From Octopus sinensis (lineage: Eukaryota), in contig NC_043004.1 of the NCBI RefSeq assembly GCF_006345805.1, positions 80,848,001 to 80,912,000 of the forward strand: 64,000 nucleotides of DNA, read 5' to 3'. The position numbers were made by a program, and so were the translations under genes. The notes beneath the pieces were generated by a model that was given only the letters and a program-made list of their open reading frames with translations, was not told the origin of the DNA and ran no database searches. How positions within the stretch are numbered: the stretch's first letter is position 1; every line of letters starts with the position of its first letter. Of the stretch, positions 1 to 64,000 are shown piece after piece.

Positions 1-228
1 CCGAGAAGGGAAGACAGAGGAAAAAGATATATTTGCTGGTGGTGCTCAAGAGATCACATGTTGAAAGAACAGAAGTGAAAGGTAGACGAATCATGATTTT
101 TAAAAAAGAGAGGTTTCAAAGACAAGGAATGTGTGTGGGTGCGTGGGTTGTGTGTGGTGTGTGTAAGGATGACAAGTGTGTTTGTGCGTGCGTGCGTGTG
201 TGTGGTGTATGTATGTATATATATAGGG

Positions 229-453
229 ATAGTTTACGAAAAAAAAAAAGCAACAAAAGACGAAGACAGGCGGTGTACACAACAAACAGATGTATTAGTA
301 TAACGCTCAGGAATAGAAAATGTCTTTTACGTTTCGAGCCTACGCTCTTCTACAGAAAGAGACACAGAAAAAAAACAAAGAGAGAAACAAGAGAGAAAAA
401 AAATGTGAGTAGTGGCTAACGATCTATCATGGCGACTGACTTCGGACAGATGG
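229..453 (-). mobile_element. Penelope-type pseudo-LTR-like short element carrying a hammerhead motif
   Basis: Shares the AAAAGACGAAGAC...ACAACAAACAGATGTATTAGTATAAC...TTTCGAGCCTACGCTCTTC block with 29627-29770; flanked by (TA)/(TG) microsatellites; contains a hammerhead-like core on the minus strand. Confidence 0.6.
322..360 (-). ncRNA. Minimal type-I hammerhead-like motif, variant core CUGUAGA
   Basis: Minus strand TCTTT-CTGTAGA-A-GAGC-GTAG-GCTC-GAAA-CGTA-AAAGA: 5-bp stem I, 4-bp stem II, GAAA, palindromic ACGT stem III, GUA triplet. A6 is replaced by U. Confidence 0.6.
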
Positions 454-1077
454 GTCATACATATATATATATAGTCGCAGCAAGACACATTTTTTTCTCA
501 GTCTGCCCCAAGGCATTTTTCTAACACGCCAGCTCAAAGTTTACTCGTCCTGTCGAAAAGACGCCTGTCTGTGACGTCCTGTTTTTGTTATTATTATTAT
601 CATTGTTTTTACGTATTTTTGTATTCTTATTCGTGTAACATCGTCCGTTTTTCCATCCTTGTTTTGTATACATTCGAGGCTTTCTTCCAAGGATCTAATG
701 CGCTTGGCTTAGATTTTCCTTTGGGGCTGGTCAGATCGGAGCAATCTCAAGATTAATCAGCCGAAATTGCGAGGATGATCCGGTTCTTGACTGAAGATTG
801 AAGGCTTCGAATGTCCCGTCCGTGTTTTTTGTATCGTCTTCCAAATGTTTTGCGTTCTTGTCCCAGTTTGTATCTTTTTACATATACATATGTATATTGC
901 AGCGTGGAAGGTGTTTGTAAGCCATTTAAGAAACACACAAAAGCCGTTCGATTCACTTCAACATATATATATATATATATAAGCAATACCGAACACACAT
1001 ACACAAGGTGTGTGTTTTGCCAGTTCACGAGCAAGATGCGAATGTACACACAAGACAATATATTCTCATCATGTAGA

Positions 1078-2279
<1,202 letters not shown>

Positions 2280-2379
2280 NNNNNNNNNNNNNNNNNNNNN
2301 NNNNNNNNNNNNNNNNNNNNNNNNNNNNNNNNNNNNNNNNNNNNNNNNNNNNNNNNNNNNNNNNNNNNNNNNNNNNNNN
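2280..2379. other. Assembly gap (100 N)
   Basis: Run of exactly 100 n. Confidence 1.
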
Positions 2380-2499
2380 TATATATAGCTATATATATAT
2401 ATACATATACATACATATATATACACTGTATATATATATATACGTATGTATGTGTGTATGTATGTATATGATATATATATATTTACATATCTATCTATA

Positions 2500-2585
<86 letters not shown>

Positions 2586-2925
2586 AAAAAGAGACAGCGG
2601 TGCAAATGAACACGCTTAGGTTTGATTTATAAAATATACATACATACATACATACGTACAAGCATACATGCACACACACACACATGTATATATACGCATG
2701 TGAATATATTTATAGGGATATATATAGAGAAAAACAAAAACTGAAGCGTGTTTATTTGCAATATTATCTTCACATCATATCAGCTCACCTGATTTCTCTT
2801 AAAATCACTCTTTACCTCGCGGAATTAGGAATTACTGTTCGATAAAGACTTCGTAGAATTAGTTCAAATCGTTTGAGCACTGCAACATGAGTTCTATGAT
2901 GAACATCTCTGGATCTCACCTGTTG

Positions 2926-2992
<67 letters not shown>

Positions 2993-3126
2993 CGAAGCAT
3001 CGCCAATGCTTCGTTATTTACCTTGATCGGGCGATCGACTGCCACAAATCAGTCAACGTTGTTGACTCAATTTTATATGTAGCTACAGTTTTATTAAGTT
3101 CGTTCAGATTTGCCTCTCTTAGGTGC

Positions 3127-3184
3127 ATCTCATTGATAAGAGTTAAAAAACCCCAAAAAAACTCGAAACATCGATGCCTGAGAT
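3127..3184 (+). ncRNA. Decayed minimal hammerhead motif
   Basis: ATCTCA-TTGATAA-GAGTT-N15-AACTC-GAAA-CATCGATG-CC-TGAGAT: perfect 6-bp stem I, 5-bp stem II, palindromic stem III. The core carries three transitions (C3U, G8A, U16.1C). Confidence 0.55.
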
Positions 3185-3326
3185 CCCTTACAGATAGTGA
3201 CACTGAACGAACCGGGTGTTTTCACATCTTTTCTCCATAGTAACTGCAGTGTATTTGCCTTTCAACAGTTGAAATATGTAACAAGCATATTTCAGTTAAT
3301 CTAAATTTTGCATATATGTATATATG

Positions 3327-3357
<31 letters not shown>

Positions 3358-3363
3358 TATATC

Positions 3364-3426
<63 letters not shown>

Positions 3427-3521
3427 TAATCCAAACATGGAAACACAAAGAAAAAACACAACAACGCGAGGACGTGGAACAAGTACAGTGTTATTGGACG
3501 CTCAGGAAAGGAAAGAAAGAG

Positions 3522-3558
3522 GATTTAACGTTTCGAGCGGAGCTCTTCGTCAGAAACA
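3522..3558 (-). ncRNA. Minimal type-I hammerhead ribozyme motif (CUGACGA core)
   Basis: Minus strand GTTT-CTGACGA-A-GAGC-TCC-GCTC-GAAA-CGTT-AAAT: intact core, 4-bp stem II, ACGT palindrome. It lies in an element (about 3421-3630) directly after a (TA)n tract. Confidence 0.7.
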
Positions 3559-3861
3559 TAGGAAAAGGAAAGGTCCAAGGAATGGAAAACGGAGGAGAAA
3601 AAATCGCCAACGGTACACACGCGGTCACACATACACACACACACACATATATAAAGCGATGGCAATTGTTAATGACATCGAAATAGTGGAAACGTATGTA
3701 TTATCAGCTATTAATGAAATGAGCTTAAGTCCAGGCACAGATTTTGATGAACAAGACACTTTATTCCACGTTGTTCTAGCTCACTCTGCTCTCAAAAATT
3801 AGTTGGTTCTATATTTTAAAGAACCAGACTTCTCTGATTCCGTGTTATGTTGAATCTCTTT

Positions 3862-3982
3862 GAGAACTACGTTAAGGCAATGACTGTCTGCGGAGTGCTC
3901 AGCCACTTGTATGTTTATTTCACGAGCAGGCTGTTCAGTTGATCGAATCAACTGGAACAGTCGCCGTCGAAACTGACGGTGA
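3862..3982 (+). mobile_element. SINE 3' tail fragment
   Basis: GAGAACTACGTTAAGG...GGAGTGCTCAGCCACTTG...CACGAGCAGGCTGTTC...TCAACTGGAAC matches the tail at 53620-53730 and the reverse complement of 62555-62620. Confidence 0.65.
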
Positions 3983-4067
3983 TCCAGGTCTTATATGTAT
4001 GTATATGAACAAAAAGCATAAAATAGAACTTTATCATGAAAAAGGGAGAAGTATTTATATTTTTATA

Positions 4068-4112
4068 AAACGCTACCGGTTTTATTGTTAAGACAGTATA
4101 ATCATCATGCAC
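4068..4112 (-). ncRNA. Highly decayed hammerhead-like motif
   Basis: Minus GTGC-ATGATGA-...-AAAA-CCGGTA-GCGT: stem I pairs and the ACCGGT palindrome and GUA site are present, but C3 and G12 are mutated. Confidence 0.3.
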
Positions 4113-4149
4113 ATGCAAAATGAATTATATATATGAATAATATATAAAA

Positions 4150-4210
<61 letters not shown>

Positions 4211-4528
4211 TATATATATCCATCCATCTGTCTAATTGTTTGACTAACTGTCAGTCTGCCTCTCTCTCTCTCTCCTTCTCCCTCTCTCTCTCTCTCTCTA
4301 TCTGTCTATCTGTCAATCCATCCATCTATCCATCCATCTGTCTGTTTATCCACAAAAATCGGCTAGTATGACGTTTTACTCTGCGTATTATTAATGATTA
4401 CCAAGGATATGTTATTGGTAAAGGAGACCAGAATTTAAAAATTAAGATTCTGCTAAGTTTTTAATATTTCAGCTTTGAAAGAGTTTTAACAGAATCAGAT
4501 ATTTTTAAATTGACGATTTTATTATTAT

Positions 4529-5077
4529 TGAGTGAGAGAGCAGTGCATGCCATCAAAGTGACACTGGGGTAAAATATACGAAGCCCAGCATACCCATCAT
4601 GACTACCCGTCTGATAAGGGTATACCAGACACATGTAATTACAACCATGTGTGCAACATAGTGTTCTCATATCAAGACAAACAGCACATGATCTTGCAGG
4701 TGGGGCCCTGTTAGAATTTTCTTCTGGTATAGTAGCACGTCCTGCCCAAAAGGTCTCCGAATAGGGTTTGTTTAAGGATGATAAACAAAACACATAATTC
4801 CAGGGATAAATTATTCAAACCCCAAAGAATCCCTCTCAACTCATGGCTATGATGCTCTCCCACTACTTCTGCCCTTGATCAATGATGCACATATCGTCAG
4901 CCACGAAAGGACATGCTCAAATGGTTAAGGTCAAACAACTGAGAAGCAAATCTGCGGTATTGAAAAGAAAATTTGCTGCTGCCAAGACAAAACATGTCTC
5001 AAAACAGGAATGATAACAATTCCAACAAGTTAAGATCGGAAGCCATGAGAGCCACTGCCTGGTATCGCATCAGGGCA
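4529..5077 (-). mobile_element. About 560-bp non-autonomous non-LTR element with (TAA)n tail, copy 1
   Basis: Highly similar to 10276-10786 and 40776-41331, with the same end TGAGTGAGAGAGCAGTGCATGCC and (ATT)n/(ATA)n flanks. Confidence 0.9.
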
Positions 5078-5490
5078 ATAATAATAATTATTATCAAGGT
5101 AATCAACTGTAGCAAGACTAGTAAGACTGAATGGCTCTACTCTGAATATGCTTTTCTAAGCAGGAGGTAAAAACTGGATGAGGGCACTTTCCCATGCCTT
5201 GGAGATGGCAGAGAAATTCGAAGTTTTTGTGGGGTTTACCCCGGATTAGCCCAAGTGGACTGCCCCGCTATTGGGGTTATTCATTTCTCTACTTTCTGTT
5301 GTATATCTTCTGTTATATTCTTTGATGTGGTTGTATCTCTCCTTGATTGAAGTTAACCCCACATGATTTTGTTATTGTAATTTTTTTTTGGTTGTACTGT
5401 AACTCGTCCTTCGATATTGTCCCCAAGTCTTGAACCCTTTTGGTCAATAAAAGAAATCATCTTCATTATTATTATTATTATTATTTTTAT

Positions 5491-5607
<117 letters not shown>

Positions 5608-5639
5608 CATTATTATTATTATAAATATTATAAATCGGT

Positions 5640-5755
5640 GAGGTGACGAAATCGTTAGCAAGCCGGAGAGACAGACAAAATGCTTAGCGGCATTTTGTCT
5701 GTCTTAGTGTTTTGAGTTCAAACCTTGCTGATGTTGACTTTGCTTCTCATACTTT
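5640..5755 (+). mobile_element. tRNA-derived SINE family S2, 5' part, truncated where the minisatellite starts
   Basis: GAAATCGTTAGCAAGCCGG...AAATGCTTAGCGGCATTTTGTC...GAGTTCAAA...GTTGACTTTGCTTCTCAT matches the S2 heads at 24255 and 38690. Confidence 0.65.
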
Positions 5756-5756
5756 T

Positions 5757-6235
5757 GGGCTGGAAAGTTCCTAGTAGTGGGAGGAAGAGGAGGTATTACT
5801 TCCTGGAGAATTCCGAGGAGGATGGATTACTTCCTGGAAAGTTCCGAGGAAGGAGAGAAATATCTTCCTGGAGAGTTCCGTGGGGCAGGAATTACTTCCT
5901 GGAAAATTCCGAGGGGTGAGGAATTCTTTCCTGGAAAATTCCGAGGGGGATTACTTCCTGGAAAGTTCCGAGGGGGAATACTTCCTGGAAGGTTCCGAGG
6001 TGGGGGGATTACTTCCTGGAAATTTCCCAGGAGGGGAAGGAATTACTTCCAGGAAACTTCCGACGAGGGGGAATTACTTCCTGGAAAGTTACCAGGTAGG
6101 TGAGGAATTATTTCCTGGAAAGTTCCGATGAGGGGCGGAATAACTTCCTGGAAATTCCGAGGAGGGGTATTATTTCTTGGAAAGTTCCGAGAAGAGGTAG
6201 GAATTAGTTTCTGGAAAGTTCCGAGGAGGGGAGGA
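5757..6235. repeat. Minisatellite, about 14 units of 26-36 bp, consensus GGAATTACTTCCTGGAAARTTCCGAGGGG
   Basis: Units counted by eye; each unit is an imperfect palindrome centred on TTCCTGGAA. Confidence 0.95.
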
Positions 6236-6570
6236 ATGGGAGAAATGACTCAGTGATAATAATTCCTTTTGTATACCATAAAAGAAATCATTATTATTAT
6301 TATAATTATTAGAAACTAATGTTTCTTGAAGAGCTGTTTTGAGTTTCACAGTAACTAAGAGAGAAGCAGCGTGACAATGTATAAACAAAAATATTGTAAC
6401 TTTTATTGGTTACAATTTGACGAAGGTTTAGGTGATATTTTTATAATGCAGTACAACCAGTGTAGATGTTTACGTGTTGGTTTGTCTTCAGTGATTCAAA
6501 ATTGATAGGTTCGTTTTATTACGATAGTCTTAAAAGAGCAGGCAGTCACTCCTATTCTTTCTCTTCCTTT

Positions 6571-6601
<31 letters not shown>

Positions 6602-6721
6602 GCTTGCTCTCTCTCTCTTTCGCTTGCTTTCTCTCTCTCTCTTCCTCTATCTCTCTGTCTTTCTCATCCTGAATGCTGGAAATGGTAAAAAGCTTCACAC
6701 GATTTTAATGGTGAATACAAA

Positions 6722-6762
6722 GAATCTGAGGCGATACTTGTAATAATCGATACATGTAATTT
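6722..6762 (+). ncRNA. Decayed hammerhead-like motif
   Basis: GAAT-CTGAGGC-GAT-N10-ATC-GATA-CATGTA-ATTT: stem I, stem II, ACATGT palindrome and GUA site are kept; A9 and one A of GAAA are mutated. It precedes a (TA)n tract. Confidence 0.4.
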
Positions 6763-6864
6763 CCTCGGTAATCGAACTCTGTGAGGCTTCAATTTGTACA
6801 CGTATATATCTATATATATATGTGTGTGTGTGTATATGTATGTATATATATGTATATATATATG

Positions 6865-6900
<36 letters not shown>

Positions 6901-7131
6901 ATATATATATATATGTATATATATATATGTATGTATATAGATATATGTTTGTCTGTATGTATGTATGTATGTATGTATATATGCATACATATATCTATAT
7001 ATGTGTGTGTGTGTAGAGAGAGAGGGGGGGCAAGGAGGGACTGTGAGTGAATGAGAGAGACAGATAAATAGATATATTTCCACTGATATACACATACACA
7101 AATAGACAGGAAGATACACACACCACACACC

Positions 7132-7186
<55 letters not shown>

Positions 7187-7276
7187 ACATATATATGTAT
7201 TTGTATGTGTGTATGTGTGTTATATATATATATATATTACAGACAAGAAAGTAAAATGTCTCTCTTTCTCTTTCTT

Positions 7277-7328
<52 letters not shown>

Positions 7329-7412
7329 GCTTACGCAAACATGTACTAAAGCGGTAGCGCTGTCAAAGAAGTTGATGACGATGAAGATGATGATGATGAT
7401 GATGATGATGAC

Positions 7413-7444
<32 letters not shown>

Positions 7445-8544
7445 TGATGATGATTTTGACGATGATAATGATGATGATAATGATGCTATGCTAGATGTCA
7501 GGTTTACGATATCGACTACAACTGTCTTTGGATCTCATTAGCCGGCAGCGACCTTCAATGATTTTAAATCCTATAAGTGTCACCTTTTGCCTTTTATTAC
7601 ACTGCAAAGTCAATAATTGAACGCTCCCCTCCAACCTTTACACACACACATACACACACACACACACACAGCCCTTACACACGCATACGTGCACGCATGC
7701 ACCCGCACATACATAGATCTTTTCGAGCATGCGTGTGTGTGTGTGTTTGTCTGTCAGAGAGAGAGAGAGAGAGAGAGCAAGAAAGAAATCGATAGTCACT
7801 TCGTAAGTATGTAATTCAGTTGGGAGTCTGAGAAAAGACGTTTGCGTGATATAATCAACGAAATGAACGATGAATTAGAGCTTCGAGTGGATCTGAAAAC
7901 AAAATCGTTGGCTTGCTTCGTGAAATCATAGCCATATGTAGAAGTATTACGTGTTAAAATAGGGCAATTTTTAGCTGGAAACCGATATTGTAATTTGGTT
8001 ACGTAAGCTATTTAAGTAAATCCTTCAAACTTTAGCTCAGCAAAGATTTGAAATTACTTTGACTTAACGTTTCCATTCCTCATTCTTCATTCCGCTAAAT
8101 CCATCTGCCTTCTCTCCATCATCCCCACGAAGGCCTCCAACCACCAGCAACTAATTCCCGATTGTGTAGAAGATATCTATCTCATGTGATATTTCTCTGA
8201 ATATATCATTCTTCAGGACTTTAACGTCTGAAACTCATCTCGGCTCTCATCGACGCTGCCAGCACATAACTCGAATCTGTCACCATCTTGAACTCTCAGC
8301 AAATGTCCGTTCGCCATATCTCTTTCTCTATCATCATTCACACTGAGTTTTGTGTTTCTCTCCCGCCCCATCACCACTACCACAACAACCGCAGACCTAC
8401 ATTAACGTCTATTTACAATCCTTCCTCTCTAAAACATCAATCCCCTGGAATTCTATTTATAGCTCATGTTTCGTAATCACATTTTTCCAATGAGAGAAAC
8501 AGGCAGACTAATAAAAATAGGAAGGTGTAGTGCGAGAAAGAGAG

Positions 8545-8690
8545 AAATCGACCCCAGCACTTGATTGGTACTTTATTTATCGACCCCGAAAGGATAAAAG
8601 CCTAAGTTTACCGTACCAGAATTTGAACTTAGAAAGTAGAGAACCGGATCGATTGTTACAAAGCAATTTATCTGGCGCTCTAACACAGTG
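8545..8690 (-). mobile_element. SINE family S2, degraded copy
   Basis: TCGACCCCAG...GGTACTTTATTTATCGACCCCGAAAGGAT...GAATTTGAACT. Confidence 0.65.
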
Positions 8691-8783
8691 GTTTGGAACC
8701 TTTTGAGATTCAGGTCAGATTCAAAACCTGGATTTTTTAGGGGTCACATCAATAAATAAATAAGTAAATAAATAAATAAAATT

Positions 8784-9166
8784 TGGCTGTGTGGTAAGTA
8801 GCTTGCTTACCAACCACGTGGTCCCAGGTTCAGTCCCACTGCGTGGCACCTTGGGGGAGTGTCTTCTAGTATAGCCTCGGGCCGACCAAAGCCTTGTGAG
8901 TGGGTTTGGTAGACGGAAACTGAAAGAAGCCCGTCGTATATATGCATATATATATGTATGTTTGTGTGTCTGTATTTGTCACCCTAGCATCGTTTGACAA
9001 CTGATGCTGGTGTGTTTACGTCCCCGTAACGTAGCGGTTCGGCAAAATTGGAGCGATAGAATAAGTACTAGACTTACAAAGTCCTGGTGTCGATTTGCTC
9101 GACTAAAGGCGGTGCTCCAGCATGGTCTCAGTCAAATGACTGAAAGAAATAAAAGAATAAAAGAGT
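8784..9166 (+). mobile_element. tRNA-derived CORE-type SINE family S1
   Basis: Head GGCTGTGTGGTAAG...GGTTCAGTCCCACTGCGTGGCACCTTGG, CORE-like CCTTGGG..GTGTCTTCTA.TATAGCCTCG, internal microsatellite, tail GGCGGTGCTCCAGCATGG...TGACTGAAA. About 20 related copies lie in the window. Confidence 0.85.
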
Positions 9167-10006
9167 AATTAAAACATGAATCAAATAAAGAAAAGTATAT
9201 TTATAAGGAAGAGCGTCGGGGGCTGCCAGAAGGATGTTTGAGGGCCGCATGCGTCCTTGGGAATCGCGTTTGAGAGCTGCTATTCTCGCCACTCTACCAA
9301 ATAACCACCTATGTTACATCTGTGGCGGACATGAGAGTTGCTTTATGCAAAATTGCTTATAACAACAAAGGCAAAGTTCGACAGATATAAAACAATAAAA
9401 ATGTGAAGAATTTGAAGTTTTCTTGGAATGAATTTTATTCCTGCAAATCTTGGTTATATTTTGATATGTTTACCATGGCATAAACAAATAACATAGAAGT
9501 TTTTATGGCTTTTAAACATGGATTCTTCAGTTACTGCTAAGGAAAATAGGAGAGATTCAGTATCTATCGTCTGATGACCTCAACGCGTCTATGTCAAAAA
9601 ATGTCAAATACAGTGAACTTATTGCTACCTTAACACCGACATTGTGGCAGATTTTAAAATATGGCGGATATATATCGTTGCTACTATGCCAAAGTGTCGT
9701 AAGTTCAAAATGTTGCCTTTTCCGAAAACGAAAAAAATAGTTTCACCATTCTATAGCAAAACCGTTGTACTGCATTTAGACAAATTTTCGATATCTAGGC
9801 ATCTGAAGCAGCTGGAGATAGGATAGTTTGGCCAAAAGAGCCGGCTTTTGCAAGCAAAAATAAATACTGAAAAAAAAAAAAAACTCTTTTCGCCAAATTT
9901 GAACATACAACAGTTTAACATAACAGTAACGAAATGTATATAGCACGCGAGCGTGTGCACGGTGTGTGTATGTGTGTGAGTGCTCGCGTGCGTGTGTATA
10001 TATAGG

Positions 10007-10165
10007 GTGTGGGTTAGTAGTTAGGGTGTTTGACTCATGAACGCAAGATTGTGGTTCTGATTTCAAGACTGGGCTGCGTGTTGTGTTCTTGAGCAAGACA
10101 CTTCATTTCACGTTGCTTCTATCCACTCAACTGGTAAAAATGAGCAACCCTGCAATGGATTGCTA
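10007..10165 (+). mobile_element. tRNA-derived SINE family S4, 5' fragment
   Basis: GGGCTGCGTGTTGTGTTCTTGAGCAAGACACTTCATTTCACGTTGCT matches 51194-51529. Confidence 0.65.
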
Positions 10166-10275
10166 AGTATGTATGTATGTATGTATGTATGTATGTATGT
10201 ATGTATGTATGTATGTATGTATGTATGTGTGTGTGTGTATGTATGTATGTATGTATGTATGTATGTATGTATGTA

Positions 10276-10786
10276 TGAGTGAGAGAGCAGTGCATGCCAT
10301 CAAAGTGACACTGGGGTAAAATATACGAAGCTCAGTATACCCATCATGACTACTCATCTGATAAGGGTACACCAGTCACATGCATTACAACCATATGTGC
10401 GCGACATGGTGATCTTATATCAAGATGCACAAATGCAGGTGGGGCCCAGTTAAAATTTTCTTCAGGTCGAGTAGCCCATCCCACTCAGAAGGTCCCTGAA
10501 TAAGGGTTGTTTAAGGATGATGAACAAAACACTCGTGTTCCCAAAGGTGAATGATCCAAACTCCAAAGAATTCCTCTCAACACATGGCTATGATGCTCCT
10601 CCATTACTTCTGCTCATGATCAGAGATGCACATATCGTCAACCACTGAGGGACATGCTCAACTGGTTATGGTCAGACAACTGACAAGCAAATCTGTGGTA
10701 TTGAGCAGAATATTTGCTGTAGCCCATCTTTTATATCAAGACAAAACTATGTACATGATAACACTTCCAATAAGATCAGAAGCCAT
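10276..10786 (-). mobile_element. About 560-bp non-autonomous element, copy 2, 5'-truncated, in a (TATG)n tract
   Basis: Direct similarity to 4529-5077 and 40776-41331. Confidence 0.9.
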
Positions 10787-11091
10787 CGTATGTATGTATG
10801 TATGTATGTATGTATGTATGTATGTATGTATGTATGTATGTATGTATGTATGTATGTATGTATGTATGTACTGAGAGAGAGACAGAAAAATTGATAGTTG
10901 GATAGACAGATAGACAAACGACAGACAGGTATTGCTTTTAGAAGTCTTTTTTTGCTGTGGTCCTAACTATTGATTGTTGTGAGAGTAGATTTTTCTGCTG
11001 TTGTTTTCGTTGCTGTGTATCTGTTATTGTTGCATCTGCTGCTTTTGGAATAATGGTGGTGGTACTGCTGCTGCTGCTGTTGCTGTTGAGC

Positions 11092-11440
11092 GAACGGTCT
11101 TCGTCCCAGAGCTCGCAAGATGGGAGAAGTCCGAAATGTGGTCCTTTGCTATTCGTAAAACCCACGGAAGAGGAAGCAGGTCAATCCCCGACACCGAGAG
11201 CATCGACGGATGGATGAATGCGCATCCCGGCTCAGCGATTGTGTAGGAAGTCGGGGACAAGAAACAGGAAGAAAGAGTGAGAGAAAGTTGGAGAAAAAGA
11301 GTACAACAGGGGTCACCACCACCCCTCCCGGAGCTTCGTGGAGCTTTAGGTGTTTTCGCTCAATAAACACACACAACGCCCGGTCTGGGAAACGAAACCG
11401 CGAGTTCGCTGCCCTTACCATTGGGCCATTGCGCCTCCAC
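11092..11440 (-). mobile_element. tRNA-derived SINE family S3
   Basis: Minus-strand head GGCGCAATGGCCCAATGGTAAGGGCAGCG...TCGTTTCCCAGACCGGGCG; homologous to 61343-61530 and 61843-62190. Confidence 0.8.
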
Positions 11441-12020
11441 TACTGCTGCTGCTGCTGTATATAGTGATAGTTGTGATGATGAGCGGATTCATTCATGCAT
11501 TTATTCAGTGTTGAGCTCCGTTCATTTGTTTTCTTCTTCCTGTTCGCCCCACGATGACATCTTGCCATGGTACGTTTTCGTACTTGTCCAGGAAAATCTC
11601 GACGGAGGAGGAGGAAAAGGGCAGAGTCATGTCCATTCAGGTGTCTTTATTTTTGTCCTTTTAGTGTCTCAGGAGGAGTTCTTCCAGCGCTCTTTTGATT
11701 GTTAATGGCTCTCGCGTGGCTGGCTTATCCTCTTCTTATTGTTGGTTGGGACGTTGCTTCAGTTGTTATTGCCTCTGTTCTCCCCTCTATTGTTAATGTT
11801 GTGATTGTGGTGTTGGCAGCAGATTGGTTTCACTACATTTTACCTTTTCAAAGCATCAGAATGTAGTCGAGCCTTTGTTGGCTGAGGCGCCAACATGTAT
11901 AATACCTAGGCTTCCTATCTATGCTAACAATTTGATTCTCACACTCCAAATAACCAAGGTCTAAGATTCTCAGGAGGTTCGCAAGAGTGAGTAAGTGTCT
12001 CCAGTCTTATCTGGATATCT

Positions 12021-12360
12021 TTACTTACTTGTACTTGTGACGGCGTTCACCCAGGGCGGGTTGAGCCGGCTTCTTCTCTGGTCCTGACGGCATAGAAGAA
12101 GTTTCGTGGGAATATTGAATTCACAAGCGGTCCCCGATATCCCGCATGCATATCCCGAGTGACGGGACGCCTTGTTTGCCGCGGAGTCTCCACAGACGCA
12201 GGGACAGAACGACCTTGAAACCGCCGGTTACCGATCAGACGCCTCTTGGAATTTTCACTAATACCGCTCGGTGCCAGACCAATCCGCCTTGGGTGGCCCT
12301 AGCAGGAACCGAAGTTCCCGACGGCATAGCTCTGACACTGCCCGCTTTGAGGAGGGGTTG
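12021..12360 (-). mobile_element. Non-autonomous RTE derivative (5' UTR fused to 3' end), internally deleted copy
   Basis: Reverse complement of 19285-19751 lacking two internal blocks; tail CACAAGTACAAGTAAGTAA. Confidence 0.8.
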
Positions 12361-12759
12361 AACTTTAGGGTAGATATCCGATCAGTTCTGACACGATATT
12401 GATTAGTATTCGATTAACTTACTTTTTCCTCCTGCATCATTACTAGATAACTGAGTAGATAACGAAGAATGAGATTATTTCGTCAACCGCTGCTATATGT
12501 AGGGCAGCAGCAGAGTAATTGTCGAAGGCTTTTTTTGGTCTCATCTTTATTGGCACACGAGATGAACATAATCCCACATTATCCTTCTGTATTTATGCTG
12601 CGTATGGCACCTCATAAACTCTTCATATATAGGTTTCGGTCTGTGCCATGGGAGAATGCAACAGTCGAGAGTATTTTTGTTTCATCAATATCGGCGCACT
12701 TAACCAGCATAATCCTCTATTTCCTCATTATTTATCTGTCATATAACACCCTATAAACT

Positions 12760-12762
12760 CTT

Positions 12763-12793
<31 letters not shown>

Positions 12794-12852
12794 ATTATAT
12801 ATATATTTAGATATATATAATATATATATATATATATTATAATATATATATA

Positions 12853-12896
<44 letters not shown>

Positions 12897-13292
12897 ATAT
12901 ATATATATATTATATATATATATATATATCCATACAATATATACATCAAGGAGCACTGACATATATATATATATGTATGTATGTAGGTATGTATGTATGT
13001 ATGTATGTATGTATGTATAAATTCATGCATGTATATGTATATTATATATGTATATATGTATATATATTTACATACATACATAAGTCTTACAATATATACA
13101 TAAGTACATATATGCATATTTGTATGTATATATATATGTGTGTGTGTGGATATATATATATATGCATATATATATATATGTATATATGTATATATGTATA
13201 TGCATATATATATATATTATGTATTAATATATATGCATAGATATCAATATAGCTATATATATGTATACATATATATGTATGCATATATATAT

Positions 13293-13361
<69 letters not shown>

Positions 13362-13378
13362 GTGTGTGGTGTATATGT

Positions 13379-13420
<42 letters not shown>
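12760..13420. repeat. Long degenerate (TA)n/(TATG)n microsatellite
   Basis: Seen directly. Confidence 0.95.
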
Positions 13421-13422
<2 letters not shown>

Positions 13423-13927
13423 GATCTATGTCGTAGTAGTTTTTCTTTGTTTAGTTTTTCCGGTTCACATAAATATTTTGGCATTTTCCTGTTTCGTTTT
13501 ATATTTACTTCGAGTTCTGCCGCAGGCGAATCCTTCACATCGGGTTGCACAACACAGATCTTATGTGCAATTTTTTCTTCTTCTTTCCCTTTCTTTTTAT
13601 CTTCTTTTTCTTTTTATTTTTATTTTTGCCTGGCGGCCTCTTTGTTTCCGAGTGAGTACACCATTCAGTACAGTGTAGCTTTGGAAAACGAGATTGCTGC
13701 ATTGCATATGGTACTTGTGACAAAGTTGGGGGAAATGTTGCTTTTGGGATGAGTGTCGGATGTTGGGTATATCTACATGCATTCTTGGACACGCGCACGC
13801 GCATACAGATGTATACATTTCTGTCGATATTATTGCTATAGTTGACAGCGGCAATGGTATAGGTGTTACTGTTGTTGTTGTTGTTGTTAGTGTTGATGCC
13901 GACCGTCTTGGTAATGTTGTTGTTTTG

Positions 13928-14102
13928 GCAAGGTTTCTACAGCTGGGTGCCCTATCTAACGCCAACCACTCCGAGAGTGTAGTGGGAGCCAGTCAGGTAG
14001 CACTGGCATCGACCACGTTTGGATGGTGCTTTTTACGCGTCACCGGCACGAGAGCCAGTCAGGTAGCACTGGCATCGACCACGTTCAAATGGTGTTTTTT
14101 AC
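13928..14102 (-). mobile_element. RTE-associated short element with about 65-bp tandem hairpin units
   Basis: Reverse complement of part of 44460-44740 (GGAGTGGTTGGCGTTAG..GGCA.CCAGCTGTAGAAAC plus GCCAGT...CTGGC units). Confidence 0.75.
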
Positions 14103-14194
14103 ACACAGAGCCACACAGACAGAAATTGCCATTTATGTATATAGATATATGTATATATATTTATATGTAAATATGCCGTGATGGTGTCAAGCCT

Positions 14195-14340
14195 TTCTGG
14201 TGACGTTGATGTTCGCCTGGGGCTAAATGCAACAGTAACACCCCCACCGCCCTGCCCTGTCCCTAGCCACATTCAAATGGCTAATGTCCTTTTGTTATGG
14301 AGCAGTTACTGTCTATATCTCGTTTAGAGAATTATTATTG
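14195..14340 (+). mobile_element. Diverged single-arm copy of the element that forms the 22578-22841 palindrome
   Basis: CTTTCTGGTGACGTTGAT..CGCCTGGGGCTAAA...CTAGCCACATTCAAATGGCTA...GTTACTGTCTATATCTCGTTTAGAGA matches 22748-22890. Confidence 0.8.
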
Positions 14341-14356
14341 CTATATATATGTATAT

Positions 14357-14387
<31 letters not shown>

Positions 14388-14453
14388 GAGTATATATATG
14401 TATATATATATATATATTATATATATATATATGAGTATATATGTATATATATG

Positions 14454-14484
<31 letters not shown>

Positions 14485-14496
14485 GTATATATATAT

Positions 14497-14533
<37 letters not shown>

Positions 14534-15022
14534 TTTTATATGTGTATATATAAATATGTATGTACACAATGGGTGCCAGTCAGGCGGCACTGGCCACGAC
14601 TACGATTTTGATTATATTTCATTATTAATTTACACTGCATTATGTGTGTTTGTGTGTGTGCATGTGTGTGTGTGTGCGTGTGTGCGTGTGTGCGTATGTG
14701 CGTGCACGTGTCTGTGTGTCTGTGTGAGTTCATGTGTGTGTATGCATGCGTGCGTGTGTGTGTGTGTGCGCGTGTGTGTGTCTATGTGTCTGTGAGTGTG
14801 TGCATGTGTATGTGCGTGCGTGTATGTGTGTGCGTGCGGGCGTGTGTGTTTGTGTGTTCGTCCGTGTGTGTGTGTCTATGTATGTCTGTGTGTGTGTGTG
14901 TGTGCGAGTGCGTGTGTGAGTACATGTGTGTGTGTGTGTGTGTGCGAGTGCGTGTGCGAGTGTGTACATGTGTGTGTGTGTGTGTGTGTGTGCACGTATA
15001 TGTGTGTGCGTGTGTGTGTGCA
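14340..15022. repeat. (TA)n followed by (GT)n/(GTGC)n microsatellite
   Basis: Seen directly. Confidence 0.95.
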
Positions 15023-15788
15023 ATCTAGATTAATACAAAAACCCGCGTAAGAAACTCAATGGCAGGCTGTGTAATTTTATTATTACAGTTCACAGGATGG
15101 ATATTTTGCTACTTAACGTTTCACCTGATGAATAACATAATAATAGCCGGGAAATATTTCACTCCTTACAGAATCATTCATGATTCCTTCATAAATACCT
15201 TCATAAAATGCCTTTGGTGTTGATACAGAATCGAATATTATATCATTATATCATCGTTATGTAATTCAATCATTCTGTAATACAAATGAAATAATATGCA
15301 CTGCTTGAATTTGTGGCGCAAGACTATTAGAAACCTGAGTTTCCTGGCATCGACCTTGAGATGTACCACGTCACTCTTACAAATCACCTTCGCATACATC
15401 TCTATAGCAACATCAATACAGATTGATAGGTATTGAGATTCGATAGCTATGTGATATGCATTTTGTGAGGTGATTTTTATTGCCAAAAGGAGCACCCTTG
15501 AAGTCCACCATTAGCTGTTTCATCATATGGTTTCACATTTAGAGTTTTGCGTAATAAATCTTACGTTTATACGCGAGCACATATGTATAGGGATATCTAG
15601 GTAGATAGATGGATAGATAAATAGATAGAGAAAGAGAGAGAGGGGGTAATAAGGAAAGAGAGATATGCTAATACTAATTAGATAAAAAGACCGACAGGTT
15701 ATTAGATTGCTAGGTAAATAGACAAGTAAGACAGACAGACACATAGATATGTTTCTTTATTAGCCCCACAGGGCTGAACACAGAGGGA

Positions 15789-15868
<80 letters not shown>

Positions 15869-15978
15869 GTAAAGATAGATAAAGAGCCACTGATAAATAT
15901 ACATAAATATATATTTATCAATGTGTACATTGATTTGCATTTATGTATATTAATATGTATATATCTGTGTTTATACAT

Positions 15979-16053
<75 letters not shown>

Positions 16054-16285
16054 CACACATATATACATAACATAAATATATTAGCATACATACTAATATA
16101 CACATCTAACATATATCTATGTATGTCTGTATATGTATGTATGTATATAAATGTGTGAATGTGTATGAGTGTATGTGTGTGTGTGTGTGTAAGTGATGTA
16201 AGTAATAGTCTATATTTCAATAACAGCCATATTTGTAGAGGCGACTCTATGACGTCTGTGGTTCAGCCACCTTCTTTCTCACTCA

Positions 16286-16325
<40 letters not shown>

Positions 16326-16689
16326 CCTCTCTCTCTCTCTACCTTGAATTCTTATTGCTGCCGTCTTCGAGGAAGTGACAATCATAACCATTTTCATTTG
16401 AAATGAAAGATCTCACTTCTTTTCCGCGCTAGAATTTTCTGCGTAATATAAACTCATTTCACCATTCGCCACCATTTATTTATTCTTTGGAAACGAGAGA
16501 AGCTTTTCTGGAAATTAAATTATTAAAAATAGATCCGAAGAATGAAATATGTCGTTTTGCAATTATTTTATGAAAGAAAGAGAGAAACAGAACAGAAATT
16601 TTCCATTTTGAGGAATCTGTAGGGAAATCTAACTACCCATCAGGTCGCCAAACCAATGCAGTTTGCAAGAAGCACATTCTAGAAGCTGC

Positions 16690-16812
16690 GATGTGTCTAA
16701 TAAAGTGTCACAAAGATCTCGTCTTCCTCTCACCCACTCTATTCAACTTATATCAACAGGTCGCTCCCACATTGCCACAAAAGATGCAAACAGCTCTATG
16801 TGCAGATGATGT
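16690..16812 (+). pseudogene. Degraded non-LTR reverse transcriptase remnant
   Basis: Translation ...LSPTLFNLY...MQTALCADD resembles RT motifs (G.PQGS.LSP.LFN.Y ... YADD). Confidence 0.55.
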
Positions 16813-17559
16813 TACACACACACACAGTCATATTTGTAAAGACGACTCTATGACGTCTGTGGTTCATCCACCTTCTCTCTCACTCTCACTCTCTCTCTCT
16901 CTCTCTTTTCCCCCTCTCCCACACACACAAACGACTTCTCACCATTCCCTGCTCAACTACCGCGCAATTAACCTCATGGTATTGAAATCACTCGCAATCC
17001 TGGATCAACGACATCAGATTGAAACCTTTCCCTGCTCTGTGTATTACATGCGATGCGCAGGACACATTTCTCAGGTTTCTTCAACGCATATGATACACAT
17101 TCCCCATTTAGTTTTCCAGAAATGTAATCTACGATGTTTAAAATATGTTACTCATCTAAAGAAATTAGTTTTCGGGATGCAGCTAGATAATTTCTGACTA
17201 ATTTCTCTTTAAGAAGGCCCCAGATTTGGCTGCTACTTCAAGAAGATCGAAAGACGACATAGAAAAGCTACCCTATTGCAGGATCGTAACGTACAAAGCT
17301 TAACATTTTGTCCGTCCCGTGACTCATCATCTGATACACAGAACATATTGCCCGGGCGTCCATGCATTTGATATGATACACATTTCCTGATTTATTCTTC
17401 AACCACCAGAGTAAGTTGGGAATTATGAAAGGAAAGCTTCTTATCATTATTCAGAGCGTATGAAACGAGGATAAACTAAAAGTCTGGAGACAAGGAGGGA
17501 CATTTAAGGAGAAACTTACGAAAATGTTTTGGACAGGGAAAGGGTTAAAGTAAATCTAG

Positions 17560-18085
17560 AACATCCAGGTCGCCACAAAAGATGCAGACAACTTCTTTTG
17601 CAGATGACATGAAAGGTCACATCTTTTTACCATTCTCAGTACTACTAAACCGATGCCACGACATCAATAGGAAATCCGGATCCACAACAACAGGTTTAAA
17701 GTAAACACAGGATGCCTACACAAGATACAGACACCCTAATATACAGACACCCTTATTTACAGACACATCTTTCTTACCATTCTCTGCGCAACTAAACCGA
17801 TGCCACGTACATCAATAGGAATTCCGGATCCACAGCGACCGATTTAAAGTAAATCCAGGGTGCCTACACAAGATACAGACACCCTTATATACAGACACAT
17901 CTTTTTACCATTCCCTGCGAAACTAAACCGATGCTACGTGGATCACTCAGAATTCTGGATCCACAAATTTAAAGTAAATCCAGCGACAGATTTAAAATAA
18001 ATCCAGGATGCCTACACAAGATGCAGACACTCTTATACACAGACACATCGTTTTGCCATTCTCTGCGCAACTAAACTAACGCTCC
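17560..18085 (+). repeat. Tandem repeat, about 3.5 units of 125-145 bp
   Basis: Repeated GACACATCTTTTTACCATTC..GCGCAACTAAACCGATGCCACG...GGATCCAC...TTTAAAGTAAATCCAGG.TGCCTACACAAGATACAGACAC. Confidence 0.9.
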
Positions 18086-18404
18086 ATAAACTATAATATT
18101 GGCTTCACTAGAATTGCCTACAAAAACTATCTACCGTTCTTAGTGACATTTGAAGCCATTAAATGCAAGCCAACCATTAAACAACAGCAAAAACGTCACA
18201 GACACACTTAGATTTAATTCCAACTGTCATGTGGAGTTTTACCTTGTTTTTATGACTGATTGAGGTTACGTTTCCCTCCTGGACTGGACACGGGTCCGTC
18301 GTAGGGTTAGCTTCCTAAGTATAGCGGAAACTCATCTAAAGCTGTGTAGATGGAGCAACGTGTTTTTTTTTTCAAGGAAACAACGCACTGCCCACTCCGG
18401 GAAG

Positions 18405-18930
18405 TGAATTTTTTTTCCACGAGAGTTCCGGACCCCAGTAATGAACTCATTTGCATGTAGCCAATCAGAGCTCAACTATCAAACTAATTTATGAACGCAT
18501 AACAAGTGATGTGTGATAAAATAAGGGCACTTGGATAAGGAATGACCATGCTTCCTTTCACTTTTAATAATACTTGTTGTTCTTCTTGTTTCAACCATGG
18601 TTGCCTCTGCGTAGTTATTTGTGTTGTTTACTTTGTAAAACAGTAAAGGGAGAGGGTTGCTAGCACATCACGCTCTACCCACATTTTTCCCATCCATATC
18701 TTTATCATATGGGGCCCTAACAAAATCCGATAATAGGTATAGATGCAAATCTATCTAATTACTAGTTCCCTTCTAAAATCACGCGTAACTTGGCGATCGA
18801 TCGAATTACAACACCGGTCTTCGTCTTGAGTTTACTTGGTAAGGTGCGTTTGTTACCTTGACAACAAGGCTGTATGCAAATGAGTTCATTACTGAGGTCT
18901 GGAACTCACGTGGGGGAAAAAATTTCGCCT
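18405..18930. repeat. About 55-bp inverted repeat pair containing octamer motifs
   Basis: CCACG.GAGTTCC.GACC.CAGTAATGAACTCATTTGCAT..AGCC at about 18408-18463, and its reverse complement at about 18867-18925. Confidence 0.8.
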
Positions 18931-19284
18931 CCGGGAATAGAAACCACGATCTTATCACCTCGAGTGTCACACCCGAACTACTAGGCCACGCGATTTCGCA
19001 CACATAGAAGACGAAACAATTAAGAATTACATGAAATAGTCACAACACACAAAAAAAGATTAAAAGATAATTCTGAAAGCAAAGCAAGGAATAAACAGAT
19101 TGAGTGCAATCAGGGACACATCGTGTAACAAACAGAAAGAAATAACAACGATGGTGTATGTTAGTTCGTCCGTCGTTGTCGACGATAACCGAAAACATCA
19201 CATGGCAGAAGAAGAAGAAGAAGAAGAAGAAGAAGAAGAAGAAGAAGAGAAGAAGAAGAAGAAGCAGACGGAGCACGATTTGTC

Positions 19285-19751
19285 CAACCCCTCTTCAAAG
19301 CGGTAGGGTGGTGTAAACGGGCAGTGTCAGAGCTATGCCGTAGGGAACTTCGGTTCCTGGTAGGGCCACCCAAGGCGGATTGGTCTGGCACCGAGCGGTA
19401 TTAGGGCCGCAGCCTGGCCAACGGGGCTCTGGTGAAAATTCCAAGAGGCGTCTGATCGGCAACCAGCGGCTTCGAGGTCGTTCTGTCCCTGCGTCTGTGG
19501 AGACTCCGCGGCAAACAGGGCGTCCCGTTACTCGGGATATGCATGCGAGATGTCGGGAGCCGCTTGTGAATTCAATATTCCCACGAAACTCCTCTATAAA
19601 TCCTATGGAACCACGAATGGCTCGCTATCTCCAGTGACCTCACACAGGACCGTCGAACGTGGGCCGCCATGGTTCGTGATGCCGTCAGGACCAGAGAAGA
19701 AGCCGGCTCAACCCGCCCTGGGTGAACGCCGTCACAAGTACAAGTAAGTAA
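19285..19751 (+). mobile_element. Non-autonomous RTE derivative (GC-rich 5' UTR joined to the RTE ORF C-terminus and tail)
   Basis: The 3' part reads WLAISSDLTQDRRTWAAMVRDAVRTREEAGSTRPG*, typical of RTE C-termini; (CAAGTA)n-type tail. Confidence 0.8.
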
Positions 19752-19764
19752 TCAGTCCGAGGTG

Positions 19765-20045
19765 TACTCAGAAGGCTTTGCCGCAGGTCAGGCACTGGGG
19801 GTCTGTTGGGAATGAAAGCAAGAAGTTGGCTCAAGACTTGCGCTGTTAGCGTTTTCGTTGTGCCCCAGCAATCTTGTTCTATTCATAGGAGGTGGCACCT
19901 CGGGTGATGCAGCTTCACCAGGTAGGGTGGTCTTGTGCTTGTGTTTCCCAGGTATCAGGGTTGATCCCAATGCCCTTCAGTGAGGCTGTGAGTGTGTCCT
20001 TGAATCATTTTTCTGTCCATCTTGTGTGCGCTTGCCTTCTGCCAG
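19765..20045 (-). mobile_element. RTE (BovB-like) LINE 3' fragment, degraded
   Basis: Minus translation FKDTLTASLKGIGINPDTWETQAQDHPTW*SCITRGATSYE...CLTCGKAF, with stops. Confidence 0.75.
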
Positions 20046-20074
20046 TTCGCTGTAAAAGAGTCTCTGGTGGGATC

Positions 20075-20290
20075 ACGTGTTAGGCATTCGAATCAAGAAC
20101 AAGAAACAATGGTGATGTATAAACGATACATTAGATCCATTGTGGACAACGTTGGTCTTCCTGGGCCCCCAGATCACTCTCTGCACAACTCGCAACAATC
20201 AACTACAAAGAACATAAAACCACGTGCTGCACATCATAACAGACCTTACTCACTGAGCCTTTACAGAAAGGGGATAAAATACTGAAAATA
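20075..20290 (+). mobile_element. CR1-type LINE fragment, heavily degraded
   Basis: EQETMVMYKRYIRSIVD parallels REQETMMVLWKTLVLSHFDY in the 32052-32744 frame. Confidence 0.45.
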
Positions 20291-20544
20291 AAAGAGGACC
20301 CGGAACGTGTGAAGGGGCAGCGGTTATTTCCGTGGCTTTGATACTTACAGTCCTCCCTACAACGAAATGAACGACGACAACAACAATAAAACATTAGATT
20401 TCATCCTTGTGGGGGTTAATAAGATAAAGTACTTGTGAAAGACTCGGGTTGATATAATCGGCTGAAACCGATTCCTTCTCCCCGCCCAAAATAAATTTGA
20501 GGTGTTGTGGCTAAGTATGAAATCATTATTTTGGATCCGTCTTT

Positions 20545-20990
20545 TATTTTATATCCTTTACTTGCTTCAGTCATTGGACAGCGGCCATGCTGGAGCACCG
20601 CCTTGGTGGGTTTTAGTCGAACAAATCGACCCCAGTATAAAATTCTGTTTTCTTTTTTTTTTGGTCTTTAAGTCTATGATCTTATTCTATCTGGTTCTTT
20701 TGGCAAACTGCTAACTTACGAGGAAGTAAGCAAACCAACACCGATCGTCAAGCGGTGGGGGATGGGAATAAGCATACTAACACACACACACACAAAGAAG
20801 AACCCCCCCACACACACACACAAACGATGAACTTCCCCAGAGTTTCCATCTACCGAATTCACTCACAAGGCATTAGTCGAGCCGGGCATAGAGTAGAAGA
20901 GACTTGCCCAAGGTGTAGCACAGTGGGACTGAACTCAGGACCATTTCGTTATTAAGCGAGCTTCTCAGCCATGCGGCTACATCTGTACTT
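20545..20990 (-). mobile_element. SINE family S1
   Basis: Reverse-complement match to 8784-9166. Confidence 0.8.
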
Positions 20991-21934
20991 CTATCAAATA
21001 TTTCCGGGGGTTTTTTTGTACAGTTTTCCTGATCTTTTGTGTTATTCCTCAAATTTTTGAAACAATTGGATGAATCCAAGAATGGCCAACCCATCAAGTG
21101 GATGTCTCATGGCTTGCACCATTCTACAATCGCAGAGTGGTGGTTCCCTGTTATGTTCCCCGTTTCACTTTGGTGTCTTTGGTTAAGCAGGGTCCAACTC
21201 GAAGTCAACTAATGCATTTCAACTCACTCTGTATAGACTCCGAACCAGTTTTGAGAAATTTCCTTCCAATTCCACCTTAATATCTGACTTAGGTGGAATA
21301 TTTACCAAACTTTCTTGCCACCGTTGTATTTGGGTTGAAATCTTTGGAAACATCTGCAGAAGCGGTAAATATTATGAAACTCTCTCTCGATTTTAATTTC
21401 CTTCCTATAGAATTCCATATAATTGATGTATTTTATCAAACATCTGCCTTGCTGGCAGTATTCTTCCTGATATTAGGCAGAGTGCTGCCAGCCAACAGTT
21501 AAAAGACCATTAACATTGGAGAGCTTGAGACAAGCAGCATGCTTTTAATCAGAGATCAGTTCCACTAGGATTGACATGGGGTTAAACAACAACAACAAAA
21601 ACAAATGTTACTCGAGTCGAATATAAAGGTTGTAAGCAGTGGGTGAAATAGCAACTGAATCTCCCTCAAATCTCAGAAAGACAAGATGCAATAGATTGAA
21701 CAAAATCAAAGAGAAGTGGGGATATGAATAACAGAATCATTGAAGAACTCACGGAATGAGTGGCGAAAGAACTCTGACAAATAAGCTAATAATAATAATA
21801 AAATAAAGTGAAGATCAAATAAACAGTGCGTGTGTTTATTGGCAAAATGACCGTCCCCAAATATAGCTATATCTGATTCAACACACGATTTCAAATTAAG
21901 AATCTTGCAAAACAAATGCATAAACATATATATG

Positions 21935-21969
<35 letters not shown>

Positions 21970-22089
21970 TGGATTCTTTTGGGAACGACAAGTGAGGGTT
22001 CAGTAAAATAAAGCGTTAAGCATGTTCTATAGACACGAACGTTTGTCTTGCGGTCTATTAGTGCCTTGCAAACCTTTTGGCAAATGGAA

Positions 22090-22385
22090 CAAGTTGAGGA
22101 CTAAGTTTGCTTAAGTGCTTGTGGATTATTTACGATGTGTTTTCTTGAGTGGACGGTTAGGCCTGCTTTGCTTCGCGCCACAAAACCACAACGACAGGAA
22201 AGGTTTCCATTCAGCGGAGTAGTGTTTTGCCAGCGTGCTCTCATGCTTGCACGAAGTTGGTTCCGATGCTGGGGTCGACTTTGCTCAAATCTTTGAACTG
22301 AGGAGAAGCAGGACTGGTGCCAGGTTCTGCGTTCTGATGCCTTTGCTTTCCAAGATTGTCTTTTAGTTTGTCTTTGAAGTGCAAG
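22090..22385 (-). mobile_element. RTE LINE 3' fragment with terminal C2H2-like motif
   Basis: FKDKLKDNL / [12 protein letters not shown]...LSCRCGFVARSKAGLTVHSRKH*. Confidence 0.7.
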
Positions 22386-22537
22386 AGTAGCCATCCAACT
22401 GACACACTCACACGCACATATGTATACATACATACATACATACGTACATACATACAAACATACATACATACATACATACATACATACATACATACATACA
22501 TACATACATACATACAAATATACACACATACGTACAT

Positions 22538-22577
<40 letters not shown>

Positions 22578-22579
<2 letters not shown>

Positions 22580-22841
22580 CGTAAGGTGTACTAGCCATCT
22601 GAATGTGGCTAGCCACTGGGGGTGGGGTGTTACTGATGCTTTTAGCCCCAGGCGATCAACGCCACCAGAAGGACTTTAGACACTATCTCAGTACCCTTGT
22701 GTTATTTGCAAAGGGAACACAAGGGCACTGAGATAGTGTCTAAAGTCCTTCTGGTGACGTTGATCGCCTGGGGCTAAAAGCATCAGTAACACCCCACCCC
22801 CAGTGGCTAGCCACATTCAGATGGCTAGTACACCTTACGTT
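22578..22841. repeat. Near-perfect palindrome: 126-bp arms, 12-nt loop
   Basis: Arms 22578-22703 and 22716-22841 compared base by base: 124/126 complementary. Confidence 0.97.
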
Positions 22842-22887
22842 GTCGAGCGGTTACTGTTTATATCTCGTTCAGAGATTTATTATTGTT

Positions 22888-22982
<95 letters not shown>

Positions 22983-22983
22983 G

Positions 22984-23037
<54 letters not shown>

Positions 23038-23206
23038 CGGTTGTATACTGTCAACTTAACGTGACAGTCCCGCAAAGGGAACACACCACCGCTATTTAGC
23101 CCTAGGAAGCATCGACGTTTCCTGTCGGCTTTGACACATCTCCTGTGTCCTTATATTCCACCACCGCTCATATCTCTCTGAGATATTTAGAAATTTAATA
23201 TTTCTA

Positions 23207-23332
<126 letters not shown>

Positions 23333-23401
23333 CATATATATAATACTTGGTAAAATTATTAATTACTAATTAATTGATTAATTTTGCCCTTTATTATTAT
23401 T

Positions 23402-23492
<91 letters not shown>

Positions 23493-24254
23493 TTATATAT
23501 AGCTCGCTAGCAAGATAGATAGATAGATACATAGGTAAAACTTGGAAATTGATGCGTGGCGTTCGATGCATATATATAGAGAGATAGATAGATAGATAGA
23601 TATGTGTGTGTGTGCATGTGTGTGTGTGTGTGTGTATGTGTGTGTGTGTGTTGTGTGTGGTGCCCAGCATGGCCACAACCTTTGAGCTAAAAAACATAAA
23701 GGAACAAAGGAACATCGCTAAAAATATCTCAGAAATAGCAACAAAACTTACAATTATTTTGAGGTTTTTCCTTTTTTTTTTTACATATTTTAATTTTATA
23801 GCTTTCTTTGTAAAACTAAAGAAGAAAAGGTTTATGCCCACCCTTTATTCACCCGTATTGTTAGACTAAAATAAAATCGCCAATAATATATAAAATCTAA
23901 AAAAATTTTTTTAACTAACCCTAAATTCGAGCCACTGTTTACCCTCGTCTAGATCACAGTCATATGAACCAAATAATTAATGGACGTCTCCAACCATCCC
24001 TCTGTTCAGGTTGCTACAAATAAGGATGGGACAAGAATAATGACTCCGGTGCACAGGTTATCAACCAGATAGGAAGGAGGAGGATAAAAAGGAGGGGAAG
24101 AAGAGTGACAATAGAAGCCTGTTGTTTTGTGATGTTTTGTTGAAAAGCCGCCATTTTTAGTTTCAAAACAAACCAACGACAAGAGAAACTCTGCGCAGTT
24201 GCCCGCCTCTACTTCATTGCTATTATCTACAGTAAGAAGGTGGCGAGATGCCGG

Positions 24255-24620
24255 AATCGTTAGCACGCCAGGCGAAATGCTTAGCGGTATTTCGCCCGTC
24301 GCTACGTTCTGAGCTCAAATTCCGCCATGGTTGACTTTGCATTTCATCATTTCGGGGTCGATAAATTAAGTACCAGTTACGCACTGGGGTCGATGTAATC
24401 GACTTAATCCGTTTGTCTGTCTTTGTTTGTCTTCTCTGTGTTTAGTCCCTTGTGGGTAGTAAAGAAATAGGTATTTCGTCCGTCTTCAAATTCCACCGAA
24501 GTCGATGTAGTCTTCCATCGTTTCGAAGTTGATAAAATAAGTACCAGTTGAGTACTGGGGTCGATGTAATCGGCTATCTCCCTCCCACAAATTTCAGGCC
24601 TTGTGCCTACAGTAGAAAGG

Positions 24621-24622
<2 letters not shown>
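24255..24622 (+). mobile_element. SINE family S2, nested dimer
   Basis: tRNA-like head, central GTCGACTTTGCCTTTCATCCTTTCGGGGTCGATAAA..AAGTACCAG domain (MetaSINE/Sauria-type). The second unit resumes at GGTATTTCGTC (24470) and ends with an AAAGGATT(ATT)n tail. Confidence 0.85.
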
Positions 24623-24666
<44 letters not shown>

Positions 24667-24667
<1 letters not shown>

Positions 24668-26586
24668 CATTGTCATTTACTTTTAATCTGCATGTTTGAT
24701 GCAATCACCTGCCGGGGCACACCCAGCGCCCTAGGGCAAGTGAAGGTTAAGAGTTGTTGAAATATAGCTGAAAGCTTGGGGAGGGGAAGTAGAGAAATAT
24801 CTCCATGTAATACAAACACAAACATTTACATTGATAGGGTTTTTCTAAGGATGTGGGCAGTACTTGTTAGCACAATCTTTTGGATTTCCTTGAGACATGG
24901 TTTTCCAGGGATATTGTCTAGGTGTTTCTGACATCCCTTTTTTATCATACCTAGGGCACCTACAATAACAGGAACAGTTTTTGTTTTAAGATTCCACATC
25001 CTCTGTATTTCGATTTCCAGGTCCTTATATTTACTAAGTTTGTCAAATTCCTTGACAGATACATTTTCATCAGTGGGGACGCTTACTTCTATTAGTCTGC
25101 AGGTATTTTCTTCCCTGTCTTTAACAATTATGTCTGGTCGATTAACCTTGATCGTTCTGTCAGTGTTGACTGGAAAATCCCAGAGGATGGTGACATCTTT
25201 ACCTTCAACAACTGGCTGAGGATGGTGTTCATACCAGTTAGCAGGAGTGTCGGATTTGTAGTGTTTACATATCTTCCAATGTATATACTGTCCTACCCTA
25301 TCGTGGCGATTTTTGTATTCGTTTGGTGTCAGCACAGGACATCCCGAAACGAGATGGTCTATTGTTTCGTCAAATGTGTCACAGAATCTGCATTTAGGGT
25401 CAGTACCGTTTCGGAGAACGTTAGCCTGGTAATTTCTGGTAAACAAGCTTTGATCTTGTGCTGCCATTATGAAGCCTTCAGTCTCTGCTTTCAATCCAGA
25501 ACTCTTCAGCCACTGATGGGTTGTTGCTTGGTCTACATCAGCATTTTGGCTTCGGAGAATGTATTGTCCATGCAGGGGCTTCTGGCTCCACCGCCTCTCA
25601 ATTTGATTCTGCCCATTCTTTTTTGCAGTCTGCCTGATTCGCTTTGCTTGCTTGGTAGCAGTGGTTTCTGGCTCTTCACCTGATTCAAGGTTAATGCCTA
25701 GTTCCCTTTCGAACTTATAAGCTTCCTTGACAATAGAATGCAGCTTTTTGCTGCTTTCGTGTTCACACACAAGTCGCAGCATCCAGTCTTTTGTACTAGA
25801 TAGGTACCTGTTCATTCCTACAGTAGAGGTCTTATAGCACAGCTCCAATTGCATCATTCCTCTCCCCCCCCCGCTGCTTCTAGGTAGGTACAAGCGGTCT
25901 ACATCTGCCTTAGGGTGGTGCATGCTCCTGGATGTCAGTAACTTTCTTGTCTTCCTGTCCAAGCGTTGGAGTTCCGTAAGGTTCCAGTTAATGATGTTAA
26001 AACTGTACTGGACTACTGGAAGTGCCAGGGTGTTAATGGCCTCAATGCAATTTTTGGAGTTGAGTTCAGTCTTCAGTACAAGCCTTATTCTCCTATAGTA
26101 CTCCTTTCTTATTTTTTCCTTCATAGTAGCATGATGTATACCATCTCCTTCGTTGATTCCTAGGTATTTGTAGCTTTCTTGTGGGTCAAGTTCCTTGATG
26201 GTAGTGTCAATATCTAATTTAACAGAAGCTGTTTGCCTGAGCTTGCCTCTTACAAAAGTTGCTTTAGCACACTTATCAAGGCCAGAATCCATTCCGATAT
26301 CATTGCTAAACTCTTTAACAGTTGTTAGCAGCCCTTCTAGCTCTTGGTCATTCTTGGCAAACAGCTTTAGATCGTCCATATAAAAAAGGTGGTTTATTAA
26401 CTTGTTAAAAACTTTGTACCCATATCTGGCACTATCCAATTCGTTTGAGAGTGGGATCAGTGCCATGCAAAAAAGTAATGGAGAGAGGGAGTCACCTTGA
26501 AAGATGCCTCGTTTGATGTTGATGCTGTTGGACTGGCTCATCCCATTACTATGGCTTAGAAAGAGACGTGTGTTCCACATGGTCAT
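24667..26586 (-). mobile_element. R4/Dong-like RLE non-LTR retrotransposon, 5'-truncated, in a (TAA)n tract
   Basis: Contains the ORF below plus about 160 bp of 3' UTR; (ATT)n runs on both sides. Confidence 0.92.
24826..26586 (-). CDS. C-terminal 586 aa of an RLE-type LINE ORF: RT (GIFQGDSLSPLLF, YMDDLKL), CCHC finger (CRFC...ETIDHLVSGC), restriction-like endonuclease (RHD...PD...IEVSVP...K...KY)
   Basis: Uninterrupted ORF with the diagnostic motifs; the start is a truncation point, not a natural start. Confidence 0.92.
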   Translation of the reverse strand: MTMWNTRLFLSHSNGMSQSNSINIKRGIFQGDSLSPLLFCMALIPLSNELDSARYGYKVFNKLINHLFYMDDLKLFAKNDQELEGLLTTVKEFSNDIGMDSGLDKCAKATFVRGKLRQTASVKLDIDTTIKELDPQESYKYLGINEGDGIHHATMKEKIRKEYYRRIRLVLKTELNSKNCIEAINTLALPVVQYSFNIINWNLTELQRLDRKTRKLLTSRSMHHPKADVDRLYLPRSSGGGRGMMQLELCYKTSTVGMNRYLSSTKDWMLRLVCEHESSKKLHSIVKEAYKFERELGINLESGEEPETTATKQAKRIRQTAKKNGQNQIERRWSQKPLHGQYILRSQNADVDQATTHQWLKSSGLKAETEGFIMAAQDQSLFTRNYQANVLRNGTDPKCRFCDTFDETIDHLVSGCPVLTPNEYKNRHDRVGQYIHWKICKHYKSDTPANWYEHHPQPVVEGKDVTILWDFPVNTDRTIKVNRPDIIVKDREENTCRLIEVSVPTDENVSVKEFDKLSKYKDLEIEIQRMWNLKTKTVPVIVGALGMIKKGCQKHLDNIPGKPCLKEIQKIVLTSTAHILRKTLSM

Positions 26587-26626
26587 ATTATTATTATTAT
26601 TATTATTATTGTTATTATTATTATTA

Positions 26627-26826
26627 CCTTTGCACAGCTTCTAACGCTGGAGATGTACTACGGTGTCAGCTGTTCACTACCAGTGAACTAAGGTAACACC
26701 TCTTATTTTTCGAGCACCTTCCGGAGTATTCGAGCGGTTCCAAGCAGTGCTGTTTTCTGCAAGTGCTCCACCCTTATTGCAGCCCCTGTTTGTTCCACCT
26801 ACTTCTCGAGATTTTTGCTCACAGGG
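26627..26826 (-). mobile_element. Second R4/Dong-like family, 3' end fragment
   Basis: Minus EHLQKTALLGTARILRKVLEK* plus a 3' UTR nearly identical to 41400-41580. Confidence 0.85.
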
Positions 26827-26877
26827 ATTACTACTACTACTACTACTACTACTACAACTACTACTACTACTACTACT

Positions 26878-27360
26878 CATTCATCATTGTTCGACCGTGG
26901 TCGTGACAACGGAATTTACTATGTTATGCCAGACTTCACGGTCCATCATGGCATTACGGAGGTCCTGTTCCTGGATGCCTGTATTCCTCGAGATTACATC
27001 AGGGCAGGAGAGTGTGCACCCTCTGGTATCGCGAGTAGATGGCTTCCAGAGGAGATGGGCAGAAATTACCTTGTTTTCAGCTCTACAACAATGTCCAGCA
27101 AACTGAACTCTTCTACCTTTCACAAGAGATGATACAGGTGGTAGTTTCCCATATATTTGTACTTCGGTTGGATGACGCTTCCACGAGAGATTTTGAGCTC
27201 TCATAAGGAGGCGAGTGTAAGTTCCATCAAACCACCTCTGAAGCTTCTTTGATAACGTCCAGGTTTCTGAGCCATATAGTAGAATTGGTTCGACTGTGGC
27301 TTTGAAGATTTTAAGTTTAAAATTTCTACTTAGATTTGATAACCAGATCTTATGCATATC
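26878..27360 (-). mobile_element. RTE-clade LINE 3' fragment (157-aa frame)
   Basis: MHKIW...KIFKATVEPILLYGSETWTL...RRVQFAGHC...DREVWHNIV; homologous to 63295-63782. Confidence 0.88.
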
Positions 27361-27368
27361 TTGTGCTC

Positions 27369-27445
<77 letters not shown>

Positions 27446-27983
27446 GTTATTGTTATTATCCCCTCGCTGCAAACCTCTATGTTTTCTTTCTTTCCTTTTT
27501 TTCCATTATAGAATTTCTATAAAGCCAAGTAAGCAGAGATGCATCTTTATAACTCGACAGGTCCTGACAGAGCAGAATTGCGTTGGTTGCTGTTTCTAAT
27601 TACGCAAGAATTGCCCGCCCTCCTCACAACTATTCTTTTCCTCCACCTCGCGTGCGATACGGTTTAATATTCTCTCTCCCCCATTGTGATGAATGAAATT
27701 ATATTCGTCCTGCTTCTTTTGGCAACCCCGTTATTATAAGCTCGGTTTGCTTTCAGAGAGGGGCAACGTTATACAATTCGTACAGGCCCATGGCGTGCTT
27801 GCCTGCGTGAGTGAATGCGTACGCACAAGTGGTGTAGAGGTGCGAATGCGTATGTGGTTGTGTGTGTGGGTGCGTGTGTGGGTGTGAGACAGGGAGATAG
27901 AGAGAGAGGGAGAGTGTGTGAGTGTGAGCTTGTGTGTGAGTTTGTGTTTTTTTTGTGTGTGTGTGTGTATGTGTGTGTGTGTA

Positions 27984-28016
<33 letters not shown>

Positions 28017-28652
28017 AGACGAGTGTGAATTTGTGCGCGTGCGTACGAATGTGTGTGTGTGTGTGTGTGTGTGAGACAGGGAGATAGAGAGAGAGGGAGA
28101 GTGTGTGAATGTGAGCTTTTGTGTGAGATTGTGTGTTTTGTGTGTGTATGTGTGAGAGAGAGAGATGAATGTGTGAGTTTGTGCGCGCCCGTGTGTGTGT
28201 GTATGCATGTGCGTTTGACTGTTTTTGCGTTGTTTCATGAATACGCGTACGATCAGTGCACGTGTTAATATTTGTATGATATACATACATACACAGCTAT
28301 ATAGATACCGCCCCCCACACACGCACACATAATACTTGTATATGTATACACACACATACTCTCAAACACGTACACATGCAAGCACAAACGTATTTATATG
28401 TGTATATGTATGTACATGTGTATATACATACATGCATATATATATATTTGTAAATAGATGAGTGTATTTTTACCTTGTTAACAATCAACACGGAAAAAAT
28501 AGATAAATAGTTACCAGGGTAGCAAAGATCTCACAAGTAAAGATGTTGTAACTCCTTGTTTTTAAAGGTAGAAACTTCGTGCTTACGTGGAATATTTTGA
28601 ATTATATGAATAAATAAATGGAGTTTCACGCAGGTGTAAGTCAAATATTTTT

Positions 28653-28738
28653 ACTTTCGACACATGTTTCGAAAATTCCACTGATACTATTCAAAAGAAT
28701 AAATGGTATAAACAATGCAATCTTCTCTTCGGGAAAGT
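28653..28738 (-). ncRNA. Type-I hammerhead ribozyme motif downstream of the GIY-YIG ORF
   Basis: Minus ACTTTC-CCGAAGA-GAA-(long loop)-TTC-GAAA-CATGT-GTC-GAAAGT: perfect 6-bp stem I, ACATGT palindromic stem III, GUC triplet; U4 is replaced by C. Confidence 0.65.
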
Positions 28739-28940
28739 GAAAAACACGAAACTCGTCAATAGGACATTTTAGCAAAAAATGACGGATTTGTATAGCGATT
28801 GACAGAACGCTATTAATATTGTTTAAAAAAAACGTTATATGATATAACGTCATAAGTAGCTAACAGAAAGAGTAGGGATACCAATAGTGAATGTTAAATA
28901 TAAAGGAAATTAAAGTTTAAATTATATATAATGATAGAGA

Positions 28941-29460
28941 CTACTTATATGCACTAAACGTGTGTTTTTGCCAATGCTTACATCTGTATGCTCGCTCTAT
29001 AACCGTGTTTACTAGAGTATTTTCAGAAAAAATAATGAAAAATAGCTCAGAATTGCAGAAAAGACAGAATTCCTTGCCTTTGTCATAAGGTATCGAAATT
29101 GAGAGAATCAACCATTCTAAATGAAATTGTTCATTGTGGTCTTTTAAACCCCAAATCAGTTTGCTGAGACCGGTACTATTACGTTTATTTCTATCCTTAA
29201 ATGTTGAGTAATGGATAGAAATTCTTTTAGATAACTCTAACGATGTGCTTCCAATGTAAAATCGTACTTTATTACGACTACTGATTATATACTGGTATAT
29301 AGAATTTTTAATCTTAGAGTTACTTGACATAAACTTAATTCTATTGGAATTGACTTCAGATACAATAACCTTGTTATTAATATTCCTTGAGGGTTGGATG
29401 GTATTAGCTAAATTAATGTTAGTATTAGTAAATGTATTAATACATTTACTAATACTAACA
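28941..29460 (-). CDS. GIY-YIG endonuclease of a Penelope-like retroelement (open frame; in-frame ATG at 29330 gives 129 aa)
   Basis: SIYQY...FYIGSTS..LSKRISIH...STGLSKLIWGLK...CLFCNSE...LVN...CKH...K: the conserved Y, YIG, R, H, E, N residues and the C-terminal Cys/His pattern of PLE endonucleases. Confidence 0.8.
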
Positions 29461-29463
29461 TTA

Positions 29464-29509
<46 letters not shown>

Positions 29510-29626
29510 ATGTTTGTATGTATGTTTGTATGTATGTTTGTATGTATGTATGTATGTATGTATGTATGTATGTATGTATGTATGTATGTATGTATGTATG
29601 TATATAAGGAGAATTCGTAAAAAAAA

Positions 29627-29834
29627 AAGACGAAGACGAGTGTGTAGACAACAAACAGATGTATTAGTATAACTTTCAGGAAGGGAAAAGGTCTTTAATG
29701 TTTCGAGCCTACGCTCTTCCACAGAAAGGAACACAGAAAGAAACAAGGAGAGAAAATAAAGGATGTGTAGTGGCTATACATCTGTTTGTTTTGCACACCA
29801 CCTGTCTTCGTCTTTTGTTTTTTTCGTAAACTCT
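29627..29834 (-). mobile_element. Penelope-type pseudo-LTR element with inverted partial copy
   Basis: 29627-29690 and 29770-29834 are inverted repeats enclosing a hammerhead-like motif; same family as 229-453. Confidence 0.65.
29692..29730 (-). ncRNA. Hammerhead-like motif, variant core CUGUGGA
   Basis: Minus CTTT-CTGTGGA-A-GAGC-GTAG-GCTC-GAAA-CATT-AAAG. Confidence 0.55.
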
Positions 29835-29848
29835 CTACATATATATAT

Positions 29849-29910
<62 letters not shown>

Positions 29911-29944
29911 ATATATTATATATATATATATATATATGTATATA

Positions 29945-32835
29945 CAGAAAAGACCGACAGAAAAGAAAGGAGTCATGGAGGAGTTGCTATGTACATCCGA
30001 GAGGACCTCACACCCCAGGTCCTTTTGTCATACTCAAACTCGGTGTGTGACACACTAATTGTACACTTAAGGCAACTTGATGTAGTTGTGTGTGCTACAT
30101 ATCGCCCTCCAGATGCCCCAAGCCATATGGGCAAGTTTGAGGACTGCCTTTTAAAAATAGAAGTTCTAATCACATTAGAACAACACATAAGTGTACTTCT
30201 CATGGGAGACTTCAATCTACCCAATGTCAGATGGCCCGAGGGCCTTTCTCTCCCAGGAATGACAAGATGTGAACGAGGACAGGCGAGGTCCCTCCTGAAC
30301 CTCAACAAACACCCTGTACATGGAGCAAGTAATACTCCAACCAACCAGGGCAGGTAACACACTGGATCTCTGCTTCACAAATAATATGGATCTCATCCAT
30401 AATGTGAAAGTGACACCGACACTACTCTCGGATCACAACATGGTAGAGCTGACCATGTACGGGCCAAAAGAGAGCACGGACATGCAGCCTACAAGAAACC
30501 CTCAGAATCTTTCCAGCTTGAACTTCAATAAGGCAAACTGGAAACAAATTGCGAAAGAGATCCTCGAACAAAACTGGCCTGAATGTCTCTCCTCGCCGGA
30601 CATCGACATGATACTTCAACAATTCATATCTGTAATGCAAGCCATATGCTACAAATGTGTCCCAGAGAGAAAGGCCACTGTACACAAGAACAAAATCCCC
30701 AGAGAGAGGAACATTTTAATGAGACGGCGTACAAAAATTTCAAATCGCCTAAACAAACAAATTGAAAGCAGTGAAAAGTCCCGCCTGAAAATAAAACTGT
30801 TGGAAATCGAAAAATGTTGGAAATCGAAAAACTCTCCCATGAGAAGGAAAGAGCAGACAAAGAAGCCTGGGCTATAGACAACATAAAAACTAACCCCAGA
30901 GCTTTCTACAGGTATGCCAAAGAAACAGCTACGGTGCACTGTAGGATAGGGCCACTCCTTGAAAAGGATGGCACACTCACAGGAAAACCAATGAGGGTAA
31001 GTGAAATACTGAATGAACAATTCAAGAGTGTTTTCACTCCACCCCTTGGGCATTTTCAAGTCAGCAATCCAACTGACTTCTTTACCACTGCAGATATAGA
31101 ATCAGAGGCGGCGACGATAAATTACATCGATATAAAGGAAGACGATGTAATAAAGGCTATAGATGAAATGAAAACAGACTCAGCTATTGGCCCCGATGGA
31201 TTCCCGGCAATCCTCCTAAAAGTATGTAAGAGAGTCCTAGCAAGACCACTGCAGTTCCTCTTTCAGAGCTTCCTTGCAGCTGGCAAACTTCCAAGAAAAC
31301 TGAAGGAAGGTAAAATATGCCCTATTCATAAAGGAGGTAGCAGAGCGGAGGCCAAGAACTACAGACCTATCTCTCTCACCTCACACATCAGCAAAGTCAT
31401 GGAACGAATAGTCAGAAGGAAACTAATCACCTTCCTTGAAGAAAATGACTTGCTGCCTGACACCCAACATGGTTTCCGACCAGGAAGAAGCTGCTTAACT
31501 CAGCTCCTGCAGCACTATGACTGGGTGCTGAAACAACTGCTCAACCACTCAAATGTGGAAGTCATATATCTCGACTTCGCAAAGGCCTTCGATAAAGTTG
31601 ATCATGGAATGATATGTCACAAACTGCGTGATCTTGGCATAGTTGGAAAACTAGGAGAATGGCTTCATGACTTTCTGAAGAATAGAAGTCAGGTGGTAAC
31701 AGCCAATGGGGCCACTTCCATTAGCACGCAAATAGTGAGCGGTGTTCCGCAGGGCACTGTTTTGGGACCACTACTGTTCATAATGGCCCTCTCAGACATG
31801 CCCTCAGCCACGCAGAGAGCCACGATCACAAGTTATGCAGATGATACAAAAGTTTCACAGGCAATACAGAACCCTGAAGACACTAAGCACCTGCAATGTG
31901 AGCTGGACGAAATATACAAGTGGGCTGAAAAGAATAGCATGCAGTTCAATGCTGAAAAGTTCAAGCTTTATACTATCAGCATGCAAAACTGAATGCAATA
32001 CCCAATGAATACACTGGACCCGGAGGGATTGCAATCCCAGAGGCACAATCAGTGCGTGACCTGGGTATTCACATGAGTGATGACGCGACCTTTCATGTAC
32101 ATGTTGCTAAATTGACAATGAAATGTAGACGGCTGGCTGGATGGATTCTTAGAACCTTTAGAACAAGAGAACAAGAAACCATGATGGTCCTCTGGAAGAC
32201 ACTTGTCCTAAGCCACTTTGACTATTGCTCTCAGCTATGGTCACCATCCAGTGTCAAATTGATCACAGAACTTGAGGCGATCCAACGAAGCTACACGAAG
32301 AAGATAGCCTCTGTGCAGCATATGAGCTACTGGGAGAGACTCAAAAGATTAAAGCTCTATTCCCTGGAGCGTAGGCGAGAAAGATATGCCATAATATATA
32401 TCTGGAAGATCCTGGAAGGTCTTGTCCCAGACTTTGGCATCGAGAGTCACACAAATGCCAGAACCGGACGCCACTGCGTAGTACCAAGGACTCCAAATTT
32501 GCCATCAAGATGTAGGACAAGATATTGTGATAGCCTGGGCTTCAGAGGCCCACGGCTCTTCAATATCCTCCCGAAGAACCTGAGGGACCTGCATGGTGTA
32601 GATGCGGATGTCTTTAAAGTAGGACTGGATCTCTTCCTGTCAGGTGTCCCGGATGAACCAACTTCACGGCAGGAGGTGCAGATGAGGGCAGCTGCATCGA
32701 ACTCTCTCATGCATCAGATGGCGTTTGCTAAAAAGCATCCGTGAGGTAAAACCGTGTAGCAAACCAAATGGCGGTGCCCCAGCATAGCCACAGCTCATTA
32801 GCTGAAACTGGAAAAATCAAAATCAATCAATCATA
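29945..32835 (+). mobile_element. CR1-type LINE (APE endonuclease + RT), 5'-truncated and frameshifted
   Basis: APE motifs GGVAMYIR, YRPP, LMGDFNLP, TLDLCFT, SDH; RT motifs NYRPISLTS, QHGFR, YLDFAKAFDKVDH, GVPQGTVLGP, YADD; CR1-like SLERRRERY; (AATC)n tail. It is split over frames 29989-30357, 30320-30877, 30814-31992 and 32052-32744. Confidence 0.93.
30814..31992 (+). pseudogene. RT core segment (392 aa) of the CR1-type LINE
   Basis: RT motifs are intact, bounded by frameshifts on both sides. Confidence 0.9.
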
Positions 32836-32877
32836 TGTATATATACATATATATATACATATATACATATATATATA

Positions 32878-32936
<59 letters not shown>

Positions 32937-33008
32937 AACTATCTACTTAGCTATACACATATACATATGACCGAAGATTAGCGTCACACTTGAAACTCTG
33001 AGCACCAA

Positions 33009-33049
33009 GGAGTTTGAATCAAACTGTTTTGATCCATACATGTAACTCC
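33009..33049 (+). ncRNA. Hammerhead remnant (stems kept, core lost)
   Basis: GGAGTT...AACTCC stem I, ATCAAA/TTTGAT stem II, ACATGT palindrome; CUGANGA and GAAA are degraded. Confidence 0.35.
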
Positions 33050-33149
33050 TAATAAATGTGTTGAGTCCCCTTCTTTCGTTTGTCTACTTACTCATAAATG
33101 TGTGTGTGGAGGGGGGTATGTATTTATACATAGATGTGTGTGTGTGTGT

Positions 33150-33485
33150 GTGTGTGTATCTTACCCATTGTGCATCTTGGGAAAATGTCTTCTGCTATAG
33201 CCTGGGGGCCTTGCAAGTGAATTTGGTTCATTATTGAAACTGGGTAGAAACCCGTCGTATGGGTGTGAGTGTGTGCGCACTTCGTCTTTATGTTTGTTTC
33301 TACACCGCTTGACAACCGGTGTCGGCTTGTTCAATGCGTGCTTGGCAAAAGATTACGAAGGAAAAAGTAATAAGCTTAAAACAGAGCAAGTACCACGGTT
33401 CATTTGTTCGACTAAACCCTTCCACAACGGCTCTCCAGTGTGGCCGCAGTCTATGGGCTGAAATAAGTAGAAGAAGGTAAAAGAA
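33150..33485 (+). mobile_element. SINE family S1, degraded
   Basis: CTTGGGAAAATGTCTTCTGCTATAGCC...GCTTGACAACCGGTG...CTCCAGTGTGGCCGCAGTC. Confidence 0.65.
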
Positions 33486-33934
33486 AGAATAATGTTGAGG
33501 GATTGATTACATTAAATACACTGTTTAGTAAGTCGTTCGGTCAATAATTTAATCGGTTAGGTTTGTCAAAATCCTTTCGTTGCCATTCGCGACCTCATCA
33601 TCCACAAGCCCCACCCACCTACTCTCCAGCTTTACTTTAGATCTGTCTGTCAGTGCGTGTGTTTATCATTGGCATAATGACCCTCCCAAGATACAACAAA
33701 ATATGTTTCAATAGACAAGTTCACATCAAGAATCTGGTCTCTATTGTTTGTATGCCATGTTTCCTGATATTACCAATGGTGGTAAAAGTAAACGGCATAC
33801 CTACGAAAGGGTACCCCGTCCCCAAGACTTTGGTTCCTGATAACTTCCAGAAAAATGGATGTCTTTTTCATGAAATTTTTACAAACAAGCTTCAGATAGT
33901 GTAGATACTGATTATATGGAATTCATTCTGAAAA

Positions 33935-34082
33935 TACAGTTCTATATTTAAGAGATGGGGAATTATGTACATTTTTTACGTTATTTACATTATTTACATT
34001 ATTTACATTACAGGCACATGGCGTAGTGGTTAAGAGCGCAGGCTACTAACCCCAAGATTCCGAGTTCGATTGCAGGCAGTGA

Positions 34083-34122
<40 letters not shown>

Positions 34123-34123
34123 C

Positions 34124-34160
<37 letters not shown>

Positions 34161-34342
34161 TAATAACAATAATAATGATAAACATCGAAAAATACCTTAG
34201 GAATGAGAACCCAGGTTCGAAATTTCCACAAAGCTCCTGATGAAGGCTGGAGGGTATATCAGTCGAAACATTGTGTTAACAAGAAATAAGATAAGAACAA
34301 ATATCTGTCAAATGTAAATAATGTAAATAATGTAAAAAATGT
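33935..34342 (+). mobile_element. tRNA-headed element with (AAT)n spacer and hammerhead; 5' inverted copy of its own tail
   Basis: A-box TGGCGTAGTGG and B-box-like AGTTCGATTGC in 34013-34086; hammerhead at 34231-34278; 33969-34009 is an inverted repeat of 34311-34342. Confidence 0.75.
34231..34278 (+). ncRNA. Type-I hammerhead ribozyme motif (CUGAUGA core)
   Basis: CTGATGA-A-GGCTG-N10-CAGTC-GAAA-CATT-GTGTT: core intact, 5-bp stem II; stems I and III carry mismatches. Confidence 0.7.
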
Positions 34343-35609
34343 TCGTTCTGAAAAATTTGAAATTTCGAAAAAATTGTAATGTGTGTCTGTATTTATATGT
34401 AAGAGCCAACCAATTTTTTCTTATTAAATTTCGATATAATTGTAATTTAAAGGTGTTTGTAATAAGTACTGTTAAAAATACCCATTTTTGAAAACAAAGT
34501 GATGAGGAAACAAAGCCGAGTTTTGTGAATTTTCAAAAACTCCCCTCCCCAACATCAGAAAAATATTTTGACAACAAATTTCGATATAATCGGAATTTTA
34601 GCTATCTGAAGCATATTTATAAAAACAATTCATTAAAAAATATCCATTTTCTGGAAGTTGTGAGGAAACAAAGTCCATTTGGAGAGGCACAGTTTTGTAG
34701 GCATGCCAAGTATACTTCTAACATTACCCATCATAAATATATGTTGAACATCAGGCCACAAAACGGTGGTCATTGATTTGGATATTGTAGGTGAGGCTGG
34801 CAGTTACAGTGAGAACTCTGGAAAATAGCTACAGGAATGATATTGGCATCATTCCTGTGATGCTAAAGCTCACCAAATAAGAAGATAAAAGAAGAAATAC
34901 ATATAAAAAAATCACTAAAATCAGATCCAATTATCTCGATGAGATAAAGTAGTTGAAAGGAAATATATAAAGAAACTTGTTTATAAGTTTGGCAATCATC
35001 ATTTTTTGAGCAGCTGATCGTAAGTTTGTAAGAGGTACTTATCTATCTTCGATCTTCCCCACTCTCTCTCTCTTCTCCCACCTCTATCTTTTTTCTTTGT
35101 TTCTGTTATAAACCTGCTATTTAATGAGTTGGTTCTACTCCCAAGGTATTCTGTTAACATAAAGTTTTTAAGTCTAGCATCCATATCTACACAGATAAAA
35201 CGATATTTGCTTGTTTTCTCCAGCGCGGTCTCCGGTTCTAAGAAAAAAAAAATGTTGTTGAATTCTGGCGGTCAGTTTACTTGTCGTTTTATATGCACTT
35301 AAAGTACACCGAAGTACATCAAACTAACTAGAAAAATAATGTGGTGGTCCATCGATGTGCTAGAAATAGTAGTCAAATCGCCTTCAAATCATAGCCCACC
35401 CTTTTAAAAAGAAAGATATATTGAACTATATAATCCTAGAAAGACGAATGTCATAAAGAGATTGGCATGGCTGGAACGCCTTTGATCTTCATGGGCCTGC
35501 TATAACAGCTCTGCTGCAGCTGGACAACGAAAAGAACAACTGATATATAAATACCGTTAAGCTTTTTCTTTCTCTTTCTTTTTTCCAACGCTCTCACGAC
35601 TTGGTCACT

Positions 35610-36088
35610 TGGCCATTTTCAAGTCCTGAAATTTGTGGATTGGGATTAGTCGATTACATCGACCCCAGTATTCAGTAGATAGTTTTTTTTTTCTTCTATT
35701 TATTCATTCTTTTCATCGACACCCCCGAATGGCTGAAAGGCAAAGTCGACCTTGGCAGAATATGAACTCAGAACGTAAAGGCGAATGAAATACCTATTTC
35801 TTTACTACCCACAAGGGGCTAAACACAGAGAGGACAAGCAAGGACAGACAAACGGATTAAGTCGATTATATAGACCCCAGTGCGTGACTGGTACTTAATT
35901 TATCGACCCCGAAAGGATGAAAGGCAAAGTCGACCTCGGCGGAATTTGAACTCAGAACGTAGCGGCAGACGAAATACGGCTACGCATTTCGCCCGGCGTG
36001 CTAACGTTTCTGCCAGCTCGCCGATGAAATACCGACAGATATTTTGACCGGCTTGCTAACGATTCCGCCAGCTCACCACCTTCACACT
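35610..36088 (-). mobile_element. Old S2 SINE with a full-length young S2 copy inserted into its head (10-bp TSD)
   Basis: ATGAAATACC at 35785-35794 and 36024-36033 brackets the young copy. The old head lies at 36034-36088 and the old body at 35610-35784. Confidence 0.85.
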
Positions 36089-36627
36089 TGTTAAAATAAA
36101 TAACATAAGCATAGATTAGTTTAGCTGGAGGAGAGCAGAGCACATCTAGGTATATTTTGGATTGCAAATGGGTTAATAGAGTGGTTACCGGAGAGTTGGA
36201 TACGAAGATAACTGGAAGGCGAGAGAGAGAGAGAGAAAGAGCTTTGTAAAGTAATCTTCTTTAAAGTGGATACATTCATAAGTGTTTCTTGAGGAGTCTA
36301 TGAAAATAGATTCTGTTGTGAAGTGCGTTGTTGTTACTTGTTTTATCCTGTGCCATTACTTTCGGGAAATGGAAGAATATCGCTTACATGTCTTGAAGTA
36401 GTAGTGAAATATGCGAAATACATGTTTTAGAGAGAAGTCTCAGATGTAGAGAGAGAGAAAGTGTGTGTTTTATTTCCTGGAAGAAATAGATGGAGGGATT
36501 AAATAAAATGTATTTTTAACCGGGGCGCAGATATTGCTTTTGAAAGGGTTAAAAACGATCTATTAAAATGTTATCGCGAAACACAAATGGGTAAATAGAC
36601 AAAGAATGAAGCTGGTTGCTTAGAGAT

Positions 36628-37045
36628 GGCGCAGGTGTGACTATCTGGTTAATGGGCTGGCTTTGCAACCTCACCTGGTTGAGTTCAGTCCCACATTGTT
36701 GAATCTGGGGCAAATGTCTTTTATTGTTGCTCCGAGCTGACCAATGCCTTGTGAAGGAATTTGGTAGATAGAAACTGTATGCAAGGGTGAGCTGCAGAAA
36801 TGTTAGCACGCAGGGCGAAATGTTTCGTGGTATTTCGTCCGCCGTTACGTTCTGAGTTCAAATTCCGCCGAGGTCGACTTAACCTTCCATCCTTTCGGGG
36901 TCGATTAAATAAGTACCAGTTACGCACTGGAGTCGTTGTAATCGACTTAATCCTTTTGTCTGTCCTTGTTTGTCCCTTCTATGTTTAGCCCCCTGTGGGC
37001 AATAAAGAAATAAGAAACTGTATGCAAGCCTGTCGCATACATACA
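36628..37045 (+). mobile_element. Degraded S1 SINE containing an S2 SINE (36786-37012) with a 16-bp TSD
   Basis: AGAAACTGTATGCAAG at 36770-36785 and 37013-37028. Confidence 0.85.
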
Positions 37046-37149
37046 TACATACATACATACATACATACATACATACATACACACACACATACATACATAC
37101 ATACATACACACATACACACACACATACATACATACATACATACATACA

Positions 37150-37180
<31 letters not shown>

Positions 37181-37500
37181 CTAGCGACGGACCGGCGTCC
37201 GGTCCAGATGGGGAACCTATACGCCAATGAAACCGGGAAACCGGCCAATATGAGCCAAGCATGGTTCGGGAAGGAACAAACAAAAACAGCAACAAATAAT
37301 ATATATAGAGATAAATCAAAGGTAGGACAGAAAGAACACAACACACGGAAACCAACAAAACACAACATGCGGAAAAATAGACGATAGCACGTCAAACGAC
37401 AAACAGGACAAAAGCAAGATGCACGAATCATTCGCACCCGATTTCCTCATCAGTCGAACTCCGGAAAGTCCTTGCAGTTTCGCCCCCTTATCTCCGAATA
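37181..37500 (-). mobile_element. Pseudo-LTR-like short element with a CTGATGA motif and terminal hairpin
   Basis: GGACCGG-CGT-CCGGTCC hairpin at 37189-37205; motif shared with 757-830; microsatellite flanks. Confidence 0.35.
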
Positions 37501-37744
37501 TATATATATTAGAAAAAAAACACCTTTTATCAATTCAAAATGAACAATTAGATTACGCCATCTAGAAAATTACATAATAGAAATATTAAAATTAAAATAA
37601 CAATAATATACCGATGATTAAGTAAATTGCAAAAAAATAATAAATACGTATATAATTGGTAGAATAACGACACGTGTTTCGTGGCTATATTTAAGAAATG
37701 GTTATAGTAAAAAAAATTAATAGTAGTAGTAAAATCACTATTAT

Positions 37745-37838
37745 TGACTGTGTGGTAAGAAGCTTGTTTCCAACCACATGGTTCCGGGTTCAGTTCCACT
37801 GTGTGGCACCTTGGGCAAGTGCTTTCTACTATAGCCAC

Positions 37839-37877
<39 letters not shown>

Positions 37878-38115
37878 CTTTGTGCCTTTGTGTCTTTGTT
37901 TTCCCGTCCCCACCACAGCTTTACAACCGGGGTTGGCGTCTTTACGTCCCTGTGACATAGAGACTCACGAAAATAGATAACGGTAGGGTGAACACCAGAC
38001 TTTAAAAAAAAAACAATAAATAAGTTCCAGCATCGATTTATTCGACGAAACTAAACCTTCAAAGCGCTGCTCCAGCATGGCCACGGTCCATTGACTAAAA
38101 CAAGTAAAAAAATAA
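37745..38115 (+). mobile_element. SINE family S1
   Basis: Match to 8784-9166. Confidence 0.8.
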
Positions 38116-38597
38116 ACGGCCGAAGATTAAAAAAAAATAACACAGATGATTGACGATGGATGGAAGTTAAATGATACAAAACTTAGGTTTATTTATCAAA
38201 ATGAACGCCACCTAGTTTTAGCGGCATAATACTAGAAAAACCATAGAGAAAGGTCGTCCATTTTAGACATTGTTCTTGTTGTTGTTGTTGTTTTTGTTGT
38301 TGTTACTATGGGAAGAGGCTAAAAGAGTCGAATATTCATGATTCTCTTTGGATGGATTCTCTCTGGAAGTTAGATAAATGGTCACCTGAGAACCCGAGGC
38401 TGTTTATTTGCAATCTCATTGCACGAATAAGCAAGCATTTAACCTCATTCACACGTATTCAGACAAAAAAAAATGGCTAATTCGTATTAATAATTCAATA
38501 AATAACATCACCGCCACCATCATCATCGTCGTCATCATCATCGTCATCATTAGCATCATCGTCATCAACATCAGCAGCAGCAGCACCACCACCACCA

Positions 38598-38631
<34 letters not shown>

Positions 38632-38689
38632 TATCGTCATCATCATCGTCGTCGTCATCATCATCATCATCATCAGTATCGTTATTAAG

Positions 38690-38885
38690 GCGGCGAGCTG
38701 GCAGAATTGTTCGGGCGCCGGGCATTTCGTCCGTCGTTACTTCCTGAGTTCAAATTCCTCTGAGGTTGACTTCGCATTTCATCCTTTCGGGGGTCTAGGA
38801 AGTAAGTACCAGTTGAATAATGGGTTCATTGTAATCGACTAAACCCTCCACAGAAATTGTTCGATTCTGCCAAAAATTTGAAACC
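38690..38885 (+). mobile_element. SINE family S2, old copy
   Basis: GGCGAGCTGGCAGAA...GAGTTCAAATTCC...GTTGACTTCGCATTTCATCCTTTCGGGG. Confidence 0.75.
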
Positions 38886-38912
38886 ATCATCATCGTCTTT
38901 GTTATTATTATT

Positions 38913-39019
<107 letters not shown>

Positions 39020-39086
39020 TGAGTGAGAGAGCAGTGCATGACATCAAAGTGACACTGGGGTAAAATATACGAAGCCCAGTATACCC
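39020..39086 (-). mobile_element. 560-bp element, 3'-terminal 67 bp only
   Basis: Matches the end shared by the three longer copies; (ATT)n on both sides. Confidence 0.85.
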
Positions 39087-39154
<68 letters not shown>

Positions 39155-39179
39155 GGAGGAGGAGGAGGAGGAGGAGGAG

Positions 39180-40738
39180 GTAATCGATCTCACAGCGTCA
39201 ATGTTCTTCTGAGTATGTGTGACATACCAGTTAAGACAATCTTTTGCACTTCCAGCATGGATGGTATATCAGGGATCATTCTTAAATAATTTTCAGTTCC
39301 TTTCTTGATCATTCCAAGTGTTCCTATAATCGTTGGTATTGTAACCGTCTTGAGATGCACATCTTTTCGATTTCGATTAGTAAATCTTTATATTTCTTGA
39401 ACTTCTTGCCGAGATATTATGGTCACAGGGTATGCTCATGTCAATCAATAAACAGACTTTATTGTTTTTGTCTTTCAGAACAACATCTGGTCTATTTGCC
39501 TTGATTGTCCGGTAATCCCAAAGAATAGTTACATTTTCTCTTTCAGTTACAGCCTCAGGGTGGTGCTTATACCATTTATCAACAGTTTTGATTTTATAAT
39601 GCCAACACATTATCCAATGTAGATTTCTGCTCTACAGGTGCTAAGACCTTAAACCCACAGATTCGGTCGTTCAGTATTTCAATGCCATCGTTACAGTATC
39701 AGCACTTTGGGTCAACACCATTTTTCATCAAATTGGCTTGATAGTTCTGGATCAATAAGCTCTGATCTTGAACAGCCAAGATAAAACCTTCACTCTCTGC
39801 CTTTAGTCCTGAGCTCCATAACCACTGATGGGTGTGCTTCAGGTCTACATCAGCTTCTTTGCTACGGGCCACATATTTGCCGTGCAGAGGTTTTTGTTCC
39901 CACCTATCAGCCAATTGTTTTGCTATTGATTTCACCTTCTTTGCATCTACAGTTGCCGCACTTTCATCATGCTGTTCAACCTAGGTATTGTGCATAAACT
40001 CACTTTTTTGCCTTTCCTCATAACAGAATGAAGCTTCTTACATCTTTCATGGTTTTTAACGAGATTTAGCTTCTGGTTGTTAGATATTTCAAGATATTTT
40101 GCCAGTGAAATTGTGGTGGTTTTGTAAGAGATTTCAAACTCGATCAAGCCTCGACCTCATTGAGCTCTGCGTAGGTAAAGACGATCTGCGTCTGCCCTTG
40201 GGTGGCGCTCCTTATAGCAAGTCAGCAACTTACGGATTTTCCTGTCAATCTTCTTTATTTCGCTCATATTCCAGTTCAACACATTGAAACTGTAAACAAC
40301 AACCGGAACTGCTAAGGAATTTATAGCGAACACCTTGTTACATGCATTTAACTCAGATCTTAAGACTGCTCGAACCCTCCTGTAACATTCCTTCCGGATC
40401 TTCTCTTTAATGCTTGTATGCTGAATGCCAGAGCCCTCATTTATTCCGAGGTATTTTTAAGTGTTCCTGCTTGAGTTCTTTTATGATTGTGTTAATATCA
40501 AACACTACTGAATGTGAAGTCTTCAGTTTCTCTTTCTGGAAAGTGGCCTTGGTACATTTATCAAGACCAAATTCCATCCCAATGTCGTAACTGAATGCTT
40601 TCACAGTACGTAGTAGTCGTTCAAGCTCATTATCGTCTTTGCCATAGAGTTTTAAGTCATCCATATAAAATAGATGACTTGTTTTCTTGTCGCCAATTTT
40701 ATATCCATACCCTGTTTTGTTAAGTTCACTTGTAAGGG

Positions 40739-40740
<2 letters not shown>
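39180..40740 (-). mobile_element. Degraded R4/Dong-like LINE (RT to RLE), many stops and frameshifts
   Basis: MDDLKLYGKDDNELE..., WEQKPLHGKY...KAESEGFILAVQDQ, ANRPDVVLKD...LIDMSIP parallel the 586-aa ORF. Confidence 0.88.
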
Positions 40741-40775
<35 letters not shown>

Positions 40776-40776
<1 letters not shown>

Positions 40777-41330
40777 GAGTGAGAGAGCAGTTCATGCCAT
40801 CAAAGTGACACTGGGGTAAAATATACGAAGCCCAATATACCCATCATGACTACCCGTCTGATAAAGGTACACCAGGCACATGCATCACAACCATATGTGC
40901 GCGACATGGTGATCTCATATCAAGATAAACAACACATGACCTTGCAGGTGGGGCCCAGTTAGAATTTTCTTCAGGTTGAGTAGCCCATCCTGCTCAAACG
41001 GTCCCTGAATAAGGGTTGCTTTAGGATGTTGAACGAAACACCTATGTTTCCAGAGGTGAACCATTCAAACTCCAAAGAATCCCTCTCAACACATGGCCAT
41101 GATGCTCCCCCACTACTTCTGCTCGTGATCAGAGATGCACATATCGTCAGCCACTAAGGGACATGCTCAACTGGTTAAGGTCAAACAACTGACAAGCAAA
41201 CCTGTGGTATTGAGCAGAATATTTGCTGTAGCCCATCTTTTATACCAAGACAAAACAATGTACATGATAACACTTCCAGTCAGTTAAGATCAGAAGCCAT
41301 GAGAGCCACTGCCTGGTACTGCATCAGGGC

Positions 41331-41331
<1 letters not shown>
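40776..41331 (-). mobile_element. About 560-bp non-autonomous element, apparently complete copy
   Basis: From TGCCCTGATGCAGTACC to CTCTCTCACTCA(ATA)n on the minus strand; (ATT)n flanks. Confidence 0.9.
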
Positions 41332-41399
<68 letters not shown>

Positions 41400-41400
<1 letters not shown>

Positions 41401-42110
41401 GTCTTTGCACGGCTTCTAACGCTGGAGATGTACTACAGTGTCAGCTGTTCACTTAACAATGAACTAAGGTAACACCTCTTATTTTTCGAACACCTTCCGG
41501 AGTATTCGAGCGGTTCCCAGCAGTGCTGTTTTCTGCAGCCCCTATTTGTTCCACGTACCTCTCGAGATTTTTGCTCACTGTTCCCAGGGCTCCGACAATT
41601 ATTGGTACTACTGTTACCTTTTCATCGATCACAACTGCTTAACTTCCCAAGCTAACCTCTCATATCTCTCGACTTTTCTTTCTTCCTTATCACATACCTT
41701 GTTGTCAGCTGGGCATGCTATATCTATGATCCAGTATAGTTTGTTTTCTTTCTCAATAATGACCATGTCTGGCTTCCTATTCTCTATCTCATGGTCGCCC
41801 TGAATCATAAAATCCCATAGGATCTTTGCATTTTTGTTTTCGATGATGCCTTCGGTTTTGTGGTCGTACCAATTTTTTGCTCTGTCAAGTCCATTCTTGT
41901 TGCAAAGTGTCCAATGGACAACCCTGGCTATATTGTCATGGCGCCTTTTATATTCCTTCTGGGCTAGTGGCGTATATTGGCTGGCAGTATGCCATACGGT
42001 TTCACCGTTTTGTCCACAGATTCTGCACTTATCACTTTCTGATGTGTTGTCTATTCTGTATTTTATGTAGTTTGTTCTTAGTGCTTGCTCTTGGGTAGCA
42101 CAGATTAGAG
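41400..42110 (-). mobile_element. Second R4/Dong-like family, CCHC-RLE region and 3' UTR
   Basis: Minus CRICGQNGETVWH...EYKRRHDNIARVVHW...RKPDMVII...IDIACPAD...; 3' UTR shared with 26627-26826. Confidence 0.85.
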
Positions 42111-42173
42111 CCTACGTTTCCAGTTTTAGTCCCCTACACCCAAATTTCGGGCCTTGTGCCTATAGTAGAAAGG

Positions 42174-42309
<136 letters not shown>

Positions 42310-44069
42310 TAGTAGTAGTAGTAGTTGAATTCCTGGTAGCATTTGTCATCATAATAGTTGTGATATGGTTGTTGTAGTTGTAGTTGTTGGTGTTGTTTTT
42401 CTCTTTGTTTGTTTGTTTGGTTTTTGAGTAGAAAACAGCTGTCAGCATCGAGCATCATGTAGTTTTATTTCTATTGGGAAGTGTTTTTCTTCCTTTTTTT
42501 TTTGTTTTAGAATAAAATCAGAAAAATTGTAAATAAATCGATATGTCGAACTGAAGTCGTTTAGAAAACAGAGATCTCCATTCTGCATGAAATATCAAGG
42601 AATCGATAACAAACATTGAAATATCTGAATATCTTTTATTGTTTATTCCAACACCGACAAAAAAAAAAAAGAAATAAAGAAAAAAATCAACAATAACAAC
42701 AACAACAAAAAAACGAAGAAGAAAATAGGGGGCAGACGGATGGGTGTGGCGGAATTGAAAGCCAGCTATGATTGATCAGCCTCAACTATAAATTCTTTAG
42801 TTTTGGTCAGTCTTCTTGTAATAATATGTGGTGTATGTATGTGCGTGTGAAGTGTCCATGTCTATGACTATCTGTATAAGCGCGTAAATTTATGCGTATA
42901 CATGTGTGTGTGTGTGTGTGTGTGTATGAGCGTGGGTGGGTGCCTGTGTTTGTGCGGAGAAAGGTTATAATGGAAGCAGGGAGAAGTTGAGGAAGATTCT
43001 GTTGATTTCAGAACTTGGCCAAAAGTTGCTTACAAAATATTGTAATTGTGAGAGAAAGAGGGCAGCAGCGGTGGCGACGGTAGTAGTGGCATGGCTGGCG
43101 GCGCTGGTAGCGGTGGTGGCGGATGTAGTAGATTGGTAAGGCGGGTATTAGAGGAAGAAGAAAGTCAACTGTTTGTGGTATCTTCAAGACAAACATAAAT
43201 CATTGCTGTTTGTTAAAAAATAAAATAAACAAAATTAAATAAAAATTAAAACAAAATATAGAATGAAAAAGAAAAGAAAAACAAAATAGAAGAAAAGAAA
43301 AGGGGAAAATATCAGGAAATATTGAACATAAACACTGAAAGGGAATAATCGATATCAGTAATTATTGAAAATTTTCTTGATTAAAAGAACGCTGTAGTTA
43401 ACATATACAGCCATTTTGGCTCATAGAAATGTAACCGTTTATTCCACAAAAATTATCATATTCTTTCCTTTCACACAGAAAAGGGCAAGATGTTAACAAC
43501 AATAAGAAAAACAACAAAATATTTATAAAAAAAACAAACAATAATAATAACAACCAAGTAGAAGAAACTGAAAAATAAAACAATAAAAACGTAAATATAG
43601 ACAAAGAAAAAAATAAAACAGGGTGACATTCGCTGGATTTCACTGAAGAAATTAATTTTTTAATGAAGAAATAAATATGACTTAAGAAGGCAGTGAAAGT
43701 CCGTTGACATCTTTGGAGCTCACGGAAGATGGAGTATGGTAATTATATGTATGACAAACTTGGCTATCATCTGAGTGATATCGCTGTTGTTGTTGTTGTT
43801 GTTGCTGCTGCTATTGCTGTTGTTGTTGTTGTCGATGTTCTTAGTGTTATTCTTGTTCTTGTTCTTTCTTGTTAATTTCTCATTTGTTTTGATTTTAAAA
43901 GCAGTTTATGGCGTGTGTAATTTATTTTGCTCACGCTTAGTTAAATTTAACCATTAAAATTAGTTTTGCAATGGAGTCCATAATTTAACAATGTGTAATA
44001 AATGGTTATCACTCCGAAATGGACCGCCATCATCTCTAGTCAAGTGGATTGCTATGCACGAGATATCCT

Positions 44070-44131
<62 letters not shown>

Positions 44132-44164
44132 AGAAGCGTACACACACACCATTGAGGAAGTGTC

Positions 44165-44860
44165 ACTCCCTAACTGTAGAAGGAACATGTGGAATAGGTA
44201 GACCCAGGAAGACATGGGATGAGGTGGTGAAGCAAGCCCTTCGAAGATTCGACATCATAGAGGCAACGACAGGAGACCGGGATCTTTGGAGATATGCTGT
44301 GATTGAGAAGACTCGACAACTAAAGTAAGATCACAGCCACACATGTTCAGCGCTGTTAAGAATACTTCTGATGCGTCGGGCAATATGATATGTTTGAGAA
44401 GACCCGTTGAGTCAAGTAAAACCAATATCATACCTGGAGCCGGTTATCCCTGACTTGGCTCCTATGCCGAAGGCACGTAAAATGTGCTATCTGAACGTGG
44501 TTGATGCCAGATCCACCTGACTGGATCTTGTGCCGATGGCACGTAAAAGGCGCCATCCGAACGTGTTCATTGCCAGGCTCGCCTTACTGGCTCCGGTGCC
44601 GATGGTACGTAAAAAAACATCATCCGAACGTGGTTGATGCCAGGTCCGCCTTACTGGCTCCTGTGTCGATGGCATGTAAAAAGCACCTTTTACACTTTCG
44701 GAGTGGTTGGCGTTAGGAAGGGCATCCAGCTGTAGAAACTCCGAAAGACCAGACAGGAGCCTGATGCAGCCCCTGGCTCTCTAGACCTCCGTCAAACCGT
44801 CCAACCTATGCCAGCATGGGAAGTGGACGTTAATCGATGATGATGATGATGATGATGATG
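44165..44860 (+). mobile_element. RTE 3' fragment followed by an RTE-associated element with about 66-bp tandem hairpin units
   Basis: GRPRKTWDEVVKQAL...DRDLWRYAV; three to four units starting GCCGATGGCACGTAAAA at about 44467, 44533, 44598, 44665; GGTTGGCGTTAGGAAGGGCATCCAGCTGTAGAAAC; (GAT)n tail. Confidence 0.75.
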
Positions 44861-44867
44861 ATATTCC

Positions 44868-45060
44868 TTTATTCTTTTATTTGTTCAGTCATATGACTGA
44901 GACCATGCTGGAGCACTACCTTTAGTCGAAGAAATCGGCCCCAGGGCTTATTCATTGTAAGCCTAGTACTTATTCTATCGGTCTCTTTTGCCGAACCGCT
45001 AGTTTACGGAGACGTAAACACACCAACATTGGTTGTTAAGCGATGCTAGGGGGACAAACA

Positions 45061-45130
<70 letters not shown>

Positions 45131-45260
45131 CGACGGGTTTCTTTCAGTTTCCGTCTACCAAATCCACTCACAAGGCTTTGATCGGCCGAGCCTACAGTAG
45201 AAGACACTTGCCCAAGGTGCCACGCAGTGGGGCTGAACCTGGAACCATGTGATTGGTAAG
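44868..45260 (-). mobile_element. SINE family S1
   Basis: Reverse-complement match. Confidence 0.8.
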
Positions 45261-45294
45261 AAAGCTACACACACGCACACACACACACACACAC

Positions 45295-45364
<70 letters not shown>

Positions 45365-45365
<1 letters not shown>

Positions 45366-45860
45366 CTTTTAGATGCTTCAGTCATTGGACTGCGGCCATG
45401 CTGGGACACCGCTTTGAAAGGTCTATTGAACAAATCTACAGCATTACATCATTGTTTCAAATATGGTACTCATTCTAATTGTCTCTGTTTGCCAAATCGC
45501 AAACTTCCGTGACATAAACAAACCAATACCGCTTATCGAGTTGTGGTAGGGAACAAACATAAACACAAAGATGCGCGCGCACACACACACACATTTATAC
45601 GATAGGCTTCTTTAAGTTTCTGTCTACAAAATCCATTCACAAAACAGGCCTTGGTCAATCCGAGGCTGTCCAAGATGTCACACATAATAGATCATATCTT
45701 CATATAGGCGCAGACGTGGCTGTGTGGTAAGAACCTTGCTTCCCAACCACATGGTTCCGGGTTCAGTTCCACTGCATGGCACCATGGGCAAGTGTCTTCT
45801 ACTATAGCCTCGGTCCGACCAAAGCATTGTGAGTGGATTTGGTAGACGGAAACTGAAAAT
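45365..45860 (-). mobile_element. SINE family S1, two partial copies
   Basis: Reverse tail at 45365-45670 and forward head at 45708-45860. Confidence 0.7.
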
Positions 45861-45901
45861 GTGTATGTTACATATGTAATAACATATATGCACACACACA
45901 C

Positions 45902-45951
<50 letters not shown>

Positions 45952-46290
45952 TATATATATAAAATGGTCAAAATTTTTCCACTGGAACTTAGTTCAATTT
46001 GGAAACTCCACCAGAATGGACTCAAGCGCTAATATATGATATAGGATATGAATTATATGATGTATAAAAACATGTAATATACAAATAAATATCTGTAAAT
46101 ATAAAACCATCCGAATTTCTGAGTACCTCATTTCTTCTAATATAAAATACCTGTACATCATCTCCAAACCTTCAAACATATATATATATATAATTAGAAG
46201 ATGGAGAAACCCATAGAATAACCTACACATCGATTGGACCACATTTATAGCTTATTTGTTAATACAAAGCATTACATGCTTTGTATTAAT

Positions 46291-46668
46291 AAACTTGCAG
46301 TATCGCTCGGCGTTGCTCGGGTTTGTTTCGACCCTTTAGAATTGGAATTTTTAAAAAGTAAAAATTGTGCATTATGTAGCTTGTTATTTTCTTTAAGTGA
46401 ACATTTTTCTGGTTGAAATACACCGAAAAATGGCGACACAGCAGTCAAAAAATCGTAAAAGATAGGGATTTTCAAAGATAAAAAAAGCACCTTTTTGATG
46501 TAAATAATTTTTGGTGTTAACATGGTCCGATTTGAATTTTTTCTTCTACGGAAAGAAGAGCAAGCTTTCTTCTATCATACTCTCAAATTTGGTCAACTAG
46601 TGTTAGTTGAAGGCTACCAAACCTGCCATACCTGCAGACAACTTCAGCTTTGTATGTAGAGAGATAGA
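46291..46668 (+). mobile_element. Non-autonomous Helitron/Helentron-like element
   Basis: Starts AACTTGCAGTATCGCTCGGCGTTGCTCGGG and ends CAGACAACTTCAGCTTTGTATGTAGAGAGAT. These termini resemble invertebrate DINE-1/Lep1-type rolling-circle elements as I recall them; not searched. Confidence 0.5.
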
Positions 46669-46904
46669 TACGCTATAAATGTGATCCAATCGATGTATTT
46701 GTTAATCTGTGATTTTCTCCATTTTCTAATTATTTGCATTGGTTCCTGATAAGCTCTTGTTTATCCTGTTGTTACCTGCACTCTACGTGTATAGTGTACC
46801 TGCACACCAATGCCCGAGGATGAAACAGGTAACGGATATCGATAGTATATACGGATAGTTTTATCCCTTAACCGGTTACTATAACCGCTAACTCTGTTTA
46901 CATT

Positions 46905-46996
<92 letters not shown>

Positions 46997-47214
46997 ACAA
47001 TAATTAAGGGTTTAGCAACAAGTTGCTTAACCACATACCGAAAAATTTAGAAATAGTAGTCAAAAGACCGTTATTTCTTTTCGCTACAGAATGTGACCCC
47101 ATAGATAACACTCTCTGTAACTCACACAGGCAAAAAAGAAGGAAAATAATAAAATCAAACAGTCTTCGGTTAATTATGGACGTGTTAAAGATACAAAGAT
47201 ACATAAAAAATATG

Positions 47215-47362
47215 AATAATATCTGTCACTTGTGTTTTGAACCTTGTCAGTCAGCAGCTGGTCTTAAAAGTCATCTAAGGGCTCATCAACGGAGTGATTG
47301 TACTGTGTGATGGGGGTTGGTGTGTGTATGCTGATGGGACGGCTATCATCTCTCAAGATGAA
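47215..47362 (+). mobile_element. RTE 3' end with C2H2-like finger
   Basis: ICHLCFEPCQSAAGLKSHLRAHQR followed by a short UTR and (ATC)n tail. Confidence 0.6.
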
Positions 47363-47395
47363 GCAATCATCATATATATGTGTGTGTGTGTATAC

Positions 47396-47428
<33 letters not shown>

Positions 47429-47481
47429 TGTATGTATGTATGTATGTATGTATGTATGTATTAGAAAATATCAAAAGATAT

Positions 47482-47652
47482 AGGCGTAGGAGTGGTTGTG
47501 TGGTAAGTAGCTTGCTTACCAACCACATGGTTCCGGGTTCAGTCACACTGCATAGCAACTTGGGCAAGTGTCTTCTACTACAGCCTCAGACCGACCAAAT
47601 CCTTGTGGGTGGATTTGGTAGACGGAAACTGAAAGAAGCCCGTCGTATGTGT

Positions 47653-47695
<43 letters not shown>

Positions 47696-47920
47696 CGTGT
47701 GTGTGTATATGTTTCTGTGTATGTGTTTTTCCCCCAACATCGCTTGACAACCGATGCTGGTGTGTTTACGTCCCCGTAACTTAGCGGTTCGGCAAAGGAG
47801 ATCGATACAATAAGTACTAGGCTTACAAAGAATAAGTCCTGGGGTCAATTTTTTTCGACTAAAGGCGGTGCTCCAGCATGGCCACAGTGAAATGACTGAA
47901 ACAAGTAAAAGAGAAAAAAG
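47482..47920 (+). mobile_element. SINE family S1
   Basis: Full-length match. Confidence 0.85.
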
Positions 47921-48169
47921 AGACGCGAGAACATTCATTGTCCTAAAACCAGTACGAAATGAAACGTAATCTTGTTCAATTGACCAGACACTTAGTTCAA
48001 CAGAGCTGGCAGCTTCAAGAGGTTAGTAGCAGACCACTTATCCTAGAATCCCTGAGCCGTAGCAGTCAACGGAAGGGGTGGAAGTCGATGTAGTGAATTC
48101 AATAGGATGGGGGGGGGGGGAATTGCGGTGAGGGTGAGTTAAGGCGAGTTAGAGGAAGGCAAGATGCAC

Positions 48170-48537
48170 ATTTTTTAAAAGCTCATTAAGTTCCAGTGAC
48201 TGTTTAAATTAGTATCAAAGGGCTTTTTCTCACACCATGTATGGGTCTGTACATGTCTCAGTATATACTGCGGGGTCACTCCGAAAAGTTCTATCTACGA
48301 CGATTTCATCTCAATCGAAGGTGAGGGGCTTTCTCCGTCCGGGTTGCGGATCCGTGGAATAAGCTGCCGGACGAGATAGTGAAGATGCCGACGACCGCTC
48401 GGTTCAAAGTCTCTCTTGACCAGAAATGGCTTGAACTCTTTGTATGGCCACCCTCCCTGTACATAACTCCCTGTCCCCTTACATGGCCTTGCTTTTGCTT
48501 TTTGAGCCAATAAAAATTGAATTGAATTGAAAAAAAT
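48170..48537 (+). mobile_element. CR1-type LINE 3' fragment
   Basis: RGHSEKFY...FSVRVADPWNKLPDEIV...FKVSLD; AATAAA then (AATTG)n tail. Confidence 0.8.
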
Positions 48538-49418
48538 GTCCATAGAGGTGCAGGGCGCTGCAAAAATCCTTCCCACATTTTGCAAGAAGACTAATATTTC
48601 AACAGCTAATGCACAATTTGCACCAGTTCAAATCAAGATGGCAATTACAGAGAAAGAAAACGATGGAATATTAACTACAAGAAGACGCCATTATCATCTG
48701 CATAAATTCACTAACGCTACGCCAATAGCTGTGCAAAATATGGAAGAATTTTTCTGCCACACCCTGCATATAAATACAGACAGGCATACGCACTTACATA
48801 CAGAGAAAGAGAAAGAGAGAGAAAGAAAGAAAGAGAGAGAGAAAGAGAGAGTCTGTGTATGTGTGTGTGTCTGCTATTCGTTGGTATATGATAATGAGTT
48901 GATAACAAAATGTAAAATAGAACATTTTTATGCAAATGCTATAATTTTTATTAGATAATTTTTTTAGAAAATATTAAAATTTGCTAAATTCAAATCAAAT
49001 GTTTAAAATGTATTCTTTCCACTAGCAAATAATCTTGTAATATTTTGGGTACCAATTGGTAAACTTTTAGACATAAATCAGTCAAGTGCTGCAAAAAATA
49101 TGTGGTGCGGCACAGTTTTGAACGCATGACTGATTTTAGATTAAATACTGTCAACAACAACAATAGTAGCAGCAGCAGTAGCAGGAGTAGTAGTAACAGA
49201 CGTGACCCTACACCAAGGTTCTTTATAATGACTCGATGCAGAAGCCTCTGCAAGTTCACACTTCCAGATAAAAATAGTAGCCAATACTCCCGCCAAATGA
49301 AGAAGAACATATTAAGCACGTTATTTTACTCTAACGCTGATTCTGTTGCATATAACAATCTTTATTCAGCGAGGCGGCTATTTGCAACATCAGTGATTGT
49401 TTATTAACTGTTTTCCTA

Positions 49419-50584
49419 TACGAGTTATGAACAAAAAAGTATCGGAACTGTAACGGAGCTGAAGTACGCAGAGTAAAGCCACTTGGCACAAATTGACCTT
49501 GGATGCCCTCGCGCATGCATACTGAGTTATAACCTTCTCACTCACTTTTGTCGCTTATATCAGTGCTTGGAAGTAAAGTGTTTAGAGTATGGTCGTCTTA
49601 AAAAAGATATCGGGTTTTCAGCTGCATAGGATCTCCTTGATTGTGTCGAGAAAGAATTGAAAGTCGCTATAACAGGTGACGAATCGTGGGTCTATGGCTA
49701 AAACCCCGAAACCAAGGCAAAAATCAAATCTCACTTAAAAGGAAGAAGGTTTGAAGACATCGAATATATCCGAAGGAATGCGACGGGGCAGCTGCTCTCA
49801 GTCAAAAAAAAAAGGAGTTCCAGGAATGTTTCCTATTTTTTTATTGCCCACAAGGGGCTAAACATAAAGGGGACAAACAAAGAAAGACAAAGGGATTAAG
49901 TCGATTACATCGACCACAGTGCGTAATTGGTACTTATTTAATCGACCCCGAAAGGATGAAAGGTAAAGACGACCTCGGCGGAACTTGAACTCAGAAAGTT
50001 GCGGCAGACGAAATACCTATTTCTTTACTACCCACAAGGAGCTAAATGCAGAGAGGACAAACAAGGACAGACAAACAGATTAAGCCGATTACATCGACCC
50101 CAGTGTGTAACTGGTACTTAATTTATCGACCCCGAAAGGATGAAAGGCAAAGTCGACCTCGGCGGAATTTGAACTCAGAACGTTGCGGCAGACGAAATAC
50201 CTATTTCTTTACTACCCACAAGGAGCTAAATGCAGAGAGGACAAACAAGGACAGACAAACAGATTAAGCCGATTATATCGACCCCAGTGTGTAACTGGTA
50301 CTTAATTTATCGACCCCGAAAGGATGAAAGGCAAAGTCGACCTCGGCGGAATTTGAACTCAGAACGTAGCGGCAGACGAAATACCGCTCAGCATTTCGCC
50401 CGGCGCCTCTAACGTTTCGGCCAGCTCGCCGACTTATTTCCAGGAATGCTTCCATCACTGGAAAGGACGCTAGTGTGTTGCTTCAAAAACGGAATACTTC
50501 GAAGGAGATTAAATACCGAATAGATATGTGTAGTAGCTTTCTTATTATAGCACCAGTCACGATACTTTTAGATCAGACCGCATA
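49419..50584 (+). mobile_element. Internally deleted mariner (Tc1/mariner) transposon
   Basis: TA-bounded, diverged TIRs (TACGAGTTATGAACAAAAAAGTATCGGAACTG vs reverse complement TATGCGGTCTGATCTAAAAGTATCGTGACTG); transposase remnants ITGDESWVYG*NPETK and LKGRRFEDIE...EFQECF...YFEGD*. Confidence 0.8.
49834..50437 (-). mobile_element. S2 SINE trimer (184-bp period) inserted in the mariner
   Basis: TSD TTCCAGGAATG(T/C)TTCC at 49818-49833 and 50438-50453; AAATACC junctions at 50011, 50195, 50379. Confidence 0.9.
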
Positions 50585-51193
50585 TATCTCTGGCGACAAA
50601 TTTCATCTTAGCGTGCAACTGGCTGTGAGCGTGAGTGCATGTTATTGACAACACTCAACGAAGTAGAAATGCACCTAGCATCCTCACCAGCCGCTGCTTG
50701 ACGATTTCCGCCTGCCCCCACTATATATATCGTCTTTTTAAACACAGTAGGTCCATAAGAAATATTGTCTCTGAACGAATACTGCAGCAACATTGACTTA
50801 CATGATGTATTTGCATTAAGTATGATACAGAGGTGCCTATTTAAACCCAATGCTGCTTCTGTATGTATGTATGCATTTTTTAATCTTTTATTTGTTTCGG
50901 TTGTTTGATTGTGGTCATGCTTGGGTACCGCCTTGAGGAAGTTTTAGTCGAATGAATCAACAGAATACTTATTTTTTTAAACCTGTTATTCTATCGATCT
51001 CTTTTGCCTTGTTGCTTCGTTACTAGGACTCAAACACACTAACACCGATTGTAAAGTGGTAGTGGTGGACAATTAGAGATAGAAACAAACACGCGCGTAC
51101 GCGCGCGTCGGACTTCTTTCAGTTTCCGCCTAACAAATCCACTCTCTAGGATTTTAGAATATAATTAAATACTTATTCATTCTAATATATGAA

Positions 51194-51529
51194 GGCGCAT
51201 GGCTCAGTGGTTAGAGCGTCGAGCTTACGATCGTGAGGTTGTGAGCTCGAATCCCGGACCGGGCTGCGTGTTGTGTTCTTGATCAAGGCACTTTATTTCA
51301 CGTTGCTTCAGTTCACTCAGCTGTAGAAATGAGTTGCGACGTCACAGGTGCCAAGCTGTATCGACCTTTGTCTTTCCCTTGGATAACACTGGTGGCGTGG
51401 AGAGGGGAGGCTGGCATGCATGGGCGACTGCTGGTCTTCCATAAACAACCTTGCCCGGACTTGTGTCTAGGAGGGTAACTTTCTAGGTGCAATCCCATGG
51501 TCACTCATGACCGAAGGGGGTCTTTACCA
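51194..51529 (+). mobile_element. tRNA-derived SINE family S4, full length
   Basis: A-box TGGCTCAGTGG, B-box-like GCTCGAATCCC, CORE-like TTGTGTTCTTGATCAAGGCACTTTATTTCAC domain. Confidence 0.8.
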
Positions 51530-52049
51530 TTCTAATATATTATAGGTGCATTTTCAGCTTCATTACTTCTATTCCACCACGTGACTGGATTAACAACTAT
51601 GTGTGTATGTTAGTGTGTGTTTTGTTTTGTTTCATTTAACAAAATAGATCTATGGAATATAACTCAAAGTGGCTAATTGCATAGTTTTGAGCAGCGAAGT
51701 CTAATAACAGTTTATTGAATAGTACACCGGATAAATTTCTGATGTATTGAAATTATCTCTGCTTCTAGAGAAGGTAAAACAATCGCTAGGTGGCAACTGC
51801 GACCAACTCCAAGATCCAAGGAATCAAGAATTCTTCATGATTCACATACCAAAATTAGCCGCAGTGCTTATCTAAAATTCGGACATTTTTTTTTCAGTCA
51901 AAGAACAACAAAGCCAAACATTGATCACGAGAGCACCTTTCCAAAATGCCCGAGAGGCCTTACTTTCATTTGTTAGTGGAGATCGATTTGGTTCTAATAC
52001 ACTGGTATTGCGTAGGAAATTGTAAGCCTAGATAAATTGTTTCGATCAT

Positions 52050-52400
52050 AAATTGGCCCAGGCCATGTCTAAGTCTGCTCAACCTGACAGTCTGCTACGC
52101 CATTTCTAAGTCAAGTTCTGTGGCATTATGACCCATGCCTGTAGATAATTGTTGTTGACTGAGATGTAGCCAGGAATAGGTAGCTTATCTGGTACCTCTT
52201 GAAGAAATTAGTCCAAGTTTCGTTCGAAGGTGATGGGATCTTAAATAGGGCAGAGAATGTTGAAAAGAAATTGTGTTGCTGTGAATTTGTGTTGTGAGGC
52301 TGAATTGTGTTGGGGGTGTATGGTACGTGGTCCCAATTTTGAACGAATTCTGCTTAAGAATTGAAGTGATGTCTTTTATAATGAATTCCCTAGACTAAGT
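52050..52400 (-). mobile_element. CR1-type LINE 3' fragment, degraded
   Basis: Minus FLFNILCPI*DPITFERNLD*FLQEVPDKLPIPGYISVNNNYL parallels LFNILP...LDLFLSGVPDEP...SNSL at 32560-32710. Confidence 0.6.
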
Positions 52401-53437
52401 GACGCTCATAAGCAACAGCTCTAGAATATATTAACATCACAAATCTGTAAAATATGATATACGCAGGCAGCGAACTTGTTTTCTTGAGTCGCAAAACTTC
52501 GGTAGCCTACAAAATAAGCCGCTATTTCCCCCCCGCCTTTTCTATATACCGCTTAATTACTGACTAAAATATGTCAGACGTCAAATTCTTAACATAGATT
52601 CCAGTAGTTGATGATTATCACCAATTAATTCAAATGGCTTAAAAGCAGTGTTTAAGTTGAGTAAAATTTCAGAATCGGTAACGTGACTTCCATACGAAAA
52701 TTCTACTCACGTTCAACTTTCTCATCAACAACACACCGAAAACTGCTGGTTAGAATAGAATAGAATAGAGCAGCCTTCCTTGTTTTGATTGCATTTATTA
52801 TTGACCAGAAACCTTCTTCGAAATGTCACAAACAGATTATTTCGAAAGAGAGCAAGAAAAAGAGATAGGGGAGAGGAGTAGAAAATGGTTATTATGGAAG
52901 CTAGAATTCTGCTTTTTGACATCAAACAAGATTTGTAATCGTATTTAGGCACAGCGGGACGCGACAAGAATTGATAACTTGTTTCTTCACCGTTTCCATA
53001 TTCTAGTATCTGACAATATAGTTCTAACCAAAAACAATCCTATCGTAGCAGCAATCTCCAGAGATTGGACAGCAATCTATCCTGTTTTATTTCATATTAC
53101 CAAACGATAAGAACTTCTCTCGATCGGAAATACTCATTTACTGACATATATAATTGTTCTCATCGACTTATTCAAACCGTAAGCTAAATTGACAACGATC
53201 AGGAAAAAAAACACACACACAAAGCGTCTTCATTCAATCGAACGACTCCAGTTATCAATGTCAACCGTTAACGATTCTTCCGTCGGTTTCGACGGGGAGT
53301 ATCTTTGTTTTTTGCTTGTTTCACTGGACTGGGGCATCACCTTGACGTGTTTTAGTTCCATATTTATGTCCTCTTTTAAAATCTAGTATTTATTCTATCG
53401 GTATTTTTTGCCGAACCTTTATGTCACAAGAATTAAA

Positions 53438-53730
53438 GTGTGTGGCTTAGTGGTTAGGGCATTCGGTTCACAATTATAAAGTCGTGAGTTCGATCCCTGG
53501 AGACGTGTTGCATCCTTAAGCAAGACACTTTATTTTATGTTACTTCGGTTTACTTAGCTGACAAAAATTATTTGTACCTCTATTTGAAAGGGCCATCCTT
53601 TTCCCACTGAATCACCCCGAGAATTTATGTTAAGGGTACGCGTGTTTGTGGGGCACTCAGCTATTTTCCCGTTAATTTCACGAGCTGGCTATTCCCTTGA
53701 ACAAATCAACTGGAACACTCGTCGTCCTCA
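53438..53730 (+). mobile_element. tRNA-derived SINE (S4-related), degraded
   Basis: TGGCTTAGTGGTTAGGG...GAGTTCGATCCC...CCTTAAGCAAGACACTTTATTT and the tail shared with 3862-3982. Confidence 0.65.
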
Positions 53731-54322
53731 CCGACGGAGTGCCCAACCAGGTTACAGGGTCGTATACAAACCAACACCATGCGGTGGAGAGGTGGGCAAA
53801 GACAAATACAAAGACACACACACACATATACATATATGCGACAGGCTTCCTTCAGTTTCCATCAACAAAATCCACTCACAAGGCATTAATTGGCCCGGAA
53901 CTATATTAGGAGACACTTGCCCGAGGTACCACCTAGTAGGACTGAACACGAGACCACGGTTTATTCGTGGTCAGAGGCGTTCGTAAACCGAGGTATATCC
54001 CAATTGTTCAATCAACTCAACAACTACCTCATTGAATTACGATACACGTGGCTGGGTGTACCGTACAGCTCCAAAACATCTGAGAAAAGAAAAGATACAG
54101 TGGAGAATGTAGTTTTTAACATATATAAGACGAGATGGTCACGGCTGGAACGTCTTGATCATATACAAGCGTATGTAAGCTGGTCATAAGTTAACGCTGG
54201 CTTCCCGTATTTTAATTATGGTGAACCGCCGAATAGCGCATCCAGGTCATTGAACGATGGCGGAAACATCATAAGAGGGACCTGTTTCTCCTGTCAGTCG
54301 GTAGCGTCTGCCTTTCTGGTAT

Positions 54323-54370
54323 CTGTTACTGAAGAGGAGATAACTACTCCGAAATGCATGCATCCAACAG
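54323..54370 (+). ncRNA. Minimal type-I hammerhead ribozyme motif, canonical core
   Basis: CTGTTA-CTGAAGA-GGAG-ATAACTA-CTCC-GAAA-TGCATGCA-TC-CAACAG: all core positions canonical, perfect stem II, palindromic stem III, AUC triplet, 5/6 stem I. Confidence 0.75.
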
Positions 54371-54443
54371 TCTAGTTAGATGGGCTGAGAAGTGACTCAG
54401 TATATTTACACCTATTTGTCTACAGCAAGAAATTTTCTGTCTG

Positions 54444-54508
<65 letters not shown>

Positions 54509-54521
54509 ATCTCTTTCTCTC

Positions 54522-54610
<89 letters not shown>

Positions 54611-55261
54611 TTAGGTTGTTAATCATAGTCCGATAAGCACAACGTAGTCACTGCTCACACCATAACTAGAAAAAGATAAAATCAATTGAAATAAAAAAAA
54701 ATATGGTGAATCAACTAGACAGGAACCCAGAAAGTCGAAACGTCAAATTACATCATACATTATCGCCAGTGAACCAAAGTTCTTTTGTCTGAATTTACTT
54801 CAGTATTAAAACTCTGGTCGTTACAACTACATGTTGATGATAATTCAGCAACTCATCAAATGAATAGATTAAGTGAAGCTAAAACGAAGAAGTCATGCAA
54901 CAGCTACGTCAGACTTCTTACTGTGAAACAAGCAGAAAGTTTTAAATTTCCTCACATCGCTGGCAAAACTAACAGTTACATACTTACGGTGTGACAAATG
55001 AATAGCTTTCAAAATGCAAAGAATTCTATAGTGTTTTGTATCTGCCTCCGATTATTAATCAATTTGTTTTATAAGCAGGCATGGTTGTGTGATTAAATAG
55101 TTCCCTTCAGAATCATGTCGGTTTGCGTGGTTTCCAGATCAGGTCCAATGCGCGGCACCTTCAGCTGAGCAATACCTTGCAAGTAGATCACTTGATAATC
55201 ACCGCGAGTCGCATAATACTCATCGTCAACCATACGATAATCGCTATCAATTACATAATGA

Positions 55262-55440
55262 TTTCAAATCTTGGCACAAGGCCAGCAATTTTGGGGGAGA
55301 GGGTAAGTCGATTACATCGACGCCGGTACTCAACTGGTACTTATTTTATCGACCCCAAAATGATGAAAGGCAAAGTCGACCTCGGCGGAATTTGAACTGA
55401 GAACGCGAAGGAGGACGAAATGCCATTAAGCATTTTGTCT
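55262..55440 (-). mobile_element. SINE family S2
   Basis: GTCGATTACATCGAC...GGTACTTATTTTATCGACCCC...GGCAAAGTCGACCTCGGCGGAATTTGAAC. Confidence 0.8.
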
Positions 55441-55557
55441 GAAAGGGGGCTATAGAAGGAGGAACTTGCTCGAGGTTCCACGCAGTGAGATTGAGCCGAA
55501 ATATGGTTACGAATCAAATTTCCAAACTACGTAGTCATACCTGCGCCCATATATATA

Positions 55558-55982
55558 TAGGCGCAAGAGAGGCTGTGTGGTAAGCAGCTTGCTTACCAAC
55601 CACATGGTTCCGGGTTCAGTCCCACTGTGTGACATCTTGGGAAAGTGCCTCCTACTATAGCCTCGGGCCGACCAAAGCCTTGTGAGTGGATTTGGTAGAC
55701 GGAAACTGAAAGAAGCCCGTCGTATATATGTATATATATATATATATATATGTATGTGTATGTATATGTTTGTGTGTCTGCGTTTGTCCCCCAACGTCGC
55801 TTAACAACCGATGCTGGTGTGTTTACATCCCCGTAACTTAGCAGTTCGGCAAAAGAGACCGATAGAAGAAGTACTAGGCTTCAAAAGAATAAGTCCTGGG
55901 GTCGATTTGCTCGACTAAAGGTGGTGCTCCAGCATGGCCTCAGCCAAATGACTGAAACAAGTAAAAGAGTAAAGAGTAAAAG
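55558..55982 (+). mobile_element. SINE family S1, full length
   Basis: Close match to 47482-47920. Confidence 0.85.
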
Positions 55983-56079
<97 letters not shown>

Positions 56080-57105
56080 TAAGTGTAACTGCTCGAAACA
56101 GTAAGGACTTCTGTTAAACTTGACTGATAAAAGAAGGCCACGAATGACCCGTCTGTTTTTTTTTTCCTGTCCCTCTAATTGTTGTTTCTCCTGTCCACCT
56201 TTCTATCGTCTATCTTTCCGAATGTTTTATTGTTCTCTATTGTATTTTTGTTTCATTTTTCACACACAGACACACACACACACACACACACACACACAAC
56301 ACATGTTTAATATCCTCTCAGTAATTATTTTATAGCATGCATTTCAAAGCTCCTCCACCTGTATTGGCTACCATATGCTATCATGCAGCAGGAATTCTCC
56401 TTTTATTGGTTTGCATGAGGAAATCCGTTAATATCTGCAGAATTCACACACACAAAGAAGAAAATTATAATACTAGACGATGAAATAAACAGGCTTTAAT
56501 CCAAAACACTACAATTGTTTCTGCGCATCTGTATCAGGTGGTAATTGGTGAGTGCTTCACATATCATGCACATTATTGCATTAATGTGATCCCACAATGA
56601 CTGTGTACCTGCACGTCTTCAAGTGAATGGATTCGTGAGTACACACACACACATACATACATATATGTGTGTGTGTATACACTTATGAATGCGCATATGT
56701 GTATGAGTGTGTGTGTCTTTGTGTTTTTGTCACCACAGCGCTTGACAACCGGTGTTGGTTTGTTTACGTTTCTGTACCCTAAACGGTTTTTTTAAACAGA
56801 AGAAATCGATAACAGATGTAAGAAACAGCAGGCTTTTATAAAATAAAGAAATTACCGGCATCGATTTGCTCCAGTTTGGCCGCAATCCAGTAATAGAAAG
56901 AAGAGGGGAAGGGGAGGATAAGGGGAAGGAAGAGAGAAGATGGGAGGGGGGAGAAAAAGCAGGAGGAGGAGAGAAAGAAGGAGAAGAAGGAGAAGAAGAA
57001 GAAGAAGAAGAAGAAGAAGAAGACTAGAGAAATCTTACTGTTTGCAACATGTCTATTATTAAGCTTCAGGTAATTGTTCATTCGCAAATCAATAAGTTTG
57101 TATAC

Positions 57106-57136
<31 letters not shown>

Positions 57137-57732
57137 TGTATGTATGTATGTATGTATGTATGTATGTATGTATGTAGGTAGGTAGGTAGGTATGTAAGCG
57201 TTTGTGTGTGTGCATATGTGCGTGTGCGCATGTGCATGTATGATCAGAAGACATAACATTTACTGCGTTGCTTCGTATTCAGCCGTTATTCTAATTTCCT
57301 TACTGAATATTTCATTAAAGGCCAAAAAGATTCTCTCTTAAACACAAACTCTCAACGATTGCACATAAAACTATCCGACATTGGATCAAACAGTCCTGGT
57401 CAAAGAGAACGGTCGGAAGCTATGGCGCTTTACTAGACATCTCGAGTATGTTTTATGGTTTAAGCCCACTATTGAGGACTGCTCGCTAATTGGGTATTTT
57501 CGCAGCGATTGTTAAGGCTCAGCAACCTTTTTGTTTTTGTTACTTGTTTTAGTCATTGGATTGCGTCCATGCAGGGGCACCGTCTTGAAGAATTTTGATT
57601 AAACGAGTCGATTCCAGTGTTCTTTGTTTTAAGCCTGATGTTTATCCGATCAGTTTGTTTTGCCGAATCGCTAAGCTACAGGGACGTAAACACACCGACA
57701 CCAGTTTTCAAGCAGTGATGGGAGACACACAC

Positions 57733-57807
<75 letters not shown>

Positions 57808-57812
57808 CCTAC

Positions 57813-57862
<50 letters not shown>

Positions 57863-57908
57863 CCATATGCATATATACATATGTATATGTGCATTCTTAC
57901 ATCTATAC

Positions 57909-57991
<83 letters not shown>

Positions 57992-58299
57992 GTGTGTGTG
58001 TGTGTGTATAGGACGTCACGAAACGTGTATAACAAAAAATACGAAGTACGAGTACATGGAATATGAACTATTTTTTCGAACAACGAAAGATAAAAATGGA
58101 GAACAAGACAAACAACACAAAAAAAAAACGACCCTTCACCAGTTGTTGGCTGTTTTTCTTTCTACTCTCGTATTTCGAATTATCAAACTTCGAAAACTTG
58201 TAATATTTTCGCAAATGTTTTCTGGAATAAATAAATAACAAATTCGGATTCACAAATTTTTTTTAAAGATTTCGAAATGCAGTGACTCAAACCGCAATG

Positions 58300-58830
58300 A
58301 TCCGTTTTTAATCGAACAAATCAACTCTGCAGCTTATTTATTTTAAATCTGGTACTTATTCTAACGGACTCTCTTTTTGTCGAACCGCTGAGTTAGGTGA
58401 ATGCAAAGAAACCAACACCGGTTATCAAGTGGTGGAGAGGAACAAGCACAGACATAAAGACGTACTCACCTACACACACATACATATACATATATAAGCA
58501 TATACGACGGGCTTCTTGCAGTTTCCGTCTACCAAATGCACTCACGAGGCTTTGATCAGCCCAAGGCTATGGTAGAAGACACTTGCCCAACGTGCTACGC
58601 AGTGAGACTGAACCCGGAACCATATGGTTGGTAAGCAAGCTACTTACCTCACAGCCACATACATACATACAATGTGCTTCTTTCAGTTCCCGCCTACCAA
58701 ACCCTCGAACAAAGCTTTGGTCGCTGTGAGGCGCTAGTAGAAGACACTTGCCCAAGGTGCCACGCAATAGGACCGAACCCAGAACTATGTGATTGAGTAG
58801 CAAGCTTCTTACCACTCATCCACGCTTGCG
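58300..58830 (-). mobile_element. SINE family S1 with a duplicated head
   Basis: Two successive AGAAGACACTTGCCCAA...GAACCC.GAAC blocks. Confidence 0.75.
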
Positions 58831-59082
58831 CCAGTAGTTGCTATTTCTAAGTGACTCACTAACTGCGTTGACTCTCTCTCTCTATCTCTCTTCATTTTCC
58901 TCTCTCTCTTTTTCTCTCTCTCATTCGGTGGCTCGTGCTGCGTGACCTCAAGAAGAAAAGAAAAAATGATAGAAAAACAGGAAAAAGAAAGAAAGGGACG
59001 ATATCGTCACGGTCGAAATATTTTCTTGATCCTTGGTTCGCCCGATCAGGCCTGACTTTCGTCTAAGCAACAATAAACAGGT

Positions 59083-59114
<32 letters not shown>

Positions 59115-59424
59115 GCTTCCTGCTGTATTTGAAATGAATCCTTTGGGTTTATCTCTCTCCAACGCCCTATCTTTACTGGATAGAAAACAGTAAACAGGTT
59201 GACCTTATTTCCTGGTGTCGTTAGGGCGGTGTTCTTTGAATTTACTGCACCCTACAACCGAACAAACGAACAATTTTTTTCTGTAAAGGAACTTGTATTT
59301 TGTAAACAGCAGGCATTTCGTTTCATATGATTAGCATCTCGTGCTGTGCGTCGAAATAATGATCGGAGCGGACGTCACCTGCCCTACTGTCCGTGCCACC
59401 TGCCTTCCCTTATAAATATCCTTT

Positions 59425-60222
59425 CTATTCTTTTTACTTGCTTCAGTCACTTGACTGCGGCCATGCTGGAGCACCGCCTTTTAGTCGAACGAATCAACCT
59501 CAGGACTTATTTTTGAAAGCCTGGTATTTATTCTATCGGATTCTTTGGCCGAACCGCTAGATTACAGAGCTGTAAACACAGACACACAAATACATACATA
59601 CATACAAACATACATGCATGCATACATACATATATACATACATACATACATACATACATGCATACATGCATACATACATACATACATACATACTTACATA
59701 CATACATACATATATGTGTGTGTATGTATATACGACGGGCTTCTTTCAGTTTCCGTTAACCAAACACACTCAAGGCTTTGGCCGTCCCGACGCTAAAGTA
59801 GAAGACACTTAAGTCCTGTGTGTGTGGTTGTGTGGCAAGAAGCTTGCTTCCCAACCACATGGTTCCGGGTTCGGTCCCACTGCATAGCACCTTGAGCAAG
59901 TGTCTTCTACTATAGCCTCGGATCGACCAAAGCCGTGTGAGTGGATTTAGTAGACGGAAACTGAAAGAAACCCGTCTTATATGTGTTTGTGTGTATGTGT
60001 CTATATACGTGTGTCTTTGTGTCTGTGTTTGTCCAGTCCATCACCGCTTGACAACAGGTGCTGGTTTGTTTACGTCCCCGGTTTGGCAGAAAGGACCAAT
60101 AAAACCAGTATTAGGCTTAAAAGAAAAATAAGTCCTGGGGTCGATTTGTTCGACTAAAATCCCTTCAAGGAGGTGCTCCAGCATGGCGGCAGTCAACTGA
60201 CTGAAATAACTAAAAGAATATA
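59425..60222. mobile_element. Two S1 SINEs head-to-head (59425-59800 minus, 59818-60222 plus)
   Basis: The tails point outwards; both match S1. Confidence 0.75.
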
Positions 60223-60224
60223 AT

Positions 60225-60872
<648 letters not shown>

Positions 60873-61342
60873 TCACTACACAAACACACACGCTTTTGCT
60901 TATAGGCTTTCGAAGTATTGACACGTCTAAGGAATTCATGAATTCCTTTAGAGACAGAATGATTACCCATCTGGGACCATTTTCTCTTCTATAGCAAAAG
61001 CGTCTGTAGCCATTTAAACGCTAAATAGGTCTTATTATTCGGGTCAGTGCCGATACGATGCTTCTGCAGGGGTTAAACACAAACCGCTGCCTTATCTTAT
61101 GGTAGATGATCTCTGTAATTAAGGGCGCATCAGTCTTTTATCTCTCATCTCTCTCTTGTTCTAGTCTAATAGACTGCGGCCTTGCTGGTGCACTGTCTTG
61201 ACGAATTTTTAGTATTTAAGTTGTTGTTTTTTTGTTTAAAGCTCGGTAGTTTATGGTATCGATTTTCGTTTTGACGAACCGCTAGTTTATGAGGATAGTG
61301 TTGTTGTTGTTGTTGTTGTTGTTGTTGCTGCTGCTGCTGTTG

Positions 61343-61530
61343 TTGAGCGAAGCGGTCTTCGTCACATTAGTGGGAGAGGTCCGAAACGTGGTCCTTTGCT
61401 ATTCGTAAGACCCGCAGAAGAGAAAGCAGGTCAACCCCCGACAGCGAGAGCATCGACGGATGGATGAGTGCGCATCCAGGCTCAGCAGTTGCGTAGGAAG
61501 TCGGGGACAAGAAACAGGAAGAAAGAGTGA
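61343..61530 (-). mobile_element. SINE family S3, 3' half
   Basis: Match to 11092-11280. Confidence 0.8.
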
Positions 61531-61842
61531 CGTAAATACACCATCACTGGTTGTCTAGCAGTGTTGGGGGATAAGCAGAAATACAAAGGCGCGCACGCAC
61601 ACACACGCTCACACACACGCACACATACACACGCACACACACACACATACACACCTATGTATATATGCGACGGGCTTCTTTCAGTTTCCGGCTCGAGGCA
61701 TAGTAGAAGACACTTGCCAAGATGCCACGCAGTGGGACTGAACCCAGAGACATGTGGTTGAGAAGCAAGCTTCTTACTACACAGCCATGCCTGCGCCTGT
61801 AGATAGTGTTGTTGTTGTTGCTGCTTGTCTGTTTGTTTGTTG

Positions 61843-62190
61843 AACGAAGCGGTCTTCGTCCTAGAAGTCCGAAACGTGGTCCTTTGCTATTCGTAAGACC
61901 CGCAGAAGAGAAAGCAGGTCAACCCCCGAGATCGAGAGCATCGACGGATGGATGTATGCGCATCCAGGCTCAGCGGTTGCGTAGGAAGTCGGGGGACAAG
62001 AAACAGGAAGAAAGAGTGAGAGAAAGGTGGAGCGAAAGAGTACAACAGGGGTCGCCACCACCCCCTGTCGGATCCACGTGGAGTTTTAGGTGTTTTCACT
62101 CAATAAACATATACAACGCCCGGTCTGGGAATCGAAACCGCGATCCTCCGACCGCAAGACCGCTGCCCTAACCATTGGTCCATTGCGCTG
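61843..62190 (-). mobile_element. SINE family S3, full length
   Basis: Match to 11092-11440 including the tRNA-like head. Confidence 0.85.
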
Positions 62191-62399
62191 CTGCTGCTGC
62201 TGCTGGTGTCACGGTTTAGCGCCAGGTCGGCTCTGATAGAGCAGAACTAATCCGATGATCAAAAGCATTCCAGCCATGATCATTCGGTCGTTTTTGTATA
62301 TCAGTGACAGCTTCATCCAGCCTTTTCTTATATTTTTAACTTTTCAGAAAGTAACTTGTGGTTTTGAGGTAAACGTGTGTGCGTTTTTGCGTTTGTTTG

Positions 62400-62433
<34 letters not shown>

Positions 62434-62617
62434 ATAAAAATATTTTCGTCAATTAAAAATTATCAATTATACAAATCTTTAATAAAAATGAAATTATAAT
62501 TAATGATTCTTTAAGAAAATTTCTTAAATATTGTGACACAATCAAGGTTATATCGTGGCACTCCGTCAGTTACGACGACGAGGCTCCAGTTAATCTAATC
62601 AACGGAACAACCTGCTC

Positions 62618-63008
62618 TCTTTTACTTGTTTCAGTCATTTCACTGCGGCCATGCTGGAGCACCGCCTTTAGTTGAGCAAATCGACTCCAGGACTTAATCT
62701 TTGTAAGCTTAGTACTTATTCTATCGGTCATTTTTGTCGAACCGCTAATTTACGGGAACGTAAGCACACCAGCATCGGTTGTCAAGCGATGTTGGGGTGG
62801 GGGGCAAATAGAGACACACATATATATACATATACATATATACGACGGGCTTCTTTCAGTTTCCGTCTACCAAATCTACTCACAAGGCTTTGGTCGGCCC
62901 GAGGCTATAGTAGAAGACATTCGCTCAAGGTGCGACGCAGTGGCACTGAACCCAGAACCATGTGGTTGGGAAGCAAGTTTCTTACCACACAGCCATTCCT
63001 GCGCCTAT
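62618..63008 (-). mobile_element. SINE family S1
   Basis: Reverse-complement match. Confidence 0.85.
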
Positions 63009-63294
63009 AACATTTTAATAACAAATCCTACCATTCCTATTGAGGAGGCCAAAAGTCATTAATGTGTTGAAGTATTGAATCAAAAGGATCGAACCCCTTT
63101 AATCCAATCTCTTGTCGTCACATAAACTCAATTTTTTAGTGGGGAGATAACCCAATTTTTTAATGGCAATTTTTTAAAGGGGTGCGATAACAAAAAATAC
63201 CGGTTTTTCTTTAGCTGTATGTATTGGTATGTATTGGAAGAACTAGTTAAGTTTCTTTCTCTAATATTTTACAGAATTCAACTTAGACAAGTTA

Positions 63295-63782
63295 ATGCAT
63301 AAGATCTGGTCATCAAATCTAAGTAGAGACTTCAAACTTGAAATCTTCAAAGCCACAGTCGAACCAATTCTATTATATGGCTCAGAAACCTGGACGCTAT
63401 CAAAGAAGCTTGAGAGGCGGTTGGATGGAACCTACACTCGCCTCCTTATGAGAGCTCAAAATCTCTCGTGGAAGCACCATCCAACTAAAATGCAAATATA
63501 TGGGAAACTACCACCTGTGTCATCTCTTGTGAAAGGTAGGAGAGTCCAGTTTGCTGGACATTGTTGCAGAGCTGAAAAAGAAGTAACTTCTACTCTTCTC
63601 CTCTGGAAGCCATCTACTCGCAATACCAGAGGGCGCACACTCTCCTACCCTGATGTAATCTCCAGGGATACAAGCATCCAGCAACAGGACCTCCGTAATG
63701 CCATGATGGACCGTGAAGTCTGGCGTAGCATGGTAAATTCCATTGTCTCGACCACGGTCGAACAATGATGATGATGATGATG
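63295..63782 (+). mobile_element. RTE-clade LINE 3' fragment (157-aa frame, (TGA)n tail)
   Basis: Homologous to 26878-27360; possible TAAT TSD at 63293-63296 and 63783-63786. Confidence 0.88.
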
Positions 63783-64000
63783 TAATAAACAAAATAGGAG
63801 AGTCGTGACTATTGAAAAGGTTGAAAGACGCAACGAAAATTTTAGGAAAATTAAAAATAAGAAAATAGTGGAAATTCTACCGGTGAGTGTGTTAAATAAT
63901 AAGGCACAAAAAGAAAATGACTCTCCCCAGACATAACAGAACAAAATAGGAATTTTGAAAAAAGTTTCCATCAAACTGGTTTTTAAACATTGAATGACTA

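What the first reader, a model, noticed from the sequence alone, without database searches (positions are those of the whole stretch)
35610..36088. A SINE subfamily that inserts site-specifically into the head of its own family
Seen: on the minus strand an old S2 head ends ...TCTGTC-GGTATTTCAT. A full-length young S2 copy follows (tail GGGTAGTAAAGAAATA), then GGTATTTCAT again and the rest of the old body. That is a clean 10-bp TSD (35785-35794 / 36024-36033). The same tail-to-GGTATTTC junction occurs at 24470, 50011 and 50195. All four copies with the GGGTAGT tail in this window sit at this site, whereas copies with the GGGCAAT tail (36786, 49834) landed in unrelated DNA. Inference: sequence-specific self-homing, by RNA 3'-end/target pairing or by a site-specific partner endonuclease (RLE-type LINEs are abundant here). 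Hiding inside relatives would be a safe-harbour strategy that builds arrays.
Basis: partly seen in the sequence, partly recalled or inferred. Interest (0 to 1): 0.8.

Follow-up and report, generated by a model that had tools for sequence, protein, structure and literature searches.

The report
Octopus SINE nesting inside its relatives
In this stretch of octopus DNA, every copy of one short mobile element (SINE) subfamily sits at the same nucleotide inside another member of its own family, which looks like site-specific "self-homing" that builds tandem arrays; only three loci could be examined, so it stays a well-founded lead, not a proven rule.

Summary
All four SINE units with the tail GGGTAGTAAAGAAATA are followed by GGTATTTC, which is position 47 of another family member. 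The three other tails (two GGGCAAT, one truncated) abut unrelated DNA. Locus A (36080-35620, minus strand) is a textbook nested insertion. It holds a full 229-bp copy with its own head, a perfect 10-bp target duplication, and a host that becomes one continuous old-type SINE when the insert is removed.

Loci B and C have no second head. Even so, the upstream unit carries a host-specific base just after position 47 (T60 in B, A64 in C). This suggests target duplications of about 15 and 18 bp, joined in register.

The best reading is repeated, same-orientation, target-primed insertion at one fixed bottom-strand nick (46/47). The second nick varies. The 5' end is often resolved by annealing to the homologous target, which produces headless 184-bp arrays.

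What sets the specificity is not shown. I favour pairing of a carried-over RNA 3' end with the target over a dedicated endonuclease. The subfamily contrast is weak (p = 0.03-0.10). No octopus genome was reachable, so the decisive genome-wide count was not done.

Verdict: partly supported, a new variant of site-specific retrotransposition, moderately interesting.

The parts
36034..36080 (-). Locus A: head (positions 1-46) of the old-type host SINE
   Evidence: It carries old-type markers (GGAATCGTTAGCAAGCC) shared with copy E.
36024..36033 (-). Locus A: upstream copy of the target-site duplication, GGTATTTCAT (host positions 47-56)
   Evidence: It matches the downstream copy 10/10, including the private CAT where the consensus has CGT.
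35795..36023 (-). Locus A: full-length 229-bp insert of the GGGTAGT subfamily, with its own head
35785..35794 (-). Locus A: downstream copy of the TSD, GGTATTTCAT
35620..35784 (-). Locus A: rest of the old-type host body (position 57 to the tail ...CCACAAATTTCAGGACTTG)
   Evidence: The reconstructed empty site is collinear with old copies F and G.
24240..24285 (+). Locus B: head (1-46) of the compound element, with old-type or intermediate markers (GGTGG..., CGGAATCG)
24286..24300 (+). Locus B: inferred upstream copy of a 15-bp target duplication (GGTATTTCGCCCGTC, positions 47-61), carrying old-type T60
   Evidence: T60 is shared with the downstream copy and with old copies E and F, and is absent from the five other young-type units.
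24301..24469 (+). Locus B: insert-derived part (about positions 62-229) of a GGGTAGT-subfamily copy, joined in register
   Evidence: It switches to young-type C63, GATAAATTAAG and the GGGTAGT tail.
24470..24484 (+). Locus B: downstream copy of the duplication (GGTATTTCGTCCGTC), directly after the tail
24485..24620 (+). Locus B: remaining old-type host body and tail (has a 13-bp deletion; tail ...CCCACAAATTTCAGGCCTTGTGCC..., then (ATT)n)
50438..50453 (-). Locus C: upstream TSD of the whole array (GGAAGCATTCCTGGAA), followed by six extra bases ATAAGT
50202..50431 (-). Locus C, unit C1: full unit with head, GGGTAGT tail
50018..50201 (-). Locus C, unit C2: headless unit (47-229) with GGGTAGT tail. 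98.9% identical to C1, but shares the private A64 with C3.
49834..50017 (-). Locus C, unit C3: headless unit (47-229) of the GGGCAAT subfamily, inferred to be the original host body
49818..49833 (-). Locus C: downstream TSD of the whole array (GGAAACATTCCTGGAA)
   Evidence: 15/16 match to the upstream copy.
36786..37012 (+). Locus D (comparison): solitary GGGCAAT-subfamily copy in unrelated DNA, with perfect 16-bp TSDs AGAAACTGTATGCAAG at 36770-36785 and 37013-37028. Its own GGTATTTC site (36829) is unoccupied.
15750..15793 (-). Comparison: 5'-truncated, diverged tail fragment (...GGGGCTAATAAAGAAACA), not at the junction

Best explanation
A young subfamily of an octopus SINE of about 229 bp has repeatedly retrotransposed into resident members of its own family. 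The subfamily is marked by the tail GTGGGTAGTAAAGAAATA and by several body substitutions. Insertion is always in the same orientation and always at the same phosphodiester bond, between positions 46 and 47 (...RKC|GGTATTTC).

Proposed mechanism, target-primed reverse transcription:
1. The bottom strand is nicked at 46/47, and its 3' end primes cDNA synthesis from the SINE RNA.
2. The top strand is cut 10-18 nt downstream, at position 56, 61 or about 64, which gives a duplication that always starts at G47.
3. The insert and the target are relatives, so the top-strand overhang usually anneals in register to the growing cDNA. The new copy is then joined without its head, and the locus becomes a headless tandem array of period 184 (loci B and C).
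4. When annealing fails, the cDNA runs to its end and a complete second head is kept (locus A, with a short 10-nt overhang that has mismatches).

Shown: the junctions, the orientation, the TSD of locus A, the different hosts and the array.

Inferred: the in-register joins and the cause of the specificity.

My preferred cause (about 0.3 on its own) is this. The subfamily's source copies are themselves nested, so their transcripts carry a few target bases (GGUAUUU...) after the tail. These bases pair with the nicked target, so the target choice is inherited. In this window all eight GGTATTTC octamers lie inside this SINE family, so eight bases of recognition would be enough to produce 'self-homing'. 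The alternative cause is a partner LINE with a sequence-specific endonuclease (about 0.2).
For: - All 4 GGGTAGT tails abut G47 of another unit in the same orientation; the other 3 tails do not.
- Locus A has a 10/10 TSD that includes a private CAT variant, a full insert with its own head, and an empty site that reconstructs as one continuous old-type SINE.
- The hosts differ. The A and B old bodies are 71% identical with different large indels, no closer to each other than to the unoccupied copy G. The inserted parts are 91% identical. The host of C is GGGCAAT-type.
- The upstream units carry host-specific bases right after position 47: T60 in B (old-type, absent from the 5 other young units) and A64 in C2 and C3.
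- GGGTAGT and GGGCAAT units differ at several body positions, so they are real subfamilies.
- All 8 GGTATTTC octamers in the window are in this family, against about 2 expected by chance.
- The three unoccupied old-type copies read GGCATTT at the site, whereas both occupied old-type hosts read GGTATTT.
- The solitary GGGCAAT copies have 16-bp TSDs that start RGAAAC, like their own tail end AGAAAT. This hints that primer-template pairing guides target choice in this system.
Against: - There are only three loci in one 64-kb window.
- B and C have no second head and no independent TSD. The in-register TSDs rest on one diagnostic base each.
- C1 and C2 are 98.9% identical, so one of the four junctions may be a local duplication.
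- The whole C array is flanked by a single 16-bp TSD, so it could have been retrotransposed as one unit.
- The subfamily contrast is p = 0.029 by units and p = 0.10 by loci.
- Copy D has an intact GGTATTTC site that is unoccupied.
- The tail itself has no complementarity to the primer strand. The pairing model therefore needs a read-through 3' end, and Pol III termination at TTT is not canonical.
- No LINE in the window shares the tail or sits at this target.
- No filled/empty comparison between individuals or species was possible.
Confidence: 0.55

Rival explanations
1. One founder junction, then spread as a unit. A single ancient nested insertion created the tail|G47 junction. Compound elements (a GGGTAGT unit plus the 3' part of a host with a working tail) were then retrotransposed as units, or spread by ectopic recombination or gene conversion between SINE copies. 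The GGGTAGT tail is never a functional 3' end.
For: - The C array has a single 16-bp TSD pair around all three units.
- B has no second head.
- Both occupied old-type hosts read GGTATTT next to the junction, while the unoccupied old-type copies read GGCATTT. Co-conversion from a donor could explain this.
- GGGTAGT changes the AATAAA of the tail to AGTAAA.
Against: - The downstream partners are three different elements. The A and B old bodies are only 71% identical with different indels, against 91% for the inserts, and C3 is a different subfamily.
- Locus A has the split host head plus a TSD, as expected for a primary insertion.
- Sequences diverge between loci within 8-10 nt on either side of the junction, leaving almost no shared flank for conversion.
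Confidence: 0.2
2. Chimeric retrotranscripts. The LINE reverse transcriptase starts on a SINE RNA with a competent tail and reaches a 5' end or strong stop at position 47. It then jumps to the 3' end of an abundant GGGTAGT-subfamily RNA. This gives [full GGGTAGT unit][47-end of another unit] with one TSD pair, as in U6-L1 chimeras.
For: - It fits the single TSD pair around array C and the missing second head in B and C.
- It explains why GGGTAGT tails are always internal.
Against: - It cannot produce locus A (host 1-56, insert 1-229, host 47-end with a 10-bp duplicate) without two further precise jumps.
- The upstream units share private bases with the downstream unit just after position 47 (T60, A64), which a jump to an unrelated RNA does not predict.
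- A fixed breakpoint is unlike the known chimeras.
- No stable hairpin or tRNA-like fold marks position 47. Host A folds at -1.1 kcal/mol, and ARAGORN and Rfam find no tRNA.
Confidence: 0.12
3. An ordinary endonuclease hotspot with no subfamily specificity. The partner LINE simply prefers a motif that happens to lie at 46/47 of this very abundant SINE. Any subfamily can land there, and the GGGTAGT/GGGCAAT contrast in this window is sampling noise.
For: - The two tails differ by only two transitions, so a change of partner LINE is unlikely.
- The contrast is p = 0.10 when counted by loci.
- All GGTATTTC octamers in the window lie in the family.
Against: - The targets of the solitary GGGCAAT copies (GAT|AGAAAC, GAT|GGAAGC) do not resemble RKC|GGTATTTC.
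- 4 of 4 against 0 of 3 still goes in the stated direction.
Confidence: 0.2

Closest known systems
Sequence-specific non-LTR retrotransposons (R2 in 28S rDNA, Dong/R4 in (TAA)n, Tx1-group elements in snRNA, tRNA or 5S genes and microsatellites, Utopia in U2) and their non-autonomous derivatives (R2 SIDEs)
   Same: Insertion at one fixed nucleotide of a multicopy target, fixed orientation, and a precise first nick with a less precise second nick. For R2, downstream target sequence on the RNA is known to help choose the primer (my knowledge of Luan and Eickbush's work). Papers: PMC4640811, PMC3414825. A Dong-like example sits in this very window, flanked by (TAA)n.
   Different: Here the mobile unit is a SINE whose target is its own family, not a host gene or a microsatellite. 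No LINE with this target is known or seen. Sister-subfamily copies with a nearly identical tail insert elsewhere.
Head-to-tail arrays built by retrotransposons that target earlier copies (Drosophila HeT-A/TART at chromosome ends; Zepp in Chlorella)
   Same: Each new copy lands on a previous copy, so arrays grow by retrotransposition rather than by recombination (my knowledge; review PMC4700185).
   Different: Those elements target ends or poly(A) tails and add whole elements. Here the target is an internal site, and the join is in register, giving headless units.
Nested SINE insertions and SINE dimers (Alu-in-Alu, TinT analyses; dimeric or trimeric tRNA SINEs)
   Same: SINEs inside SINEs are common and are used to date subfamilies (PMC3014933). 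Dimeric SINEs exist (PMC4758252, introduction).
   Different: Alu-in-Alu hotspots follow the A-rich L1 cleavage motif and are spread over several positions. A single fixed, non-A-rich position used by one subfamily is not described in the papers I could search.
SINE-derived satellites (squamate reptiles, PMC10702118)
   Same: Tandem repeats made of SINE portions. The authors name unequal recombination or 'insertion into the same locus' as the first step.
   Different: Here the first step can be seen directly and recurs at one nucleotide. The arrays are short (2-3 units).
Chimeric retrotranscripts by template switching (U6-L1 type)
   Same: A full-length 5' partner joined to a 5'-truncated 3' partner within one TSD pair, as in locus C.
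   Different: The breakpoint is constant, the partners share private bases, and locus A has a split host with a TSD.

Membership tests
SINE (non-autonomous non-LTR retrotransposon) | Short, non-coding, dispersed repeat flanked by target-site duplications | tested here: met
   About 229 bp, with 12 family members or fragments in 64 kb. Perfect or near-perfect 16-bp TSDs at D and C and a 10-bp TSD at A. No long open frame.
SINE (non-autonomous non-LTR retrotransposon) | Head derived from a tRNA (or another Pol III gene) with internal A and B boxes | tested here: inconclusive
   ARAGORN finds no tRNA in the window, and Rfam at E<=1 finds no tRNA in 35500-37100. By eye there is a B-box-like GAGTTCAAATTCC at about 69-81 and an A-box-like TTAGCACGCCGGG at about 19-31.
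SINE (non-autonomous non-LTR retrotransposon) | 3' tail shared with a partner LINE | tested here: inconclusive
   None of the four LINE 3' ends in the window resembles ...TGTGGGCAATAAAGAAATA. The partner may lie elsewhere in the genome.
Sequence-specific non-LTR retrotransposition | Independent insertions at the same nucleotide and in the same orientation of a repeated target | tested here: met
   Tail|G47 at three loci with three different hosts.
Sequence-specific non-LTR retrotransposition | Target-derived duplication (or small deletion) at each insertion | tested here: inconclusive
   Clear at A (10 bp). At B (47-61) and C (47-64) it is inferred from one host-specific base each.
Sequence-specific non-LTR retrotransposition | The great majority of genomic copies of the element sit at the target | not testable with these tools
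   4 of 4 in the window. No octopus genome was found in the viral, bacterial/archaeal genome or JGI metagenome collections, or through the protein look-ups.
Sequence-specific non-LTR retrotransposition | An autonomous partner with the same target specificity | tested here: not met
   No LINE is inserted at position 46/47 of any SINE copy in the window. The only site-specific LINE seen targets (TAA)n. This covers the window only.
Template-switch chimeric retrotranscripts | A single TSD pair around the whole chimera and no split host | tested here: not met
   Met at C but not at A, where the host head, the TSD and the host body flank the insert.
Template-switch chimeric retrotranscripts | Variable breakpoints in the 3' partner; partners unrelated in their private variants | tested here: not met
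   The breakpoint is always position 47. T60 (B) and A64 (C) are shared between the upstream and downstream units.
Arrays by unequal homologous crossing-over (SINE-derived satellite) | Junctions explained by misaligned homologous pairing | tested here: not met
   The tail|47 junction joins non-homologous positions, and at A and B it joins different subfamilies. Crossing-over can only explain expansion from C1-C3 to C1-C2-C3.

The most novel reading that the evidence does not exclude
An inherited, RNA-carried target address. Source copies of the GGGTAGT subfamily are themselves nested, so their transcripts end in a few bases of the target (GGUAUUU...). Those bases pair with the nicked target in other family members. 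Each daughter copy then lands in the same context and passes on the same address. This would be a SINE lineage that has become site-specific for its own family with no dedicated endonuclease, building headless arrays by in-register joining.
Probability: 0.25. Interest if true: 0.8.

Novelty: new variant of a known kind. Interest (0 to 1): 0.55.

Why it matters
SINEs make up roughly 4-12% of octopus genomes by published estimates (PMC12988792, PMC13282606), and they have been linked to genome reshuffling there.

If one lineage homes into its own relatives, three things follow:
- It would be a rare case of a non-autonomous element with a fixed target. It could show how target specificity arises from RNA-target pairing alone.
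- It would give a direct, stepwise route from a dispersed SINE to tandem repeats, which is the unresolved first step in SINE-derived satellites.
- It would be a practical warning. Nested and in-register copies distort subfamily consensus building, age estimates and copy counts. They may help explain why automated pipelines report hundreds of 'unclassified SINE' families in Octopus.

It would also make the 'safe harbour' idea testable, by comparing nested and solitary copies near genes.

Tried and rejected
**More octopus copies from outside the window (nothing usable).**
- An 18-nt tail pattern gave only chance hits in viral and bacterial/archaeal contigs.
- Two conserved SINE-core patterns gave 0 hits in JGI metagenomes.
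- Relatives of the window's RTE ORF led to long ENA contigs (L137-L141) that hold no copy of this SINE, so they come from other organisms. They also led to LINE-only contigs shorter than 3 kb.
- The SINE's antisense peptide hit only one UniRef entry, from Octopus bimaculoides (GGGCAAT-type tail, unrelated flank). That at least confirms the genus.
- A full HMMER scan with the junction peptide gave that same entry plus a spurious bacterial repeat protein.

**Ideas examined and set aside.**
- Cruciform or hairpin-directed nicking: the consensus target folds weakly (z = -0.7) and host A hardly at all (-1.1 kcal/mol), so this was rejected.
- tRNA-half or intron-like cleavage at position 47: there is no detectable tRNA fold, and position 47 would fall in a stem rather than an anticodon loop.
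- Direct pairing of the tail with the primer strand: the tail's last six bases (GAAATA) are complementary to target bases 49-54 on the top strand, which would give the opposite orientation. I treated this as unexplained.
- A 14-nt 'TSD' around locus B (CTACAGTA...): the downstream copy turned out to be part of the old-type tail, shared with copies G and I.
- A head-versus-body divergence test for the origin of C1's head: heads are more diverged in every pair, so it was uninformative.
- A 19-nt SINE-like fragment downstream of locus A: not significant as a local alignment.

Full report
**What is in the sequence**

The window carries a SINE family of about 229 bp. BLAST and an nhmmer profile find twelve members or fragments.

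Two young subfamilies can be told apart:
- One has the tail GTGGGTAGTAAAGAAATA: units A-young, B1, C1 and C2.
- The other has GTGGGCAATAAAGAAATA: units C3 and D.

They also differ inside the body (GATAAATTAAG versus GATTAAATAAG; CTCTCTGYR versus CCYTTYTAT). They are therefore lineages, not tail variants.

Older copies (E, F, G, H, I and the hosts of loci A and B) have a different 3' half, ending ...CCCACAAATTTCAGGCCTTGTGCC... plus a trinucleotide repeat.

ARAGORN and Rfam do not recognise a tRNA in the head. The 'tRNA-derived' label rests only on box-like motifs.

The string AAAGAAATAGGTATTTC occurs exactly four times, against about 0.4 expected even when 3 mismatches are allowed. All four GGGTAGT tails are at this junction. 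The two GGGCAAT tails and one truncated tail are not.

Locus A, on the minus strand, reads:
- old head positions 1-46
- GGTATTTCAT (36033-36024)
- a complete young copy with its own head (36023-35795)
- GGTATTTCAT (35794-35785)
- old body from position 57 onwards.

Both 10-mers carry a private CAT where every other copy has CGT. Joining the flanks restores one gap-free old-type SINE. TRF sees the two adjacent heads as a 55-bp near-repeat. This is a primary nested retrotransposition.

**Loci B and C are built differently**

Locus B (24240-24620, plus strand) has one head, a young-type body with a GGGTAGT tail, then GGTATTTCGTCCGTC and an old-type body.

Locus C (50431-49834, minus strand) is a full unit followed by two headless units (positions 47-229), with period 184 and 93% matches. 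The last unit is GGGCAAT-type. The whole array lies between one pair of 16-bp repeats, GGAA(G/A)CATTCCTGGAA.

**New evidence that B and C are also insertions at 46/47**

I lined up the 34 bases after position 47 in every unit.
- In B, the upstream unit reads GGTATTTCGCCCGTC|GCTACG. It has the old-type T60, found in the downstream host copy and in old copies E and F but in none of the five other young units. It then switches to young-type C63.
- In C, units C2 and C3 share a private A64 (GCAACG) that C1 and all other units lack. Everything after about position 66 in C2 is C1-like.

The simplest reading is a host-derived duplication that starts at G47 in every case:
- 47-56 at A
- 47-61 at B
- 47-64 at C.

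In B and C the new copy is joined in register.

This is what target-primed reverse transcription predicts when the insert and the target are homologous. The top-strand overhang anneals to the matching part of the cDNA and primes second-strand synthesis. The insert's head is then lost as a flap. At A the overhang is only 10 nt and has two mismatches to the insert, which may be why the full head survived. Each of these inferences for B and C rests on a single base, so I call them suggestive only.

**The junctions are not copies of one compound element**
- The old bodies at A and B are 71% identical, with 61 gap columns.
- They are no closer to each other than to the unoccupied copy G (72% and 79%).
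- The young parts at A and B are 91% identical.
- The partner at C is a different subfamily.

C1 and C2 are 98.9% identical, so the second junction at C may be a later unequal crossover or a second hit. I count three loci, not four events.

**What sets the site**

All eight GGTATTTC octamers in the window are in this family, against about 2.3 expected. A recognition length of eight bases would therefore already look like self-homing.

Of the sites that existed before insertion, three GGTATTTC sites are filled and one (D) is empty. The three old-type copies that read GGCATTT are all empty. Both filled old-type hosts read GGTATTT (Fisher p = 0.10).

A hairpin or cruciform is not the signal, because host A barely folds.

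The solitary GGGCAAT copies have 16-bp TSDs beginning AGAAAC and GGAAAC, which resemble their own tail end AGAAAT. This hints that primer-template pairing matters in this system, as proposed for RTE-related SINEs (PMC6007223).

The two tails differ by two transitions, so a switch of partner LINE seems unlikely. I therefore prefer a model in which transcripts of already nested source copies carry GGUAUUU... after the tail and pair with the nicked target, so that the address is inherited. This is inference. It needs a 3' end just past the tail, and TTT is not a canonical Pol III terminator. A partner LINE with a specific endonuclease remains possible. Octopus genomes do carry active Dong-R4, Tx1-type, R2 and Hero lineages (PMC13282606).

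**Rivals**
- A founder junction spread as a compound unit or by gene conversion fits the single TSD around C. It fits the different hosts and locus A poorly.
- Template-switch chimeras fit B and C. They do not fit A, the fixed breakpoint or the shared private bases.
- A plain hotspot without subfamily specificity cannot be excluded. The contrast is p = 0.029 by units and p = 0.10 by loci.

**Comparison with what is known**

The behaviour is that of sequence-specific non-LTR retrotransposition (R2, Dong, the Tx1 group, Utopia; PMC4640811, PMC3414825). It is carried out by a SINE whose target is its own family. The array-building outcome recalls HeT-A/TART or Zepp, and the SINE-derived satellites of squamates (PMC10702118).

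Full-text searches found no description of such behaviour for octopus SINEs. That is absence of evidence in an open-access subset only.

**What could not be done**

None of the collections I could query holds octopus genomic DNA. The genome-wide count, the filled/empty test and the search for the partner LINE all remain open.

**Verdict**
- Observation: confirmed.
- Interpretation: partly supported.
- Novelty: a new variant of a known kind.
- Interest: 0.55.

Noticed in passing
window 24621-26625 (minus strand): A 5'-truncated LINE flanked on both sides by (TAA)n (24621-24668 and about 26590-26625). Its 586-aa ORF (24826-26586) has the C-terminal part of a reverse transcriptase, a zinc-finger-like motif, and what looks by eye like a restriction-like endonuclease motif. 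This is a Dong/R4-like microsatellite-specific insertion, apparently into the (ATT)n tail of the old SINE of locus B.
   Followed up: partly
window 26884-27357 (minus) and 63295-63768 (plus): Two RTE-like C-terminal ORFs (157 aa). Their elements end right at the stop codon and run straight into trinucleotide repeats ((GTA)n, (TGA)n). The closest database relatives (92% identity) are on very short ENA metagenome contigs, probably octopus host contamination.
   Followed up: partly
window 5787-6237: A tandem repeat (period 65/96, about 5-7 copies, unit ...ACTTCCTGGAAAGTTCCGAGGAGG...) begins right where the old SINE copy E (5637-5764) breaks off. The motif TTCCTGGAA also occurs in the TSD of array C. 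No explanation.
   Followed up: no
window 35545-35563 (minus strand): AAAAAGCTTAACGGTATTT, about 60 nt downstream of the host tail at locus A, matches SINE positions about 35-53 at 16/19. As a local alignment it is no better than shuffles. It could be chance or a relic of another copy.
   Followed up: partly
junctions at 24464-24477, 35787-35800, 50010-50023, 50194-50207: The junction is a near-palindrome, GAAATA-GG-TATTTC. The last six bases of the SINE tail are the exact reverse complement of target bases 49-54. The GGGCAAT subfamily has the same six bases, so this does not explain the subfamily contrast. Its meaning is unknown.
   Followed up: partly
window 44449-44684 and 17618-17898: Two further tandem repeats (period 66, 3.5 copies; period 148, 1.9 copies) of unknown origin.
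   Followed up: no
window 2280-2379: A run of 100 N, an assembly gap, inside a microsatellite-rich stretch.
   Followed up: no
window 24485 (locus B): The host copy downstream of the inferred 15-bp duplication lacks 13 bp (positions 62-74, GCTACGTTCTGAG-like), starting exactly at the end of the duplication. This could be coincidence or an insertion-associated deletion.
   Followed up: no
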